Below, one piece after another: positions 1-64,000 of a stretch of DNA of 64,000 nucleotides (positions within the stretch are counted from its first letter, which is position 1; each line of letters begins with the position of its first letter). The position numbers and the translations under genes are program-made. The stretch spans positions 3,808,001-3,872,000 of the forward strand of contig CBDDFZ010000001.1 in NCBI GenBank assembly GCA_965227515.1, given 5' to 3'. Under the pieces are notes generated by a model. That model did not search any database. It saw only the letters and a program-made list of their open reading frames with translations, and was not told where the DNA came from. The DNA is from Alphaproteobacteria bacterium (GTDB lineage: Bacteria; Pseudomonadota; Alphaproteobacteria; CALKHQ01).

Positions 1-138
1 CGCGATCAGCTCGCCGTAGCTGACCTGCCACACATCCTCCAGCGTGATCACGATGGTGGCGTAGATCAGCATCATCATGTGCGTGGCGGTATGGCCCGCA
101 CTGGCGAATCCCAGAACGGCAAATCGGGTAGACGGCAT
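1..138 (-). CDS. MFS-type transporter, N-terminal part (runs off the window edge)
   Basis: Minus-strand ATG at 138 overlaps the cutA stop (TGATG); reads MPSTRFAVLGFASAGHTATHMMMLIYATIVITLEDVWQVSYGELIA, resembling an MFS first TM segment. Confidence 0.6.
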   Translation of the reverse strand, partial: MPSTRFAVLGFASAGHTATHMMMLIYATIVITLEDVWQVSYGELIA

Positions 139-494
139 CAGTCGGTCTCCGTGCCCGCCGCTTCGGCCGCCACCCAATCGAGATAGGCGGCATGGCCCCC
201 GATCACCGGGACCACAACGATGGCGGGACACTCGTAATCATGTCGGGCTTTCAGGAAGCTGACCAACTGATCTACGCGCCCGGCCACCGTCTTGTAAATG
301 ACCAACACCTCCTCGCCCGCCTGAACCGCGCCGTCCCACCAGTAGATGGAGCGCACGCCCGGCAGCATGTTGGCGCAGGCGGCCAGCCGCGCGGCGACCA
401 CCTCGCGCGAGACCGCGCCGGCCGAATCCGCATTGCCAAACATGACATGGACTTCCCGGACGCCCGTGTCGTCGCCTTGTGCCATCGTGCTCAT
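138..494 (-). CDS. cutA: Divalent-cation tolerance protein CutA
   Basis: RLAACAN..SIYWWDG..HDYECPAI motifs. Confidence 0.92.
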   Translation of the reverse strand: MSTMAQGDDTGVREVHVMFGNADSAGAVSREVVAARLAACANMLPGVRSIYWWDGAVQAGEEVLVIYKTVAGRVDQLVSFLKARHDYECPAIVVVPVIGGHAAYLDWVAAEAAGTETD

Positions 495-925
495 CCCCTG
501 CCGTGGCGTTGCCCGCTACCTTGCCCCCCGCACATTGCAACATCGGCCGTCTCGCGTTAACCAATAGGCAACCATGCGCGCCCACTGTCGGCCATCCGAA
601 TACCGAACGCGTCCGTGCCACAAGCCATCCACGCCCCGTGCCCGCCCGCCCCACTCTTGCCCAAAAGAACTGGTTGAAACGCGGTTTGAGCCAGCCAGGC
701 GGTAAGCTGCCCCTGTTCGACGGCAATGGCCGCAAGGTCAACGCACGCGTCATCCGCGCGTGCATCGAGCGAGGATGGGCGGCACCGTGGTTCACCAACC
801 CGTTGAAGCCCGACTGGCTGGTTTGCAAACTCACCGCGGCGGGTGCTACCGTCGCGCGGGAACGCAGCCTGCACAACGTCGCAGAGATGGCCTCGGCAAC
901 GCCGGCCGCGGATTGCGTTGACTAA
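479..925 (+). CDS. Conserved alphaproteobacterial hypothetical protein (true start probably downstream, e.g. GTG 638)
   Basis: WLKRGLSQPGGKLPLFD..CIERGWAAPWFTNPLKPDWLVCKLT segment resembles a small conserved family. Confidence 0.6.
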   Translation: MPSCSSPAVALPATLPPAHCNIGRLALTNRQPCAPTVGHPNTERVRATSHPRPVPARPTLAQKNWLKRGLSQPGGKLPLFDGNGRKVNARVIRACIERGWAAPWFTNPLKPDWLVCKLTAAGATVARERSLHNVAEMASATPAADCVD

Positions 926-1017
926 CTCGTCATTTGCAATCGGCCCGCGGGCCGGTCTAGTTGGCCGTAATCGTCGGCTCAGATCGGCCGCCTCTGACAT
1001 CATCGGGATCCAGTGAC

Positions 1018-1767
1018 ATGATCGGACAATTCGGCATCAACAAGATCGGCGCTGTCTGCACGGCTGCCATCATCGGTTTCACCGCCGCGGTACCGGCGGT
1101 CGCGGAGGACTTCTCCCGCGATGAGATCGAGCAGATCGTCTACGAGTATCTGCTGGAGCACCCGGAAGTGATTCTGGAAGCCGTGTCGGTGCTGGAACAG
1201 CGCCAGGCGGCCGAAGAGGCCGAGCGCCAGTCCCAGGCCTTGGCCAGCCTGAGTGAGGACATCTTTGGCGGCGACTCCACCATGGTCGCCGGCAACCCGG
1301 ACGGCGACGTCACCATCGTCGAGTTCTTCGACTACCGCTGCAGCTACTGCAAGCGCGTCGCGCCCGCCGTTATGGCACTGGTTGAAGAAGACGCTGGCAT
1401 CCGCTTGGGAATGAAGGAATTTCCAATTCTCAGCGAAGATTCGATGTATGCCGCCCGCGCCGCGCTGGCCGCCGAGGAACAGGGTCTCTACTGGGAGATG
1501 CATGTCGCACTGATGGATCATCGCGGCGAGTACACCCAGGACGTGGTGGTCGCGATCGCGAACAGTGTTGGCTTGGACTCCGAGCGGATGCTGGCCGACA
1601 TGACCAGCCCCGAGATCGACGCCATCATCGCCAAGAACTACGAACTTGCTCAGCTTCTTGGCATCAGCGGAACGCCGGCGTTCGTCATCGGCGACACCGT
1701 GGTGCCGGGCGCCATCGACATCGACACCATGCGCGACCTGATTGCCGAGGCGCGCAGCGCAAGCTGA
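1018..1767 (+). CDS. DsbA family thiol-disulfide oxidoreductase (Com1/ScsC-like)
   Basis: Signal peptide, EFFDYRCSYCK CxxC, GTPAFVIG. Confidence 0.92.
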   Translation: MIGQFGINKIGAVCTAAIIGFTAAVPAVAEDFSRDEIEQIVYEYLLEHPEVILEAVSVLEQRQAAEEAERQSQALASLSEDIFGGDSTMVAGNPDGDVTIVEFFDYRCSYCKRVAPAVMALVEEDAGIRLGMKEFPILSEDSMYAARAALAAEEQGLYWEMHVALMDHRGEYTQDVVVAIANSVGLDSERMLADMTSPEIDAIIAKNYELAQLLGISGTPAFVIGDTVVPGAIDIDTMRDLIAEARSAS

Positions 1768-1914
1768 TCCAAGCCAGGCCCCTGCCCGTTGCGCGGCGAC
1801 GCGCGACGGGCCGCGGCATGTCGCTCGATGGGGCCTGCAGCGGCCCAGCGCAGTTGACCCGACTGTGACTATTCGGCTACGGCTGAGCCGGTAACCCGTG
1901 CCGGTGCGAGTCCC

Positions 1915-2370
1915 TTGGCCAATCACTCCCCGATCAGCATTCTCAACGGTCCGAACCTCAACATGCTGGGGGTCCGCGAGCCTGAGACCTATGGGTCGCA
2001 GACCCTGGACGACATCGCGGAGCTGTGCCGGCGCAAGGCTGGCGAATTGGGCTTTGAGGTCGACTTCCGGCAGACCAACAGCGAGGGCGAACTGGTGACA
2101 TGGGTGCAGCAGGGTCGCGGCACGACCAGCGGGCTGGTGCTCAATGCCGGGGCCTACACGCACACGTCGGTCGCCCTGTACGACGCGCTGGCGATGTACG
2201 ACATGCCGATCGTGGAGGTACACCTGTCCAATATCCATAAGCGCGAGCCGTTCCGGCACCGCTCCTATGTCTCCCCACAGGCGGCAGGGGTAATCTGCGG
2301 CTTTGGCAGTGCCGGCTACCTGATGGCCCTGGACGGGCTTGCCGGCATGCTGGCGAAACAGGCGGCCTGA
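1915..2370 (+). CDS. aroQ: Type II 3-dehydroquinate dehydratase
   Basis: LNGPNLNMLGVREPETYG, EVHLSNIHKREPFRH. Confidence 0.97.
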   Translation: MANHSPISILNGPNLNMLGVREPETYGSQTLDDIAELCRRKAGELGFEVDFRQTNSEGELVTWVQQGRGTTSGLVLNAGAYTHTSVALYDALAMYDMPIVEVHLSNIHKREPFRHRSYVSPQAAGVICGFGSAGYLMALDGLAGMLAKQAA

Positions 2371-2373
2371 CCC

Positions 2374-2820
2374 ATGGCAAAGTTCGACATCGACCCTGAA
2401 CTGGTCCGCAAGCTCTCCGATCTGCTGAACGAAACCGGGCTCAGCGAGATCGAATACGCTGCCGGCGAGCAACGGATTCGCGTCACCCGGGCGATGGCCG
2501 CGGCCGAGACCAGGTTTGTCGCGGCACCGCCCGCCGCCGCGACAGCCCAGCAGGCGCCCGCGCCGGAAACCAACGACGCCGCTCATCCAGGCGCGATCAC
2601 CGCACCGATGGTGGGCACGGCATACCTGACGCCCGATCCGGACTCCGAGCCGTTCGTGCGGGTGGGCGACACTGTACGCGAGGGGCAAACGCTGCTGATT
2701 ATCGAGGCCATGAAGGTCATGAACCCCATCCGCGCGCCGCGCGGCGGCACCGTCGCCAAGATCCTGATCGAAACGGCGACGCCCGTGGAGTTCGGTGAAC
2801 CGCTGATGATCCTCGAATAG
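2374..2820 (+). CDS. accB: Acetyl-CoA carboxylase biotin carboxyl carrier protein
   Basis: EAMKVMN biotinylation motif. Confidence 0.97.
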   Translation: MAKFDIDPELVRKLSDLLNETGLSEIEYAAGEQRIRVTRAMAAAETRFVAAPPAAATAQQAPAPETNDAAHPGAITAPMVGTAYLTPDPDSEPFVRVGDTVREGQTLLIIEAMKVMNPIRAPRGGTVAKILIETATPVEFGEPLMILE

Positions 2821-2834
2821 CGGTCGCGCGACCG

Positions 2835-4178
2835 ATGATCGAGAAGGTCCTCATTGCCAACCGCGGCGAGATCGCGCTGCGGATCAACCGTGCCTGCAAG
2901 GAGATGGGGCTGGCCACCGTTGCGGCCCACTCCACCGCCGACGCCAACGCCATGCACGTGCGGCTGGCCGACGAGAGCGTGTGCATCGGTCCGGCGCCGG
3001 CAGCGCAGAGCTACCTGAACATCCCGGCCATCCTGTCGGCGGCCACCATCACCGGCGCCGATGCCATCCACCCCGGCTACGGCTTCCTGTCGGAAAACGC
3101 CAAGTTCGCCCACATCGTCGAAGAGCACGGCCTGGTCTTCATCGGCCCGTCGCCGAAGCACATCGAGATGATGGGCGACAAGATCACCGCCAAGGAGACC
3201 ATGCGCCGGCTGGGCGTACCGGTGGTGCCGGGGTCCGACGGTGCGGTGCACGATCTGGACGAACTGAACGCGCTGGTCGAGACCACCGGTTTCCCGGTGC
3301 TGATCAAGGCGGCCGGCGGCGGTGGCGGCAAGGGCATGCGCGTCGCGCGCGACCGGTCCGAGCTGGCCGAGGCGTTCACCCTGGCCAAGCGCGAGGCGCA
3401 GCTGTTCTTCGGCAACGATGCCCTCTACGTCGAGCGCTACCTGGAGCGGCCGCGCCACATCGAACTCCAGATCATCGCCGACAACCACGGCAACGTGGTG
3501 CACCTTGGCGAGCGCGACTGCTCGCTGCAGCGCAGTCACCAGAAGGTGCTGGAGGAGGCCCCCTCGCCGGCGCTGAACGTGCAGGCGCGCCAAAACATCG
3601 GCGCCCGCGTGGTGGAGGCGATCTCCGAGCTGGGCTACCGCAATGCCGGCACCATCGAGTTCCTGTACGAGGATGGCGAGTTCTTCTTCCTGGAGATGAA
3701 CACCCGCCTGCAAGTGGAACATCCGGTTACGGAAATGGTCACCGGACTGGACCTGGTTCGCGAGCAGGTGCGCATCGCCACCGAGGCGCCGCTGTCGGTC
3801 ACCCAGCAGGACGTGCGCATCTCGGGCCACGCCATCGAATGCCGCATCAATGCCGAGAACCCGCGCACCTTCGCGCCGTCGCCGGGCCGCATTGCCGAGT
3901 ATCACCCGCCGGGCGGATTCGGCGTGCGCGTCGACAGCGCGCTCTACTCCGGCTACCAAGTGCCATCGAACTACGACAGCATGGTCGGCAAGCTGATCGT
4001 CCACGGCAACACCCGCAACGAGTGCCTTATGCGCCTGCGCCGCGCCCTGGACGAGTATGTGATCGAGGGCATCGAGACCACGATCGAGTTGCACCGGCAC
4101 CTGGCCACGCATCCGGACTTCGTGAACGGCACTTACGATATCCACTGGCTTGAGCGGCATCTGGCCAGCCTGAACTGA
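2835..4178 (+). CDS. accC: Acetyl-CoA carboxylase biotin carboxylase
   Basis: LIANRGEIA, GGGGKGMR, EMNTRLQVEHPVTE. Confidence 0.97.
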   Translation: MIEKVLIANRGEIALRINRACKEMGLATVAAHSTADANAMHVRLADESVCIGPAPAAQSYLNIPAILSAATITGADAIHPGYGFLSENAKFAHIVEEHGLVFIGPSPKHIEMMGDKITAKETMRRLGVPVVPGSDGAVHDLDELNALVETTGFPVLIKAAGGGGGKGMRVARDRSELAEAFTLAKREAQLFFGNDALYVERYLERPRHIELQIIADNHGNVVHLGERDCSLQRSHQKVLEEAPSPALNVQARQNIGARVVEAISELGYRNAGTIEFLYEDGEFFFLEMNTRLQVEHPVTEMVTGLDLVREQVRIATEAPLSVTQQDVRISGHAIECRINAENPRTFAPSPGRIAEYHPPGGFGVRVDSALYSGYQVPSNYDSMVGKLIVHGNTRNECLMRLRRALDEYVIEGIETTIELHRHLATHPDFVNGTYDIHWLERHLASLN

Positions 4179-4310
4179 CAGAACCCAAGTATTTTTCGCC
4201 AAAGTTACTTATGTTGGTGAACGCAGCCTCGTATTAGGCTGAAACCTAGCAGGACTGTTTGGCCCACTGGTTTGGGCCGATGCCCAATGACGGAGCGGCG
4301 CATGCACGGC

Positions 4311-4907
4311 ATGCCGGAGCTGACTGTCGACCTTCTGCTGGCGGCTTATGCAAGCGGCATCTTCCCGATGGCGGAGTCCGCGGACGATGAGGATGTCTTC
4401 TGGGTCGATCCCGAGCAGCGCGGGATCATTCCGCTCGACCGCCTGCACATCCCGCGCCGGCTGGCCCGGACCATCAAGCAGGGCCGCTACGAGGTCAGCA
4501 TGGACCGCGATTTCGCCGGCGTCATCGATGCCTGTGCCGCCGCGACGACAGACCGGCCTTCGACCTGGATCAATGGCACCATCCGCGATCTCTACGTGCA
4601 GATGCACGAGCGCGGCCACGCCCACAGCGTCGAGACCTGGCAGGACGGAACGCTGGTGGGCGGCCTCTATGGCATTGCCATCAACGGGGCCTTCTTCGGC
4701 GAAAGCATGTTCTCGCGCGCGCCGGATGCCAGCAAGGTGGCCCTGGTGCACCTGGTGAACCATCTGCGCGCCCGGGGCTTCGTGCTGCTGGATACCCAGT
4801 TCGTCACCGAGCACCTGCGCCAGTTCGGCGCCATCGAGATCCCGCGCACCGAATACCGGCGCCGGCTGCAGGCGGCACTCGCCAAGGACGTTTCCTTCAA
4901 CGACTGA
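4311..4907 (+). CDS. aat: Leucyl/phenylalanyl-tRNA--protein transferase
   Basis: [28 protein letters not shown]; start may be slightly upstream. Confidence 0.95.
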
Positions 4908-5049
4908 AGCGGCTTGGGGCACGCTCAGGTGCCATGGCCGGCCATGAAGCGCAGCCTGACCGCGCGTCACTAGCCCGGTTTGACGCTGCTATGGTAGACT
5001 GAACCATGTGGTTAACTTGTGATGGCCTGTCGCCTCCGGGAGTGGCACC

Positions 5050-5466
5050 ATGAGAGCGCTGTGCGGCGGTATCTTGGCGGCTTGCCTGATGGCTGTGCCT
5101 GCCGCCGCGCAGGACACGGGCGGCGGGGAAGACGAACTGCGCGCCGCCCTGGTGGGCGAATGGTCGCTTTCGGAAGACGCATGCGGCAGTTGGCGGGTCG
5201 TCTTCACCCACACCGGAACCACGGAAACGCGCAGTATCGCTGAGGATGGCTGGATGTCGGAGGGTGTCGGCACCTTTGCCATAGACGGCTCTTCGGTCAC
5301 CATTCTGCGCGCCAGCAACAGCCAGGTCTTCGCGGTGAAGGACGTCCAGTCGGACCGGCTGGTGGTGTCGGAGGCTTCCGGGCCGGATACCGACCTGGTT
5401 CGGTGCAGCTGGGCCGGCCACGATACCAGCGGATTGTTGCCCCGGCCGGGTTCCTACGGGTTTTGA
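5050..5466 (+). CDS. Hypothetical secreted protein
   Basis: Signal peptide (AAAQ), GGAG RBS, beta-rich mature region. Confidence 0.6.
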   Translation: MRALCGGILAACLMAVPAAAQDTGGGEDELRAALVGEWSLSEDACGSWRVVFTHTGTTETRSIAEDGWMSEGVGTFAIDGSSVTILRASNSQVFAVKDVQSDRLVVSEASGPDTDLVRCSWAGHDTSGLLPRPGSYGF

Positions 5467-5537
5467 CCGATCGGGCATCCATTGCCGCGGCCGCGCCGCA
5501 AGACGCTACGTCCGACACCACCGATCAGACCGGTCAG

Positions 5538-6293
5538 GTGACAAGCGTCGGCCGGCGCCGGCGGCTTTATGCCGTCGACTTCGCGCGCGCCATCGCCGTC
5601 GTGCTGATGATCGTCTACCACTTCTGTTGGGACCTGGAGAGCTTCGGCCTGGTCTATTTCGGCCTGCTGGAGGCGCCGTTCTGGCTCGTCGCGCGCACCG
5701 TCATCGCCGGCCTGTTCCTCGGCCTGGTCGGATTCAGCATGGTCATCGCCGCCCAGGGCGGCCTGCATTGGGGGCGATACGGGCGACGCCTGGCGATGGT
5801 GGCGGCCGGTGCGGTCGCCATCAGCGCCGTGACCTACTGGATGTTTGCCGATGCCTGGGTCTTCTTCGGCATCCTGCACAACATCACCCTCGGCAGCCTC
5901 ATCGCTCTCGGCTTCCTGCGCGCGCCGTGGTGGGTGGCGCTGTTGGGCGGGGTGGCGGCGCTCGCGGTGAGCTGGCTGCTCGCCGATACCAATATCGACG
6001 GCTGGCTGCTCTGGCTGGTGCAAGGCGGCACCGAGGTGTCGGCGGTCGACTACGTGCCGCTCATCCCCTGGTTCTCGGCCACCCTGTTCGGCATGGCGCT
6101 CGCCAAGCTGACCATCGAGCGCCGCGTCCTGCCATTTCCGCATACATGGTCGCCAACCGGCCGGGCCGCGCGCGCCTTCGGCTTCGTCGGCCGCCACACC
6201 CTGGCGGTCTACCTGATCCACCAGCCGATCCTGTTCGGCCTGTTGTACCTCTACGTGATGATCGTACCGCCGGGACCGGTACGGCCCGGCTAG
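5538..6293 (+). CDS. DUF1624 / heparan-alpha-glucosaminide N-acetyltransferase-like membrane protein
   Basis: DFARAIAVVLMIVYHFCWDL, FFGILH, DYVPLIPW, GRHTLAVYLIHQP; start uncertain. Confidence 0.85.
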   Translation: MTSVGRRRRLYAVDFARAIAVVLMIVYHFCWDLESFGLVYFGLLEAPFWLVARTVIAGLFLGLVGFSMVIAAQGGLHWGRYGRRLAMVAAGAVAISAVTYWMFADAWVFFGILHNITLGSLIALGFLRAPWWVALLGGVAALAVSWLLADTNIDGWLLWLVQGGTEVSAVDYVPLIPWFSATLFGMALAKLTIERRVLPFPHTWSPTGRAARAFGFVGRHTLAVYLIHQPILFGLLYLYVMIVPPGPVRPG

Positions 6294-6302
6294 GGTGTCC
6301 GG

Positions 6303-7478
6303 TCAGCCGCCGTCCTCGTTGCGGTATGGCGAGTGGTGCGCGGTCATGTAGGCCATTTCTTCCTCGATCGCCTGCTGCTCGCGGCGGGTGAAGTCGGCCA
6401 CCGCCTGCGCGAAGCCATCGCTGTTGAACCAGTGCGCGCTGAACGTGCGCACCGGCAGATAGCCGCGCTGCACCTTGTGCGGTCCCTGCGTCCCCGCCTC
6501 CACCCGCGCCAGTCCGTGGGTAATGGCGTACTCGATCGCCTGGTAGTAGCAGCACTCGAAGTGCAGGAAGTCGTGGTCCTCCACGCAGCCCCAGTTGCGG
6601 CCGAACAGGGCGTCGCTGCCGCGGAAGTTCAGCGCGCCGGCAATCCGCCGCCCCTCGCGCCATGCCATCACCAGCACCACCCGCTCCTGCAGCCGTTCGG
6701 TGATGGTCTCGAAGAAGTCGCGGGTCAGGTACGGCGCGCCCCATTTGCGGTCATAGGTGTCGACATAGAACTGGTAGAACGCATCCCAGTCGTCGCCGGT
6801 GATTTCGGCGCCCGTCAGCGCGCGCACGGTGATGCCGTTCTCGGCCAGCACCCGCCGTTCCTTGCGGATCGACTTGCGCTTGCGCGACGTCAGCGTGCCC
6901 AGGAAATCGTCGAATGTTTCGTAGCCGCGATTGTGCCAATGGAACTGCTGGCCGACACGCTGCACCAGCCCGGCGGCGCCCATGCGCTCCCAGTCGGCCT
7001 GATGGCAGAAGGTGACATGCAGCGACGATACCTCCATCCGGCTGGCGAAGGTGATCGCGGCCTCGATCAGGCCGGCGGCGGCGCGCTCCGCCTGCGGCCC
7101 TTCCGATGCGTCGACCAGCAGGCGCGGCCCCGGCACCGGCGTGAACGGCACCGCGCATTGCAGCTTCGGATAGTAGCGCCCGCCCGACTGTTCGTAGGCA
7201 TGGGCCCAGGAATGGTCGAACATATACTCGCCGTACGAATTGCCCTTCAGGTAGAGCGGCATGGCGCCAACCATGCGGCCCGCCCCGTCGTTCAGCACCA
7301 GGTGCTGCGGCCACCAGCCGGTGCGGTCGCCGACGCTGCCGCTGTCCTCCAGCGCGCTGAGGAAGGCATAGGAGACGAAGGGATTGTCGGAACCGGCGCA
7401 CGCGTCCCAATCGGCTTGCGCGACAGCGGCGATATCCCCGACAATACGCCCCGTGAATGTGGGCGCGTCGTCAGGCAT
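6303..7478 (-). CDS. DUF482 FemAB-related GNAT family protein
   Basis: SYGEYMFDHSWA, YYPKLQCAVPFTP, LHFECCYYQAI, EAGTQGPHK. Confidence 0.9.
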   Translation of the reverse strand: MPDDAPTFTGRIVGDIAAVAQADWDACAGSDNPFVSYAFLSALEDSGSVGDRTGWWPQHLVLNDGAGRMVGAMPLYLKGNSYGEYMFDHSWAHAYEQSGGRYYPKLQCAVPFTPVPGPRLLVDASEGPQAERAAAGLIEAAITFASRMEVSSLHVTFCHQADWERMGAAGLVQRVGQQFHWHNRGYETFDDFLGTLTSRKRKSIRKERRVLAENGITVRALTGAEITGDDWDAFYQFYVDTYDRKWGAPYLTRDFFETITERLQERVVLVMAWREGRRIAGALNFRGSDALFGRNWGCVEDHDFLHFECCYYQAIEYAITHGLARVEAGTQGPHKVQRGYLPVRTFSAHWFNSDGFAQAVADFTRREQQAIEEEMAYMTAHHSPYRNEDGG

Positions 7479-7597
7479 CGTGCGCCCCGTCAACATCGAA
7501 CACCGGGTCGCGCGCCGCGGCCGGCCTTCGCGAGGGCGCGTTCCACCATGCAGTCGACCTTGCAGCAGCAAGACACCAGCCTCTTGGCCGCAGCGTC

Positions 7598-8416
7598 ATG
7601 AAGACATCCATCTACAGTGCCATCGCCATGGCGGTGGCAATGGTGTTCGGCCTGCCCATCTTCTGGCTGCTGGCGTCCAGCCTGCGCCCGCCCGGCATGC
7701 GCTTTTCGGTCGAGGGGATGGGCATTCCCGGCATTGACTTCCCGCCGACGGCGGCGAGTTGGGTGAACCAGTTCAGCAGCCCCCTGGTGCTGGAAGGACT
7801 AGGACGGTCGGCAGTCATCGCACTGACCGCGACGCTGCTCGCGCTCCTGCTCGGCGTGCCTGCGGCGCTGGCGCTCGCCCGGCGCAACGCCCCGCACCAG
7901 CGGCGGCAAGGCGAGATCATCCTGGCCCTGATGCTAATGGTGCGCATCCTGCCGCCCATCGTGCTGGCGATGCCGTTGACCGTCATCATGCACGCGTTCG
8001 GCCTTCTGGACACCACGCTGGCCCTCATCCTGGTCAATGCAATGATGGTGCTGCCGTTCGTCGTCATCATTCTACGCCAGACGTTCGTGGAAATCCCGGC
8101 CGAACTGGAACATGCCGCGGCTCTGGACGGTGCCAATACGTTGCATATTGTGTGCCGGATCACGCTGCCGCTGGCGGCCCCCGCCATCGTGGCAACCGGC
8201 CTGATCGCGTTTGCGTTCGCCTGGAACGACTACATCTTCGCGATCGCGTTCTTCCGGCTGGAAATGCGCACCCTGCCGCTGCTGATCGCGAGTGGAGCCG
8301 GCGGCGGCGACATGATGGTGCGCGCCTTCGTCGCCCTGATGGTGCCGGTGCTGCTGGCGCTGTTCGCCCAGCGCTACATCATCCAGGGCATGACCATGGG
8401 CGCCCTGGTGAGATAG
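7598..8416 (+). CDS. Carbohydrate ABC transporter permease (MalG-like), orphan
   Basis: EAA loop ELEHAAALDGA, FAWNDY; no partner subunits adjacent. Confidence 0.85.
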   Translation: MKTSIYSAIAMAVAMVFGLPIFWLLASSLRPPGMRFSVEGMGIPGIDFPPTAASWVNQFSSPLVLEGLGRSAVIALTATLLALLLGVPAALALARRNAPHQRRQGEIILALMLMVRILPPIVLAMPLTVIMHAFGLLDTTLALILVNAMMVLPFVVIILRQTFVEIPAELEHAAALDGANTLHIVCRITLPLAAPAIVATGLIAFAFAWNDYIFAIAFFRLEMRTLPLLIASGAGGGDMMVRAFVALMVPVLLALFAQRYIIQGMTMGALVR

Positions 8417-8457
8417 GGCGCATCCATACCAGCGGCATGAAGCCCTGACCTCTCATT

Positions 8458-8585
8458 CGTCATTGCGAGGAGCGGCGACCCCTATTTGCCAGGGGTCGGC
8501 GCGACGCGGCAATCCAGAGCATCGTTGCCACCCTCACATCAATCGCCTGGATCGCCACGCCCGCTGCAGCGGGCTCGCGATGACG
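8458..8585. repeat. Palindromic intergenic element (RPE-like GTCATTGCGAG family)
   Basis: CGTCATTGCGAG...GCAATCCAG...CTGGATCGC...CTCGCGATGACG nested inverted repeats between convergent genes. Confidence 0.75.
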
Positions 8586-8625
8586 CCTCAAGGGACGGAT
8601 AGGTCAACGAAAAATGCCCTTGATC

Positions 8626-9093
8626 TTACTTCACCTCGAACAGCGCCTCGACCTCCACCGCGGCGCCCAGCGGCAGGCTGGCCACGCCCACCGCGGCGCG
8701 GGCATGGCGGCCAGCATCGCCCAGAACCTCGACAGCCAGGTCGGAGGCGCCGTTTATCACTTTCGGCTGGTCGACATAGTCGTCGGTGCAATTGACGAAC
8801 CCGCCCAGGCGCACACAGCGCGCGATCCGGTCCAGATCGCCATCGCAGGCCGCCTTGGCCTGGGCCAGGATGTTGATCATGCACAGCCGGGCCGCAGCCA
8901 CGCCGTCTTCCAGCGACACGCCCTGCCCGATCTTGCCGGTATAGGCCACCGCGCCGTCCCGCATCGGCAACTGGCCGGAGATCACCAACAGTTTGCCGGC
9001 CCACTGATACGGCACATAGTTCGCCGCCGGGGCCGGTGCCGCCGGCAGACTGATGCCGAGTTCCTGAAGGCGCGCGTCGATGCTGCCGGGCAT
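8626..9093 (-). CDS. RidA/YjgF family protein
   Basis: ISGQLP, INGASDL, GRHARAAVGVASLP. Confidence 0.92.
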   Translation of the reverse strand: MPGSIDARLQELGISLPAAPAPAANYVPYQWAGKLLVISGQLPMRDGAVAYTGKIGQGVSLEDGVAAARLCMINILAQAKAACDGDLDRIARCVRLGGFVNCTDDYVDQPKVINGASDLAVEVLGDAGRHARAAVGVASLPLGAAVEVEALFEVK

Positions 9094-9349
9094 TGTTTCC
9101 TCCCCTGATCGTGCGGTGGCCGCTTGGGCCCGTGATTACCGTGCCCCAGGCGCCCCACCAACAAAAGATTGGCACCCAGAAAAAGATAGGGGTGCACGGC
9201 GTTAGCGCGCACCCCAGGGGGTCAGGGAGGACATGTTTTCGTCCATTCACCCAATGAACGGCCGCCGCTGCCTGCGTGCGGTCTCTCCCAACCTCCCACC
9301 CGAGCGGGTCCGGCCACGGCCGTAGCGCCCAATTGCAATGTCGGAACGG

Positions 9350-11230
9350 TTAAGCGGAGTTGCCGGCCCAACGGGGCACCGGCAACAACTCCTCGATGAG
9401 ATCGGGCTGGCGGATGCCACCCTCCGTGTTCTGCGGCTGACCCTGGCGGGACGGCCGCAGGCTGGGGAACGAGACAACCCGGTCCAGCATATCCGCCATC
9501 GCATGCACGCTCGCCGGATCGGCGGCGTCCTGGGGAATGCCGTCCAGGGCGGCGGCGTCCGCCGCGCTGATCCCCGGACAACCCGCCAGGGACCCATGGC
9601 CGCAGCAATAGCGGTCCGCGGCTTCGATCTCGTCGTCGCTGAACCCCAGCGCGGCCAGCATGTCGAAGCCGTAGTCGTCGATCTGCACCGGATCCAGGCC
9701 CAGGTTCTCGGTGCATTCCTGCCGCCCGAGGACCCATTGGTTGAAGATGTGGCGCAGGGTTGTCGTCTCCGGGATCGCCGCTTCCAGCCGCTGGCGGCCA
9801 TCGGCGCTCAGGCCACGGGCGCGCAGTTGCTGTGGGTCGAGCGCCGGCGCGCCGCGCAAGGTGCCGTGCCCGACCAGGTGATCGACCGCGCCGGACAGCG
9901 CCGCCGGGCCATAGCCCAGGGCACTCAGTCCATCCAACAGGGCCGGCGCCACCATGCGCACGAAGCGCTCGTCGGTCACCTGATCCTGCACCACCAGGTC
10001 GCGTACGGGGTCGATGCCTGCCGAGCGCGCGTCCAACAGCGGCGCCAGCGGCCCCAGCGCCACGACGCCGGTGAAGGTGGAGTTGCGGAAGCCCGACCGC
10101 GCGCCCAGGCCCAGCGCACGCCGCCACGTCGCGGCATGGGCTGCTGCCAACACCGCGGCGAGATCGCTTGCCAAGGCCGGCCTGACCACGTCGGCCAGCG
10201 TTGCGATGGCGGCATCGCCGGCGCTGCGCTGCTCCGAGAGCTGGCGCAACACGCCCCGGCGGGCGCCGGCGAACGAGGGGCAAGTGCCCGCCTCCGCCGC
10301 CATTTCCGCCGATGCCGCGGCAACCCCGCCGGTGACCAGGCTCATGATGGCGGTGGCAAACGCACGCCCGCCCGCGCTGTCGTAGGGCAGGCCATGCGCC
10401 ATCAGCACCGTCGCCAGATTGGCCACGTTCACCAGCAGCGGCCGCTGGTTGTAGGTCGCCGCCGCCACATCGGCATTCCGATAGAGCCTGGAGGCCAGGA
10501 TGATCTCGGCCGCGACCGCCGCCACATGAACCGCCCGGCGCAGGCGATCCGGCTCCAGCACCCGGTCGGCGTTGAGGAACGCGGCAAGGTTCAGCGTGAC
10601 CACGGTGGGCTCGGCCTCGGCCGAGACGCTGCCGGCCCCGCCATTGCGACGCTGCAGGCTGACGACATTGCCGTCGCTGTTCAGGTCGTCGACCGGCATC
10701 GCCAGCGGCGCGATGAAATCGGGCGCGTCAGCGCCGCGCACGGCCTGCCCGGTACGGAAGTCCACGCCGACGGCGGTGTTCAGGGACCTGTCCGCCAGGG
10801 CATATGCACGCCGCAGCCCCGCCTTGGCCCACACATCCACCGAAGGCGACAGCGCCCGGGCCTCGAGCAACGCCTGCAGGTCGGCCAGGAAGGCATCGGC
10901 ATCCTCGGCCTGGTCGAACAGGCCAAGCTGCCAGCCCCAATAGGCGACGTGGCGCGCCACCCGTCCGCAGGCGCGGCGCGCATCGAAGTCGTCGCACGGC
11001 TGCGGGTCGGCGGGGCGCCACAGCGATGCCGGCACCTCGTCGTCGGGGGAAAGCACGTCATGGGTGTAGCGGTCGACCGCGCCGGTCAGCCGGGCCAGTG
11101 CCGCGGCCGCTGCCTCGGGCCAGCAATGGGGCACGACGACGGCAACCTCGGTATCCTCCACCATGGCCGACGTCACGCGCACGTCGGCTGCATGATCATC
11201 CAGATTGGCGGCGGTCGGCTTGAATCTCAT
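9350..11230 (-). CDS. Degenerate class II (B12-dependent) ribonucleotide reductase NrdJ-like protein lacking the catalytic core
   Basis: NrdJ-like blocks (YWGWQLGLF, VDFRTG, ANLATVLMAHGLPYDS, GFRNS, GHGTLRGAP) but no ACFI, NPCSE or ACNLAS cysteine motifs; intact 626-codon ORF. Confidence 0.75.
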   Translation of the reverse strand: MRFKPTAANLDDHAADVRVTSAMVEDTEVAVVVPHCWPEAAAAALARLTGAVDRYTHDVLSPDDEVPASLWRPADPQPCDDFDARRACGRVARHVAYWGWQLGLFDQAEDADAFLADLQALLEARALSPSVDVWAKAGLRRAYALADRSLNTAVGVDFRTGQAVRGADAPDFIAPLAMPVDDLNSDGNVVSLQRRNGGAGSVSAEAEPTVVTLNLAAFLNADRVLEPDRLRRAVHVAAVAAEIILASRLYRNADVAAATYNQRPLLVNVANLATVLMAHGLPYDSAGGRAFATAIMSLVTGGVAAASAEMAAEAGTCPSFAGARRGVLRQLSEQRSAGDAAIATLADVVRPALASDLAAVLAAAHAATWRRALGLGARSGFRNSTFTGVVALGPLAPLLDARSAGIDPVRDLVVQDQVTDERFVRMVAPALLDGLSALGYGPAALSGAVDHLVGHGTLRGAPALDPQQLRARGLSADGRQRLEAAIPETTTLRHIFNQWVLGRQECTENLGLDPVQIDDYGFDMLAALGFSDDEIEAADRYCCGHGSLAGCPGISAADAAALDGIPQDAADPASVHAMADMLDRVVSFPSLRPSRQGQPQNTEGGIRQPDLIEELLPVPRWAGNSA

Positions 11231-11291
11231 AGGCGTCCTTGAAGGGGCGTCCTTGAAATGGGGTGACCAAGGATCGGCACCCCGACGATGG

Positions 11292-11351
11292 GCACAATAT
11301 ATGCCCTGTCAGATGCAATGTCGCGCAATATGTCGTTAAGATATGTAGATT
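11292..11351. promoter_or_regulatory. Tandem NrdR-box-like sites
   Basis: gcacaatatatgccct (11292) and gcgcaatatgtcgtta (11323), 31 bp apart, plus ttaagatatgtagatt; resemble acaCwAtATaTwGtg. Confidence 0.65.
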
Positions 11352-11510
11352 TTGTGGTCGCCGGGGCGACGATGCCCATATCTGGCGTTGCGAGGTTTGT
11401 GGCGCCGGACGCCCCAAGATGCGCGGGGTGCTTCCCGCATCCACCCGTGATGCACTATAGTCCGCCGCGCCGGCACCCATTGGGTGGCGGCCCCAATTCC
11501 GGAGGCTCAG

Positions 11511-11873
11511 GTGACATTCGGCTTCAATCTTTTCTCCAGGTGGCGCGGCGAGCGCGTGGGCGCCGACGAGTACGGCAACGAGTATTTTCAGGCCCGGCGC
11601 GCGCGCAAGGGCGAACGGCGCCGGCGCTGGGTCATGTATGACGGCGCGCCGGAGGCATCGAAGGTGCCGCCGGAATGGCATGCCTGGCTGCACTACACCA
11701 TCGACGAGCCGCCGGCCGACGGCGGCAAGCTGAAATACGCGTGGCAGAAGCCGCACCAGCCGAACCTCACCGGCACCGCGGCGGCCTATCGTCCGCCGGG
11801 GCACACATTGGCGGGCGGCCACCGCGCGCGCGCCACTGGCGACTATGAGCCATGGACGCCTGGCCAGGATTAA
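11511..11873 (+). CDS. NADH:ubiquinone oxidoreductase subunit NDUFA12 family
   Basis: VGADEYGNEYF, RRWVMY, VPPEWHAWLH, PNLTGT; GGAGG RBS before GTG. Confidence 0.92.
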   Translation: MTFGFNLFSRWRGERVGADEYGNEYFQARRARKGERRRRWVMYDGAPEASKVPPEWHAWLHYTIDEPPADGGKLKYAWQKPHQPNLTGTAAAYRPPGHTLAGGHRARATGDYEPWTPGQD

Positions 11874-11979
11874 TGTCGTTCTGGACTGACACGACAAGAC
11901 GCAGCGGCACGCGGGCGCGCTGAAATTCTGCCACTATCCTGCGATCGGCTGAGGGGCGGGGACGACTCGGAGTGAAGGC

Positions 11980-12438
11980 ATGGGACGAAATTTGATCGAG
12001 ACGGTGATGGGGGCCGTGGTGCTGGCGGTGGCCGTGGTGTTTGTCGCCTTCGCGTATTCCAGCGCCGGCGTGCAAACCGTCGACGGCTATGCCGTGAAGG
12101 CGGCATTCAACCGTGTCGACGGCCTGAACGTCGGCAGCGACGTGCGCCTGGGCGGCATCAAGATCGGCACCGTCTCGGCGCTTGAGCTGGACCCAGCGAG
12201 CTTCCGCGCCCAGGCCACCCTGGCCGTGGCGGAACAGATCGAACTGCCGACCGACAGCTCCGCGCGCATCCTCTCCGAAGGCCTGCTCGGCGGGTCATAT
12301 ATCGACATCCAGCCCGGCGGCGAACTGGATGTGCTCGCCGACGGCGGCAACATTCAATACACCCAGGATCCGATCAATTTGGTCGACCTGCTGGGACGCT
12401 TCGTGTTCAGCGTCGCCGAGGAAGGGTCGCAGGAATAG
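11980..12438 (+). CDS. mlaD: Outer membrane lipid asymmetry protein MlaD (MCE domain)
   Basis: GLNVGSDVRLGGIKIG, SEGLLGGSYI. Confidence 0.9.
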   Translation: MGRNLIETVMGAVVLAVAVVFVAFAYSSAGVQTVDGYAVKAAFNRVDGLNVGSDVRLGGIKIGTVSALELDPASFRAQATLAVAEQIELPTDSSARILSEGLLGGSYIDIQPGGELDVLADGGNIQYTQDPINLVDLLGRFVFSVAEEGSQE

Positions 12439-12512
12439 CCCTGCCGAGCCCGTACTCGGCGGCATGGCCCCGGCGGCATGGCACAAGCGGCTTGACACAG
12501 CCAGGCAAGGCA

Positions 12513-12953
12513 ATGACCGACCACCGCAAATTTCGTGACCGACTGAGGCAGGGTTTCGGCATCTCGGCGCTCATACTAGGCGCTGCCCTGCCCGGCATCG
12601 CCCATGCGCAAGGTGCTGGCGAGATCGTACAAAGCCAGACCGCCCTGCTGGGCGCCCTGGACAAGATCACCGCGCGCCTGACCGAGGTTCCGATCGACGT
12701 CGGCACGTCGGCCGCGTTCGAGCGGCTGGAGATCGAGGTCTATGCCTGCCAGCAACGCACGGTGGAGGCGCGGCTGGACACGGCGGCCTTCCTGCGCATT
12801 CTGGAAACCCGGCCCGATGGCGAGGTCGTGCCCGTGTTCAGCGGCTGGATGTTCGCCAACTCGCCGGGCCTGTCGGCGATGGACCACGCGGTCTACGACG
12901 TTTGGTTGGTCAACTGCCTGGCCACCGACACCGGTGGCGAGGGCGACGGCTAG
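12513..12953 (+). CDS. DUF2155 domain protein
   Basis: ALDKITAR, FSGWMFANSPGLSAMDHAVYDVWL. Confidence 0.88.
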   Translation: MTDHRKFRDRLRQGFGISALILGAALPGIAHAQGAGEIVQSQTALLGALDKITARLTEVPIDVGTSAAFERLEIEVYACQQRTVEARLDTAAFLRILETRPDGEVVPVFSGWMFANSPGLSAMDHAVYDVWLVNCLATDTGGEGDG

Positions 12954-12982
12954 AGACCGCCGCCGCACGCCGCCGGCTCGTT

Positions 12983-13420
12983 CTAGGCGGCGGGTGCCAC
13001 CTCGCGCGATCCGAGCCGCAGCAACGGCGCCACGAACGCAGCCAGGAACACCAGGTTCAGGAGCACATTGAGCGGTGCGCCGGCGGCGACCGATCCGGCG
13101 CAGTCCGCCACGAACCAGATGCTGACATTCGTCAGGATCAGGCGCCGAGCCAAGGCCGGGTCGCGCGGCATCAGCCGGGTCGTGATCTGCCACAGCATCA
13201 CGCCCCAGCCGATCAGAATACCGCCGCCGATGCCGGCAAGCAGGCGCGCGCCCGGCACCGCCAGACCCTCCCCGCCATCGACCGGCCAGAACACCAGATC
13301 GAGCAGAAACTCGGCCGGCCATGCGGTTGCCGGCAGGGCACCCAGGCCAACCAGGACGCCGGAGGCAACGACGGCACCGGAGGCGCACTTGAGCGCGGCG
13401 ACGCGCGATTTCATTTCCAT
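12983..13420 (-). CDS. Hypothetical membrane protein
   Basis: Several hydrophobic segments; divergent from the MmyB-like regulator. Confidence 0.7.
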   Translation of the reverse strand: MEMKSRVAALKCASGAVVASGVLVGLGALPATAWPAEFLLDLVFWPVDGGEGLAVPGARLLAGIGGGILIGWGVMLWQITTRLMPRDPALARRLILTNVSIWFVADCAGSVAAGAPLNVLLNLVFLAAFVAPLLRLGSREVAPAA

Positions 13421-13555
13421 GTCGGTTCTCCCTTGCAGTTCATGCGGCGGGAGACTGGCCGGCTCCATGTCGCTCCGCAATTACCCCGCAGGTAAGCGAC
13501 CGCGCCCACGAATGCGCCTATGCTGCCGGCTTCTCCACAAGAAGCGGCTGCACAC

Positions 13556-14347
13556 ATGGATTCGGCATTCGGAACCGTCTTGAAGGAATGGCGCGGCCGG
13601 CGGCGCATGAGCCAGCTCGACCTGGGCCTGACCGCCGACGTCTCGGCACGCCATATCTCGTTTCTGGAAACCGGGCGCGCGCGCCCCAGCCGCGCGATGG
13701 TGGCATCCCTGTGCGAAGCATTGGAGGTGCCGCGCGCCGAGCGGAACTCGGTGCTGCATGCCGCGGGCTTCGCACCTGCCTACCGCCGTCGCGACCTGGA
13801 CGCGGCCGAGATGGCACACGTGCGCGCCGCGGTCGATTGGACGCTGGACCGGCACGCCCCCTACCCCGCCATGGCGCTGGACCGGCACTGGCACGTGGTG
13901 CGGGCCAATGCGCCAATGCAGGCGATGCTGGCCGGGCTCGGCGTCGGTGAAGGCGACAGCCTGCTCCACGCCACGCTGGACGTGGCGCGGATGCGGCAGA
14001 TCATCGAGAACTGGGAGGATGTCGGCCGGCACCTGGTCGCGCGATTGCGGACCGAGAGCGCCCACCTGGGCGGCGACCAGGTGCTGGACGAGGCCGCGGC
14101 GGCACTGAGTGCCACACTCGGCCCGGCACAGGCCCCGGCACACACGAAAACCGAAGGCGCGCTGGGCGCGGTGCTGCCGACCCGATATCGCACGCCGGAT
14201 GGCTGCGTGCTGTCGCTCATGTCGACGATGGCGCAGTTCGGCACGGCCGAGGACATCGCGCTGTCGGAACTCAGAATCGAGATGATGTTTCCCGCCGACG
14301 ACGCCACCCGCGCCGCGCTGCACGCCCTGGCGGCCGGCGGGCCATGA
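13556..14347 (+). CDS. XRE-family HTH regulator with MmyB-like ligand-binding domain
   Basis: RRMSQLDL..SARHISFLETGR..PSR; FGTAEDIALSELRIE. Confidence 0.9.
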   Translation: MDSAFGTVLKEWRGRRRMSQLDLGLTADVSARHISFLETGRARPSRAMVASLCEALEVPRAERNSVLHAAGFAPAYRRRDLDAAEMAHVRAAVDWTLDRHAPYPAMALDRHWHVVRANAPMQAMLAGLGVGEGDSLLHATLDVARMRQIIENWEDVGRHLVARLRTESAHLGGDQVLDEAAAALSATLGPAQAPAHTKTEGALGAVLPTRYRTPDGCVLSLMSTMAQFGTAEDIALSELRIEMMFPADDATRAALHALAAGGP

Positions 14348-14862
14348 CGAAGCCCGTCGCGCTGAGGGGCCTTGCCGAGTGCGATCTTGCGATGCTGCAT
14401 GGCTGGCTCAACGCGGGTCACTTGTACCCGTTCTACACCTCCGGGCCGGTGGCACGGTCCGAGGTCGAGGATGAGTTCTCACCGCGACTGGGCAGCGGGC
14501 ACGCCGTTCGCGGCCTCATTGCCGAAACCGACGGCGAACCGTTCGGCTACATCCAATGGTATCTGAATGCCGCCTATCCGACCTATGGCGCGGCCATGGC
14601 GGGTCACACGAACGGTGTCAGCTTCGACTACTTCATCGGCAGTGCGGCACATTTGGGCAAGGGTCTGGGCACAGCCATGCTGCGCGCGACGGTCGCCCAT
14701 GTCGCCCCACACGTGTCGGCGCCGGACCGCAGGTTCTACGTCTGGCACGACGACCGCAACATCGCGGCGATACGGTGCACGACTTCAGCCGGTTTTCAGC
14801 AGTGCGCCGAGCTGGAGGCCAATGGGCAGGCCGGTTGGCTGTATACCCGAGGCCCGGCATAG
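14344..14862 (+). CDS. GNAT N-acetyltransferase (AAC(6')-Ib/Acetyltransf_8-like)
   Basis: GYIQWY, FIGSAAHLGKGLGT, NIAAIRC..AGF; ATGA overlap with regulator. Confidence 0.8.
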   Translation: MTKPVALRGLAECDLAMLHGWLNAGHLYPFYTSGPVARSEVEDEFSPRLGSGHAVRGLIAETDGEPFGYIQWYLNAAYPTYGAAMAGHTNGVSFDYFIGSAAHLGKGLGTAMLRATVAHVAPHVSAPDRRFYVWHDDRNIAAIRCTTSAGFQQCAELEANGQAGWLYTRGPA

Positions 14863-14878
14863 CCGGGCGGGCGACAAC

Positions 14879-17278
14879 TCAGTCCGCCAGCACCTTTTCC
14901 TTCTTTGGCCCACCGCCGGACTTCGGCCCGCCGGAGCGCTTGCGCTTGCCGGACGGCTTGTTGCCGGGGCCCTTCTTCGGCGAAGACGATCCGCCTGACC
15001 CGCCGCCACCGGAACCGCTGGGCGCGGCTGGCTTGTGCTCGAACACCAGCTCGTCGCCGTCCAGGTCGACCATCGCCACGCCGCCCTTGGCGAGCTTGCC
15101 GAACAGCAGCTCCTCGGCCAGCGGCTTCTTGATCTTCTCCTGGATCAGGCGGCTGAGCGGACGCGCGCCATAGGTGCGGTCGTAACCCTGCCCGGCCAGC
15201 CAGTCGCGTGCGGCGTCGCTCAGCTCGATGGTCACGTTGCGGTCCAGCAACTGCTCCTCAAGCTGCATGATGAACTTGTCGACCACGCGCTTGATGATGC
15301 TGGGCGTCAAGTGACCGAACGGAATGATCGCGTCCAGCCGGTTGCGGAACTCCGGCGAGAACATGCGGTCGATGGCTTCCTTGTCGTCGCCCTCGCGCAC
15401 CTGGCGCTCGAAGCCGATGGCCGGCTTGGCGAGGTCGGCGGCGCCCGCGTTGGTGGTCATGATCAGGATGACGTTGCGGAAGTCGACGGTCTTGCCGTTG
15501 TGGTCGGTCAGCTTGCCGTGGTCCATCACCTGCAACAGGATGTTGAACAGGTCCGGGTGCGCCTTCTCGATCTCGTCCAGCAGCAGCACACAGAACGGGT
15601 GCTGGTCGACCGCATCGGTCAGCAGCCCGCCCTGGTCGAACCCGACATAGCCGGGCGGCGCACCGATCAGGCGGCTGACCGAATGCCGCTCCATGTACTC
15701 CGACATATCGAAACGCTTCAGCTCGACGCCCAGCGTCGATGCGAGCTGGCGCGCCACTTCCGTCTTGCCGACGCCGGTGGGGCCGGAGAACAGGTAGTTG
15801 CCGATGGGCTTCTCCGGCTCGCGCAGGCCGGCCCGCGACAGCTTGATGGCGCTGGCCAGCGCGTCGATAGCCTTGTCCTGGCCATAGACCATGCGCTTCA
15901 GGTCGCGCTCCAGGTTCTGCAGTACTTCCTTGTCGTCGCGGGTGACGTTCTTCGGCGGGATGCGCGCGATCTTGGCGACAATCGCCTCCACGTCCTTCAC
16001 GCCCACCGTCTTGCGCCGCTTGGAGGGCGCCACCAGCATCTGCGCCGCGCCCACCTCGTCGATCACGTCGATCGCCTTGTCCGGCAGCTTGCGGTCGTTG
16101 ATGTAGCGCGATGCCAGCTCCGCGGCGGTGCGGATCGCATCCTCGGTGTAGCGGATCTTGTGGTGCTCTTCGTAATACGGCTTGAGCCCACGCAGAATCT
16201 TGATCGTATCGTCCAGGCTTGGCTCGTTGACGTCGATCTTCTGGAACCGCCGCACCAGCGCGCGGTCCTTCTCGAAGTAGTTGCGGTATTCCTTGTAGGT
16301 GGTCGACCCGATGCAGCGCAGTGTGCCGCTGGCCAGCGCGGGCTTCAACAGGTTGGAGGCGTCCATCGCCCCGCCGGACGTGGCGCCGGCACCGATCACC
16401 GTATGGATCTCGTCGATGAACAGGATCGCATGCGGCATCTCCTCCAATTCGGAGACCACCGCCTTCAAACGCTCCTCGAAGTCGCCGCGATAGCGCGTGC
16501 CGGCCAACAGCGCGCCCATGTCGAGCTGGAAGATCACCGCCGGCAGCAGCACCTCCGGCACTTCCTTGTTGACGATGCGCCGCGCCAGCCCCTCGGCGAT
16601 GGCGGTCTTACCGACGCCCGGCTCGCCGACATAGAGCGGATTGTTCTTCTGGCGGCGGCAGAGGATCTGGATCGTGCGCTCCACCTCCGCCTCGCGGCCG
16701 ATCAGCGGGTCGATGCGGCCCTGCCCGGCCTTCTCGTTCAGGTTGACGCAATAGGCGCCCAGCGCCTCCTCGCCCTTCTTCTCGCCCTTCTCCTCGCGGG
16801 ACTCCTCGTCGGCGCCACCGACCCGGCGGGTCTCGCTCTGGCCGGGCACCTTGGCAATGCCGTGGGAGATGTAGTTCACCGCGTCCAGCCGCGACATATC
16901 CTGCTCCTGCAGGTAGTAGACGGCGTGGCTCTCGCGCTCGGAGAACATGGCCACCAGCACATTGGCGCCGGTGACCTCTTCCCGGCCGGAGGACTGGACG
17001 TGGATCGCGGCGCGCTGCAACACGCGCTGGAAGCTGGAGGTGGGCTTGGCGTTGTCGGTGCGATTGACGACCAGGTAGGTGAGGTCGGCATCGACATAGC
17101 CGACCAGGTCGTTCCTGAGTTTCTCGATCTCCACCCCGCAGGCCCGCAGCACGGCGACCGCGTCCTGGTCTTCGGTCAGGGCGAGCAGCAGATGCTCAAG
17201 GGTGGCGTATTCGTGTTGTCGTTCGTTGGCTTGGGCGATCGCGCGGTGCAGTGTCTGTTCCAGATTGCGTGACAACAT
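14879..17278 (-). CDS. clpA: ATP-dependent Clp protease ATP-binding subunit ClpA
   Basis: Two AAA+ modules ([16 protein letters not shown]); downstream of clpS. Confidence 0.97.
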
Positions 17279-17285
17279 CCGCGGA

Positions 17286-17609
17286 TCACTCCTTTTCAAG
17301 CGTGCACTGCAGTGGGTGCTGGTGCTGGCGGGCGAACTCGATGACCTGGGTCACCTTGGTCTCCGCCACCTCGTAGGTGTAGACGCCACAAATCCCCACC
17401 CCGCGCCTGTGCACATGCATCATGATGGCCGTGGCCTCCTCGCGGTTCTTGTTGAAGAACCGCTCCAGGATGTGCACGACGAACTCCATGGGGGTGTAGT
17501 CGTCGTTCAGCATCAGCACCTTGTACATCGACGGCTTTTTCGTCTTCGGCTTGATCCGAACGACGACGCCGGTGCCTGAGTCGCCGTCTTGACGATCGAT
17601 ATCGCTCAT
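17286..17609 (-). CDS. clpS: ATP-dependent Clp protease adaptor ClpS
   Basis: [22 protein letters not shown]. Confidence 0.97.
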
Positions 17610-17880
17610 CAGAAAGACGCCCCAACGGTGCGGTTACCGGTCCCCAAACATGCGCGCCATGTCTGCCGATGGCGCGCGCGGTCGTCGGTCCGGTCACGAT
17701 CTCGCAGGTCGATCATATGAGAAGCCGGACCGCGCTGGGAAGTGTTCAATTGCTGCATCTACGCGGAAGTGTACCGGGTCGTTGTCTGGAGACGCAATCA
17801 CCTGCTGGCCGCCCGAGATCCGGCGCACCGCAGCGTGAACTGCGATGATGTACTTAGGGCGTAAAACACCGGATTCAACG

Positions 17881-17913
17881 AAAAGTGCCCGCCGGGGGGC
17901 CGACGGGCACTTT
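17881..17913 (-). terminator. Probable Rho-independent terminator of the phasin gene
   Basis: AAAGTGCCCG-loop-CGGGCACTTT hairpin with minus-strand T run. Confidence 0.55.
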
Positions 17914-18032
17914 CCTTGCCTATGTCCGAAACATCCTGCTCGGTCGCGCTGCCGCAGACGCGGCCCGCTTCAGGCTATGTCTTGCCGCGCACGCGCCGGT
18001 CATCGGACCGGGGTGCCGGGCAATCGCCGGTG

Positions 18033-18581
18033 TCAGGCGATCGGGCGGCTCATGCGCTCGACATTGGCGTTGAAGCGGCTGCCCAGCGGCTCGAAAGCCT
18101 GGGTCATCACGCGGGAGGTCAGCTCGCTCAGCTTGTTGCCCTCGGCAACGGCGGTGTCGAACGCCGACTTCACGTTGTTGGCCTGGATGTCGATGGCTTC
18201 CTGCAGGGTGGAGCAGCTAAACAGCTGGCGGGTCCAGGCAACGTTGCTGTCCATGCTGGACTGCGCATAGCGCATAAACTCGTTGCCGACCTCCTCGATG
18301 CCCTTCACGAGCACGTTGCCGGAATGCATCACGGTGTCGAAGGTCTCGCGGCCCATGGTCGACATCTCTTCATAGCCCTTGAAAGCCATCGCGCTGGCCT
18401 TCTCGCCATTCTCCTTGCTGAAGGCCATCGCCTTCTCAAGGCCGCTGGCGGCGGCGTCCGTGCTGGCCTGCACGATCTTCTCAAAGCTTTCCTTGCCGGC
18501 AGCCATCGCTTCCTCGGCGGCAGCGGTGGCGTCCTTCGCGGTATTGGCGGCGGTATTGGCCTTGGACTTGGCGGCGGTCAT
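18033..18581 (-). CDS. Phasin family protein
   Basis: Ala-rich N-terminus, phasin-like C-terminal helices, clpS-adjacent synteny. Confidence 0.85.
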   Translation of the reverse strand: MTAAKSKANTAANTAKDATAAAEEAMAAGKESFEKIVQASTDAAASGLEKAMAFSKENGEKASAMAFKGYEEMSTMGRETFDTVMHSGNVLVKGIEEVGNEFMRYAQSSMDSNVAWTRQLFSCSTLQEAIDIQANNVKSAFDTAVAEGNKLSELTSRVMTQAFEPLGSRFNANVERMSRPIA

Positions 18582-18640
18582 GTCAGGTCTCCTGAATCGC
18601 ACACACAGTGTTCGTTAAGCGCAGCGTTGCACCACGCGCT

Positions 18641-18717
18641 ATGTTGCAGTGCAACATGACTATGGTTATGGGGATCGACAGGCCAGCCGTCAAGGGACTT
18701 TTGTGCAATGCACAAAA
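18641..18717. promoter_or_regulatory. Two perfect TGC-containing palindromes, probable PhaR operators
   Basis: ATGTTGCA-G-TGCAACAT (18641-18657) and TTTTGTGCA-A-TGCACAAAA (18699-18717) upstream of phasin. Confidence 0.65.
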
Positions 18718-18824
18718 TTTTTGGCGGGCGCGAGATGCGGTGTGGATAGCCTGCCACGCCAACGCAAGACGCCCCCGCCGCCGTCGATTGAGTATAGCCT
18801 TCAGCCATCCGCGGACTGCCTCAA

Positions 18825-19058
18825 CCTCCCCTCTCCCAGCGGCACGCGCGGGAGAGGGAGGGGCCCGCAAACCGCAGGTTTGTGGGAGGGTGAGGGCCGG
18901 TGGCTCAGTGGTTGATCATTCGGGGGAGTGGGAACAAGAGCATCAATCTCTTGCCCATGGACGGTGCGCTGTAGTCGCTTGCGCCGTGCCCCTCACCTTC
19001 CCAGCCTGCGGCTGGGCCCCTTCCTCTCCCGCACCGCTACGCGGCGGGGAGAGGAGGT
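18825..19058. repeat. Inverted pair of CCCTCTCCC/GGGAGAGG REP-like palindromes
   Basis: 18825-18897 and 18988-19058 are approximate reverse complements, each with internal hairpins. Confidence 0.7.
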
Positions 19059-19106
19059 TTGGAACGCGCTCCGCCAAATGGGCGAGGACAACGAATCGTT
19101 GGGAGG

Positions 19107-22100
19107 TTACTCCGCAGCCTCAGGCACCTGGTCCGGGTGCCAGGGCTCGTCGGACTTGCGCTCTTCGGCGGCCTTGGCCTCTCGGGCCTCCGCCTTGGCC
19201 TGCTTGCGTTCGCGCCGGCGGTCGCGCCAGCCGCGCAGATTGGCGCGGAACATCAGCGCCGACGGCGTGACCAGCAGGGTCAACACGGTGGCGAAGGTCA
19301 GGCCGAAGGCAATGGCGGTGGCCAACTGCACCCACCACTGGGTCGACGGCGCGCCAACGCTGACGGTGCGCGAGAAGAAGTCGATGTTGATCTGCAGCAC
19401 CATCGGCATCAGGCCCAGGATGGTGGTCACCGTCGTCAATAGCACCGGGCGCAGCCGCTGCGCGCCGGTCAGCAGGATCGCCTGCCGCGGGTCCTTCACC
19501 GTCTTTTTCAGGCGGTCGTACGTGTCGATCAGCACGATGTTGTTGTTGACCACGATGCCGGCCAGCGCGATCACGCCCACCCCGCTCATCACGATGCCGA
19601 ACGGCTGGTTGGTCAGCAACAGGCCCAGCATGACGCCGATGGTCGACATGATCACCGCCGACAGGATCAGCACCGCCGAATAGAAGCTGTTGAACTGGGT
19701 CACCAGGATGATCGCCATGATGAACAGGGCGACGATGAAGGCGTTCGACAAGAATTCCTGCGCCTCGGCCTGTTCCTCGTCCTCGCCGCCGAAGGCGATC
19801 TGCACCCGCGGGTCTATCTCCGCATCGGCCAGCCAGGCCCGCATCTCCTGCACCAGGTCAGCGGCAAGCAGCGGGTTGCCCTGGTCGTCCCTCATGTCCG
19901 GGTTGATGTCGGCCTTCACCGTCATCAGGCGCATGCCGTCGGTGCGGGTCAGATTGCCGACCCGCGGCTCCGCCACCCGGGTCACGAAATTGGAGATCGG
20001 CACCAGCCCGACATCGGTCATGATGCGGATATTGTCCAGCATCGACAGGTCGCGGTACTCGGCCTCGTAGCGCGCGACGATATCGATCTCCTCGTCGGCA
20101 TCGTCCGGGCGGTACTCGCTGAACTTCAGCCCGTTGGTGACCAGCCGGATCAGGCTGCCGACCGAAGCAATGTCAGCACCGAACTTGGCGGCCTGGGCGC
20201 GGTCGACCTCGATCTCCCACTCCACGCCGGGCAGCGGGCGCGAATCCTCGATATCGACAAACGCGCCATGGTCCTCCAGCGCCGCGCGGAGCTGGGCAAT
20301 CACCGGCGGGATCGCCTCGGGATACTGCGACGAGACCTCGAGCTGGATCGGCTTGCCGACCGGCGGGCCGGCCTCCTGCTCGCGCACCTCGACGCGGATA
20401 CCGGCCAGTTCCGCCGCGCGTTCCAGGATCTCGTGCTCGATCTCCTTCGCGGAGCGCCGTTGGTCCCACTCGACGAACTCGATCTGAATGGTGCCGATCA
20501 CGTCCTCGGCCGCATCGTTGCCTTGCGCCTGACCGGCAGCGCGGGTGTAGACCGACTTCAGCTCACGATGCTGGTTGCCGACGTCGAGCACGATGTCCTC
20601 GACCTGGCTGACCAGGAAGTTCTGTTCCGCCACCGACAGGTTGCCGCGGGCGAACACCTGGAAGCTCACCTGTTCCGGCTCGACCTCGGGGAAGAACTCG
20701 ACGCCGCGGCCGAACGCGCCATAGGCCATCTGGGCCGCGATCAGGCTGGCGAACGCGATCAGGATGACCTTGCCGGGGTGGCGCAGCGCAAACCCCAGCA
20801 TGCCGAGGTACACGCGCGTGACTCCTCCGGTCTGCTTCAGCGCCGCCTCGGTGTCGACTGACGGGTCCTCGCCCGACAGCAGGCGCATGCGCTCCACCTT
20901 GGCCGGGTCCATCTTCGGCTGCTTGCGCCCGATGACACTGCCCAGCACCGGCACGAAGATGAGCGCCATCAGCAGCGAGGCCGACAACGTCGCAATCAGG
21001 GTTATCGGCAGGTACTGCATGAACTTGCCGACCAGGCCGGGCCAGAACAGCAGCGGCAGGAAGGCGGCCAGCGTGGTCGCGGTCGACGCGATGATCGGCC
21101 ACGACATCCGCTTGGCGGCGGCTCCATAGGCCTCCCGCCGGGTCTTGCCCTCGGCGAGTTTTCGGTCGGCGTACTCGGTGACGACGATGGCGCCGTCCAC
21201 CAGCATGCCGACCGCCAGGATCAGCGCGAACAGCACCACGATATTGATGGTCAGGCCCATCAGCGACAGCACCAGGATGCCGGTCAGGAACGAGCCCGGA
21301 ATGGCGACGCCGACCAGGCCGCCGGACTTCAAGCCCAGCGCGCCGACGATGACGATCATCACCAGCAGGACCGCGCTGATGACGTTGTTCTGCAGGTCGC
21401 CCAGCATGCGCCGGATGTCCTGGCTGCGGTCGCCCGAATAGGTGATCTCCACCGCGGCCGGGATGAACTCGCGGTACTGCTCGACCACCGCCTTCACCGC
21501 CTCGATGGTGTCGATCAGGTTCTCGCCGCTGCGCTTGACCACTTCCAGCGACACCGCGGCCTCGCCATTGATGCGCGCATAGGCTTCGCGGTCCTTGAAC
21601 GCACGGCGCACGACGGCGATGTCGCGCAACAGCACCGTGTTGTCGCCATCCACAACCAGCGGCAGGTTCAACAGGTCGTTCAGGCTTTCGAACAGGCCCG
21701 GCACGCGGATCGCGAACCGGCCGTCGCCGGTGTCCAGCTCGCCCGCCGCCACCAGGCGGTTCGACCGGTCGACCACGGACGCCAGTTCCGATGGCGACAG
21801 GCCGTAGCTTTCGATCAGCAGCGGGTCGACCAGCAGCTCGACCACTTCTTCCCGGTCGCCGGCGATATCGACGCTGAGCACGGAGCCGACCTGCTCGATG
21901 GCATCCTCCAGCCGCCGGCCGACCGCCAGCAGCGAGCGCTCCGGCACCTCGCCATGCAAGCTGACCGTGATCACCGGGAACAGGCTGAAATTAACCTCGT
22001 TGACGGTCGGGTCGTCGGCCTCGTCAGGCAAGTTCGGCTTGGCGCGGTCCACCTCCTCGCGCACGTCCTCCAGCGCCTGGTCGGCGTCGAACCCGGCCTC

Positions 22101-22388
22101 GAACTCCAGCGTCACGTTGGCGCCGCCCAGATAGGCGGTCGAGGTCATCTCCTTGATGCCCTCGACGTTTACCACTTCCTGCTCGACCGGGCGGATCAGC
22201 AGGCGCTCGGCATCCTCGGGCGAGATGCCCTCCAGCGACATCGACACATAGATGATCGGAATGTTGATGTCGGGCTCGCTCTCCTTCGGGATGGTGACAT
22301 AGGCGAAGGCGCCCGCGATCAGCAGCAGGACCAGGATCAGGATGACCGAGCGCGTGCGATGCAGCGCGGCTTCGATCAGGGTGATCAT
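19107..22388 (-). CDS. RND efflux permease (AcrB/AcrD/AcrF family)
   Basis: GMLVDGAIVVTE, GIVVNNNIVLID, RLRPVLLT. Confidence 0.95.
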   Translation of the reverse strand: MITLIEAALHRTRSVILILVLLLIAGAFAYVTIPKESEPDINIPIIYVSMSLEGISPEDAERLLIRPVEQEVVNVEGIKEMTSTAYLGGANVTLEFEAGFDADQALEDVREEVDRAKPNLPDEADDPTVNEVNFSLFPVITVSLHGEVPERSLLAVGRRLEDAIEQVGSVLSVDIAGDREEVVELLVDPLLIESYGLSPSELASVVDRSNRLVAAGELDTGDGRFAIRVPGLFESLNDLLNLPLVVDGDNTVLLRDIAVVRRAFKDREAYARINGEAAVSLEVVKRSGENLIDTIEAVKAVVEQYREFIPAAVEITYSGDRSQDIRRMLGDLQNNVISAVLLVMIVIVGALGLKSGGLVGVAIPGSFLTGILVLSLMGLTINIVVLFALILAVGMLVDGAIVVTEYADRKLAEGKTRREAYGAAAKRMSWPIIASTATTLAAFLPLLFWPGLVGKFMQYLPITLIATLSASLLMALIFVPVLGSVIGRKQPKMDPAKVERMRLLSGEDPSVDTEAALKQTGGVTRVYLGMLGFALRHPGKVILIAFASLIAAQMAYGAFGRGVEFFPEVEPEQVSFQVFARGNLSVAEQNFLVSQVEDIVLDVGNQHRELKSVYTRAAGQAQGNDAAEDVIGTIQIEFVEWDQRRSAKEIEHEILERAAELAGIRVEVREQEAGPPVGKPIQLEVSSQYPEAIPPVIAQLRAALEDHGAFVDIEDSRPLPGVEWEIEVDRAQAAKFGADIASVGSLIRLVTNGLKFSEYRPDDADEEIDIVARYEAEYRDLSMLDNIRIMTDVGLVPISNFVTRVAEPRVGNLTRTDGMRLMTVKADINPDMRDDQGNPLLAADLVQEMRAWLADAEIDPRVQIAFGGEDEEQAEAQEFLSNAFIVALFIMAIILVTQFNSFYSAVLILSAVIMSTIGVMLGLLLTNQPFGIVMSGVGVIALAGIVVNNNIVLIDTYDRLKKTVKDPRQAILLTGAQRLRPVLLTTVTTILGLMPMVLQINIDFFSRTVSVGAPSTQWWVQLATAIAFGLTFATVLTLLVTPSALMFRANLRGWRDRRRERKQAKAEAREAKAAEERKSDEPWHPDQVPEAAE

Positions 22389-23506
22389 GACGCAGCTCCG
22401 TCCTGGGCCGGCACGATGGGCCCGGAATCCTGGAACACCGGCTCGACCAGCGCGCCGTCGCCGACGAACTCCTGCCCGACGGTGATGATGGTGGCGCGCT
22501 CCGGCAGCCCGGCGACCCACATGCCGTCAGGGGTGTCGGCCAGGATATCCACCTCGGCGAACCGCACGATGTTGCCGTCGACGACGATGCGCACGCCGAT
22601 GGCGCCATCGTCCGCCAGCGCGATCACGGAGGGGCTGATCAGGTGGGCCATCGACTGCTCGGCCGGAATATGCAGCTCCGCGGTCATGCCGTCGGCAATA
22701 CTGGCGTTCGGGTTCTCGACCTCGATCTCGACCCTGAACGTGCGGGTCGCCGGATCGGCGGTGCGCGACACGTAACGAATGATGCCCTCGATGGGCTGGC
22801 CGCCCGCAAGACGGCCCATTGCCGGCGCGCCGACCTGCACCAGCGACACGTCCTGCTCGGTGACGCCGCCGACCATCAGCATCGGCTGCAGGTCGATCAA
22901 CATCGCCACCACATCGCCGCCGCGCACATATTGGCCCATCTCCACCGGGCGGGAATTGACCACGCCAGCGAACGGCGCGGTGATCGTGGTGTCGGCGATT
23001 TCCTCGGCGATGGCGGCGCGCTGGGCCCGCGCGGCATCCAGGTTGGCGCGCGCCGTGGCAAGCTGAGTACGCGCCGAATAGCCGTTCTGGGCAAGCTGGG
23101 CCGCGGCGGAATACTCGATCTCGCGCTGCTGGATCAGGGCGTCGGCCTGGGCCAGTCGCGCCTCGCGGTCGGCCATCGAAAGCTGCACCAGCGGGTCGCC
23201 GGCATTCACATAGGCGCCTTCCTCGACCAGGATCTGGGCGACCGTGGCGTCAATCTCCGCCGCGATGGCGACCTCGCGCGAGGCCTCGGTATGGCCGCGC
23301 AGCACGATGTCGCGTTGGAACGGCTCCGCGACGAATTCGGCCACACGCACACGGAATGCGGCCTCCTCCTGCGCGCCGTTCTCCACGGTGGCACCGGTCT
23401 CGCCGTCGCCGGTCCCGCTGTCCGGGTCGCCCATGATCACGCCGGACATGATCCAGGCGGCGGCCCCGATGGCGATGACGAGTGCGATGATGATCGACGT
23501 GCGCAT
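22385..23506 (-). CDS. RND efflux periplasmic adaptor (MFP)
   Basis: N-terminal anchor, ITAPFAG, ADPATRTFRVE. Confidence 0.93.
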   Translation of the reverse strand: MRTSIIIALVIAIGAAAWIMSGVIMGDPDSGTGDGETGATVENGAQEEAAFRVRVAEFVAEPFQRDIVLRGHTEASREVAIAAEIDATVAQILVEEGAYVNAGDPLVQLSMADREARLAQADALIQQREIEYSAAAQLAQNGYSARTQLATARANLDAARAQRAAIAEEIADTTITAPFAGVVNSRPVEMGQYVRGGDVVAMLIDLQPMLMVGGVTEQDVSLVQVGAPAMGRLAGGQPIEGIIRYVSRTADPATRTFRVEIEVENPNASIADGMTAELHIPAEQSMAHLISPSVIALADDGAIGVRIVVDGNIVRFAEVDILADTPDGMWVAGLPERATIITVGQEFVGDGALVEPVFQDSGPIVPAQDGAAS

Positions 23507-23532
23507 GGCGCTATTCCAATTCTGAGGAAAGA

Positions 23533-24150
23533 CTATTCGGCGGCTTGCGGCGGCGCCGTGACATCGTGGGCCGTGGCATCGTGGTCGGACATGCGATCGA
23601 CCGCCGGCCGGCTGTCGATCTCGCCGGCCACCGCGATGTTGGCCAGCAGCTCGTGACGGTGGCCATCCAGGTAGTCGACGGCGGCGGTGCACATGGCGCG
23701 CGCGAAACCGCGCACGAAGTCGACGCCGGGCGACACGCCGGCGCACTCAGGCTTGCTGTTCAGGTGGTCCAGCTTGGCGCGATAGCGGTCGGCATGGGTG
23801 TCGATCATCGCCTCGACGAAGCGCACCGGTAGCAAATGCGCGAAGCACATGCGGAACAGGAATTCCGACCGCAGACGGTCCTCGCCCGGCGCGCTGGCCA
23901 GTTCGTCCAGCAACGCCAGCTTGCCGCGCTGGGTGATGCGATAGACCTTCTTGTCCGGCCTGTTGTCCTGGGCCTGCTCACGACACTCGACCAGGCCCTC
24001 GGCATCCAGCTTGCGCAGGGCCGGGTAGACGGAGCCGAAGCTCGCCTGGGTCATGTTCGAGAACGGCCCCTCCACGATGTTCTTGCGGATTTCATAGCCG
24101 CTGGCGTCACCCTTGGTGAGCACCGCCAGACAGACGGAACGGGCATCCAT
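23533..24150 (-). CDS. PadR family transcriptional regulator
   Basis: SGYEIRK, ASFGSVYPAL, RPDKKVYRIT. Confidence 0.93.
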   Translation of the reverse strand: MDARSVCLAVLTKGDASGYEIRKNIVEGPFSNMTQASFGSVYPALRKLDAEGLVECREQAQDNRPDKKVYRITQRGKLALLDELASAPGEDRLRSEFLFRMCFAHLLPVRFVEAMIDTHADRYRAKLDHLNSKPECAGVSPGVDFVRGFARAMCTAAVDYLDGHRHELLANIAVAGEIDSRPAVDRMSDHDATAHDVTAPPQAAE

Positions 24151-24234
24151 GCCTCTGGTCTCCAGACACTGATGTGCGATGTTTCTTGGTTATCTTGCCA
24201 TGATATATGCTGTATCAGCCTATGTTGGCAATGC

Positions 24235-24253
24235 ATATATCAAACTGATATAT
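24235..24253. promoter_or_regulatory. Perfect 8-3-8 inverted repeat, probable PadR operator
   Basis: ATATATCA-AAC-TGATATAT upstream of padR. Confidence 0.6.
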
Positions 24254-24416
24254 TGTCACAGCCACTATCACCGATATGTACGCGCGGCGCTGTGCGCGGG
24301 ATCACAGCGCGCGCAGCACTCATGCGTCGCCGCCCTGGATTCTAGGCGCGCCGGCCGGCTGCCGCGCCCTCCGCAGGCGCGGCTGTACTCAGTCCAACAA
24401 TGCTAGATCGAATGTG

Positions 24417-24887
24417 TTACAGGCAGTCGGGCTGCGACGATGTTCCGCGCTCGAACGCGCAGATCGCGTCCCCTTCGACAGAGCAGCGCAGGAAATCCAG
24501 CTCCTCGCGGCAGTCGCAGACAAAGCCGGCGCCGTCGAACTGCGTGTCCGCGGTCAGGTTGCGGATCGACGCGTCATAGCCGAACTGCTGCTCGCAAACC
24601 TCCAACGACCGGTTGCGAAGCTGGTTCTTCAACTGGTCGCACGCCAGGTATTCCCCAACCAGCAGCGACCGCTCGGACGTGGAATGGCGGACCCGCACCG
24701 TCTCGGGCACCCAATTGTCGATGCAATCCTTGACGGCAACCGTATTGGTGGCGATGGGTGTCGGGCCGCTGCCGGCGCTCTGGCCGCCACCGCCGGCAAC
24801 GCAGGAGCCCAGGGCCACAAACAGCGCGGCACCGACCGACAGCTCGATCAACCGGCGTACCGCCATTCGGGGTGCAAAATCCGTCAT
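24417..24887 (-). CDS. Hypothetical Cys-rich lipoprotein
   Basis: Lipobox LGSC; many Cys in the mature part; start uncertain. Confidence 0.55.
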   Translation of the reverse strand: MTDFAPRMAVRRLIELSVGAALFVALGSCVAGGGGQSAGSGPTPIATNTVAVKDCIDNWVPETVRVRHSTSERSLLVGEYLACDQLKNQLRNRSLEVCEQQFGYDASIRNLTADTQFDGAGFVCDCREELDFLRCSVEGDAICAFERGTSSQPDCL

Positions 24888-25030
24888 CGTCGCAACTCCT
24901 CGGCCCGGGTCGTCCCGCGGCAGCGCGGCGCCGCCAGCTTTGCAAGAGTAGCGACCGAAACCCGGACGGCACAAGGCAGTTGGTTCCCAATCGCGCCGCG
25001 TTGTAGACTTGGCCGCGGGAGGCGAAGGCG

Positions 25031-25720
25031 TTGCGTGAACAATCATTGGCCGGGCTGGCAATTCTGGCCGGGCTGCCCGAAGAAGATCTGAACGATCTGG
25101 AGGCGAAGTGTACCTGGCGACGGTACGCGGGCAATCAGATCATTCTCGACCAGCATGCGACCACGAACGAAGTCTGCTTCGTCGTGACCGGCGCGGTGCG
25201 GATTGTCAGCTACGCGCCGAGCGGGCGCGAGATATCGTTCAGCGACGTGCCGGCCGGCGGCTATTTCGGCGAACTGGCCGCCATCGACGGGGACCCGCGC
25301 TCGGCATCGGTGATTGCCCTGGAGCCGACCAATATCGCGGCAATGGCCGCCGACCCATTCATCGACCTGTTGGTGGAGTATCCGTCGGTGGCGCTGGCCG
25401 TCATGCGCGACCTGACCCGCATCATCCGCTCATCGACCGCACGGATCATGGACCTCAGCGTCCTCGGTGCGAACAACCGGGTGCAGGCCGAAATCCTGCG
25501 CCTGGCGCGCGAGGCATCGAAGGACGGGCAGACGGCGCGGATCTGGCCGATTCCGGTGCACAGCGACATCGCGGCACGGGTCAGCACGACGCGCGAAACC
25601 GTGGCGCGCGTGCTGAGCGACCTGTCGCGCCACGAATTGGTCGCGCGCGAGGGCCACGTTCTGGTGGTGCGCGACATCAACCGGCTGTCCGCGATGGTGG
25701 AGGCCGTCCACGAAGCCTGA
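25031..25720 (+). CDS. Crp/Fnr family transcriptional regulator (CRP-like)
   Basis: cNMP pocket GYFGELAAIDGDPRSAS; HTH STTRETVARVL; GGAGG RBS before TTG. Confidence 0.93.
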   Translation: MREQSLAGLAILAGLPEEDLNDLEAKCTWRRYAGNQIILDQHATTNEVCFVVTGAVRIVSYAPSGREISFSDVPAGGYFGELAAIDGDPRSASVIALEPTNIAAMAADPFIDLLVEYPSVALAVMRDLTRIIRSSTARIMDLSVLGANNRVQAEILRLAREASKDGQTARIWPIPVHSDIAARVSTTRETVARVLSDLSRHELVAREGHVLVVRDINRLSAMVEAVHEA

Positions 25721-25743
25721 CCTACCCCGCTTCGGCCCGCAAA

Positions 25744-25778
25744 GGGGTTGCCAATTGGGGTTACTAAATGGGGTTACC
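25744..25778. repeat. Three direct repeats GGGGTTRCY with 13-bp period
   Basis: Starts at 25744, 25757 and 25770, upstream of the fasciclin gene. Confidence 0.7.
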
Positions 25779-25837
25779 CTGGGGCCGAAACATTTCTAGA
25801 TTGACGCATTCCCTGTTCAAAAGGAGGCCAACCTACA

Positions 25838-26434
25838 ATGAGTCTGCAGGACCTGTTGAACCGGCGCACCGCCGCCGGTGTTGCGGTGGCGGTGAGCATG
25901 ATCGCGCTTACCGCGTGCAGCCAACGTGGCGCTGTCACCGCCGACGCCAGCGCCGACGCGACCGTCACCGCTGACGCCACTGCCGATGTCACCGCCGACG
26001 CGACGGCCGATGTCAGCGCGCCCAGCGGCGACCTGGTCGACACCGCCGCCGCGGCGGGCAGCTTCTCGACCCTGATCGCGGCGGTGCAAGCCGCCGGTCT
26101 GGAAAGCGTGTTGCGCGGCCCCGGCCCCTACACCGTGTTCGCCCCCACCGACGAGGCGTTTGCCAGTTCCCTGCCGGAAGGCACGGTCGAGTTGTTGATG
26201 CAGCCATCCAACAACGCGCGCCTGGTGCAGATCCTGCAGTACCACATCATCTCCGGCGAACTGATGTCGGCGGACGTGGCCGGGTCCTCGGTCGCCCGCG
26301 CGACACTGGAGGGCCGCGAAGTCGAGATCGACGGGACCAGCGGTTTCGAAGTCGACGGTGTGACCATCACGTCGGCCGATGTGGAGGCCTCCAACGGCGT
26401 CATCCACGTGATCAACGAGGTCCTGCTGCCATAG
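25838..26434 (+). CDS. Fasciclin (FAS1) domain lipoprotein
   Basis: Lipobox LTAC, TADA low-complexity linker, YTVFAPTDEAF, NGVIHVINEVLLP. Confidence 0.92.
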   Translation: MSLQDLLNRRTAAGVAVAVSMIALTACSQRGAVTADASADATVTADATADVTADATADVSAPSGDLVDTAAAAGSFSTLIAAVQAAGLESVLRGPGPYTVFAPTDEAFASSLPEGTVELLMQPSNNARLVQILQYHIISGELMSADVAGSSVARATLEGREVEIDGTSGFEVDGVTITSADVEASNGVIHVINEVLLP

Positions 26435-26479
26435 GGCACGCCAGACAAAACAGCGGGATTGGCGCGGATCGTTTCGACG

Positions 26480-26495
26480 TGTGACTGAGGTCACA
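26480..26495 (+). promoter_or_regulatory. CRP-type box, copy 1 (centre at -41.5)
   Basis: Perfect TGTGA-ctgagg-TCACA. Confidence 0.75.
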
Positions 26496-26528
26496 TGCAA
26501 ATTGACTTGGTGCGCTTAAGTATGGAGC

Positions 26529-26591
26529 ACCTTCAGATCCCCTCCTGATGAACGCTGCCTCAAACGCCCGGCCCCGTGCCGGGCGTTTTTT
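26529..26591 (+). ncRNA. Putative sibling sRNA copy 1
   Basis: ACCTTCAGATCCCCTCCTGATG + 7 nt + CCTCAAAC GC-rich hairpin + T6. Confidence 0.7.
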
Positions 26592-26655
26592 CTTGTCTGC
26601 TTTTCTTGTCAGCGCAGCGCTGGGAAACCGCCGTCATTTTGCCGGCCGACCGGCC

Positions 26656-26671
26656 AGTGACCGCCGTCACA
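26656..26671 (+). promoter_or_regulatory. CRP-type box, copy 2 (centre at -41.5)
   Basis: AGTGA-ccgccg-TCACA; -10-like CATATC at 26693. Confidence 0.7.
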
Positions 26672-26704
26672 TGGCGTTCCGGACGCTGCCCCCATATCCC
26701 GAAG

Positions 26705-26769
26705 ACCTTCAGATCCCCTCCTGATGAACACTGCCTCAAACGCCCGGCCTCGCGCCGGGCGCTTTTTTT
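26705..26769 (+). ncRNA. Putative sibling sRNA copy 2
   Basis: Same invariant 22-mer, hairpin and T7. Confidence 0.7.
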
Positions 26770-26818
26770 GGCGCGACGGCAAGGCCGCGACCGGCGCCAT
26801 TCGCCCGCCGGACCGGCC

Positions 26819-26834
26819 AGTGACCGCCGTCACA
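26819..26834 (+). promoter_or_regulatory. CRP-type box, copy 3 (centre at -41.5)
   Basis: AGTGA-ccgccg-TCACA; -10-like CATATC at 26856. Confidence 0.7.
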
Positions 26835-26867
26835 TGGAATGCGGGCCCCTGCCCCCATATCCCGAAG

Positions 26868-26933
26868 ACCTTCAGATCCCCTCCTGATGCGTACAGCCTC
26901 AAACGCCCGGCCTTGTGCCGGGCGTCTTTTTTT
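26868..26933 (+). ncRNA. Putative sibling sRNA copy 3
   Basis: Same invariant 22-mer, hairpin and T7. Confidence 0.7.
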
Positions 26934-26981
26934 GCTCCGGTGGCGCGCGAACCAAAAAATTTCAACCGGAAGGTCGACTTG

Positions 26982-27626
26982 ATGAACAGAACAGGGCTGG
27001 CCATCGCCGCGAGCGTGCTGCTGTCGCCGGCAGCAGCCTGGGCTCAGGATCCCGTTCACTTCGCGCTGCCCGACGTCGGAACCGAAATCGAGTGGTCGGG
27101 GGGACTGGTCGCAGAGGTGACGGAGGTCGAGCCCGAGGATCGCGCCTACAAGATGGCGCTCTCCTATCCCAACAACTACCGCCAAGTGCAGAACGTGGTC
27201 GAAGGCCTGCAGACGAATGCGTTGTGGCTCTATAATGACAACGGCGACCTGATTTCCGAGAACAACACCATCTTCGACCGGGCGGCGCTGACCGGCTTCT
27301 GGCCGCTGACCCTGGATGCGCAGATTACATTCACCGGCACGGAGTTCACGGATGGCGGGCCCATGTCAGCCTGGGAGGCCACGCTGACGGTGGAAGCGTT
27401 CGAGACCGTGTTGACGCCGCTTGGCCTGGTCGATGCCGTGCGCGTGCGCCGCATCGACGAGCTGACCGCCCAGGCCAACGACGACCTGCCGATCGACAGT
27501 GTCGAGGCGGTGATTTGGTACGCACCGTCTGTCGGCATGACGGTCAGGGCCGAGGTCACCCACTACGATGGCGACCAGGTTGTGCAATCGATCAGCTTCG
27601 TGCCCGAGAGCATCACCCTGCCCTGA
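26982..27626 (+). CDS. Hypothetical secreted protein
   Basis: Signal peptide (AAWAQ), acidic beta-rich mature region, WYAPSVG; lies between sRNA copies 3 and 4. Confidence 0.75.
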   Translation: MNRTGLAIAASVLLSPAAAWAQDPVHFALPDVGTEIEWSGGLVAEVTEVEPEDRAYKMALSYPNNYRQVQNVVEGLQTNALWLYNDNGDLISENNTIFDRAALTGFWPLTLDAQITFTGTEFTDGGPMSAWEATLTVEAFETVLTPLGLVDAVRVRRIDELTAQANDDLPIDSVEAVIWYAPSVGMTVRAEVTHYDGDQVVQSISFVPESITLP

Positions 27627-27650
27627 CGCCGCGACGGTAAATTTTAGGTG

Positions 27651-27666
27651 GGTGACAGCCGTCACA
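27651..27666 (+). promoter_or_regulatory. CRP-type box, copy 4
   Basis: GGTGA-cagccg-TCACA; -10 TATATT at 27688. Confidence 0.7.
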
Positions 27667-27700
27667 GCGGTTTCAGGCGAGCTGCCCTATATTCAAGCTC

Positions 27701-27762
27701 ACCTTCAGATCCCCTCCTGATGCACAGTCCCTCAACGCCCGGCCCCGCGCCGGGCGTTTTTT
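27701..27762 (+). ncRNA. Putative sibling sRNA copy 4
   Basis: Same invariant 22-mer, hairpin and T6; convergent with mmcB. Confidence 0.7.
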
Positions 27763-27772
27763 CTTGGATGTC

Positions 27773-28258
27773 TCAAAGGCCAGACAACCCCGGATCGACC
27801 ATGCGGTGCAGGCGGCTGGCGGCCGCCAAGCCATAGCGCAGCATCACCGCGCGGCGCCGCGACGGCGCCACCTTCTGCACGGCGGCCGGGCGCACCACAT
27901 CGGCGCCGTGACCGTCTGCCACCAGAATGCCGGTGTCGTCCGGGAGCAGCGCGGTATCGAACGCCGCCGGCACGGCAAAGAAGAACAGATCGCAATAGGG
28001 CAGGTACTCGGGCCACTTCCGGTCCGCCCGCAGGTCGGCCACGCTGGTCTTGATCTCCACGATGGCGATCGTCCCGCGGTCGTCGATGCCGACCACATCG
28101 GCTCGGCGTCCGTTGCGCAGCACGAACTCGGGCAAGGGCTGGTACCCGCCGGCCGCAAGCCAGCGGCTCACCCCCCGGCAGACTTCCAGTGCCGGCGCCC
28201 GGCCGTCCACGACCGGCTCGCCGGCATCGGCACCGATAAATGTTTTGGTTATGTTCAT
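27773..28258 (-). CDS. mmcB: MmcB family DNA repair putative endonuclease
   Basis: GRRADV, IVEIKTSVADLRADRKWPEYLPYCD; true start likely downstream of 28258. Confidence 0.88.
   Translation of the reverse strand: MNITKTFIGADAGEPVVDGRAPALEVCRGVSRWLAAGGYQPLPEFVLRNGRRADVVGIDDRGTIAIVEIKTSVADLRADRKWPEYLPYCDLFFFAVPAAFDTALLPDDTGILVADGHGADVVRPAAVQKVAPSRRRAVMLRYGLAAASRLHRMVDPGLSGL
28242..28256 (-). promoter_or_regulatory. Alphaproteobacterial LexA box (one mismatch)
   Basis: Minus strand GAAC-ataacca-AAAC versus GAAC-N7-GAAC at the 5' end of mmcB. Confidence 0.6.
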
Positions 28259-28315
28259 GGCCGCATTAGGCCATGCCCGACCCGGCAGGTCAACGCACCG
28301 CTGGATGAAACGAGA

Positions 28316-29731
28316 TCAGCGCTCGCCGAACGCGGAGTTCAGCGCGTTGTAGACCGGCTTCACCATGTAGGAGAGCAGCGAGTGCTCGCCGATGTTGATC
28401 GAGACCTGGGCCTGCATGCCGGGCACGATCTCGTGGCGGTCGACGCCTTCGCCCACGCCGGTCTCGTCCAGCGCGATGATGGCCTTGTAGTAACTCTGGC
28501 CTTCCTCATCGACGAAGGTGGATGCCGAGACCCGCACCACCCTGCCCGGCACCATGCCGTAACGCGAGACGTCGAAGCCTTCGATAATGATCTCGGCGGT
28601 CTGGCCAACCGTAACGTAGCCAACGTCGCTCGGCTTCAGGCGCGCCTCGACCTCGAGCACGCCGTCGACCGGCACGATCTCGGCCACCGTCGCGCCCGGG
28701 GCCAGCACGCCGCCACCGCCGCCGATGGCGACCAGATTGATCACGCCGCGCACCGGTGCGCGGATGGCCAAGCGTTCGACGCGATCCTCGAAGCGGCGAA
28801 TGGACTCGTCGAGTTCCGCCAGTTCCGTGGCCACACGGCCAAGCTCATTGGCCGACTGGTTGCGCTGCGTCAGTTCCAGCTCGGTCTGCTGCTGACGGAT
28901 CTCTTCCACCCCCTGCATGGCGCTCAGGATGTTGCCGCGTGCCTCTTCCAACTCGCCGACGGTGCGGACATAGGCGCTTTCGACCTCGAGCCGGCGCGCG
29001 CGCGACCCCCAGCCCTGCGCTTCCAGTTGCTGCTGCATGGCCAATTGCCGGCCGACAACGTTGACCTGCTGTTCCAGGCTCTCGACGCGGCCTTCCAGTG
29101 TCTGGACCTCCAGTTCCCTTTGCGCCAGTTGGCTGTCCAGGATCGCGCTTTGACCATTCAGGCTGTCCACCCACAGCTCGTAGATGGCGATCTGGTCGAA
29201 CGCGATCTCCGGGTAGTCATGGATGAACGCGTCGAAGTCGGGCTCCAGCCCCATGCTCTGGGCACGCAGCCGCTCGACCTCCACCGAAAGTGCTGCGTGG
29301 CGCACCATCATCTGGTCCAGGTCGGCATTGTTGGCAACGGGGTTGAGCTGGGCCAGTGGCTGGCCGACCTCGACAAGGTCGCCCTCCTGCACCAGCACCG
29401 ACTGTACGATGCCGCCCTCCAGGTGCTGAACCGTCTGCACCTGGCCGGCCGGCACGACCGAGCCTGCGGCCACCGAGGTGGTCACGACGGGAACCACCGC
29501 CGACCACAGGGCACCGCCGATGATGAACAGGAAGATCGCCAGCACGGCGTAGAACCCGGCGCGAGGCGGCCCGGACTCCTCCAGCATGGTGGCGCTGGAC
29601 AGAAGCGTGAGCTGGCGGCGATTGCCGTCGCCGCCCTTGGTCATGGCCGCAGCCAGAATGTCGCCGCGGCGGCCGGTGTCCTGGCCGGCGGCGCGCAGGG
29701 CCAGTCCCGCTGCGTTGCTGTGCGCGGTCAT
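28316..29731 (-). CDS. HlyD family type I secretion membrane fusion protein
   Basis: VQHLEGGIV, IRAPVRG, PGM, YMVKP. Confidence 0.93.
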   Translation of the reverse strand: MTAHSNAAGLALRAAGQDTGRRGDILAAAMTKGGDGNRRQLTLLSSATMLEESGPPRAGFYAVLAIFLFIIGGALWSAVVPVVTTSVAAGSVVPAGQVQTVQHLEGGIVQSVLVQEGDLVEVGQPLAQLNPVANNADLDQMMVRHAALSVEVERLRAQSMGLEPDFDAFIHDYPEIAFDQIAIYELWVDSLNGQSAILDSQLAQRELEVQTLEGRVESLEQQVNVVGRQLAMQQQLEAQGWGSRARRLEVESAYVRTVGELEEARGNILSAMQGVEEIRQQQTELELTQRNQSANELGRVATELAELDESIRRFEDRVERLAIRAPVRGVINLVAIGGGGGVLAPGATVAEIVPVDGVLEVEARLKPSDVGYVTVGQTAEIIIEGFDVSRYGMVPGRVVRVSASTFVDEEGQSYYKAIIALDETGVGEGVDRHEIVPGMQAQVSINIGEHSLLSYMVKPVYNALNSAFGER

Positions 29732-31893
29732 GACTTCTGACCCATCAGCTTCGGCACGATGACGTCCGGTGCCGCGTCCGCTACCAACATGCCGCGATGG
29801 AACACCACCACCCGGTCAGCCAGTTTCATGTGGCTGGGGCGGTGGGTCACGTAGATCACGGTCGCACGGCCGCGCACCGCCGTGAGCGCGGTCATGAACG
29901 ACGAGTCGCCGGCGTTGTCGAGTGCCGCCGATGCCTCGTCCAACAGCAGGATCGCCGGGCGGCGCACATAGGCGCGCGCTAGCGCCAAACGCTGCATGAA
30001 GCCGGCAGGGAAGCCCGCATTGCGATGGTCGCCGATGCGGGTCGCAAACCCTTCGGGCAATGCCTCAATTTCCTTCAGGACCGCCGCGAGCCGGCACGCC
30101 TCGGCCAGATCCTCATCGGACGCCGCCGGGTTCGACATGCGCAGGTTCTGGCCGATGGTGCCGTAGAAGCTGACCGGCACCTGGGGCACGTAGCCGATGG
30201 ACTGGCGGAGCTCGATGGGGTCGAGCTGGCGGGTGTCGATGCCGTCGATCTCCACCACGCCGGCGCTCTGGCGATAGAGGCCCAGCACGATCTTCAACAG
30301 CGTGGACTTGCCCGAGCCGCTGGCGCCGGTGACGGCGATCAATTGCCCCGGCTGGATATTGAGGCTGACACCCTGCAGCGCCGGATCGTTGCCCCCGGCA
30401 TAGCGGTGGCTGACGTTGGTGAGCTGGATGTGACCGCGGTAGAGGATGCGCTGCGACGACCGCGAGGTGGAGCGCTTCTCGCCCTGGAACCGCATCAACT
30501 GGTTGAGCTGACGCACCGACTGAATGATCTGCTCCAGGCGGTTGATCAGCATGAAGCCGGACTGGATCGGCGCCAGAACCCGCCAGATCAGGGTGGTGGT
30601 CGCGATCAGCGCGCCCACGGTCATCAGGCCGTCCATCACCCGCACGATGCCGAAGCCCAGGGTCGCGATGCCGGCCACCATCATGATCGAGATCGTGACG
30701 TTCTGGATGGTGGCGGTCTGCGCCGCGACCTTGAAGTTGGCCATGGCGACGTCGGCCGACAGGTCGCGGAAGCGTTCGGCCCACACCCGCTCGCCGGAGA
30801 GCTGCTTGATGGAGCGCATGTTGGCCAGCGCCTCGACCGCCAGGATGTGGCGCTCGGAGCGAACCTTGCCCGACTCCTTCACCTGCCGCTTCAACGCCGG
30901 CAGCGCGAAGATGCCGAGCACGATGAAGGCGAGGATCAGGACCAGCGGGATCGCGACCAGCGGCCCGGCGACCAGCCAGATCACCGCCAGGAAGACCACC
31001 ATGAACGGCAGGTCCATGGCCAGATTGGCCAGCGGCGAGGAGAAGAAATCGCGCAGGGACTCAAACTCCTTCAGGCGCGAGATCTGGCCGCCGACGGGCG
31101 CGCTGGCGGTGTAGCCGATGGGCAGCGACAGCACCTGCTCGAAGGCGGCCGTGCCGATCAGGAACTCCATCCGGGCCGCGATGTGCGACTGGATGCGCGC
31201 GCGCAGCGCCCGCATGCACAGCTCGATGCCCAGCGCGCCGAACACGCCGACCACCAGATAGACCAGCGTGTGCGGCGCCTGGGCGCCGATCACCCGGTCG
31301 AAGATGGTCATGATGGTCAGCGGCACGATGATCATCATGATGTTGGCGAAGAAGGTCAGCGCCAGCGCCCACGCCACCAGCCGGCGGAACCGCGAGGCGA
31401 TGCCGGCGAACCAGTTCTCCGGCGGCCGATCCTCGTTCTGGTGCGGAATGTCGATCGCCTCGATGACGTAGGCCGTACCTTCCGGCAGGTCCTTCGCAAG
31501 CTGGCGCTCTTGGCCCGTTTCAACGTCTAAGACGGTCGGTTGCCGCCCGCCGCTCAGCGCCACGAAGGGCACCCCGCGGTCGGAGACGAACAGCATCGGG
31601 AACATGCGCTCATCCAGGCGGGACAGGCGACCGCGGATCGGGGACGTGCGATACCCCAGCCGCACAAGGACGTTGCGCAGTTCGCCGAGGTCCAGGTCCT
31701 GCGCGAAGTGCGGCAGCGCCTCGGTCAGGTCGCGGGCATCGCCGCGCCAGCCGAGCACGTTCAAGAGCGGCATCAGGCAAGCCGAGAACGCGCTCAGCTC
31801 GGTCTGCCCGCCCGGTCCGATATTGTGCAGCGCGGCCTTCAGGGCTTCGGCCTGCTCTCCCGCGGTTTGCGCGGTGGCGAGCTGGATGCTCAT
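29728..31893 (-). CDS. Type I secretion ABC transporter with N-terminal C39-like domain
   Basis: TMD plus NBD (GASGSGKST, LLLDE, VTHRP). Confidence 0.9.
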   Translation of the reverse strand: MSIQLATAQTAGEQAEALKAALHNIGPGGQTELSAFSACLMPLLNVLGWRGDARDLTEALPHFAQDLDLGELRNVLVRLGYRTSPIRGRLSRLDERMFPMLFVSDRGVPFVALSGGRQPTVLDVETGQERQLAKDLPEGTAYVIEAIDIPHQNEDRPPENWFAGIASRFRRLVAWALALTFFANIMMIIVPLTIMTIFDRVIGAQAPHTLVYLVVGVFGALGIELCMRALRARIQSHIAARMEFLIGTAAFEQVLSLPIGYTASAPVGGQISRLKEFESLRDFFSSPLANLAMDLPFMVVFLAVIWLVAGPLVAIPLVLILAFIVLGIFALPALKRQVKESGKVRSERHILAVEALANMRSIKQLSGERVWAERFRDLSADVAMANFKVAAQTATIQNVTISIMMVAGIATLGFGIVRVMDGLMTVGALIATTTLIWRVLAPIQSGFMLINRLEQIIQSVRQLNQLMRFQGEKRSTSRSSQRILYRGHIQLTNVSHRYAGGNDPALQGVSLNIQPGQLIAVTGASGSGKSTLLKIVLGLYRQSAGVVEIDGIDTRQLDPIELRQSIGYVPQVPVSFYGTIGQNLRMSNPAASDEDLAEACRLAAVLKEIEALPEGFATRIGDHRNAGFPAGFMQRLALARAYVRRPAILLLDEASAALDNAGDSSFMTALTAVRGRATVIYVTHRPSHMKLADRVVVFHRGMLVADAAPDVIVPKLMGQKS

Positions 31894-33722
31894 GACGCCG
31901 CCTGCACGGTCGGCGACGGCTGAACCGTCGCAGGCACCTGGCCGCTTTTCGCGGCCGGCCGCGGGGGCCCATCGGCTGCCGTCACCAGCTGGCCATTCAC
32001 CAGCTGCAACCGGCGGTCGGCGAAGTTCAGCAGCGACGGGCGGTGGCTGGCGACGACCATCGTCACCGTGCCCCGCATCTCCAGCAGCAGGTTGCGCAGC
32101 AACTCGTCGCTGTCCTTGTCGAAACCGCTGTTGGCCTCGTCGAACAGCACGATGCGCGGCTCGCCGACAAGCGCGCGGACCAGGGCGATCTTGGTTCGCA
32201 CGCCGCCCGGCAGCGCGTAGGTCATGTTGTCGCCGATCCAGGTATCCAGGCCATCCGGCAGGCGCGCGATGGTCTGCTCCAGCCCCAACTTGCGCGACAG
32301 TTCCAGCGCGGACTCCATCGCCTCCTGACCGCGGAACATGGTCAGATTGTCCAAGAGCGTCCCCCTGAACAACGACGAGTATTGCGGCAGGTACGCGATC
32401 TGGTCGCGCAACAGCCGCGGGTGCAGTTGATCGGAGGGATAGATGTCGAACTTCAGCGTGCCGCTGCTTGGCTGGATCAGCCCGCTCATCACCCGCAACA
32501 AGGTGGACTTGCCGCTGCCATTGTCGCCGGCGATGCTCACGGTCTCGCCCGGCGCGATGTCCATGCTGACGTCGCGCAGGATCGGTGCGTTCCGGTCACC
32601 GCCATAGGCATAGGTGACATGCTCCAGCCGGATCGCGCCGGCAAGCTTGCCCGGATCGCGGAACTCGCCCGCCGTTTCGGAGGGCATGTCGGCGATGCCG
32701 CTGATGCGGTTTTCCGCGACCTCGATGCTCTGGAACTGGGTCCAGATGCTGACCGCGCGCAGCAATGGCTGGATTGCGCGACCACCCAACAGGGTGCACG
32801 CGGCCAGCGCGCCCATCGTCATCTGCTGGTCCAGCACCAGCACGGCGCCGAACGCGGCCAGCGCGATCATCGACACGTTCGCCGACATCGCGCTGATGGT
32901 CTGCGACATGCCCGAGTGGTAGGCCACCCCGGAAGCCGCCTGGGCCGAGCTGGCCTGCAGGCGCTCGTAGCGGCGGACCATCAGCTTCTCGATGGCCAGG
33001 CCCTTGATGTTGTGGATGCCGTTCAGCACCTCGATGATGAAATTATAGCGCCGGTCGTCCAGCGTGGCGCGCTCGCGCAGCGCGCGGCTCAGGTTGCGAC
33101 CAACCGCCACGGTAAGTGCCGCGCTGATCACCATGACCACCACCGGTACGATGATCAGCGGTCCGCCGATGAACCCGATCAACATCAGGAAGATGACGAC
33201 GAACGGCAGGTCAACCAGATGCAGGATCGCCTGGCCGCCATAGAAGTCGCGCAACGTGTCGATGGCGCCGAACCGATCCAGGTGGACGCCGACCGCGTCG
33301 CGCTCGAAGGCCGTCAGCGGTGCGTCGAGCATGCGGTCGATCAGCCGCTTGTTCAGCGCATGCTCGAAGCGGGCTGCACTCCAGGCGGTTACTCTGGCGC
33401 GCACGATCCGCAACACAGTGTCCAGGACAACGGTCAAAGCCAGGCCGGCCATCAGAAGACTGAGCGTGTCGGTCGCCTGGTTGGGGATGATCCGGTCGTA
33501 GGCCTGCAACATGACGATCGGCAGCCCGAGGGCCAGGAGATTGCTGCCGAAACTTGCGGCCAGAATGTCGGGACGGGAGAAGGCGAGCCCGGGAAGACGG
33601 CGGAGGATATTGGACTTGCCGCTGGGCACAGCACGGCCCTTGGCGGCGGGGGTGGTCCCCGCGCCCGCATTGCGAGCCCCACCAATGGGCCCGATCTGGC
33701 TCGGTCGCGCAGCGATGCTCAA
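31890..33722 (-). CDS. Type I secretion ABC transporter (second subunit)
   Basis: QAYDRIIP TMD, GDNGSGKST, LFDE, SHRPS. Confidence 0.9.
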   Translation of the reverse strand: MSIAARPSQIGPIGGARNAGAGTTPAAKGRAVPSGKSNILRRLPGLAFSRPDILAASFGSNLLALGLPIVMLQAYDRIIPNQATDTLSLLMAGLALTVVLDTVLRIVRARVTAWSAARFEHALNKRLIDRMLDAPLTAFERDAVGVHLDRFGAIDTLRDFYGGQAILHLVDLPFVVIFLMLIGFIGGPLIIVPVVVMVISAALTVAVGRNLSRALRERATLDDRRYNFIIEVLNGIHNIKGLAIEKLMVRRYERLQASSAQAASGVAYHSGMSQTISAMSANVSMIALAAFGAVLVLDQQMTMGALAACTLLGGRAIQPLLRAVSIWTQFQSIEVAENRISGIADMPSETAGEFRDPGKLAGAIRLEHVTYAYGGDRNAPILRDVSMDIAPGETVSIAGDNGSGKSTLLRVMSGLIQPSSGTLKFDIYPSDQLHPRLLRDQIAYLPQYSSLFRGTLLDNLTMFRGQEAMESALELSRKLGLEQTIARLPDGLDTWIGDNMTYALPGGVRTKIALVRALVGEPRIVLFDEANSGFDKDSDELLRNLLLEMRGTVTMVVASHRPSLLNFADRRLQLVNGQLVTAADGPPRPAAKSGQVPATVQPSPTVQAAS

Positions 33723-33910
33723 CCGGCTATTCCTCTATGTTGCTCATGGCCTTCCCCCCTACGACCTAGGCAATGCTGCTTTATTTAGGGTTAATCCCGC
33801 TGCCGGCTCAGTAATCCAAAAAGACTGATGTTGCCGAATTGGCCGCAAAAACTAGGCTGTGGCGGGATAGTTTTAGGCACACGCGAAACTTGTCCTTGCG
33901 GGATCAAAGA

Positions 33911-33926
33911 TTAACGCGGGATTAAC
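33911..33926. promoter_or_regulatory. CtrA box
   Basis: Perfect TTAA-cgcggga-TTAAC upstream of the T1SS operon. Confidence 0.7.
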
Positions 33927-34099
33927 GCAAAACTATTGAGAACGTTATTGCGAAACAGGCACTAGTTGCGGCGTGGGTGGTTGTGTCGGATTTGACGAAT
34001 CGTCGCGCGAAATCCTTGAGACCGATGGCCGAATAGTTGCGCCGCGTCATGGAACCGAGGATAACCGTTTGCCTCGGGTGGCAAGAGCGGCGGGGAACC

Positions 34100-35227
34100 A
34101 TGCCTGAAATCAACTACTTGACGCGCATTATCTTCGACTCAGGTGCGGTCGCGCAGACCGGCGACCTGCTGGCGGCGCGCGGACTGACGCGGCCGATGGT
34201 GGTGACCGATGCCGGCATCGTCGCCGCCGGTCTGGTGGCCAAGCTGATGGACGCGCTGCCGAACGAGGCCGTGGTGTTCGACGGCACGCCGCCCAACCCC
34301 ACCGAGAGCGCCGTTCACGACGCCCTCGCGCTGTTCCGGGAGAATGGCTGCGATGCGCTGGTCGCCATCGGCGGCGGCTCGTCCATCGACCTCGCCAAGG
34401 GCGTCGGCCTGCTGGCCACCCACCCGGCGCCGCTGGCGCAATATGCCGCCATCGACGGCGGCATCGCGCGGATCGCCAAGCCGACCACGTTCCTGATCGC
34501 GGTGCCGACCACCGCCGGCACCGGCAGCGAGGTCGGCCGCGCCGCCCTGATCACGCTGGACGACGGGCGAAAACTCGGCTTCATCAGCCCGCACATGATC
34601 CCGGATATCGCGCTCTGCGACCCGGACCTGACGCTGGGCCTGCCGCCGGGCCTGACCGCCGCCACCGGCATGGACGCGCTGACCCACTGCATCGAGACCT
34701 TCCTGTCGCCGCGCATCAACCCGCCGGCGGACGCCATCGCGCTCGACGGTGTGGCGCGCGCCAGCGCCTGGATCGGCCGCGCGGTGGCCGACGGGTCCGA
34801 CCCGAAGGCGCGCTGGGAGATGATGATGGCCTCGCTGCAGGGCGGGCTCTGCTTCCAGAAGGGCCTGGGTGCCGTGCATTCGATGTCGCACCCGCTGGGC
34901 GGGCTGAAGGACCCGGTGCTGCACCATGGCACCCTGAACGCTGTCATCCTGCCGCCGGTGCTGCGCTACAACGAGGATCATGTCGGCGACAAGTACGAGC
35001 GGCTCTGCGCCGCGATGGGGCTGGCCGCCAACGACGACCCCGCCGATGCCATCGCCCGGTTGAACCAGGAGCTAGGCCTGCCGGCCAATTTGCGGGCGAT
35101 GGGCGTGCCGGAGGCCGTGGTGCCCGCGATGGTCAAAGGCGCGGTGGCCGACCATTCCACCGCCACCAATCCGCGCCCGTTGCAGCAGCCGGACTTCGAG
35201 CACCTGTTCGAAGCGGCGATGGGGTAG
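34100..35227 (+). CDS. Iron-containing alcohol dehydrogenase (4-hydroxybutyrate dehydrogenase-like)
   Basis: GGGSSID, PTTAGTGSE, GMDALTHCIE, HHGTLN. Confidence 0.92.
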   Translation: MPEINYLTRIIFDSGAVAQTGDLLAARGLTRPMVVTDAGIVAAGLVAKLMDALPNEAVVFDGTPPNPTESAVHDALALFRENGCDALVAIGGGSSIDLAKGVGLLATHPAPLAQYAAIDGGIARIAKPTTFLIAVPTTAGTGSEVGRAALITLDDGRKLGFISPHMIPDIALCDPDLTLGLPPGLTAATGMDALTHCIETFLSPRINPPADAIALDGVARASAWIGRAVADGSDPKARWEMMMASLQGGLCFQKGLGAVHSMSHPLGGLKDPVLHHGTLNAVILPPVLRYNEDHVGDKYERLCAAMGLAANDDPADAIARLNQELGLPANLRAMGVPEAVVPAMVKGAVADHSTATNPRPLQQPDFEHLFEAAMG

Positions 35228-35352
35228 CGCAGGAATTCGTAGATGGGCTAACGGCCCTTGTTTGGTGGCGTGCATGAGTGGTCGTCCCTCAAGATGTCGG
35301 TGTCATACACGGAGTCGGGTTTGCCGCTCCAAGACATCGAGGAGAGACGACC

Positions 35353-36396
35353 ATGAACTACTATGCCGGGATTGACGTTTCTTTGGAATGGTCATCGGTG
35401 TGCGTTGTTGACGGCGCGGGCGGGATTGTCTGCGAGGCTCGTATTGCGAGCACGCCGGCGGGTTTGTTGTTGTGGTTTGGGTCTTTGGGGATTTCGGTTG
35501 AGCGGATTGGTCTTGAGGCGGGGCCGTTGTCGCAATGGCTTGTGCGGGAGTGCGCGCAGGGCGGTCTTTCGGTTGAGTTGCTGGAGACGCGTCATGTTGC
35601 GCGGGCCCTTTCGACGATGCCGGTGAAGTCGGACCGCTCGGACGCACGCGGGATTGCTCAGCTGATGCGTGTGGGCTGGTTTCGTCCGGTTCACTGCAAG
35701 TCTTTGGCGGCCCAGGAGATGCGGGCCCTTTTGAAGGGTCGCGACCAGCTCCGCGCGAAGCTGCACGATCTTGAGATGCACCTTCGTGGTCAGCTGCGGA
35801 ACTTCGGGCTGAAGGTAGGGCACACCACCAGGCGCAGCTTTTCGACACGTATTTCGGAGCTTGTGGCGGGGCATCCGGTACTGGAGGCGGTGGCGGGGGC
35901 GCTGCTGTCGGCACGCGATGGCCTGTTGCTATCGTTCACGGCGCTGGACCGGCAGGTCCGAGCGGCATCGCAGGCGGACGATCGCGCTCGCCTGCTGATG
36001 ACGGTGCCGGGCGTGGGGAGCATTGTCGGACTGACCTACTTGTCGGGAGTGGACGACCCCGGGCGGTTTGCCTCGTCGCGCCTGGTGGGGGCGCACTTCG
36101 GCCTGACGCCGACCAAGCGCCAGTCGGGCGAGAGCGAGATGACGGGGCGGATCTCGAAGGTGGGCGATGCGGACGTGCGTGCAGCGCTTTACGAGGCGGC
36201 GCACGTAATCCTGACCCGGCCGATCAAGGGCGGGTGGTTGAAGAGCTGGGCGATGAAGCTGGCCAGGCGAGCCGGCATGAGGAAGGCGAAGGTCGCGCTG
36301 GCGCGCCGGCTGGCCGTGATCATGCACCGGATGTGGGTTGACGGCACCGCGTTCAACCATGCCGGACCGGTGCGCCCGGCGATGGCAGCGGCCTAA
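35353..36396 (+). CDS. IS110 family DEDD recombinase/transposase
   Basis: GIDVS, GLEAG, KSDRSDA, GLTP..QSG. Confidence 0.95.
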   Translation: MNYYAGIDVSLEWSSVCVVDGAGGIVCEARIASTPAGLLLWFGSLGISVERIGLEAGPLSQWLVRECAQGGLSVELLETRHVARALSTMPVKSDRSDARGIAQLMRVGWFRPVHCKSLAAQEMRALLKGRDQLRAKLHDLEMHLRGQLRNFGLKVGHTTRRSFSTRISELVAGHPVLEAVAGALLSARDGLLLSFTALDRQVRAASQADDRARLLMTVPGVGSIVGLTYLSGVDDPGRFASSRLVGAHFGLTPTKRQSGESEMTGRISKVGDADVRAALYEAAHVILTRPIKGGWLKSWAMKLARRAGMRKAKVALARRLAVIMHRMWVDGTAFNHAGPVRPAMAAA

Positions 36397-36671
36397 TGGC
36401 AAAGACGACCGCCGCATAGGGAGAACCAGCACACGAGCTTCGGCGGGCGCAGACACCGGCCCGTCAAGCGCCGTCCCGCGCCGGGACGATGGATCAGGTC
36501 AGGCCGCCATCCAGGATGTCGCCTCGCACGAGAGCACGCTTCCGTAGATTGGACCGACCGATCCTCGCATATCCATCTTGGTGGCGGCCGTGCGCCGACC
36601 CCGTACAGAAGCATGACCCAGGCGCCGGGACGACGAAAAAGGGATTGACCAACAATGGCCCGTTACAGAAG
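36397..36671 (+). ncRNA. Putative bridge/seek RNA region of the IS
   Basis: 275-bp downstream non-coding end with short segments matching the target and donor junctions; exact RNA ends unknown. Confidence 0.65.
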
Positions 36672-36754
36672 CCTGGGTGGAGCGCAGCGGAACCCGGGTT
36701 TCGGCAATCCGCAAACAAGGTCCCCGGGTTTCGTTTCACGTCACCCGGGCTACG
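36672..36754. repeat. GTAG-family REP inverted pair (left arm interrupted by IS110)
   Basis: (cgtAG)cctgggtggagcgcagcggaacccggg ... cccgggtttcgtttcacgtcacccgggctacg. Confidence 0.75.
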
Positions 36755-36763
36755 GTGCGAAGC

Positions 36764-37162
36764 CTACCCCGGCACCACCGCGGTGCACTCGATCTCGACC
36801 TTGGCGCGGTCTTCCAGCAGGCTCCTGACCTCGACCAGGGTCATGGCCGGGTAGTGCGCGCCGAAGCGCAGCCGGTAGACGGCGCCGATCTCCGCCGTGC
36901 GGGCGGCATAATCGGCCTTGTCGACGACGTACCACGTCATCCGCGCCACATGCTCCGGGCCCGCCCCGTCGCAGGCCAGCACGGCAAGCACGTTGTCCAG
37001 CGCCTGGCCGACCTGGTCGACCAGATCATCCGACGCGAAGGTCCCGTCCGCCTGCCAACCGATCTGGCCGGCGACGAACACCATGCGGCCCTGCGCCGAG
37101 ATGCCGTTGGCGTAGCCGCGTGGCGTCGGCCAACCATCCGGCTGCAGTGTCTTTTGTGTCAT
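36764..37162 (-). CDS. RidA family protein
   Basis: GYANG, VFVAGQIGW, YPAMTLVEV, KVEIE. Confidence 0.9.
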   Translation of the reverse strand: MTQKTLQPDGWPTPRGYANGISAQGRMVFVAGQIGWQADGTFASDDLVDQVGQALDNVLAVLACDGAGPEHVARMTWYVVDKADYAARTAEIGAVYRLRFGAHYPAMTLVEVRSLLEDRAKVEIECTAVVPG

Positions 37163-37177
37163 CGCTCCGTTGCCCCC

Positions 37178-37609
37178 CTATCCAGTAGGCTCCGTGTCCA
37201 TGTAGCCAAGCAGCTTATCGCGCATGTCCGGTTCCAGCGGCACCGGCCTGTGATCCTCCAACGAGGTGGAAACGATGGCAAGCCGGCCGGTCAGGCAATG
37301 GGTGCCATCGACCTCCCCGACGATCTCCACCTTGAAGCTGGTCCGGCCGACTTCGGTGACCCGCAGCGACAGCGTCAGCACGTCGCCCATGGTCGCCGGG
37401 CGCACGAAGTCGCACGACGCGTGCGCGCGCGGCATGCCCCGGCGCCGGTTCTCGATCATGTCGCGATAGTCGATGCCGAGGCCGTCGGCGAACCACGCTT
37501 CCGTCGCGTCGTTAAACATGGAGAAGTAATGCGGGAAGTAGACTATGCCCGCCGGGTCGCAATGCGAGAAGCGGATCGGCACGGTGAAGACGTAAGGCAC
37601 GGTCGGCAT
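37178..37609 (-). CDS. Acyl-CoA thioesterase (4HBT family)
   Basis: IRFSHCDPAGIVYFPHY. Confidence 0.9.
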   Translation of the reverse strand: MPTVPYVFTVPIRFSHCDPAGIVYFPHYFSMFNDATEAWFADGLGIDYRDMIENRRRGMPRAHASCDFVRPATMGDVLTLSLRVTEVGRTSFKVEIVGEVDGTHCLTGRLAIVSTSLEDHRPVPLEPDMRDKLLGYMDTEPTG

Positions 37610-37689
37610 TGGCGATGAGTACGCCACCCCGCCGCCGCCGGCAACCTGATGGTGGCTGGCGATTGCCATATGTGCAGAGGACGGCAGAG

Positions 37690-37896
37690 ATGAGCGAGCA
37701 ACCCGCGGTCGAGCTTCGCGAAGTGCTCTACGAGTTCCACCAGGTCGGCAACAGCGTGCGCGTCGCCGCCATCGACCCGTACACGCGGACCGAGGTGACC
37801 ATCGTCGGCCCGGCGAACGCTGGCGCTGAAACGCTGCAGAGCACGGCACGGCGCAAACTCGCCTACGTCATCGGCAAGGCACGCGCGCAGGGTTGA
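37690..37896 (+). CDS. Small conserved hypothetical protein (DUF6898-like)
   Basis: EVLYEFHQVGNSVRVAAIDP.T.TEV.IVGP. Confidence 0.7.
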   Translation: MSEQPAVELREVLYEFHQVGNSVRVAAIDPYTRTEVTIVGPANAGAETLQSTARRKLAYVIGKARAQG

Positions 37897-38173
37897 GCAA
37901 CCCACCCTCAGCGTCCGCTCATTGCATTTAATCGTTTGATCTGCACCGGCCCGCCCCCCACCCGGCCACCCAGACAGGATACTATCGTTGGGCGGCCGGG
38001 TGGGGGTGTGGGCTGGTGCCGGTTCAGCGTCAGCGGGAAACAATCTAACGCGCATTTGATCGCCTGCCCCCGCATATTGCGGGCTTGTTACAGGCCATGG
38101 GCTCGGCTAAACGTGGACTGGAGACGCACGCACCTCTGGCGTGCGCCCCGCCCGCCGCCAAGCTCGGATTTCA

Positions 38174-39181
38174 ATGGAAAATTTCATCCAGCAGCTGATC
38201 AACGGGACCACCCTCGGTGCGTTCTTCGGCTTGGTCGCGATCGGCTACACGATGGTCTACGGCATCATCGGGATGATCAACTTCGCCCATGGCGACATCT
38301 ATATGTCGGGCTCGTTCATAGCGCTGATCGCCATAGCGCTGGTCGGCACCATCGGCCTGCTCGACGGCTTCGACGTGGTGGAGGTCGCCGAGACCGCTGA
38401 AGCGGGAGGGGCAGCCGCCATGGGCTTCGGCGACATTGTCGTCGGCGTCGGCGGCATGATGCTGGCATTAGGCATCGTCGCGGTCATATCAATGTTCTTT
38501 ACCGCCGTTTACGGCTGGTCGGTGGAGCGGATCGCCTACAAGCCGCTGCGCGGCTCGTTCCGGCTGGCACCGCTGATCTCGGCCATCGGCATGTCCATCG
38601 CGCTGCAGAACTACGTGCAACTCGTGCAGGGCGCACGCCCGCGCGCGGTCCAACCGGTGATCGAGGGCAATCTGGTGCTGATGACCCGCGACGACGGGTT
38701 CACGGTCGTGCTGAGCTACCTGCAGATCTTCATCGTCGTGCTGACGGTGCTGCTGATGACGATCTTCACCCTGATCATCACGCGCACCGCGCTGGGCCGC
38801 GCGCAGCGTGCGTGCGAGCAGGACAAGACGATGGCCGCCCTTCTGGGCGTCAACGTCGACCGCACCATCTCCATCACGTTCATCATGGGTGCCGCGCTCG
38901 CCGCGGTCGCCGGCATGATGGCGGTGCTCTACTACGGCGCCATCGACTTCTACGACGGCTTCCTGATCGGCCTGAAGGCGTTCACCGCCGCCGTACTGGG
39001 CGGCATCGGCTCGCTGCCGGGCGCGATGCTGGGCGGGCTGTTGATCGGCCTGACAGAGGCATTCTGGTCGGCCTATGTTTCGGTGGAATACAAGGACCTC
39101 GCGGTCTTCTCAATCTTGGTGGGCGTGCTGATCTTCCGTCCCAGCGGCCTGCTAGGCCGGCCCGAGATCGAGAAGGTCTAG
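38174..39181 (+). CDS. livH: Branched-chain amino acid ABC permease LivH
   Basis: GYTMVYGIIGMINFAHG, KAFTAAVLGGIGS. Confidence 0.95.
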   Translation: MENFIQQLINGTTLGAFFGLVAIGYTMVYGIIGMINFAHGDIYMSGSFIALIAIALVGTIGLLDGFDVVEVAETAEAGGAAAMGFGDIVVGVGGMMLALGIVAVISMFFTAVYGWSVERIAYKPLRGSFRLAPLISAIGMSIALQNYVQLVQGARPRAVQPVIEGNLVLMTRDDGFTVVLSYLQIFIVVLTVLLMTIFTLIITRTALGRAQRACEQDKTMAALLGVNVDRTISITFIMGAALAAVAGMMAVLYYGAIDFYDGFLIGLKAFTAAVLGGIGSLPGAMLGGLLIGLTEAFWSAYVSVEYKDLAVFSILVGVLIFRPSGLLGRPEIEKV

Positions 39182-39184
39182 CCG

Positions 39185-41712
<2,528 letters not shown>

Positions 41713-41714
41713 CC

Positions 41715-42434
41715 ATGGCCGAGATGCTGCAAGTCACGGGTCTCCACACCTTCTATGGACGCATCGAGGCGCTGCGCGGTGTCGACCTGACCGTGGGCGC
41801 CGGCGAGATCGTCACCCTGATCGGCGCCAATGGCGCCGGCAAGACCACCCTGCTGATGACGCTGTGCGGCAGTCCCCGCGCGGCGACCGGCGCCATCGCG
41901 TTCGAGGGCACCGACATCACCACCATGCCGACCCACGAGATCGTCAGGCTGGGCATCGCGCAGTCGCCGGAAGGCCGGCGCATCTTTCCGCGCATGACGG
42001 TCTACGAGAACCTGCTGATGGGCGCGACGCTGGGGGACGCGGAGAATTTCGACGCCGATATCGGACGCGTCTACGACCTGTTTCCGATCCTGAAGAACCG
42101 GCAGAACCAGCGTGGCGGCACGCTTTCCGGCGGCGAGCAACAGATGCTGGCCATCGGGCGCGCGCTGATGAGCCGGCCGCGCCTGCTGCTGCTCGACGAG
42201 CCGTCGTTGGGCCTGGCCCCGATGGTCGTGAAGCAGATTTTTCAAGTCATCCAGGAGATCAACCAGCAACAGAACGTCACCATCCTGCTTGTGGAGCAGA
42301 ATGCGTTTCACGCTCTCAGGCTGGCGCATCGCGGCTACGTCATGGTCAATGGCCGCATCACCATGAGCGGCTCCGGCGCCGATCTGTTGGCCGATCCGGA
42401 AGTGCGCGCCGCCTATCTGGAAGGGGGGCACTGA
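41715..42434 (+). CDS. livF: Branched-chain amino acid ABC ATPase LivF
   Basis: GANGAGKTT, LSGGEQQM, DEPSLGLAP. Confidence 0.95.
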   Translation: MAEMLQVTGLHTFYGRIEALRGVDLTVGAGEIVTLIGANGAGKTTLLMTLCGSPRAATGAIAFEGTDITTMPTHEIVRLGIAQSPEGRRIFPRMTVYENLLMGATLGDAENFDADIGRVYDLFPILKNRQNQRGGTLSGGEQQMLAIGRALMSRPRLLLLDEPSLGLAPMVVKQIFQVIQEINQQQNVTILLVEQNAFHALRLAHRGYVMVNGRITMSGSGADLLADPEVRAAYLEGGH

Positions 42435-42439
42435 CACCG

Positions 42440-42841
42440 ATGTTCGATGCCCCGTTCTATTTCGACCTTGGCGCGCTGATCGCGTTCACCATCGGCCTGT
42501 TTGGCTTCCTGTCGTTCATGACCGGGATGTCGGTGGCGCGCAGTTGGCAGTCGATCCGCGCAATCCTGGCCTATAGCCTGTTGTTGGCAGTTGGCGAGCG
42601 CTTCATGGTGCAGGCGATCGTCTTCGACCGTTTCTACATGATCATCGACATCTTCTGGTCGGCCGAGGACGGTTTGAGCCTGGCCTTCGACCTGCACTAT
42701 TTCGTCTCGCTGGCGATTTGCGCCACCATCGGTTCGGTCGCCTATTACGCGACCCGCGCCTCGTTGATGGTGCGCCAATACCCGTGGCTTTACGAGCGCG
42801 CGGGGGTGTTCGGCTGGCGCCTGCGCAAGGGCCACGGCTAG
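42440..42841 (+). CDS. Small membrane protein of liv operons (DUF6867-like)
   Basis: MVRQYPWLYERAG C-terminal motif; three TM segments. Confidence 0.8.
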   Translation: MFDAPFYFDLGALIAFTIGLFGFLSFMTGMSVARSWQSIRAILAYSLLLAVGERFMVQAIVFDRFYMIIDIFWSAEDGLSLAFDLHYFVSLAICATIGSVAYYATRASLMVRQYPWLYERAGVFGWRLRKGHG

Positions 42842-42966
42842 AGCATGATCACTTAAGTCGGCACCGGCCCTCTCCCCCACCCGGCCGCCCAGACATCATA
42901 CTGGAGTTGGGCGGCCGGGTGGGGGAGAGGGCTGGGGCAGATTCAGCGTAAGCTGATCCCGATCTA
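42839..42966 (+). mobile_element. TA-flanked MITE/CIR-like element copy 1
   Basis: TAGAGCATGATCACTTAAGTCGG ... GATTCAGCGTAAGCTGATCCCGATCTA with internal hairpin. Confidence 0.8.
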
Positions 42967-43123
42967 GCCCCGGAAAACCGGCCAGCCTTGCGGCGTCGCG
43001 GGCGTTCGTATAAGAGCACAACAGGGGCATACGGGGTATGACCGCATGCCGCGCGGGCGGGCCGGCGTGTGTTCTTGCTGGCTTGCCAGCCACGATTTCC
43101 AACGAAACAGGGAGCGAGATTTG

Positions 43124-44221
<1,098 letters not shown>

Positions 44222-44253
44222 TTCCCAGCAACCTGATCCAGGTTCGCAAGAAA

Positions 44254-44285
44254 GAAGCCCCGGGCAAAACTGCCCGGGGCTTTTT
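44254..44285 (+). terminator. Rho-independent terminator after livK
   Basis: AAGCCCCGGGCA-aaac-TGCCCGGGGCTTTTT. Confidence 0.85.
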
Positions 44286-44407
44286 CGTTCGGTAAGCTCT
44301 CTAGGATCGTTGGTACGTCCGTACCAGGGCCGGCATCCCGCCCGGCCGATCGACATGGTGACGCCCCCTACAGGCTGCACTCCCAGTACGCGAGCGAACC
44401 TTGGGCG

Positions 44408-44878
44408 TCAGGCCGCCGCTGCGGCCTTCTTCCGGCCACGGCCCTTGGCAGCCGGCTTGCGGCCCAGGCCAATCTTCTTGGCGAAGTCGGAACGTTGCGC
44501 AGCGTAATTGGGCGCGACCATCGGATAGTCGGCCGGCAGGCCCCACTTCGCGCGATACTCGTCCGGAGTCATGCCATAAGTGGTGCGAAGATGGCGCTTC
44601 AGCATCTTCAACTTCTTGCCGTCTTCCAGGCAAATAATAAAGTCGGGCGTCACCGACTTGCGCACGGAGACCGCGGGCTTCGGGGGCTCCGCAGGTTCGG
44701 CAGACTTCTCGTCACCCAGTTCGCTAAGTGCGCCGTAGACCGACCGTATCACTTCGGCGATCTGAGATGCAGGCAGAACGTTGTTGCGCAAATACGACGA
44801 CACGACGTCGGTGGCCATTCGCAAATTCTCGTTGTGCGAAGGGGCCGGACTTGGTTGCTCACTCAATCTCGTCTCCAT
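44408..44878 (-). CDS. mucR: MucR/Ros zinc-finger transcriptional regulator
   Basis: IICLEDGKKLKMLKRHL, YPMVAPNYA. Confidence 0.95.
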   Translation of the reverse strand: METRLSEQPSPAPSHNENLRMATDVVSSYLRNNVLPASQIAEVIRSVYGALSELGDEKSAEPAEPPKPAVSVRKSVTPDFIICLEDGKKLKMLKRHLRTTYGMTPDEYRAKWGLPADYPMVAPNYAAQRSDFAKKIGLGRKPAAKGRGRKKAAAAA

Positions 44879-45425
44879 GTCTTGGAACTTACAACGCCCC
44901 CAGTACCACCAACATGCACGACTTTGCCGTCTTGTCAATAACTGCACGGTTAAAATGAGTAATTACGGTGTTAGTAACTGTAACTCGAGGCCAAGCGAAA
45001 CGAAATTTAGCGAAGCCTTCCGGCGCAGAACCGACAGTTTGTTGCGTCGCCTAATGATAAAGCGAAGTCTGGCGTCGTGTTTGGGAGTTTATGGGGGACC
45101 TGAGCGGTACATGGTCCCAAATTGGCCCATGTCAAGTGCGGCAATGCATTCACCCGACCATTTGGGATACCATTCTCTTGCACTGATCGGACCATTGCTT
45201 CTGAGTCTTGCCGGCGGGTGGATGCGCCCACTGCGTGACGGCTCGCACCGGGATGCAGGCATGCGCACGCTCGCGGTCGCGCGCCACCATCCGCTTTCGG
45301 GGCATTTTCCGCTATATAGGGAGCCAACGACTCGCACCCAGCCGATGCACGCGACCGGTGGCCTCCATGGTCACGCCATCGCATCGGGCTCATGTCCATG
45401 TGCGACCACCGCTTGGAGATCGTGA

Positions 45426-45890
45426 ATGCGCTGTCCGTTCTGCGGCCATCTGGATACGCAAGTTAAGGACTCCCGGCCTACGGAAGACAACGCCGCCATT
45501 CGGCGGCGACGCTTCTGCGTCAATTGCGGGGCGCGCTTTACCACGTTCGAGCGCGTTCAGTTGCGTGAATTGACTGTCATCAAGTCCGGCGGTCACCGTG
45601 CGCCGTTCGAGCGCGACAAGCTGGAGCGATCGATCATGATCGCCCTGCGAAAGCGCCCAGTGGAGCAGCAGCGCATCGACCGCATCGTCAACGGTATCGT
45701 CAGGCGGCTGGAAAGCTCCGGCGAATCCGAGATCCGCTCGGAGATGATTGGCGAATGCGTCATGGATGCACTGCGCAGCCTCGACCCGGTCGCCTATGTT
45801 CGCTTCGCCTCGGTCTATCGCAACTTCCGCGAAGCGCGGGACTTCGAAGACTTCATCGATACCGAGCTGGCCGCCGCCGAACAGGACTGA
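45426..45890 (+). CDS. nrdR: Transcriptional repressor NrdR
   Basis: MRCPFC..DSR..RRRR.C..C..RFTTFE; ATP cone; [10 protein letters not shown]. Confidence 0.97.
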
Positions 45891-45896
45891 CGACCG

Positions 45897-47036
45897 ATGT
45901 CGTCCGAGGGTGCTCCGTCGGCCGCGTTAAACGACGCCGACCGTCGTTACATGACGTTGGCCCTGCGCCTCGGCAGGCGCGGCCTGGGCGTGGTGGCGCC
46001 CAATCCGGCCGTCGGCTGCATCGTCGTCAACGATGGACGGATCGTCGGCCGCGGCTGGACCCAGCCCGGCGGGCGCCCCCATGCGGAGACCGAGGCGCTG
46101 GCCCGGGCCGGCGCTTCCGCCAGAGGTGCCACGGCCTATGTCACGCTGGAACCGTGCAGTCATCATGGCCAGACCCCGCCATGCGCGGACGCGCTGATCG
46201 CGGCTGGCGTGCGCCGCGTGGTGGTGGCCGTGGAGGACCCCGATCCGCGGGTCAGCGGCAGTGGGCTAGCCAAGCTGCGCGACGCCGGCATCGCGGTCGA
46301 TTGCGGCCTGATGGCGGACGAGGCCCGCGCCGCCAATGCAGGTTTTCTGTCGGCAATCTCCAACGGCCGTCCGTGGGTGACCGCCAAGGTCGCGTCGTCG
46401 CAGGACGGCGGCATCGCCACCGCGGGCGGCGAGAGCCAGTGGATCACGGGACCGGCGGCGCGGCGCGAGGGCCATCTGCTACGCGCGCGACACGACGCCA
46501 TCGCCGTCGGCAGTGCGACGGTGGCCGAGGACGACCCGTCATTGACGTGCCGCCTGGAAGGCTTGTCCTCCGCCTCGCCGATACGGGTGGTGTTCGACAG
46601 CCAGCTCCAAATCTCGCCGGACGCGACGCTGGTGACGACCGCGGCCAGCGTGCCGACCTGGATCGTCTGCACCGAGCGGGCCGACCGAGATCGTCATGCC
46701 AGGCTCGCCGGCGCCGGCGTCCGCGTGTTGCCGTGCGCGGCGCATGGCGCCCGCCCCTCCATACCGGATGCGCTGCGCCGTCTCGCCGCCGAGGGCGTGA
46801 CACGCCTGCTAGTGGAGGGTGGCGGCCGATTGCTGGCGAGCTTCCTGGCGGCCGACGCCATCGACGAGATCGTTTGGCTGCGCGCGCCGATGCTGTTGGG
46901 CGGCGATGCCCGGCCAGCGGTGGCAGCGCTGGCCCTGCCCACCCTGGCGGCGGCGCCCGCGTTCGAGCGCGTTTCGGCCCGTTCGGTGGCGGCCGACATC
47001 ATGGAGACCCTGCGCCGATTGCGCACGCCCGGTTGA
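45897..47036 (+). CDS. ribD: Bifunctional riboflavin deaminase/reductase RibD
   Basis: HAE, TLEPCSHHGQTPPC, VEGGG. Confidence 0.96.
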   Translation: MSSEGAPSAALNDADRRYMTLALRLGRRGLGVVAPNPAVGCIVVNDGRIVGRGWTQPGGRPHAETEALARAGASARGATAYVTLEPCSHHGQTPPCADALIAAGVRRVVVAVEDPDPRVSGSGLAKLRDAGIAVDCGLMADEARAANAGFLSAISNGRPWVTAKVASSQDGGIATAGGESQWITGPAARREGHLLRARHDAIAVGSATVAEDDPSLTCRLEGLSSASPIRVVFDSQLQISPDATLVTTAASVPTWIVCTERADRDRHARLAGAGVRVLPCAAHGARPSIPDALRRLAAEGVTRLLVEGGGRLLASFLAADAIDEIVWLRAPMLLGGDARPAVAALALPTLAAAPAFERVSARSVAADIMETLRRLRTPG

Positions 47037-47078
47037 GCGGACTTTCCACGCCGCGGACAAATCGACTAGAACCCGGCC

Positions 47079-47699
47079 ATGTACACTGGCCTGATCACAG
47101 ACATCGCGCGTGTGCGCGCCATCGTACCCGGCGGCGTCACCCGTATCGAAGTCGCCTTCGACCACCCGATCCAGGGCATCGACCTGGGCGCGTCCATCGC
47201 GTTGAGCGGACCGTGTTTCACCGCGACCGAACTCGGTCCCGATTGGCTGGCCGTGGACGCCAGCAACGAGACCGTCGCGCGCACCACCATTGCCGGTTGG
47301 CAGGTTGGCACCAGGGTGAACTTCGAGCGCTCGCTGCGGATCGGCGACGAGTTGGGCGGGCATCTGGTCTCCGGCCACGTCGACGGCATCGCCGAGGTCG
47401 CGGACATCCGGCCGGACGGCGACAGTCACCGTTTCCGGTTTCGACTGCCCCGCGCGCTCGGCATCTTCGTTGCCGAGAAGGGCTCGATCACGGTCGACGG
47501 CGTCTCGCTGACCGTCAATGAGGTCGCCGACGACGGCGACCGGACGGTATTTGGCGTCAACATCATTCCCCACACCTTCGCCCACACCACATTCCCTGAC
47601 CGCAAGCCGGGCGATCCGGTTAACATTGAAATCGACATGGTTGCGCGTTACTTGCGACGTTGGCAGGACGCCGTCGACGCCCAGGCCGCCAATAGCTGA
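47079..47699 (+). CDS. ribE: Riboflavin synthase (alpha chain)
   Basis: MYTGLI, GGHLVSGHVD, DGVSLTVN. Confidence 0.95.
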   Translation: MYTGLITDIARVRAIVPGGVTRIEVAFDHPIQGIDLGASIALSGPCFTATELGPDWLAVDASNETVARTTIAGWQVGTRVNFERSLRIGDELGGHLVSGHVDGIAEVADIRPDGDSHRFRFRLPRALGIFVAEKGSITVDGVSLTVNEVADDGDRTVFGVNIIPHTFAHTTFPDRKPGDPVNIEIDMVARYLRRWQDAVDAQAANS

Positions 47700-47713
47700 C
47701 CCAGAAAGCCCGC

Positions 47714-48169
47714 ATGGCCGAAAATCCAAAGATCCTGATCGTCGAGGCCCGTTTCTACGACGATATCGCAGACGACCTCGTTGCCGGCGCCATGCGCGTG
47801 CTGGAGGACGCCGGCGCCGAAGTGGAAAGATGCAGCGTGCCAGGCTCGTTCGAGCTGCCCGGCGCCATCTCCATCGCGTCCGCCAGCAACGAAACGCGGT
47901 TCGATGGCTACATCGCCCTTGGCTGCGTCATCCGTGGCGAGACGGACCACTATGACTATGTCTGCGACGCCACGGTGCGCGGGCTGCAGGACCTGGCGGT
48001 CAACAGCCGGCTCGCCATCGGGTTCGGCGTGCTGACCTGCGAGACGCGCGCCCAGGCGGAGGCGCGCGCCCGGCCCGGCGACCGTGACGCCGGCGGGAAG
48101 GCGGCCAAGGCGTGCCTGCGCATGATCAAGCTGCGCGATCTGTTCGGCGCGACACGGGCAGCGCAATGA
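47714..48169 (+). CDS. ribH: 6,7-dimethyl-8-ribityllumazine synthase
   Basis: VPGSFELP, GCVIRGETDHYDYV. Confidence 0.96.
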   Translation: MAENPKILIVEARFYDDIADDLVAGAMRVLEDAGAEVERCSVPGSFELPGAISIASASNETRFDGYIALGCVIRGETDHYDYVCDATVRGLQDLAVNSRLAIGFGVLTCETRAQAEARARPGDRDAGGKAAKACLRMIKLRDLFGATRAAQ

Positions 48170-48738
48170 GCCACGACGACACGCCCACCCCCGCACCCAA
48201 GCGTCCGGCCGGCCGCAAGGGCGGCGCGCGTGCCCGCTCGCTGGCGCGGCTTGCCGCCGTGCAGGCCCTCTATCAGATCGACATCAACGCCGCACCCGTG
48301 GAGCGCGTGGTGTCGGAATTCCTGCTCGGCCGGCTGCAGGAGGATGTCGACGGCATCGCCTACGGTCCTGCGGACAAGACTCATTTCCTGGCCGTGGTGC
48401 GTGGGGTCAGCGGCGACCGGGCCGCCTGCGACGACATGATCCAAGCGGTCCTGAGCGATGCCTGGACGGTGGAGCGCCTGGAGCCGCTTGTCCGCGCGGT
48501 GCTGCGTGCCGGTGTTTATGAGATTGCCGAAATGAAGGCGGTGCCCACCCGCGTTGCGATCACCGAATATGTCGATATCGCCCACGCGTTTTTCAGCCAG
48601 CGCGAGCCGGCTCTGGTCAACGGCGTGCTCGACAAGGTGGGGCACGCCCTGTGGCCGGAGGCGTTCGAGCCTTCGTCCGGCGGTGGCTCGGAGTCGGGCC
48701 GAACCGACGGCAAGACCAGCGCACCGGCGGCGTCCTGA
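48166..48738 (+). CDS. nusB: Transcription antitermination factor NusB
   Basis: ARLAAVQALYQ, EYVDIAHAF, VNGVLD. Confidence 0.95.
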   Translation: MSHDDTPTPAPKRPAGRKGGARARSLARLAAVQALYQIDINAAPVERVVSEFLLGRLQEDVDGIAYGPADKTHFLAVVRGVSGDRAACDDMIQAVLSDAWTVERLEPLVRAVLRAGVYEIAEMKAVPTRVAITEYVDIAHAFFSQREPALVNGVLDKVGHALWPEAFEPSSGGGSESGRTDGKTSAPAAS

Positions 48739-48756
48739 CCCAGCCGCGCCAGCCGC

Positions 48757-49743
48757 ATGGCTTCCCCGCCGCATGAATTCGACCTGATCTCGACCTTCCT
48801 GGCACCGCTGGCCGGAGCGCCGGGCCTCGGCCTGCGCGACGATGCGGCGCTCTTCACGCCGCCACCGGGACACGACCTGGCCATGACCACCGACAGCCTG
48901 GTCGCAGGGCGGCACTTCTTCGCCGACGACCCGCCCGATGCCATTGCCGAGAAGGCGCTGGCCGTCAATCTGTCCGACCTGGCCGCCATGGGCGCGCGGC
49001 CGCTGGGCTACCTGCTCGCCGCGACCTTCCCCGCGCCGCCCGGCCGGGACTGGCTGACGGCGTTCTGCGACAGCCTGCGGGCCATGCAGCAACGCCATGC
49101 CGTCGAGCTGTGGGGTGGCGACACCACCACCGGAACCGAGAAGCTGGTGCTGGGCGTCACCGCCATCGGGGCGGTGCCCACGGGGTGCGCGCTCACCCGC
49201 TCGGGCGCGCGGCCGGGCGACCGGGTGTTCGTCTCCGGCACCATCGGCGACGCCTGCCTGGGGCTGGACCATCGGACCGGCAAGCTGGCGATCGACGACA
49301 CGGCAACGGCGCAGGCACTGGCACTGCGGCTGCATCGCCCGACGCCACGGCTCTCGGTCGGACAGGCGCTGCAGGGTCTCGCGACCGCGGCCGCCGACGT
49401 GTCCGACGGGCTGGTCGCCGATTTGGGCCACATCGCAAGCGCCTCCGCCGTGTCGATCGTCGTCGATGGCGACGCGGTGCCGCTGTCCGATGCCGCACGC
49501 GGCATCGTCGGCGACAACGACGCCATTCTGGCGCGCGTGCTGGGTGGCGGCGACGATTATGAGCTGGTGTTCTGCGTACCCCCCGCGCGCGCCGATGCGG
49601 TCGGGGCACTGGCACGTCGTCTCAACGTGCCGCTGACTGAAATCGGCCGGGTCGAGGACACCAAGGCGCAAGCGGGCACGGTTCGGGTGGTCCGCAACGG
49701 TCACCCCTTCACGATTGACGCCCCGGGCTTTCGGCACTTCTAA
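48757..49743 (+). CDS. thiL: Thiamine-phosphate kinase
   Basis: EFDLI, DDAA, VNLSDLAAMG, DVSDGL, GGDDYEL. Confidence 0.95.
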   Translation: MASPPHEFDLISTFLAPLAGAPGLGLRDDAALFTPPPGHDLAMTTDSLVAGRHFFADDPPDAIAEKALAVNLSDLAAMGARPLGYLLAATFPAPPGRDWLTAFCDSLRAMQQRHAVELWGGDTTTGTEKLVLGVTAIGAVPTGCALTRSGARPGDRVFVSGTIGDACLGLDHRTGKLAIDDTATAQALALRLHRPTPRLSVGQALQGLATAAADVSDGLVADLGHIASASAVSIVVDGDAVPLSDAARGIVGDNDAILARVLGGGDDYELVFCVPPARADAVGALARRLNVPLTEIGRVEDTKAQAGTVRVVRNGHPFTIDAPGFRHF

Positions 49744-49769
49744 AGTTTCTCGCGTCGCTCAGCTTCGAC

Positions 49770-49784
49770 TTAACGGAACCTTGA
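49770..49784. promoter_or_regulatory. Near-consensus CtrA box upstream of fliL-like gene
   Basis: TTAA-cggaacc-TTGA. Confidence 0.45.
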
Positions 49785-49829
49785 GCGTCGCCCGGCATAC
49801 TGAGGCCCACGCCCAGCGGGTCAGGTCGG

Positions 49830-50288
49830 ATGAAGAAGAAGAAGCTCATTTTGATTGGTGGACTGGTGCTCGCGCTCGGCGGCGGCGGCGCCTATATGTC
49901 CGGCGTTCTGGGCGGCACCGACACGACTGAAGAAGGCGCCGTTGAGGAAGTGGTGGAGGAAGCGCCGCCGGAAACCACCTTCGTTGAGCTGGACGAGATC
50001 TCGCTCTCGATCATTCGTCGCGGCAAGCTGACCGACATTGTCCACCTGGACCTGACCCTTGAGGCGAACCTCGAATCGGCGGCACTGGTCCTTCAGAACA
50101 TGGCGTTGCTGCGCGATCGCATCCAGCTCGCGCTGATGGCCAACCTGGAGCAGCGGATCGGCCAGGACGTCCCGCTGGTCGATATTCCGGAGATCAAGTC
50201 GACCATCATGGGCCTGGGCGCTCGCATCTTCGGCGAGGGCGTGATCCTTGACGTCCACCTGCTGGAAGACTGGCACGAGCATTTCTAG
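49830..50288 (+). CDS. FliL-like flagellar basal-body-associated protein
   Basis: KKKKLILI TM anchor, GGGGAY, LRD motif. Confidence 0.7.
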   Translation: MKKKKLILIGGLVLALGGGGAYMSGVLGGTDTTEEGAVEEVVEEAPPETTFVELDEISLSIIRRGKLTDIVHLDLTLEANLESAALVLQNMALLRDRIQLALMANLEQRIGQDVPLVDIPEIKSTIMGLGARIFGEGVILDVHLLEDWHEHF

Positions 50289-50306
50289 CTCGCCGACCAC
50301 GACAAC

Positions 50307-50924
50307 CTACCGTTCCTGTATTCGCGCGTAGGCCAGCGACGCATAAAGCGCCTCGACCGCATCCTGGAATGACAGGTTCGGGTTGCCGATGCACCAGTCG
50401 CGCAGGAATTCCAGCTGCTGGCCGTGGTCGAACGTGTCGGGTTGCAGGTCCGCCACCCGCCCACCGGTTTGGTCAAGCGCAAGGTTGCGGTGGCTCATAT
50501 AGCCCTGGGCCCAGTGCAGCATGCCCTGGAAGGTCGTCCAATAGGCCGACTCCGAGTCCAGCCCCAGTGACTGATAGAACCGGAAGTTCTCGTTGAACCG
50601 GCGGGTGATCGCCAGGCACGACATGGTGCCCAGGCCGACGACCCGTTGCGGCGGCTGCACGGTCGGTGGCGGCGTCACCGGCGCTGCTGGCTGATCGGCG
50701 CCCTCCTCCTGCGCCTCGGCATCCGGCGCATCGCCGTCTTGCGCGACCGCGACCGGCACGGCGGCAAACCAGAGCCCGACGGCCGCACCCGCGACCATGC
50801 CGCTGGCCCGCGCCCAACGCCTGCGTGGCGCAGCCTGTCGCGCCGCCTGCTGGCGAACCTTTTCCAGGTCCTTGTCCTCCCAATTTGCGCCTGCCGCGCG
50901 GGCGCGACGCAGTATGAACTGCAA
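50307..50924 (-). CDS. Hypothetical secreted protein with two-Cys (HdeA/Rap1a-like) domain; start uncertain
   Basis: Signal peptide AVAQ, GLGTMSC...WAQGYMS...WCIGNP. Confidence 0.6.
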   Translation of the reverse strand: MQFILRRARAAGANWEDKDLEKVRQQAARQAAPRRRWARASGMVAGAAVGLWFAAVPVAVAQDGDAPDAEAQEEGADQPAAPVTPPPTVQPPQRVVGLGTMSCLAITRRFNENFRFYQSLGLDSESAYWTTFQGMLHWAQGYMSHRNLALDQTGGRVADLQPDTFDHGQQLEFLRDWCIGNPNLSFQDAVEALYASLAYARIQER

Positions 50925-51216
50925 AATGCAAAATTACAGGCCCGCGTGGCCGCCTCTCAATAAATTGCAGCGCCGGAATGGGCCGTTTTCAAGGCGTTGG
51001 CGGCCTGGCCCGGGCTGGCACACCCGTTGCTCATGGAACTCCAACGTGCGGGACAAGGCAGACCCACACTATCGGCCGTTGCCCCCCTCTGACTCCATTA
51101 TTAGGAGTCCGGCCGAGCGGCGGTCGCACTGGCCCAACCGGTGCGGCCGCCACCCCTCCCCTGCCTGCTCAATTGCCCTATATGTCGCGGTGCGATTATT
51201 GGCATCGGGGCACCTC

Positions 51217-52059
51217 ATGAGTACGTCACCGGCATTGACCGATTGGGACACCGATCGCGGCCACAAGTGGCGCGCCCAGTTGATCCCCATCGAGGCCACG
51301 CTGGCCCCGGTCGACGGGCCGCTGATCGAGGCCCTGTCTTTGGACGTGCCGTGCCGGATTGCCGACATCGGCTGCGGCAGCGGCGGGACCACCCGCGCGA
51401 TAGCGCAGCGCGCGCCCGCCGGCAGCGTGGTGCATGGTCTCGACATTTCCCCGGACCTGATCGAGGCCGCACGCGCCCGCACCCCGGCCGAGGCCGGAGA
51501 TATCGCGTTCCACGTGGCCGACATGGAGACCGCCGCGCCCCCGCCGGTGCCCTACGATCGGCTGACGTCGCGCTTCGGCATCATGTTTTTCCAGAACCCC
51601 ACGACCGCGTTTGCGAACGTCGCGCAATGGCTGGCGCCAGGCGGCCGGTTCGCGTTCGCCGCCTGGGCACCGCCGAAGGACAACCCGTGGATGGCGTGCA
51701 TGCGCGAGGCGGTGGCCAAGGTCGTGGAGGTGCCGAAATCCGACCCCGACGCGCCGGGTGCGTTCCGCTATGCGTCGGCGGACGGCCTTGTCTGCCTGCT
51801 CGAGACAGCGGGATTTGGCAACGTTCAGGTCATCGACTGGCGGGGGGACGTGCCGGTGGGCGGGTCACTGCCGCCGGAAGACGCTGCCGCGTTCTCGCTG
51901 GCCGCATTCTCCATCGGCGAGGCGCTGCACGGCGCCGACGACGATGCCCGCCGGGAAGCGCACCGCCTGCTGGCGGCGCACTTCGCAGGCCACTACCGCG
52001 ATGGCGCGGTGCGCATGGGCGCGCGCGTGCACCTGGTCACCGGCACCCGTCCGCAATAG
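51217..52059 (+). CDS. Class I SAM-dependent methyltransferase
   Basis: IADIGCGSG, GLDIS, SRFGIMFF. Confidence 0.92.
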   Translation: MSTSPALTDWDTDRGHKWRAQLIPIEATLAPVDGPLIEALSLDVPCRIADIGCGSGGTTRAIAQRAPAGSVVHGLDISPDLIEAARARTPAEAGDIAFHVADMETAAPPPVPYDRLTSRFGIMFFQNPTTAFANVAQWLAPGGRFAFAAWAPPKDNPWMACMREAVAKVVEVPKSDPDAPGAFRYASADGLVCLLETAGFGNVQVIDWRGDVPVGGSLPPEDAAAFSLAAFSIGEALHGADDDARREAHRLLAAHFAGHYRDGAVRMGARVHLVTGTRPQ

Positions 52060-52087
52060 ACAAACGAACTGCCGAGCGCGCCGGCGG

Positions 52088-52672
52088 CTATTGCTGCGCG
52101 AGCCGCTCCAGTGGCGGATAGCCCTTGTAGGCCCAACGGATGATCGCCTCGTTGGTCGCCGGGCCCTGCAGCCCGTCGATGCTGGCGGAGTAGAAGCCGA
52201 GCTGGTTCATCCAGCCTTGCCATTTGGCCACCATCTGGTGGTCCATCGACATCGACGTCGCCGCATCCTCGATCGCCAGTTCGGATTCGCCGATCTCGCG
52301 ATACGCCATCGACCGGTTGGCATAGGCCGTCGCCAGGTGCGGTGCGAGCTCGATCGCCGCCGAGTACTCGTCGATCGCCGGCTGGTAATAGCCGAGGCGC
52401 GCGTACGCATAACCCTGGTTGTGATGCCGGAGCGCATTCTGCAGGGAATCGCCCGCAGCACCGTAAACGCCCAGAGGGGCGTGGTTTTCCTGGGCCAGCA
52501 CAGGCGTGACGCCAGCCAGCCCGACACCGGCGATCAGCGCAAACGCCGTAACCCGCGACCAAGCAAAGCTTCGCCCGTCGCGCCGCCGCGAAACAAATGT
52601 ACGCAAGGCCCCCCTCCGTACTTCCGTTGTGATTCGTTCGGTTAACATGACCTTAGTGCGACATATCGTCAA
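52088..52672 (-). CDS. Secreted TPR protein with C-terminal peptidoglycan-binding-like motif; start likely downstream
   Basis: TPR repeats (AYANRS), [16 protein letters not shown]. Confidence 0.75.
52641..52656. promoter_or_regulatory. CtrA-like box
   Basis: GTTAA-catgacc-TTAG. Confidence 0.45.
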
Positions 52673-52833
52673 TTCCTGACCCAGAAATTAAGGTCGCCGC
52701 ACCAGACTTGCCGGTCCGGTTGCGTCCCACATCGCTTTCTGGCAATGTCCGCGCGCTTCACGTCAGGGCCGGCACCGCAATTGGCGCGGATTGCCGTGCG
52801 TCGCATGCTCAAGCAATCAGGAGATATAGAAGA

Positions 52834-54963
<2,130 letters not shown>

Positions 54964-54980
54964 CAGGGATCCCACTTCGC

Positions 54981-55024
54981 GAAACGACGGCCGCCGGCAC
55001 ACCACCGGCGGCCGTTTTCGTTTC
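54981..55024. terminator. Terminator hairpin after hppA
   Basis: ACGGCCGCCGG-loop-CCGGCGGCCGTTTT. Confidence 0.7.
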
Positions 55025-55276
55025 CGCGGTCGGCCGATGTACCCGCAAGAGGCCCAATAGCCAGCGGCACGTTCGGCGCAGCCGGGGGAACATCGGCTGG
55101 CCCAGCGCATACAGCTCGTCCTCCGACATCGTCCTGGCGTTGCGCGCCCTGGTGGCTTCGGCCACCACATATCCCAGCATCACATCCATGTGCAGCTCCG
55201 TTGTTTTGCGAAACTGCATGTTAGGGGCGTCCAATGGTCGGTTGCAGCGGCCGGGTTTCGAATATATCTTTCAAAA

Positions 55277-56161
55277 ATGAAAAACCTGCCGTGGGATGGC
55301 TTGCAGGCCTTCGCGCTGGTCGCGCGGCTGGGCGGGCTAACCGGCGCCGCCAAGGCGCTCGATGTGAGTCCCGCCACCGTCGGCCGCCGCATGCTGAAGC
55401 TGGAGACGCAGGTCGGCCGCCACCTGTTCGTGCGCAGCCAGACCGGCTACACGCTGACCGACGATGGCGCGGCGCTGTTCGCCCACGTCCGGGCGATGGA
55501 GGCCCAGACCCACCCGATCGGCGCCTGGCTGGGCGAAGAGGGCAGCCAACCGCTGGTGCGGCTTTCCGCCGGCAGTTGGACCGCGCGGTTCTTCACCACC
55601 AATTTCAGCCGGCTCTGGTCGCGCCGGGATCCGTTCCGGATCGCGCTGAAGACCACCGAGGCACGCCTGGACATCGCGCACCGGGAGGTCGAGATCGGGG
55701 TCCGGAACCTGCGCCCGGACACACCGGGGCTCGCCGCCCGCCGCGCCGCCGAGGTCGCATTCGCGCCGTTCCGGGCACGCGGCGGCCGACAGGGCGCGGA
55801 CGACGACTGGGTCGCCATCGGGTCGGACGAGGCCGTGACCCGCTCGTCGCGCTGGGTCAACCGCCAGCCGGGGCTCAACATCGTCGCCTGGGCGAACTCG
55901 CCGCGCACCCTCTGCGACCTGATCCGTGCCGGCGTCGGCAAGAGCGTGCTGCCCTGCTTCGCCGGCGACATCGACCCGCTGCTGGAGCGTGCCGGCGACA
56001 CCATCGACGAGCTGCAGGAAACCCAGTGGATCGTGATGCACAACGACGACCGCCACCGCGCGGAAGTGCGCACGGTCATCGACCGTGTCGCGGCGCTGGT
56101 GGAGGAGCACACCGCCCTGTTCGCCGGCCAGCGGCCGATCGGCGGCGCGGTCGCGCGCTGA
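55277..56161 (+). CDS. LysR family transcriptional regulator
   Basis: WDGLQAF..GGLTGAAKAL.VSPATVGRR..LE. Confidence 0.92.
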   Translation: MKNLPWDGLQAFALVARLGGLTGAAKALDVSPATVGRRMLKLETQVGRHLFVRSQTGYTLTDDGAALFAHVRAMEAQTHPIGAWLGEEGSQPLVRLSAGSWTARFFTTNFSRLWSRRDPFRIALKTTEARLDIAHREVEIGVRNLRPDTPGLAARRAAEVAFAPFRARGGRQGADDDWVAIGSDEAVTRSSRWVNRQPGLNIVAWANSPRTLCDLIRAGVGKSVLPCFAGDIDPLLERAGDTIDELQETQWIVMHNDDRHRAEVRTVIDRVAALVEEHTALFAGQRPIGGAVAR

Positions 56162-56283
56162 TCGCTTACACCCAGCAACACACCGGCACGAAAATGTCCC
56201 AGTGCCCCAACGGTTTGGTCACATTCTTTCGATAGACCTGCACGCCATTGGGAACATCTGGCAGCAAGCAGGGGCATCGCGGC

Positions 56284-56721
56284 ATGGCGCGCTACAACGA
56301 CGACCTGGTGGTCGAGAAGCTTCGGGAACACTTGGAACCCGGCGAGGAACTGAAGAACTACGCCTATGGCGTGAAGCAACCCGATATGTGGCTGCTGGTG
56401 CTGCTGATCGCGCTGGCGATCCTGCCGGGCCTTATCGCCGTCGCGTTGATGACCAAGGAATACATCGTCGGCCTGACCGACCGGCGCTTCATCGTGCTCC
56501 GCGTCAAGGGTGGCAAGGCCGAGGTGCAAGAGGTGCAGTCCTTCGACCTGTCGAACCTGCCGGCCGTGAAGGCCAGCACCGGCGGCATCTTCACCCACAT
56601 CCGCATCAACGGCGCGCCCAAGCCCTTCATCGCCAAGTTCCACCGGATGGGCATGAAGGAGAACCGGCGCAACGGCCAGGAGATCGAGGCCGCGCTGATG
56701 GCGGCCGCGCCGGCAGCGTAA
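56284..56721 (+). CDS. Hypothetical protein (bacterial PH-domain-like with one TM hairpin)
   Basis: LEPGEEL, IVGLTDRRFIVL; strong codon bias. Confidence 0.7.
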   Translation: MARYNDDLVVEKLREHLEPGEELKNYAYGVKQPDMWLLVLLIALAILPGLIAVALMTKEYIVGLTDRRFIVLRVKGGKAEVQEVQSFDLSNLPAVKASTGGIFTHIRINGAPKPFIAKFHRMGMKENRRNGQEIEAALMAAAPAA

Positions 56722-56821
56722 TGCTGCAGGCTCCGAAGCAAAACGTGATCCGCCGATGGCTTGCGGCGGCTCCGGCGTTGGCGCATGTTCGCGCATCGTC
56801 ACATTGGTTGGGGGACTCGCC

Positions 56822-58504
56822 ATGGTGGTGCGGCTGACACTGCTGGTTGCCGGCGCTTGGCTGGCGCTGAGTGCAGTGGCTTTCTCGGCGGAGCCGACTG
56901 GCGTCGTCGGCGGGCCGCATGCAACGCGCGCCCACGAGCCGCTGTTCTACGACAATCTGGTCCTGAACTGGAACGAGACCATGCTGGCGGCGGTGCGCGC
57001 CAACCCGCCCCGCCCCACCGTGACCGCGCGCAACCTGCACCTGGTGCACAACGCCATTTACGATGCGTGGGCGGCCTATGACGCGGTCGCCATCGGCACC
57101 CGTTATGGCGATGCCCTGCGGCGCCCCGCGGACGAGCACACCGAGGCCAACATGGCGCTGGCGGTGAACTATGCCGCGCACCGCACCGCCTCCGCGCTCT
57201 ATCCCCAGAACAGCGACCTTTTCGATGCCGTCATGCAGGCACAGGGCCTGCCGATCGACTGGGACGACCACGACCCGGCGAGCCCGGTCGGCATCGGCAA
57301 CCTGGCGGCCGAGGCGGTGCTGGCCTATTGGGCCGACGACGGCTCGAACTGGCAGGCGAACTACGCCGACACCATCGGCTACCAGCCGGTCAACGCGCCC
57401 GACGTGGCGCCCGGCAGCGACGCCTTCGACGCCAATGCGTGGCAGCCTCTGACGGTGCCGACCGGCGCGGTGCTGGACGAGCACGGCAATCCGGCGATCA
57501 CCGACGACCCCGACTCTTACACGGTGCAGTCCTACCTGACCCCGCATTGGGGCCTGGTGCGCACCTTTGCGATGCCCAGCGGGGACGCGGTGCGCCCGGT
57601 GGGCCCGCCGGTGTTCGGCGACCACAGCGAATATGTCGATGCCCTGGGCAACGTCACCACCAACCACGAGGCATGGCTGGACCAGTTCGGCGAGGTGCTG
57701 GTGCTGACCGGCAGCCTGGCCGATCCCGAATATGGGGCCGTCCGCCGTTGCATCGCAGAGTTCTGGGCCGATGGCCCGCGGTCCGACACGCCGCCGGGCC
57801 ACTGGAACCAGATCGCCCAGGGCATCGTGCTGCGCGAGGGGTATGGCATCGGCGACACGGCCAAACTCTACCTGGCGCTGACCGGCGCCCTGCACGACGC
57901 CGCGATTGCGGCGTGGGATGCCAAGCTCACCTACAACTTCAACCGTCCGGTGACCGCGATCCGCCATGCCTGGGCCGGGCAGCTCGTGATGTCGTGGGTG
58001 GGGCCCAACCGGGGCGTGCACGTGATCCCGGCCGAAGACTGGCAGCCCTACCAGCAGTCCACCTTCGTCACCCCGCCGTTCCCGGAATACGTCTCCGGGC
58101 ACAGCACCTTCAGCATGTCGGCGGCCACCGCGATTGCCGGCTACGTGGGCAGCGACGTGTTCTACGACCATGCCAATCCGGTCACCATCGGCCTGGACCT
58201 TGACGACTGGCCGGGGCCTGACACGCTGGGCCGCTTCGTCGACACGTCGCTGACCTTCGAGAATTATGACGGCCCGCCGATGGTGCTGCGCTGGCCGACA
58301 CTGTTCGACGCCGCGCGGCAGGCCGGCTTCTCGCGCCTATACGGCGGTATCCATATCCAGGATGCCAATCTGCGCGGTGGCGAAATGGGGGCGGCCATTG
58401 GCGAGATGGCGCTGGCCCACGCCGCAGCGTATTTCGACGGCACCGCCGCCATCGGCAACCCCGCTGACCTGGGCGCGCCACCGGTTCCGCCGGCACCGCT
58501 CTGA
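56822..58504 (+). CDS. Secreted vanadium-dependent haloperoxidase / PAP2 family
   Basis: WDAK....RP, PPFPEYVSGHST, SRLYGGIH; signal peptide. Confidence 0.88.
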   Translation: MVVRLTLLVAGAWLALSAVAFSAEPTGVVGGPHATRAHEPLFYDNLVLNWNETMLAAVRANPPRPTVTARNLHLVHNAIYDAWAAYDAVAIGTRYGDALRRPADEHTEANMALAVNYAAHRTASALYPQNSDLFDAVMQAQGLPIDWDDHDPASPVGIGNLAAEAVLAYWADDGSNWQANYADTIGYQPVNAPDVAPGSDAFDANAWQPLTVPTGAVLDEHGNPAITDDPDSYTVQSYLTPHWGLVRTFAMPSGDAVRPVGPPVFGDHSEYVDALGNVTTNHEAWLDQFGEVLVLTGSLADPEYGAVRRCIAEFWADGPRSDTPPGHWNQIAQGIVLREGYGIGDTAKLYLALTGALHDAAIAAWDAKLTYNFNRPVTAIRHAWAGQLVMSWVGPNRGVHVIPAEDWQPYQQSTFVTPPFPEYVSGHSTFSMSAATAIAGYVGSDVFYDHANPVTIGLDLDDWPGPDTLGRFVDTSLTFENYDGPPMVLRWPTLFDAARQAGFSRLYGGIHIQDANLRGGEMGAAIGEMALAHAAAYFDGTAAIGNPADLGAPPVPPAPL

Positions 58505-58677
58505 TCCGCACACACGCGGGGGGCCGCGCCCCGCACCCGATGCCCCTGCCCGGCATGCGGCCGCCGATGACGCGCATCTGAATTCAGAATGCGTCTATAG
58601 GTTGCTAGACGACCACACTACCTCGTGTAATCCTGGCGTTACGAGATCGCTGATGATCTTATTCGGGGGGTTACACG

Positions 58678-59385
58678 ATGATATTGCATACATATTTACG
58701 TCAAAACCACACGATAGTACGCGTTTCGAGTGCATTTGTATGCGGCCTGATAGCGCTTGTTGTGGCCATCCCCCAGGTGGAAGCCATGGTCATCTTCGGT
58801 GTCGCCGAGCACGATGCGGCGAACCCGGGCCCGTACCCGCAGTTCGCTGACGTCATGGCACGACATGCCGAGGAGACCGCACGGCAGTCGGCGGACTGCC
58901 CCGGCGGCGGCGACGCGTTCTGCCGCGCCGCGACGGTTTGGAGCGACACGACACGTGCCTGGTCCGGCCTGTCGTGGCGGCGGAAGCTGGATCTGGTCAA
59001 TAGCCACTTCAACCGCATGCCCTACAGCGCCGACGAGGCCAACTGGCAGCAGACCGACTACTGGACCACGCCGCATCAGTTTGTGCAGCATGGCGGCGAC
59101 TGCGAGGACTATGCGATTGCCAAGTACTTCGCGCTGCGCCAGTTGGGCTTCGATGCCGATAGTCTGCGCATCGTGATCGCGGTCGACGAGCGGCGGCGGG
59201 TGCTGCATGCGGTGCTGGTGGTGCATGTGCAGGGCGAGACGTTTCTGTTGGACAGCCTGCAGCCGGATGTGGGGACGCCCGAGGACGCGACGCAGTACAC
59301 GCCGCTGATGTCACTCAATGAGCACGGCCGCTGGTATTTCTTCGAGGCCCGAGGCGCCGCCAATCTGGCGCTCTCGCCGGAATAG
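58678..59385 (+). CDS. Bacterial transglutaminase-like cysteine peptidase (BTLCP, LapG-like)
   Basis: DYWTTP, GDCEDYAIAKY, HAVLVV, LLDS. Confidence 0.9.
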   Translation: MILHTYLRQNHTIVRVSSAFVCGLIALVVAIPQVEAMVIFGVAEHDAANPGPYPQFADVMARHAEETARQSADCPGGGDAFCRAATVWSDTTRAWSGLSWRRKLDLVNSHFNRMPYSADEANWQQTDYWTTPHQFVQHGGDCEDYAIAKYFALRQLGFDADSLRIVIAVDERRRVLHAVLVVHVQGETFLLDSLQPDVGTPEDATQYTPLMSLNEHGRWYFFEARGAANLALSPE

Positions 59386-59428
59386 TGGCACCACGCCGAC
59401 GCTCGAACATGGCCGGGCACTTGATATC

Positions 59429-59470
59429 ATCTCCCATATTTGTAAGTATATACTTACATAATTGGGAGAT
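59429..59470. promoter_or_regulatory. Operator-like nested inverted repeat
   Basis: Perfect 18-bp TGTAAGTATATACTTACA (59441-59458) inside ATCTCCCA...TGGGAGAT. Confidence 0.65.
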
Positions 59471-59774
59471 GGCGATGCTGGCTTTTCACATCCGCTACAG
59501 GGTGGCGCCGGAGCGCGCGGACGAGAATGCGGCGGCAGTGGCGGAATTCGTTGCCACTATGGCGAAGGAAGGCGACCCCGGTGTCAGCTACACGTCCTAC
59601 CGGCTGAACGAGACCGCGTTCGTCCATGTCGCCCACTTCGCCGACGAAGACGCCAAGGCGCGGTTCCAGGCGCATCCGGCGTTCGCCGGCTTCGCCGCCG
59701 GGCTGAAGGACCGCGCGGTCGACGGGCCGACGGCCACCCAGATCGACGTGGTGGCGACCACCACGCCGCTGTAG
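59469..59774 (+). CDS. Small ABM/dimeric alpha-beta barrel-like protein
   Basis: IRYRV, FVHVAHF, PAFAGF; GGGAG RBS. Confidence 0.7.
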   Translation: MAMLAFHIRYRVAPERADENAAAVAEFVATMAKEGDPGVSYTSYRLNETAFVHVAHFADEDAKARFQAHPAFAGFAAGLKDRAVDGPTATQIDVVATTTPL

Positions 59775-59783
59775 CGCGCACTA

Positions 59784-60604
59784 AGGCCTGTTGAGATTCA
59801 GGATTCCTCTCCGTGCTTGGTTGTGATTCAAGCTTCGGATGGAACGATTCGTACTGAGTGACGCCCAATGGGCGAAGATGGAACCCCATTGCTTGGGCAA
59901 GCCGAGCGATCCGGGCCGCAGTGGCGCTGACAACCGGCGCTTTGTCGAAGCCGTGCTGTGGGTGGTGCGTACGGGCAGCCCGTGGCGTGATCTCCCGACA
60001 TCTTTTGGCCCTTGGAACACGGTCTTTAAGCGATACCGCGACTGGGTCAAAGCAGACGTCTTCGTGCGGCTGTTCGAGGCCTGCTTGGACGAGCCGGACA
60101 TGGAATACGCCATGGTTGATGCCACCATTGTCAAGGTGCACCGCCACGGCCAGGGCGCAAAAGGGGGACTCAAAGCCAGGCCATCGGCCGCTCCAAGGGC
60201 GGGATGACGACGAAGATCCTCGCGCTGTGTGATGCGCTTGGCAATCTGGTGCGTTTCGTGCTCCTGCCCGGCCATCGCTACGATACGGTTGGCGTGCCGC
60301 CGCTCATCGACGGACTCTCCTTCAAGGCGATGATCGCGGACAAAGCGTTCGACACCAGCGCCATCGTTGCTGACCTCAACGAGCGCGGTGCCAAGATCGT
60401 CATATCCCAGCATCCGCGCCGCGCCAGCCCGCTGCAAATCGACGCCGAGATGTACAAATGGCGTCATCTGATCGAAAACTTCTTCTGCAAACTCAAAGAG
60501 TTCAAGCGAATCGCCATGCGTGCAGACAAAACCGACACAAGCTTCAACGCCATCATCCATCTCGCAGCAGCTGTCATAAACTCGCGATGAATCTCAACAG
60601 GCCC
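59784..60604 (+). mobile_element. IS5 family (IS427 group) insertion sequence
   Basis: 16-bp perfect IRs GGCCTGTTGAGATTCA (59785-59800 and 60588-60603); TA duplications at 59782 and 60605. Confidence 0.92.
59839..60590 (+). CDS. IS5 transposase, two ORFs joined by a -1 frameshift
   Basis: ORF1 59839-60207 (LSDAQW, WRDLP..GPWNTV), slippery AAAAGGGGG 60159-60167, ORF2 (ADKAFD, YKWRHLIENFF). Confidence 0.9.
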
Positions 60605-60778
60605 TAGAGCATGATCACTTAAGTCGGCACCAGCCCTCTCCCCCACCCGGCCACCGCCCATACTCCACGGGGAGAGTATCCTGCTGGGTGGCCGGGTGCC
60701 AAAAGGGAGCGCGGATGCGCGACCGCATGGAAATGGGAGAGGGCTGGCACAGATTCAGCGTAAGCTGATCCCGGTCTA
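60605..60778 (+). mobile_element. TA-flanked MITE/CIR-like element copy 2
   Basis: Same termini as copy 1, longer centre. Confidence 0.8.
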
Positions 60779-61378
60779 ACGGCGGTACCAGAAGCGCGCC
60801 GGGCCGGTGTCCATGTGTACGAACTGGCTGCGCCAATAGATGCCCAGCCCCCCTGCCCCGATGCGCTGTGCCTGGTTGGCCAGGATGTGGATGCCATAGC
60901 CCTGCACCGCCACGTCCACGGCCATTCCCTCCTTGTGGTAGCTGTTGAGCGCCGCGCCCTCGCTACGCAACGCCTCGTTGGTCGCCTCGGTGCGGAAGCC
61001 TGAGAGCACGCTGAGCGTCACCAGATGGCCGCGCGCTACCATGTACCGGCTGGTCAGCGCCCACATCAGGTCATAGACGCCGGGGTCCATGGCCACCGCC
61101 ACCCCCTCGCGAAAGTCGCGGGTCAGCCAGTCCAGCGCGTCCAGCGCTTCCGGCTGGTAGTCGGTGCCGTCATGATAGATGTCGTCAAACCGGTCGCCGG
61201 TGTGCACATTGTGCAGACGCAATCGACGCTCGCCAGCGGCCAGCGCCGGCCGGTGAGGCACCGCCGCCGCCACGCCCAGCGCTGCCGCGCCGGCCAGGAA
61301 GCGGCGCCGTCCGGTGCGGGCCCGGGAGGTGTCGACCGGGGAGCTGTCGTCCGATGCTGTGCGCGTCATCACATTCAT
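60776..61378 (-). CDS. YcbK/MepK (DUF882, peptidase M15) family protein, Tat signal
   Basis: RRRFL Tat motif, SGFR..TN..L, SYH..GMAVD, FVHMDTGP. Confidence 0.9.
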   Translation of the reverse strand: MNVMTRTASDDSSPVDTSRARTGRRRFLAGAAALGVAAAVPHRPALAAGERRLRLHNVHTGDRFDDIYHDGTDYQPEALDALDWLTRDFREGVAVAMDPGVYDLMWALTSRYMVARGHLVTLSVLSGFRTEATNEALRSEGAALNSYHKEGMAVDVAVQGYGIHILANQAQRIGAGGLGIYWRSQFVHMDTGPARFWYRR

Positions 61379-61460
61379 CCATGAACCCGTTCATTAGACA
61401 GCGCGACCGATATCCCGCAGCCCATACCCCCCTCAATCAAAGACCAGGGAGAAACCCGAC

Positions 61461-62834
61461 ATGACCCACGATAAATGGGGTGAACCGGTATCCAACGCCA
61501 GCGCTTCCGCCATCGAGCAATACAACGAAGCCGTCGGCAGCATGCTGCGCTACGTCGGTGATCCGACGGAACCGCTTAGCATTGCGTTAACCGAAAGCCC
61601 CGACTTCGCCCTCGCCCGCTGCTTCACCGCCGAGATCTGCGCCGTGATGACCCAGCCGGAGCTGATGGACGACGCGGCCAAGGAGGTCGCGGCCGCCGAA
61701 TCGGTCGCCACCGCCAATGAGCGCGAGCGCGGCCACATCGCCGCCGCCAAGGCGCTGGTCGCCGGCGACTACGACGACGCGGCCGACAAGTTCGAGCGCA
61801 TCCTGATCGATCACCCCCACGACATGCAAGCGCTGCAGATGGCGCACCTGATGGATTTCTACCGGGGAGACGCGGTGAACCTGCGCGACCGCATCGCGCG
61901 GCGCCGCCCGTACTGGTCCGCCAGCGACCCGGACTACGGGTTCGTGCTGGGCATGCAGGCATTCGGCCTGGAGGAATGCAACCAGTACGCCGAGGCCGAG
62001 GAGGCCGGCCGCGCAGCGCTGGAACAGGCCGCGGAGGATTGCTGGGCGACTCACGCCGTGACCCACGTGTTGGAGATGCAGGGGCGCCACGCGGAGGGCA
62101 TTCCCTTCCTCGCCGGCAGTGAGGCGAACTGGGCGCAGGACGGCAACGCCTTCGCCTATCACAATTGGTGGCACCTCTCGCTGTTCCACCTGGAGCAGGA
62201 GTCCTTCGACGAGGTGCGCCGGCTCTACGACGAGAAGATCCACCCTGGGCAGACCGACATCGCGCTGGAGCTGATCGACGCCTCGGCCATCCTGTGGCGA
62301 CTGCACCTGATGGACCAGCCCGTCGGCGACCGCTGGAACGAGATCGCCGATGCCTGGGAAGCGCGGGTCCAGGACGGCTACTACGCCTTCAACGATGCCC
62401 ACGCGATGATGGCGTTTGTCGGCGCCGACCGCCCGGCCGCGGCCAAGGCTTTGTTGCGGCGGATGACCGAGGCGACCGACGGGTCGTCCACCAACGCCAT
62501 GATGACCCGCGATATCGGCTTGCCGGTCGCGCGCGCCATCCAGGCGTTCGGCAATGGTGATTATGCGACCGCGACCGACCTGTTGCTGCCGGTGCGGGCC
62601 TACGCCAACCGCTTCGGCGGCAGCCATGCCCAGCGCGATGTGCTGACCCGCACCTTGATCGAGGCGGCGCTGCGGGCCGGGCAGTACTCGGCCGCCCGCG
62701 CGGTGTGCAACGAGCGGACGGCCGCGAAGCCGAAGAGCCCGTTCCTGTGGAAGCAGATGATCCGCGCGACCCGCGGACTCGGTGACACGGCCGCGACCGA
62801 GACGGCCGAGGCAAAGCTGGCGGCGGCGGCCTGA
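61461..62834 (+). CDS. TTC38-like tetratricopeptide repeat protein
   Basis: WATHAVTHVLEMQG, HNWWHL, GGSHAQRDV. Confidence 0.9.
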   Translation: MTHDKWGEPVSNASASAIEQYNEAVGSMLRYVGDPTEPLSIALTESPDFALARCFTAEICAVMTQPELMDDAAKEVAAAESVATANERERGHIAAAKALVAGDYDDAADKFERILIDHPHDMQALQMAHLMDFYRGDAVNLRDRIARRRPYWSASDPDYGFVLGMQAFGLEECNQYAEAEEAGRAALEQAAEDCWATHAVTHVLEMQGRHAEGIPFLAGSEANWAQDGNAFAYHNWWHLSLFHLEQESFDEVRRLYDEKIHPGQTDIALELIDASAILWRLHLMDQPVGDRWNEIADAWEARVQDGYYAFNDAHAMMAFVGADRPAAAKALLRRMTEATDGSSTNAMMTRDIGLPVARAIQAFGNGDYATATDLLLPVRAYANRFGGSHAQRDVLTRTLIEAALRAGQYSAARAVCNERTAAKPKSPFLWKQMIRATRGLGDTAATETAEAKLAAAA

Positions 62835-62856
62835 CCGCAGGCCTCCCCGTTGGATC

Positions 62857-62974
62857 TAGATCGGGATCAGCTAACGCTGAATCTGCCCCGACCGTCTCCG
62901 CCACCGCTACAATAACCGCAGCGGCCACAAAATGAGATACAAGGGCCGGGGCCGACTTACGTGATCATGCTCTA
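62857..62974 (-). mobile_element. TA-flanked MITE/CIR-like element copy 3 (inverted)
   Basis: TAGATCGGGATCAGCTAACGCTGAATC ... CCGACTTACGTGATCATGCTCTA. Confidence 0.75.
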
Positions 62975-63238
62975 CGCGAGGGATCGAGGACCGGCCAGAA
63001 CGGCACCGGGCGCCTCATCCCTCGCTTCACAGGCCTGCCCGATCTCCCAAATGGCATGTTCCAGCATCGTGGCGGACTGACCGATGCCCATGCCGCGCAA
63101 ATCTTCGGCCAGATAGGCCAGGCAGTGTTGAATCGCCGCGGCCTGGCGCTCCCAGTCCTCGTCCTGACGAATCACCGCCTCGAGCAACGCGGCGCTATTG
63201 CGAGCTGTCATTTCAAGATTTCTCCCTGAAAACACCAA
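62972..63238 (-). CDS. Small hypothetical protein
   Basis: Plausible ORF (IQHCLAYLAEDL..G); GGGAG upstream of MTARN. Confidence 0.5.
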   Translation of the reverse strand: MVFSGRNLEMTARNSAALLEAVIRQDEDWERQAAAIQHCLAYLAEDLRGMGIGQSATMLEHAIWEIGQACEARDEAPGAVLAGPRSLA

Positions 63239-63329
63239 CTACGTGTCGTGACGTCGCGGTGTCGGACCTTGGGGATTCGATCGTGCTGCGGCCAAATGCC
63301 GTAGAAACAAACTCGTCATTTGAGGTAAC

Positions 63330-63992
63330 TTGCCGTCTTCGCTGCAACGTGCCGCCCAACTGACGAGAGGTTGCATGGCCAGGATTGGCTGGTGGCGCAT
63401 TTGTTTCCTTGCGGGCAATGCTCACCGAACCATCACGAGAAAAGAATTTCTCGATCTCAAATCCGGTGTTGAAACGCTGCCCGAATTCGCGGGCCAACAT
63501 TGGCGTGTCGCCCATGTCTTCGCGATCTGTAAGGATCAAGTGCCTGTCGATATCGTCGCGGTAGAAGGGATTGTCTGGCGCTTCGACCGGCTCGGGGCGG
63601 TCGATCATGGCGTGCCCCCCTTCGACATGGCCGCCTTCAATCGCAGATTGCGCGGCCTGCGCGACCGGCCGACGCCGTTCAAGACAGGCGACCGTTGGCA
63701 TCCGACGCCTGCCGAAATGGCGGTCGTGGAGCGCGTCGTCTGGCCTGGAGGACGCGGTGCGACGATGCCGGCGCGCGAAGAGCGGGACTGGGTGCCGAAC
63801 TCGCCCCTGTCGCGCGCCTTCAAGGCCGTCGACGATGCCGCGCAATGGCACGAACTCACCGGGATATCCCAGTTGGTGCAATTGACGCCCAAGGTCACAC
63901 GCCAGATCGCCACCGCCTTGCGGCTCGACCCCGATGCGATCAACGCGCTGATCGCGGCAAATGCCGGCGACGCACACGGCGCTCGTCATTGA
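63330..63992 (+). CDS. Hypothetical protein (start uncertain, possibly 63375)
   Basis: Long ORF with no recognised motif. Confidence 0.5.
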   Translation: MPSSLQRAAQLTRGCMARIGWWRICFLAGNAHRTITRKEFLDLKSGVETLPEFAGQHWRVAHVFAICKDQVPVDIVAVEGIVWRFDRLGAVDHGVPPFDMAAFNRRLRGLRDRPTPFKTGDRWHPTPAEMAVVERVVWPGGRGATMPAREERDWVPNSPLSRAFKAVDDAAQWHELTGISQLVQLTPKVTRQIATALRLDPDAINALIAANAGDAHGARH

Positions 63993-64000
63993 TTCGGTCT

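Follow-up and report, generated by a model that had tools for sequence, protein, structure and literature searches.

Four short repeat units on the + strand of the 64-kb window (the whole stretch of alphaproteobacterial DNA analysed here) are probably sibling genes for trans-acting small RNAs (sRNAs) of ~62-66 nt, each transcribed independently from a class II CRP-type promoter of its own and acting through anti-Shine-Dalgarno (anti-SD) repression. The anatomy of the units can be read directly from the DNA. Each opens with the same 22-mer, ACCTTCAGATCCCCTCCTGATG, at 26529, 26705, 26868 and 27701, all with 0 mismatches in a search of the window that tolerated up to 3 (100 shuffles gave 0.00 expected matches). 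At the same tolerance the entire genome (5,518,080 bases) contains only these four matches, all within the window, so that the four identical 22-mers of the preliminary description stand where it placed them and are unique genome-wide. Downstream of each come 7 variable nt, CCTCAA(A)C, a CGCCCGGC/GCCGGGCG hairpin and a T6-T7 run, giving a unit of 62-66 nt from the 22-mer through the intrinsic terminator. This body plan was also proposed earlier, and a terminator scan of 25700-28300 recovered the terminators of all four units, with 6 terminator-like sites returned vs 1.7 expected.

26529..26593, + strand: sRNA copy 1 (predicted), with the loop AUCCCCUC stem-loop, a CCUCAAA linker and a T-run at 26586-26591
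26705..26769, + strand: sRNA copy 2 (predicted), with the terminator T-run at 26763-26769
26868..26933, + strand: sRNA copy 3 (predicted), with the terminator T-run at 26927-26933
27701..27762, + strand: sRNA copy 4 (predicted), lying between convergent genes

The predicted fold is a 4-bp stem closed by the 8-nt loop AUCCCCUC, then the linker, then the terminator; z-scores run from -3.5 to -4.4, and 0/200 shuffles equal the native fold of any copy. The 22-mer is 100% identical in 6/6 pairs of copies, against 38-71% for the promoter spacer (-33..-13) and 29-86% for the linker (nt 23-29). This agrees with the earlier observation that the DNA between box and RNA has diverged while box and spacing have been kept. 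A functionless DNA repeat, such as a recently duplicated terminator-containing element, is exceedingly unlikely as an account of this pattern. Copies 2 and 3 do form a tandem duplication with a period of 163 bp, as such a repeat might, but copies 1 and 4 have nothing in common with them beyond box, spacing and RNA, the intervening DNA being of near-random identity; moreover, the element is confined to this locus rather than dispersed in the genome, and the box also occurs at about 20 other intergenic sites. A small ORF from the ATG that ends the 22-mer was considered and rejected: the anti-SD motif precedes the ATG, there is no SD, and later codons vary among copies.

Ahead of every 22-mer lies the GTGAC-N4-GTCACA box noted in the preliminary description, and 29.5 bp past its centre begins a -10-like hexamer.

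26480..26495, + strand: box 1, TGTGACTGAGGTCACA, a perfect TGTGA-N6-TCACA, CRP-type palindrome
26656..26671, + strand: box 2, AGTGACCGCCGTCACA, 1 mismatch to TGTGACNNNNGTCACA
26819..26834, + strand: box 3, AGTGACCGCCGTCACA, 1 mismatch to TGTGACNNNNGTCACA
27651..27666, + strand: box 4, GGTGACAGCCGTCACA, 1 mismatch to TGTGACNNNNGTCACA
26517..26522, + strand: -10-like hexamer TAAGTA of copy 1, starting 29.5 bp past the box centre
26693..26698, + strand: -10-like hexamer CATATC of copy 2, starting 29.5 bp past the box centre
26856..26861, + strand: -10-like hexamer CATATC of copy 3, starting 29.5 bp past the box centre
27688..27693, + strand: -10-like hexamer TATATT of copy 4, starting 29.5 bp past the box centre

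No further TGTGACNNNNGTCACA-type site occurs in the 64-kb window at up to 2 mismatches. The distance from box centre to 22-mer is 41.5, 41.5, 41.5 and 42.5 bp in copies 1-4, as first described, and the hexamer begins exactly 29.5 bp past the box centre in 4/4 copies, as it also does in front of a similar RNA of another genome, G009 (see below). If the start is taken 7 nt after the hexamer, the box centre falls at -41.5; the class II position thus depends on a start site that we infer. The hexamers TAAGTA and CATATC are weak, and a scan by consensus only found 0 sigma-70-like -35/-10 pairs in 25700-28300. In short, each predicted promoter pairs a CRP consensus site (TGTGA-N6-TCACA, perfect in copy 1 and with one mismatch in copies 2-4) with the lack, by consensus scan, of a functional -35 element, an arrangement expected of class II activation if a suitable activator is present.

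A candidate for that activator is encoded in the same gene row.

25031..25720, + strand: CRP-clade transcription factor gene, candidate cognate regulator, 0.8 kb upstream of the array
25838..26434, + strand: fasciclin-domain protein gene (Pfam Fasciclin, 5.7e-33)
26982..27626, + strand: gene for a 214-aa secreted-looking protein, between copies 3 and 4
27773-28258, minus strand: MmcB-like gene, convergent with copy 4

The CRP-clade protein has 229 aa counted from a TTG, its start codon being uncertain, and carries the Pfam domains cNMP_binding (9.4e-18) and HTH_Crp_2 (2.5e-10). Its best solved relative is Clr of Sinorhizobium meliloti (7pza, 2.1e-18), followed by GlxR, Mycobacterium tuberculosis CRP and Escherichia coli CAP, and its cassette FGELAAIDGDPRSAS aligns with the cNMP cassette of Clr, with FGE...RSA intact. 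The recognition helix, TRETVARVL, includes a RETVAR that retains the three DNA-contacting residues (R, E, R) of the CAP helix RETVGR; in CAP, according to PMC10187061, they recognise G2, G4 and the C paired with G4. The domains, RETVAR and FGE...RSA mark the protein as a cNMP-binding CRP whose helix is predicted to read TGTGA. In the sister genus the crp-fasciclin pair is kept (in genome G001, for example), there without an RNA array behind it.

The preliminary description had left cyclic-nucleotide and redox control side by side. The TGTGA box and the cNMP cassette favour the first, and the redox (FNR-type) half of the proposal fared badly, the neighbouring regulator having two cysteines only. 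That the box serves repression or redox control rather than cyclic-nucleotide activation is accordingly very unlikely. Repression is possible from a site that overlaps the -35 region, and the genome does have FNR-type family members with an E-x-x-S-R helix; yet the half-site is TGTGA and not the TTGAT of FNR, there is no -35 element for a repressor to occlude, and the regulator next door has an intact cNMP cassette.

Beyond the array, the box behaves as a real regulon motif in both the source genome and the sister genus. GTGAC-N4-GTCAC occurs at 30 genome sites, vs 1-10 for 11 control palindromes, and GTGACNNNNGTCACA has 23 genome matches vs 0 for its reversed control; three sister-genus genomes yield 16, 12 and 6 box matches vs 1, 1 and 1 for the control. 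Genes linked to the box include those for type VI secretion Hcp, two RTX-repeat proteins, a Peptidase_C58-like and a MotA/ExbB-like protein, which hints at a regulon concerned with the cell surface and with cell-cell interactions. The box also appears to travel with the regulator in two distant lineages. A search of genome contigs with the CRP protein found 1 relative, at MAG locus L092; this protein (55% identity) and one in G009 (47% identity) are reciprocal-best homologues of the regulator, and each has two tandem boxes within ~70-100 nt past its stop codon. Taken together, the adjacent regulator, the box beside its homologues, the enrichment of the motif and the lack of a sigma-70 promoter lend support to the CRP-type promoter reading put forward earlier.

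Could another member of the Crp/Fnr family be the real reader of the box? This has a modest but appreciable chance of being true, with the RNAs otherwise as described, and the signal would then differ, being another nucleotide or a non-nucleotide ligand. Two paralogues elsewhere in the genome, C1:1301058-1301846 (39% identical) and C1:3088615-3089319, share the R-E-x-x-x-R helix with the local protein. The second directly follows a class III cyclase domain (3088017-3088523), one of 24 in the genome, with a box at a distance of 6 kb (3082213). In the sister genus, furthermore, the crp-fasciclin pair has no box nearby: within 1.5 kb of the regulator orthologues (68-70%) a box occurs in 0/3 genomes. 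Against this, the L092 and G009 proteins with tandem boxes score 243 and 179 bits with the local gene product vs 151 and 120 bits with its closest paralogue, and all four boxes of the 64-kb window stand beside the local CRP gene.

The reading we prefer, in which the local CRP drives four sRNA genes, can be set out as a chain of events. Each gene would have an activator-dependent promoter without a -35 element, on which a cNMP-binding CRP-clade dimer, most likely the product of the 25031-25720 gene, would occupy TGTGAC-N4-GTCACA centred ~41.5 bp upstream of the presumed start. A rise in cyclic nucleotide would switch on all four genes at once, raising the RNA to a high dose. The RNA would expose its C-rich seed GAUCCCCUCCU on the 5' hairpin, with a U-tailed terminator suited to Hfq, which the genome encodes, and would repress translation of a group of mRNAs by pairing with their SD regions. 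In this way the units probably silence mRNAs by covering ribosome-binding sites.

An alternative that dispenses with a trans-acting RNA treats the units as acting in cis within the + strand gene row, either as tandem CRP-dependent promoters plus attenuating terminators for 26982-27626 or as the processed 3' ends of read-through transcripts, the short RNA being a by-product. We regard this as unlikely, but the layout of the locus gives it some substance. Everything is co-oriented, in the order crp, fasciclin gene, units 1-3, DUF3108-like gene and unit 4 (the DUF3108_like match of the 26982-27626 product, 1.8e-4, is weak and below the curated cut-off), so that a protein gene precedes both unit 1 and unit 4. 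The 26982 gene starts 49 nt past the last terminator T of unit 3, and the sigma-70 scan of the region recognised no promoter of its own for it. There is also a precedent in the CcsR siblings of Rhodobacter, which are co-transcribed with an upstream gene. Unit 4, however, lies between convergent genes and so cannot be the leader of a downstream gene; facing the MmcB-like gene, it attenuates nothing. The strongest conservation, moreover, is in the 22 nt at the 5' end of the RNA, as predicted for a base-pairing seed, and not in the terminator loop or the spacer, and the analogue in G009 is isolated between unrelated genes.

The seed GAUCCCCUCCU is invariant, lies in and around the loop of the 5' hairpin, and agrees with 10/11 bases of the 3' end of the genome's own 16S rRNA, which terminates in GGATCACCTCCTTTCT; a second CCUC sits in the linker. 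With a U-tailed terminator and a C-rich, SD-complementary seed predicted to be accessible, the RNA has the features expected of an Hfq-dependent anti-SD sRNA. Predicted pairing is less discriminating. RNAduplex runs on 9,285 SD-bearing candidate start regions gave the seed no advantage over 5 shuffled ones (-17 kcal/mol or lower at 1,546 sites vs 1,596-2,543), and uninterrupted complementarity over at least 8, 9 and 10 nt was found at 114, 27 and 2 sites vs 7-125, 0-28 and 0-7 for 20 shuffled seeds. Eight of the longest matches fall at genes for an ABC ATPase, two ABC substrate-binding proteins, an OmpA-family protein, three oxidoreductases and an HPPD-like dioxygenase, which are candidate targets without statistical support. 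Pairing with the ribosome-binding sites of the three neighbouring genes is generic.

Could the ribosome, and not a set of mRNAs, be what the RNA imitates? The seed GAUCCCCUCCU differs by one base from the rRNA sequence GAUCACCUCCU, and a more speculative model, which we consider quite improbable, would make the RNA a cyclic-nucleotide-triggered mimic of the 16S 3' tail, an anti-SD decoy that competes with ribosomes genome-wide and acts as a global brake on initiation set by dose. If so, four co-fired genes would flood the cell, AGGAGGGG-type sites would be favoured, and the brake might be applied, for example, on entering a starvation, resting or surface-associated state.

The distribution of the RNA is very narrow: it comprises the source genome, a near-identical strain and one RNA of similar architecture, the last found in 1/150 other alphaproteobacterial families sampled. 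A covariance model of the RNA only (R1) was searched against 61 genomes, 24 of which had a match at E <=0.001; all foreign matches score 23-33 bits vs 89-96 for the own copies, and of the 27 inspected 1, in G009, had a box, the other 26 proving to be ordinary gene terminators that lack one. In the family of G009 (8 genomes), 19 further R1 matches were inspected and the box was present in 0. A model of box plus RNA (R2) was run on 151 genomes, one per family and each at least 90% complete, giving 119-136 bits for the own copies, 39.1 for G009 and at most 29.3 for all others; a box was visible in G009 alone among the 4 alignments read. The search for box co-occurrence suggested in the preliminary description thus produced one further case. 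In it, a TGTGATTAATGTCACA box is followed 29.5 bp on by TATGGT, then by a 5-bp hairpin with the loop CCUCUCU, a linker CCUUCC...CUCAAA and a terminator. The 5' end of this RNA aligns 5 nt off, and the resemblance appears loose enough that convergence is possible.

Closer to the source, no homologue of the RNA was found in the three sister-genus genomes. Among 30 of the 34 sister-genus loci listed (46 box orientations) none is followed by a T5 run within 170 nt, and the syntenic crp-fasciclin locus of G001 (7 kb) gave no R1 match above 8.7 bits. An exact 18-mer scan of metagenome contigs matched 4 stretches, none with a box or terminator, and these were set aside as chance. A blastn search against plasmids matched only 29 nt of terminator, in 2 Hymenobacter plasmids. 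Among the sequencing runs listed, the stretch is contained in two of DNA type and in no RNA run. One of the two, X2, comes from a close relative: between box and terminator the 186 nt covered show 0 differences, against 5 in 69 nt of the intergenic DNA directly upstream of boxes 1 and 4 (p = 0.0013, Fisher test). The contrast with coding DNA is not significant (p = 0.07), and at a contig depth of 2.6-4.0 single differences may be errors; the pattern is a weak sign of purifying selection from box to terminator.

Within Rfam 15 the units match no described family, as had been surmised: a search of the whole window at gathering thresholds returned 0 hits. The best sub-threshold scores belong to SorX (22.1 bits vs 46.6), suhB (20.9 vs 41) and ar14 (17.3 vs 58.8). 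MmgR / alpha-r8 (suhB, RF00519) has the same plan of a short 5' hairpin, a CCUCC-type linker and a terminator in about 70-77 nt, and below threshold suhB ranks first or second for three copies and for the RNA of G009. It scores 15.1-20.9 bits in 3/4 copies vs a gathering score of 41, the fourth having no match at E <=10. A whole-genome suhB search finds two true members elsewhere (52.0 and 48.2 bits), with the units absent at E <=0.1; these members, unlike the units, have a GUUUCCUCCCU linker and no CRP box. Membership in MmgR/suhB was rejected on these scores and positions. SorX (RF02784, Rhodobacter) is the top sub-threshold match by virtue of a 5' AUCCC and the terminator, and was rejected likewise, at 19.4-22.1 bits vs 46.6 and with most of the model's first hairpin omitted from the alignment.

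C-rich sRNAs activated by CRP are a known kind, as are sibling sRNAs whose copies each have an activator-dependent promoter, and the present case leaves the general understanding of sRNA or CRP function unchanged. Sibling copies with an invariant seed are familiar from Qrr1-5 of Vibrio, AbcR1/2 and the CcsR1-4 'cuckoo' RNAs. Every Qrr copy has its own activator-dependent promoter, the activator being sigma-54/LuxO; CcsR and AbcR, of Alphaproteobacteria, carry C-rich anti-SD motifs, and CcsR depends on RpoHI/II with co-transcription. The units resemble all three in being siblings and differ from Qrr and CcsR by their proposed activator, and none of the three was matched in Rfam. CyaR (RyeE) of Escherichia coli and Salmonella is, as proposed for the units, a CRP-dependent sRNA that represses targets at the SD, with a class II CRP promoter and a seed in a C-rich apical loop. 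Titles of 2008-2009 papers call it CRP-dependent or Crp-activated, and it protects the SD of hdeD according to PMC5861431. CyaR is single-copy and belongs to Gammaproteobacteria, whereas the units are four-copy and alphaproteobacterial; it is absent among the 29 Rfam matches at E <=10, with no match in sequence or structure.

The nearest counterpart within Alphaproteobacteria is SMelC181 of S. meliloti, whose gene is directly activated by Clr-cNMP according to PMC10127613 and which is the only alphaproteobacterial sRNA that we found reported as directly CRP-activated. In that paper, Clr-activated promoters have CBS-to-TSS distances of -42 to -76. The likeness, by description only for SMelC181 itself, lies in its activator, since Clr is the closest solved relative of the regulator beside the units. 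The Clr site, as given in PMC10187061, has a 4-nt spacer flanked by C6 and G11, like the unit boxes. Clr differs in its helix, RPKVNR, and its TGTTAC-type sites, the regulator here having RETVAR and TGTGAC and being CAP-like at position 4. If confirmed, the units would form a compact, fully specified module in a little-studied alphaproteobacterial lineage, in which a sensor CRP and its DNA site are tied to four co-regulated RNA genes with a defined seed. As a second system beside SMelC181, with an obvious seed and an adjacent regulator, it would make cyclic-nucleotide post-transcriptional control in alphaproteobacteria directly testable. The units are best taken as a genuine sRNA family that is new in itself but belongs to a known kind, and CyaR, the Clr-activated SMelC181 and the Qrr-type siblings are its comparators.

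Four putative sibling small RNA genes share one invariant element. The 22-mer ACCTTCAGATCCCCTCCTGATG, read directly from the region, starts on the forward strand at 26529, 26705, 26868 and 27701 with zero mismatches; no further copy with up to three mismatches occurs in the window or in 100 shuffles, and the genome (two contigs, 4.07 and 1.45 Mb long, 5,518,080 bases in all, G+C 67%; the window is C1:3808001-3872000) holds just these four at the same tolerance. Each 22-mer is followed by seven variable bases, CCTCAA(A)C, a hairpin CGCCCGGC-N5-GCCGGGCG and a run of six or seven T. The preliminary description had reported four identical 22-mers with this RNA body, and the window and genome searches confirm it in full. 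The features lie as follows.

25031-25720, forward: Crp/Fnr-family gene, the neighbouring regulator (Pfam cNMP_binding 9.4e-18, HTH_Crp_2 2.5e-10)
25838-26434, forward: fasciclin-domain gene (domain match)
26480-26495, forward: box 1, a perfect TGTGA-N6-TCACA
26656-26671, forward: box 2, match to TGTGACNNNNGTCACA
26819-26834, forward: box 3, match to TGTGACNNNNGTCACA
Between the fasciclin-domain gene and the 26982-27626 gene, forward: RNA units 1-3 (22-mer, terminators)
26982-27626, forward: gene encoding a secreted-looking protein of 214 aa (weak DUF3108-like match, under the cut-off)
27651-27666, forward: box 4, match to TGTGACNNNNGTCACA
3' of the 26982-27626 gene, forward: RNA unit 4 (22-mer, terminator)
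27773-28258, reverse: MmcB-like gene, convergent to unit 4

Unit 4 runs head-on into the convergent MmcB-like gene, which rules out a leader role. A consensus terminator scan recovers all four units (six sites in 25700-28300 vs 1.7 expected). In the predicted fold of each unit, a 4-bp stem (UCAG/CUGA) closes an 8-nt loop AUCCCCUC, and an unpaired linker leads on to the terminator; z-scores are -4.42, -4.15, -3.48 and -4.23, with 0/200 shuffles folding equally well for every copy. The reverse strand carries one more terminator-like hairpin and T-run at 26962-26977, in the gap that separates unit 3 from the 26982 gene. Further out (19107-24150 and 28316-33722), one flank carries an RND efflux pump, its fusion protein and a PadR regulator, and the other a type I secretion set of a HlyD-family protein and two ABC ATPase/permease genes; PadR is backed by Pfam, while the pump and the secretion set are judged from translations only.

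The putative promoters are equally regular. TGTGACNNNNGTCACA at up to two mismatches has no site in the 64 kb beyond the four boxes. Between box centre and 22-mer start lie 41.5, 41.5, 41.5 and 42.5 bp, bearing out the spacing described for the CRP-type box before each unit; the -10-like hexamer (TAAGTA, CATATC, CATATC, TATATT) starts exactly 29.5 bp past the box centre in 4/4 cases. A scan of 25700-28300 found no sigma-70 -35/-10 pair, which fits activator-dependent promoters. Conservation along the units is very uneven: the 22-mer is invariant (100% identity in 6/6 pairs), whereas spacer and linker have diverged. From box to -10, identity falls to 38-52% among copies 1, 2/3 and 4 and to 71% between copies 2 and 3; the earlier claim that this DNA diverged while box and spacing were kept also stands. 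Linker nucleotides 23-29 share 29-86%. In a close relative (likeness band 95-99%) present in a public DNA run as shallow contigs of depth 2.6-4.0, units 1 and 4 show no difference from box to terminator in 186 covered nt, against five in 69 nt of intergenic DNA directly 5' of boxes 1 and 4 at that same depth (Fisher p = 0.0013). Set against coding DNA, where 10 of 619 nt differ, the units do not stand out significantly (p = 0.07).

Do the four genes belong to a known family? Rfam 15 at gathering thresholds gives no match anywhere in the window. A permissive scan matched SorX in four copies (19.4-22.1 bits, gathering 46.6), suhB/MmgR in three (15.1-20.9 bits, gathering 41) and ar14 in one (17.3 bits, gathering 58.8); these best sub-threshold matches fall far under the gathering scores, and the view that this is not a described family holds for Rfam 15. 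That the siblings are themselves MmgR was considered and rejected. The true MmgR genes (RF00519) of this genome, found by searching all of it, at C1:1099881-1099954 (reverse, 52.0 bits) and C1:1927093-1927162 (forward, 48.2 bits), have a GUUUCCUCCCU linker and AT-rich promoters and lack a CRP box; because they lie elsewhere with these traits, the four siblings, of which three score 15.1-20.9 bits, are not MmgR. Sister-genus genomes also have two MmgR genes each. A further C-rich candidate sRNA, CCUCCAUGUCUCCC...UUCUCCCU plus terminator, lies at C1:334524-334603 (reverse; suhB 32.7 bits, sub-threshold).

Searches for homologues point to a narrow distribution. An RNA-only model run on 61 genomes gave foreign matches of just 23-33 bits, 26 of the 27 inspected being terminators of ordinary genes. 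The exception, in an alphaproteobacterial genome of another family (G009), has a box TGTGATTAATGTCACA, TATGGT at 29.5-bp spacing and an RNA that folds like the window units (z -4.4 to -5.2; 5-bp stem AUACC/GGUAU, 7-nt loop CCUCUCU), in which a linker containing CCUUCC and CUCAAA leads to a terminator; this RNA lies between unrelated genes and scores a sub-threshold 30.5 bits on suhB. When a box-plus-RNA model was run across the Alphaproteobacteria, with one genome for each of 151 families, only G009 stands out (39.1 bits; next 29.3). Among the matches inspected, co-occurrence with the box was seen only in G009. No G009-like RNA with a box was found in its family mates (eight genomes, 19 further matches inspected). 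The sister genus keeps the crp-fasciclin pair with no RNA array 3' of it, and 0 of 46 box orientations inspected there precede a short terminated RNA; scanning metagenome contigs for exact 18-mers returned four matches, all chance, and a plasmid search yielded only terminator matches. The family appears confined to this genus-level lineage, as far as the samples go, and the G009 RNA may be homologous or convergent.

The box itself reaches beyond the array. GTGAC-N4-GTCAC occurs at 30 sites in the genome, many intergenic, vs 1-10 for 11 control palindromes made from permuted half-sites; GTGACNNNNGTCACA has 23 matches vs 0 for its reversed control, and 16, 12 and 6 vs 1, 1 and 1 in three sister-genus genomes. 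Pfam matches (E <=0.001) were obtained for 11/20 box-adjacent ORFs, the other 9/20 having no family: Hcp (type VI secretion), two RTX-repeat proteins, Peptidase_C58-like, MotA/ExbB-like, pentapeptide-repeat, fatty-acid desaturase, PhyH dioxygenase, Dus, zinc-type dehydrogenase and a metallo-beta-lactamase-fold protein. The 29.5-bp spacing recurs with TAAGTT at the hcp box (C1:3999844, reverse orientation, 167 bp 5' of hcp) and with CTAAAT at the MotA/ExbB-like gene; the two RTX-repeat genes flank boxes at C2:1094836 and C2:1096795. At C1:3082213 (reverse orientation), 6 kb from a cyclase-CRP gene pair (C1:3088017-3089319), the bases after a box CGTGACGGCGGTCACA read TGCAAAT, shared with unit 1, then CAATAT near -10, and a strong 14-bp hairpin comes next; this box may drive another short RNA or a leader. 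The box at C2:740704 (reverse orientation) precedes a strong terminator (GCCCGGGCG hairpin and T7) at about +190 to +235, with no ORF detected between.

Could the gene next door be the regulator? It is one of 14 HTH_Crp_2 matches in the genome, and its recognition helix, T-R-E-T-V-A-R, keeps 3/3 DNA-contact residues (R, E, R) of E. coli CAP, where, according to PMC10187061, the helix is R180-E-T-V-G-R185, R180 and R185 reach G2 and G4 of the TGTGA half-site, and E181 the C opposite G4. The box shares the half-site TGTGA with CAP sites and a 4-nt spacer flanked by C6 and G11 with Clr sites as PMC10187061 describes them. The closest solved structures are all cyclic-nucleotide-binding CRPs, the best being S. 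meliloti Clr (7pza, 2.1e-18), with Corynebacterium GlxR-type entries, M. tuberculosis CRP and E. coli CAP among the others, and segment FGELAAIDGDPRSAS aligns with the Clr phosphate-binding cassette. Redox (FNR-type) control, the alternative first entertained, is not supported: the protein has two cysteines and no FNR-like cluster. Class III nucleotidyl cyclase domains (PF00211) number 24, the same order as the 28 that PMC10127613 gives for S. meliloti.

Gene order bears on the same question. Scanning GTDB species genomes with the regulator turned up one relative, 55% identical, in an alphaproteobacterial MAG (locus L092); 29 and 52 nt separate its stop codon from the boxes TGTGACGCGCGTCACT and TGTGACGACAGTCACT downstream. 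G009 has a homologue of 47% identity, with GGTGACCACCGTCACG and TGTAACGGCGGTCACT behind the gene. Both are reciprocal-best to the neighbouring regulator (243 and 179 bits vs 151 and 120 to paralogues), with helices RETVAR and RETVSR. Against such a link, none of three sister-genus orthologues (68-70% identical) has a box within 1.5 kb. Two paralogues, C1:1301058-1301846 (39% identical) and C1:3088615-3089319 (directly 3' of a cyclase domain), also carry R-E-x-x-x-R helices, so the assignment is not certain; the gene next door is the likely regulator. The transcript that the tandem boxes of G009 (locus L117, 2230-2400) would drive has ACCUCCC, a hairpin and GGAGG 8 nt before an ATG, and is possibly a self-masking leader; in the MAG (L092, 5707-6000), a response-regulator gene comes after a long GC hairpin and a CCACCUCC motif.

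In the proposed mechanism, a CRP dimer carrying cNMP would occupy the box, centred at about -41.5, and recruit RNA polymerase to a promoter without a -35 element, inducing the four genes together. Each RNA would expose GAUCCCCUCCU and a second CCUC in the linker, pair with Shine-Dalgarno (SD) regions and block initiation. GAUCCCCUCCU differs by one base from the genome's own 16S rRNA 3' end (...GGAUCACCUCCUUUCU), and Hfq is encoded. CRP-driven anti-SD sibling sRNAs are, on sequence evidence, a moderately probable overall explanation, and the amplified, cyclic-nucleotide-controlled module proposed earlier is supported in silico as an interpretation. At 9,285 candidate start regions of this 67% G+C genome, the seed does no better than shuffled ones, in duplex energy or in match count. 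By Pfam, eight of the longest uninterrupted matches fall at an ABC ATPase, two ABC substrate-binding proteins, an OmpA-family protein, three oxidoreductases and an HPPD-like dioxygenase, which are candidate targets only. A dispersed repeat with GTTGGGTGGCCGGGAGGGGGTGTGGGC recurs in the target scan (e.g. C1:2515650, 1316642, 2917480, 3660482, 3693195; C2:281436).

The finding holds up as real, and what it adds is a new sRNA family whose kind is already known. Searches of the literature on alphaproteobacterial sibling and anti-SD sRNAs, CgrA, CyaR, and Clr with small RNAs gave no description of this RNA; a text search cannot find a sequence, so "undescribed" rests on the Rfam result. In S. meliloti, Clr-cNMP directly activates the sRNA gene SMelC181, of unknown function, and few CRP-regulated sRNAs are known according to the authors (PMC10127613); in the literature searched, SMelC181 is named only in two versions of that work. 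The distribution is narrow and the mechanism would surprise no specialist; the attraction is a tidy, fully specified, testable module with its likely regulator next door. Vibrio Qrr are likewise sibling sRNAs that share a single invariant seed, each under its own activator-dependent promoter. Enterobacterial CyaR, with its class II promoter and C-rich loop, shares the design of CRP site, C-rich seed at the SD and terminator. It is reported to be CRP-dependent, and PMC5861431 describes its protection of the SD.

Follow-up and report, generated by a model that had tools for sequence, protein, structure and literature searches.

A bispecific guide RNA as the probable product of the 3′ end of a REP-occupying IS1111-group insertion sequence

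The question raised by this locus is whether an insertion sequence lodged in a REP element carries, in its own downstream non-coding end, an RNA that recognises both the target and the ends of the element. The window, that is the whole stretch of 64,000 nucleotides that was analysed, holds the element at positions 35243 to 36671, and the original prediction had read four short matches downstream of its transposase gene as the guides of a bispecific RNA aimed at GTAG REPs. Support for that reading came from the other copies in the genome, from relatives and from guides that covary with their DNA, and the locus is very probably an IS1111-group element whose 3′ non-coding end encodes a bispecific bridge/seek RNA. 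The element and its immediate surroundings comprise the following features.

35243..36671, + strand: insertion sequence, 1,429 bp including the right-hand copy of the AG core
35353..36396, + strand: transposase (recombinase) gene, 347 aa, with the GL-P----SG motif, PF01548, PF02371 and NF033542
35249..35257, + strand: left subterminal inverted repeat, TAACGGCCC, agreeing at 8/9 positions with the reverse complement of 36657-36665
36657..36665, + strand: right subterminal inverted repeat, GGCCCGTTA
35238..35242, + strand: left target flank CGT and core AG, the GTAG head of the REP
36672..36700, + strand: body of the interrupted REP, CCTGGGTGGAGCGCAGCGGAACCCGGGTT
36742..36754, − strand: inverted partner REP with an unoccupied CGTAGCCCGGGTG site, read from the sequence

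The limits of the element were set by 20 full copies in the genome, which are 93-100% identical and have identical ends. At the left junction, CGT-AG|ATGGGC, the core AG occupies 35241-35242 and the insertion sequence begins with 35243; the right junction reads TACAGA-AG|CCTGGGTGG, with 36671 as the last base of the element. Its sequence features place the element in the IS1111 group of the IS110 family. The transposase has the DEDD (RuvC-like) N-terminal domain and the IS116/IS110/IS902 C-terminal domain of the group, matching PF01548 (E 1.6e-12) and PF02371 (E 1.1e-19) in Pfam and NF033542, 'IS110 family RNA-guided transposase', in NCBIfam (236.5 bits against a cut-off of 140), and its translation contains GLTPTKRQSG, an instance of the G-L-x-P-x4-S/T-G motif. 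The non-coding ends measure 110 nt on the left (35243-35352) and 275 nt on the right (36397-36671), the longer one lying downstream of the gene as is characteristic of IS1111 elements. The subterminal repeats TAACGGCCC and GGCCCGTTA are set in 6 nt from the ends, with a perfect 10-nt version in relatives, and conform to the pattern of the group, with repeats of 7-17 bp and short extensions at the termini; the features of the group are described in PMC11187229 and PMC11208160. A search of a plasmid collection gave no near-identical element; the best full-length matches were about 67-70% identical, were annotated only as 'IS110 family transposase' and included no named insertion sequence.

The transposase leader is predicted to form a hairpin (35278-35353; −50.7 kcal/mol for 35244-35365, z −3.2) that sequesters the GGAG ribosome-binding site and the start codon against upstream sequence, and the 5′ arm of this hairpin, GGTCGTCCCTCA, is kept in relatives. 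As for ISPpu9, the modelled hairpin probably blocks translation of read-through transcripts.

The host genome, 5.52 Mb in two contigs, contains one internally deleted copy in addition to the 20 full ones. The open reading frame is open at 345-347 aa in all 20, and the insertion sequence at 35243-36671 is active-looking. GTAG stands directly to the left of every full copy (15 CGTAG, 3 TGTAG and 2 AGTAG), and all 20 are found at GTAG|CCYGGRTG in a single orientation, in agreement with the original prediction that other copies would lie at REP targets. The predicted AG core was likewise borne out, AG being the only sequence common to both junctions in 20/20 copies; insertion is site-specific and oriented and leaves no target duplication, as in the IS1111 group. 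Since the sequences farther left of GTAG are unrelated, the 20 copies represent independent insertions. To the right of each copy lies a REP-like repeat, mostly followed by an inverted partner ending in ...CCACCCGGGCTACG, the arrangement seen here at 36742-36754 and beside most copies. The uninterrupted site GTAGCCYGGRTG was found empty 114 times where base composition would predict about 6, and the consensus of these empty sites is CGTAGCCcGGGTGGAgCG.AGcG.AACCCGGG. One of two Y1-transposase matches in the genome (C1:1603806-1604379) is flanked by two inverted copies of the target site. 'GTAG REPs' is a fair description of the target because the copies lie at REPs, empty sites are in excess and the Y1 transposase is flanked by the site. 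At the corresponding spot beside the neighbouring dehydrogenase gene, three genomes of the same family had no REP and so allowed no comparison of before and after; in place of an orthologous empty site there are the 114 empty sites of the host genome itself.

Some further features of the genome touch on this target. The Y1-transposase-like open reading frame (locus L107, G000:C1:1603786-1604440; 191 aa, PF01797 at 23.9 bits) lies between two inverted GTAGCCCGGGTG sites, which is the layout of a REP-associated tyrosine transposase, and on this sequence evidence it is likely the source of the REP family that the insertion sequence targets. The unoccupied CGTAGCCCGGGTG site at 36742-36754 (minus strand) is about 70 bp from the insertion sequence; the A-type guide described below would need an A.C mismatch there, and the genome has no A-type copy at a site of this kind. 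The deleted copy (L021/L022, G000:C1:998350-999209) keeps the first ~720 bp and the last ~150 bp, and thereby both ends and the donor-guide region; the target-binding arm and the gene's 3′ half are gone, and the copy could be mobile only with help in trans.

The four segments of the original prediction were confirmed in the downstream non-coding end. Apart from one U.G wobble, segment 1, CCATCCAGG at 36507-36515, is the reverse complement of the right flank; segment 2, CGTAG at 36543-36547, equals the left flank plus core; segment 3, CCATCT at 36573-36578, is the reverse complement of the core plus the left end, its match running on to 7 nt (CCATCTT against AAGATGG); and segment 4, TACAGAAG at 36604-36611, equals the right end plus core. 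As RNA they give the following candidate guides.

36507..36515, + strand: right-target guide, CCAUCCAGG, pairing with the top strand of CCTGGGTGG; position 36513 is A or G
36543..36547, + strand: left-target guide, CGUAG, followed by AU, the first two bases of the insertion sequence
36573..36579, + strand: right-donor guide, CCAUCUU, complementary to A-AG-ATGG of the circle junction
36604..36611, + strand: left-donor guide, UACAGAAG, equal to the right end plus core, with the covarying 7-mer at 36605-36611

Being identical to the left flank plus core, the left-target guide CGUAG would pair with the bottom strand. The target matches thus address both strands, with the top-strand match (36507-36515) 5′ of the bottom-strand match (36543-36547), which is the order of seekRNAs in IS1111-type elements (PMC11187229), and at the level of sequence a second guide pair matches both strands of the circle junction, as a bispecific RNA would. 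The left-target guide is the weakest of the four, with 3 nt and the core matched in this copy. An IS621-like handshake was sought: the two bases 3′ of the right-target guide show no clean pairing with core or donor in this copy, and the AU after the left-target guide equals the first two bases of the insertion sequence, as does CU in relative L077 with its CT left end; that position is mismatched in L052 (CU against AT) and in L076 and L074 (CG against CA).

The weight of these matches at a single locus was assessed in 20,000 dinucleotide-preserving shuffles of 36397-36663. A 9-mer complement with G.U allowed occurred in 2,207/20,000 shuffles, the 5-mer in 2,385/20,000, the 6-mer complement in 3,510/20,000 and the 8-mer in 30/20,000, so that singly three of the four segments are non-significant (11-18% of shuffles). 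As a set they are significant, all four occurring jointly in 1/20,000 shuffles and in the observed order in 0/20,000. Since three of the four matches are common in shuffles, the single locus is weak, suggestive evidence, and it is the sequences of the other copies and of the relatives that lend the guides their decisive support.

The fold supported by these relatives has a closing stem, a target-binding arm and a hairpin between the donor guides, with the helices placed as listed here.

36470..36643, + strand: conserved core of the candidate bridge/seek RNA, matched by the covariance model with 123 bits
36479-36485 with 36618-36624, + strand: P1, closing stem, 7/7 pairs changed on both sides
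36491-36506 with 36550-36564, + strand: P2, basal stem of the target-binding arm, with bulges A36496, A36501 and A36553
36518-36525 with 36530-36537 (36518..36537), + strand: P3, distal hairpin of the target-binding arm
36583-36588 with 36594-36600 (36583..36600), + strand: P4, hairpin between the donor guides, 6/6 pairs changed on both sides

RNAalifold on 28 sequences gave three helices, namely the closing stem, the stem enclosing segments 1 and 2 and the hairpin between segments 3 and 4, and the covariance model was built from the same 28 sequences with these helices and the outer pairs of the distal hairpin. Searched against 55 sources, the model gave 53 matches, in about 50 relatives; all matches in the relatives' loci lie on the transposase strand directly 3′ of the gene, and they include about 20 loci absent from model building. 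The share of paired cells was 89.4% against 74.5% in shuffles (0/500 reach it) and 26/28 base pairs showed changes on both sides in the relatives' alignment, counts that are biased towards the model by an alignment fitted to it, while three of the helices were obtained independently by RNAalifold. Sliding the partner by 1-3 columns reduced pairing to 28-54%. P1 provides a clear compensatory example, CGCAGGG/CCCTGCG in the L071 group, and in P2 both sides had changed in 12/13 pairs, with 92-95% of cells paired. P3 varies in length among relatives with the hairpin always present, and the covariance model took only its 2 outer pairs.

Whether the four segments lie in two internal loops had been posed as a check. 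For the target guides this is so, segments 1 and 2 being the two sides of the P2/P3 internal loop; it does not hold for segments 3 and 4, which lie in a multiloop, since segment 3 separates P2 from P4 and segment 4 separates P4 from P1. Such a position of the donor guides was noted for many IS1111 elements by Durrant et al. (PMC11208160). Burial of the segments in stems, named beforehand as evidence against the prediction, is indeed seen in the minimum-energy fold of the single sequence (−75.6 kcal/mol), where segments 1 and 3 are joined in a long stem, but in the covariation fold none of the four segments is paired. Forbidding pairing of the guides restores P1-P4 at −63.6 kcal/mol, which is 12 kcal/mol worse, and taken as a whole the non-coding end shows no unusual stability (z −1.6). 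Single-sequence folding misleads here about loop exposure, since its lowest-energy solution joins guide regions to one another; on comparative grounds the covariation fold is preferred and taken as the relevant one, and the single-sequence fold counts as contrary evidence. A conserved structure with the guides in unpaired columns, as expected of a seekRNA or bridge RNA, was thus found in an alignment that is model-fitted and with which the single-sequence fold disagrees. Rfam over 35100-36900 returned four chance-level matches only (E 1.4-8.1), all far under their gathering scores.

In this copy the closing stem could be extended by GUCCCG/CGGGAC (36472-36478 / 36627-36633), or GUCCC could alternatively form a local hairpin with GGGAC at 36483-36487; as both are conserved in sequence, covariation cannot decide between them.

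Covariation between guides and DNA was followed by scanning one genome per species, which gave 75 loci with relatives of 37-69% identity, mostly from Alphaproteobacteria; in most of these loci nhmmer found homology to about positions 60-275 of the non-coding end. With G.U allowed, the longest complementary run between the right-target guide and its own right flank had a median of 8 in 31 distinct combinations, against a median of 4 in 646 non-cognate combinations. Only a 4-nt run was seen in 5/31 (L040, L041, L060, L069 and L097), and the pair L031 and L035 differs by one guide base with a matching change in the flank. For the left-donor guide, with relatives' ends located independently via the subterminal repeats, the 7-mer equalled the element's own right end in 23/27 loci and a non-cognate type in 0/108, the types being ACAGAAG, AGAGAAG and AGCGAAG; the misses were L053 and three loci with doubtful end calls (L032, L073 and L075), which were counted as misses here and excluded from the left-target test. 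The right-donor guide has CCCAU opposite ATGGG in most loci, and compensated changes were found as GGCAU/ATGCC (L058, L085), CACCAU/ATGGTG (L040), CCCAA/TTGGG (L077) and GUAUC/GATAC (L080), with GGCAU/ATGCT in L053 involving a wobble and an uncompensated C.C opposite left-end position 5 in L036 and L041. For the left-target guide, identity beyond the core averaged a run of 2.2 (median 2) over 22 cognate cases, compared with 0.38 (median 0) over 456 non-cognate pairs, and the core-adjacent base was unmatched in 4/22 relatives. So short a left-target guide fits, at the sequence level, a REP that starts at GTAG.

In four loci (L041, L060, L074 and L097) the right-target guide is unmatched to its own right flank, and the flank of L041 matches the guide of L036, a sister copy from the same genome. 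This suggests insertion in trans by the RNA of another copy, or a later mutation of the guide.

Within the host genome the copies form two sublineages, position 36513 being A in sublineage A and G in sublineage B. All 7 A-type copies, which carry CCATCCAGG, are at CCT sites, 6 of them at CCTGGGTG and 1 at CCTGGATG. The 13 G-type copies carry CCATCCGGG, and 11 of these are at CCC sites: 9 at CCCGGATG, where pairing is perfect, and 2 at CCCGGGTG with one wobble, leaving 2 at CCTGGGTG with two wobbles. The association between the guide base at 36513 and the REP base T or C is significant (Fisher p=4.6e-4), as are the differences in occupancy, which for the G-type is 9/27 at CCCGGATG against 2/62 at CCCGGGTG sites (p=2.6e-4) and for the A-type 7/45 at CCT against 0/89 at CCC sites (p=3.5e-4). 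The site choice of the two sublineages is as base pairing at 36513 predicts. On these sequences, a division of the REP variants (T/C at the third base after the core) between the sublineages would amount to natural retargeting by a single base, and the two G-type copies at T-sites may have been inserted in trans by the RNA of the other sublineage. The covariation of the donor segments with the ends of the insertion sequence across the clade argues, for its part, for RNA-guided donor recognition in IS1111-type elements. Whether all three hold together, the split of REP variants, the trans-inserted G-type copies and the RNA-guided donor recognition, is an evenly balanced matter.

The donor side is where a different reading has most to offer, namely that the RNA guides target choice only, through segments 1 and 2, with the protein reading the ends via the subterminal repeats and segments 3 and 4 serving as scaffold or being leftovers of an end duplication. 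An 82-nt short seekRNA of ISEc11, for which only target matches are described as far as PMC11187229 reports it, gave better transposition than did the long form, and since this short RNA sufficed, a role of donor guides in IS1111-type elements is a putative one; moreover, the donor matches here are short, 7 and 8 nt, and the 6-mer alone occurs in 18% of shuffles. Against this, the left-donor 7-mer tracks its own right end through three types (23/27 cognate against 0/108), the right-donor segment and the left end have changed together in at least five lineages, and both donor segments occupy fixed unpaired positions beside a covarying hairpin. A guide RNA restricted to the target is accordingly considered improbable.

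Less probable still is a modular element in which the internal TACAGAAG box would serve as an alternative right end, comparable to the B/B′ boxes of ISPpu9 with its hitch-hiking ssr9. Modular ends are known in ISPpu9 (PMC12288879), and, allowing one indel, the box and its surroundings are similar to the real right end for about 14 nt. It is nevertheless followed by the same internal sequence in 21/21 element copies and is never joined to a REP, no left-end-like box comes after it, its two further matches in the genome have unrelated contexts, and a whole-genome search with the RNA model returned the 20 copies and the one deleted copy with no orphan modules. Chance resemblance, with the protein alone setting REP targeting and the downstream region being a 3′ untranslated region, would accommodate the three matches that are individually common in shuffles and a region matched by no Rfam family. 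It is the least credible of the alternatives and is excluded by the covariation: guides covary with flanks both in relatives and between the two sublineages, the structure itself covaries strongly, and all four matches in order occurred in 0/20,000 shuffles. The bispecific bridge/seek RNA is the reading retained here.

The anatomy, the covariation-backed structure, the guide-to-DNA covariation and the REP specificity are documented by the comparisons above, and the steps of a mechanism can be modelled on ISEc11, ISPa11, ISKpn4 and IS621, by analogy with which the RNA would be produced, be bound by the protein and direct strand exchange. A look-up of public RNA runs turned up none for this sequence. 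The element would excise as a circle, and this would bring the following box into a new setting.

36645..36650, + strand: TTGACC, likely −35 box, 17 nt from GAAGAT (36668-36671 + 35243-35244) after circularisation

The circle junction would thereby place TTGACC (36645-36650) 17 nt from GAAGAT and drive transcription of the transposase gene and the RNA. Relatives retain TTGAC, a sigma-70 promoter scan of the linear element found none, and by analogy with ISEc11 (PMC11187229) TTGACC-17-GAAGAT would act as a junction promoter. The RNA would then fold into the P1 closing stem, the target arm with its loop between P2 and P3, and the P4 hairpin flanked by the donor guides; within the internal loop of the target arm, the 5′ side would hold the right-target guide and the 3′ side the left-target guide. 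Together with the DEDD recombinase, it would pair with both strands of the REP head CGT-AG-CCYGGRTGG, and the same RNA would pair with both strands of the circle junction TACAGA-AG-ATGG, so that strand exchange at the shared AG core could lead to insertion without target duplication.

The closest published parallels are ISEc11, ISPa11 and ISKpn4, for which seekRNA was shown experimentally (Siddiquee et al. 2024, PMC11187229). According to that paper, the element resembles them in the transposase (DEDD and C-terminal domain with GL-P----SG, about 340-350 aa), in the long downstream non-coding region and subterminal inverted repeats, in a top-strand match that is located 5′ in the loop of a stem-loop, and in insertion without duplication, and it shares REPs as a target with ISPa11. 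It differs in its guides and in its target, the alphaproteobacterial-type REP CGTAG|CCYGGRTGG, and in that donor matches are indicated here by covariation, whereas target matches alone are described for the three elements in PMC11187229 as far as its account goes; their seekRNA is experimental, while the element here is known from sequence alone. With IS621 it has in common a single RNA whose four guides address, around a 2-nt core, both strands of the target and of the donor, and a junction promoter on circularisation, here as sequence potential (PMC11208160, PMC11208158, PMC13626964), as well as the REP target, IS621 inserting in E. coli REPs according to a title cited in PMC13626964. In IS621, a member of the IS110 group (Durrant et al. 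2024, Hiraizumi et al. 2024), the RNA is located in the left end upstream of the gene, and here in the right end; the guides come in the opposite order, IS621 has a CT core where this element has AG, and the donor guides lie in a multiloop instead of the internal loop of IS621, with no handshake guides recognised.

ISPpu9 and ISPpu10 are REP-targeting IS110-family elements of Pseudomonas putida with which the element shares insertion at a fixed REP position, often in REP pairs, and an AG dinucleotide at both boundaries (PMC12288879), in another host class and at another REP. A structured 5′ leader that masks translation is reported for ISPpu9 (PMC12288879) and predicted here. In ISPpu9, ssr9 forms a module apart, bounded by end boxes of its own, and the work described in PMC12288879 detected no hybrid junction promoter for ISPpu9; the element here is without an ssr9-like module. 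A bridge RNA of ISPpu10 is drawn in Extended Data Fig. 10 of PMC11208160. Every testable feature of membership in the IS1111 group and of a bridge RNA was found in the element, which by analogy would work like the published IS1111-type bridge/seek RNA elements.

No new principle emerges from this, RNA-guided IS110/IS1111 recombinases, bispecific RNAs and a preference for REPs having been in print since 2024, and as an RNA-guided insertion sequence the element is ordinary in kind, though a very clean case. What deserves attention is the one-base guide difference that tracks REP variants inside one genome. The value of the material is that of a natural data set, with 20 intact copies, 114 empty sites and two guide variants in one genome, which offers an in-genome estimate of the effect of wobbles and mismatches on site choice. 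The roughly 50 relatives define the RNA fold, and all four guides change with their DNA partners, which suggests the loop positions that are programmable in IS1111-type RNAs. As no Rfam family was matched, the set could anchor a covariance model for this IS1111 clade.

Two relatives depart from the simple layout. At L079:2767-2839 the RNA model has a second, partial match (E 3e-5) limited to the target-binding arm; it follows the first RNA at a distance of about 20 nt and differs from it in its loop sequences, and this may be an element with two target-binding arms. At L044:2599-3056 homology to the non-coding end occurs in tandem, as two nhmmer matches 253 bp apart.
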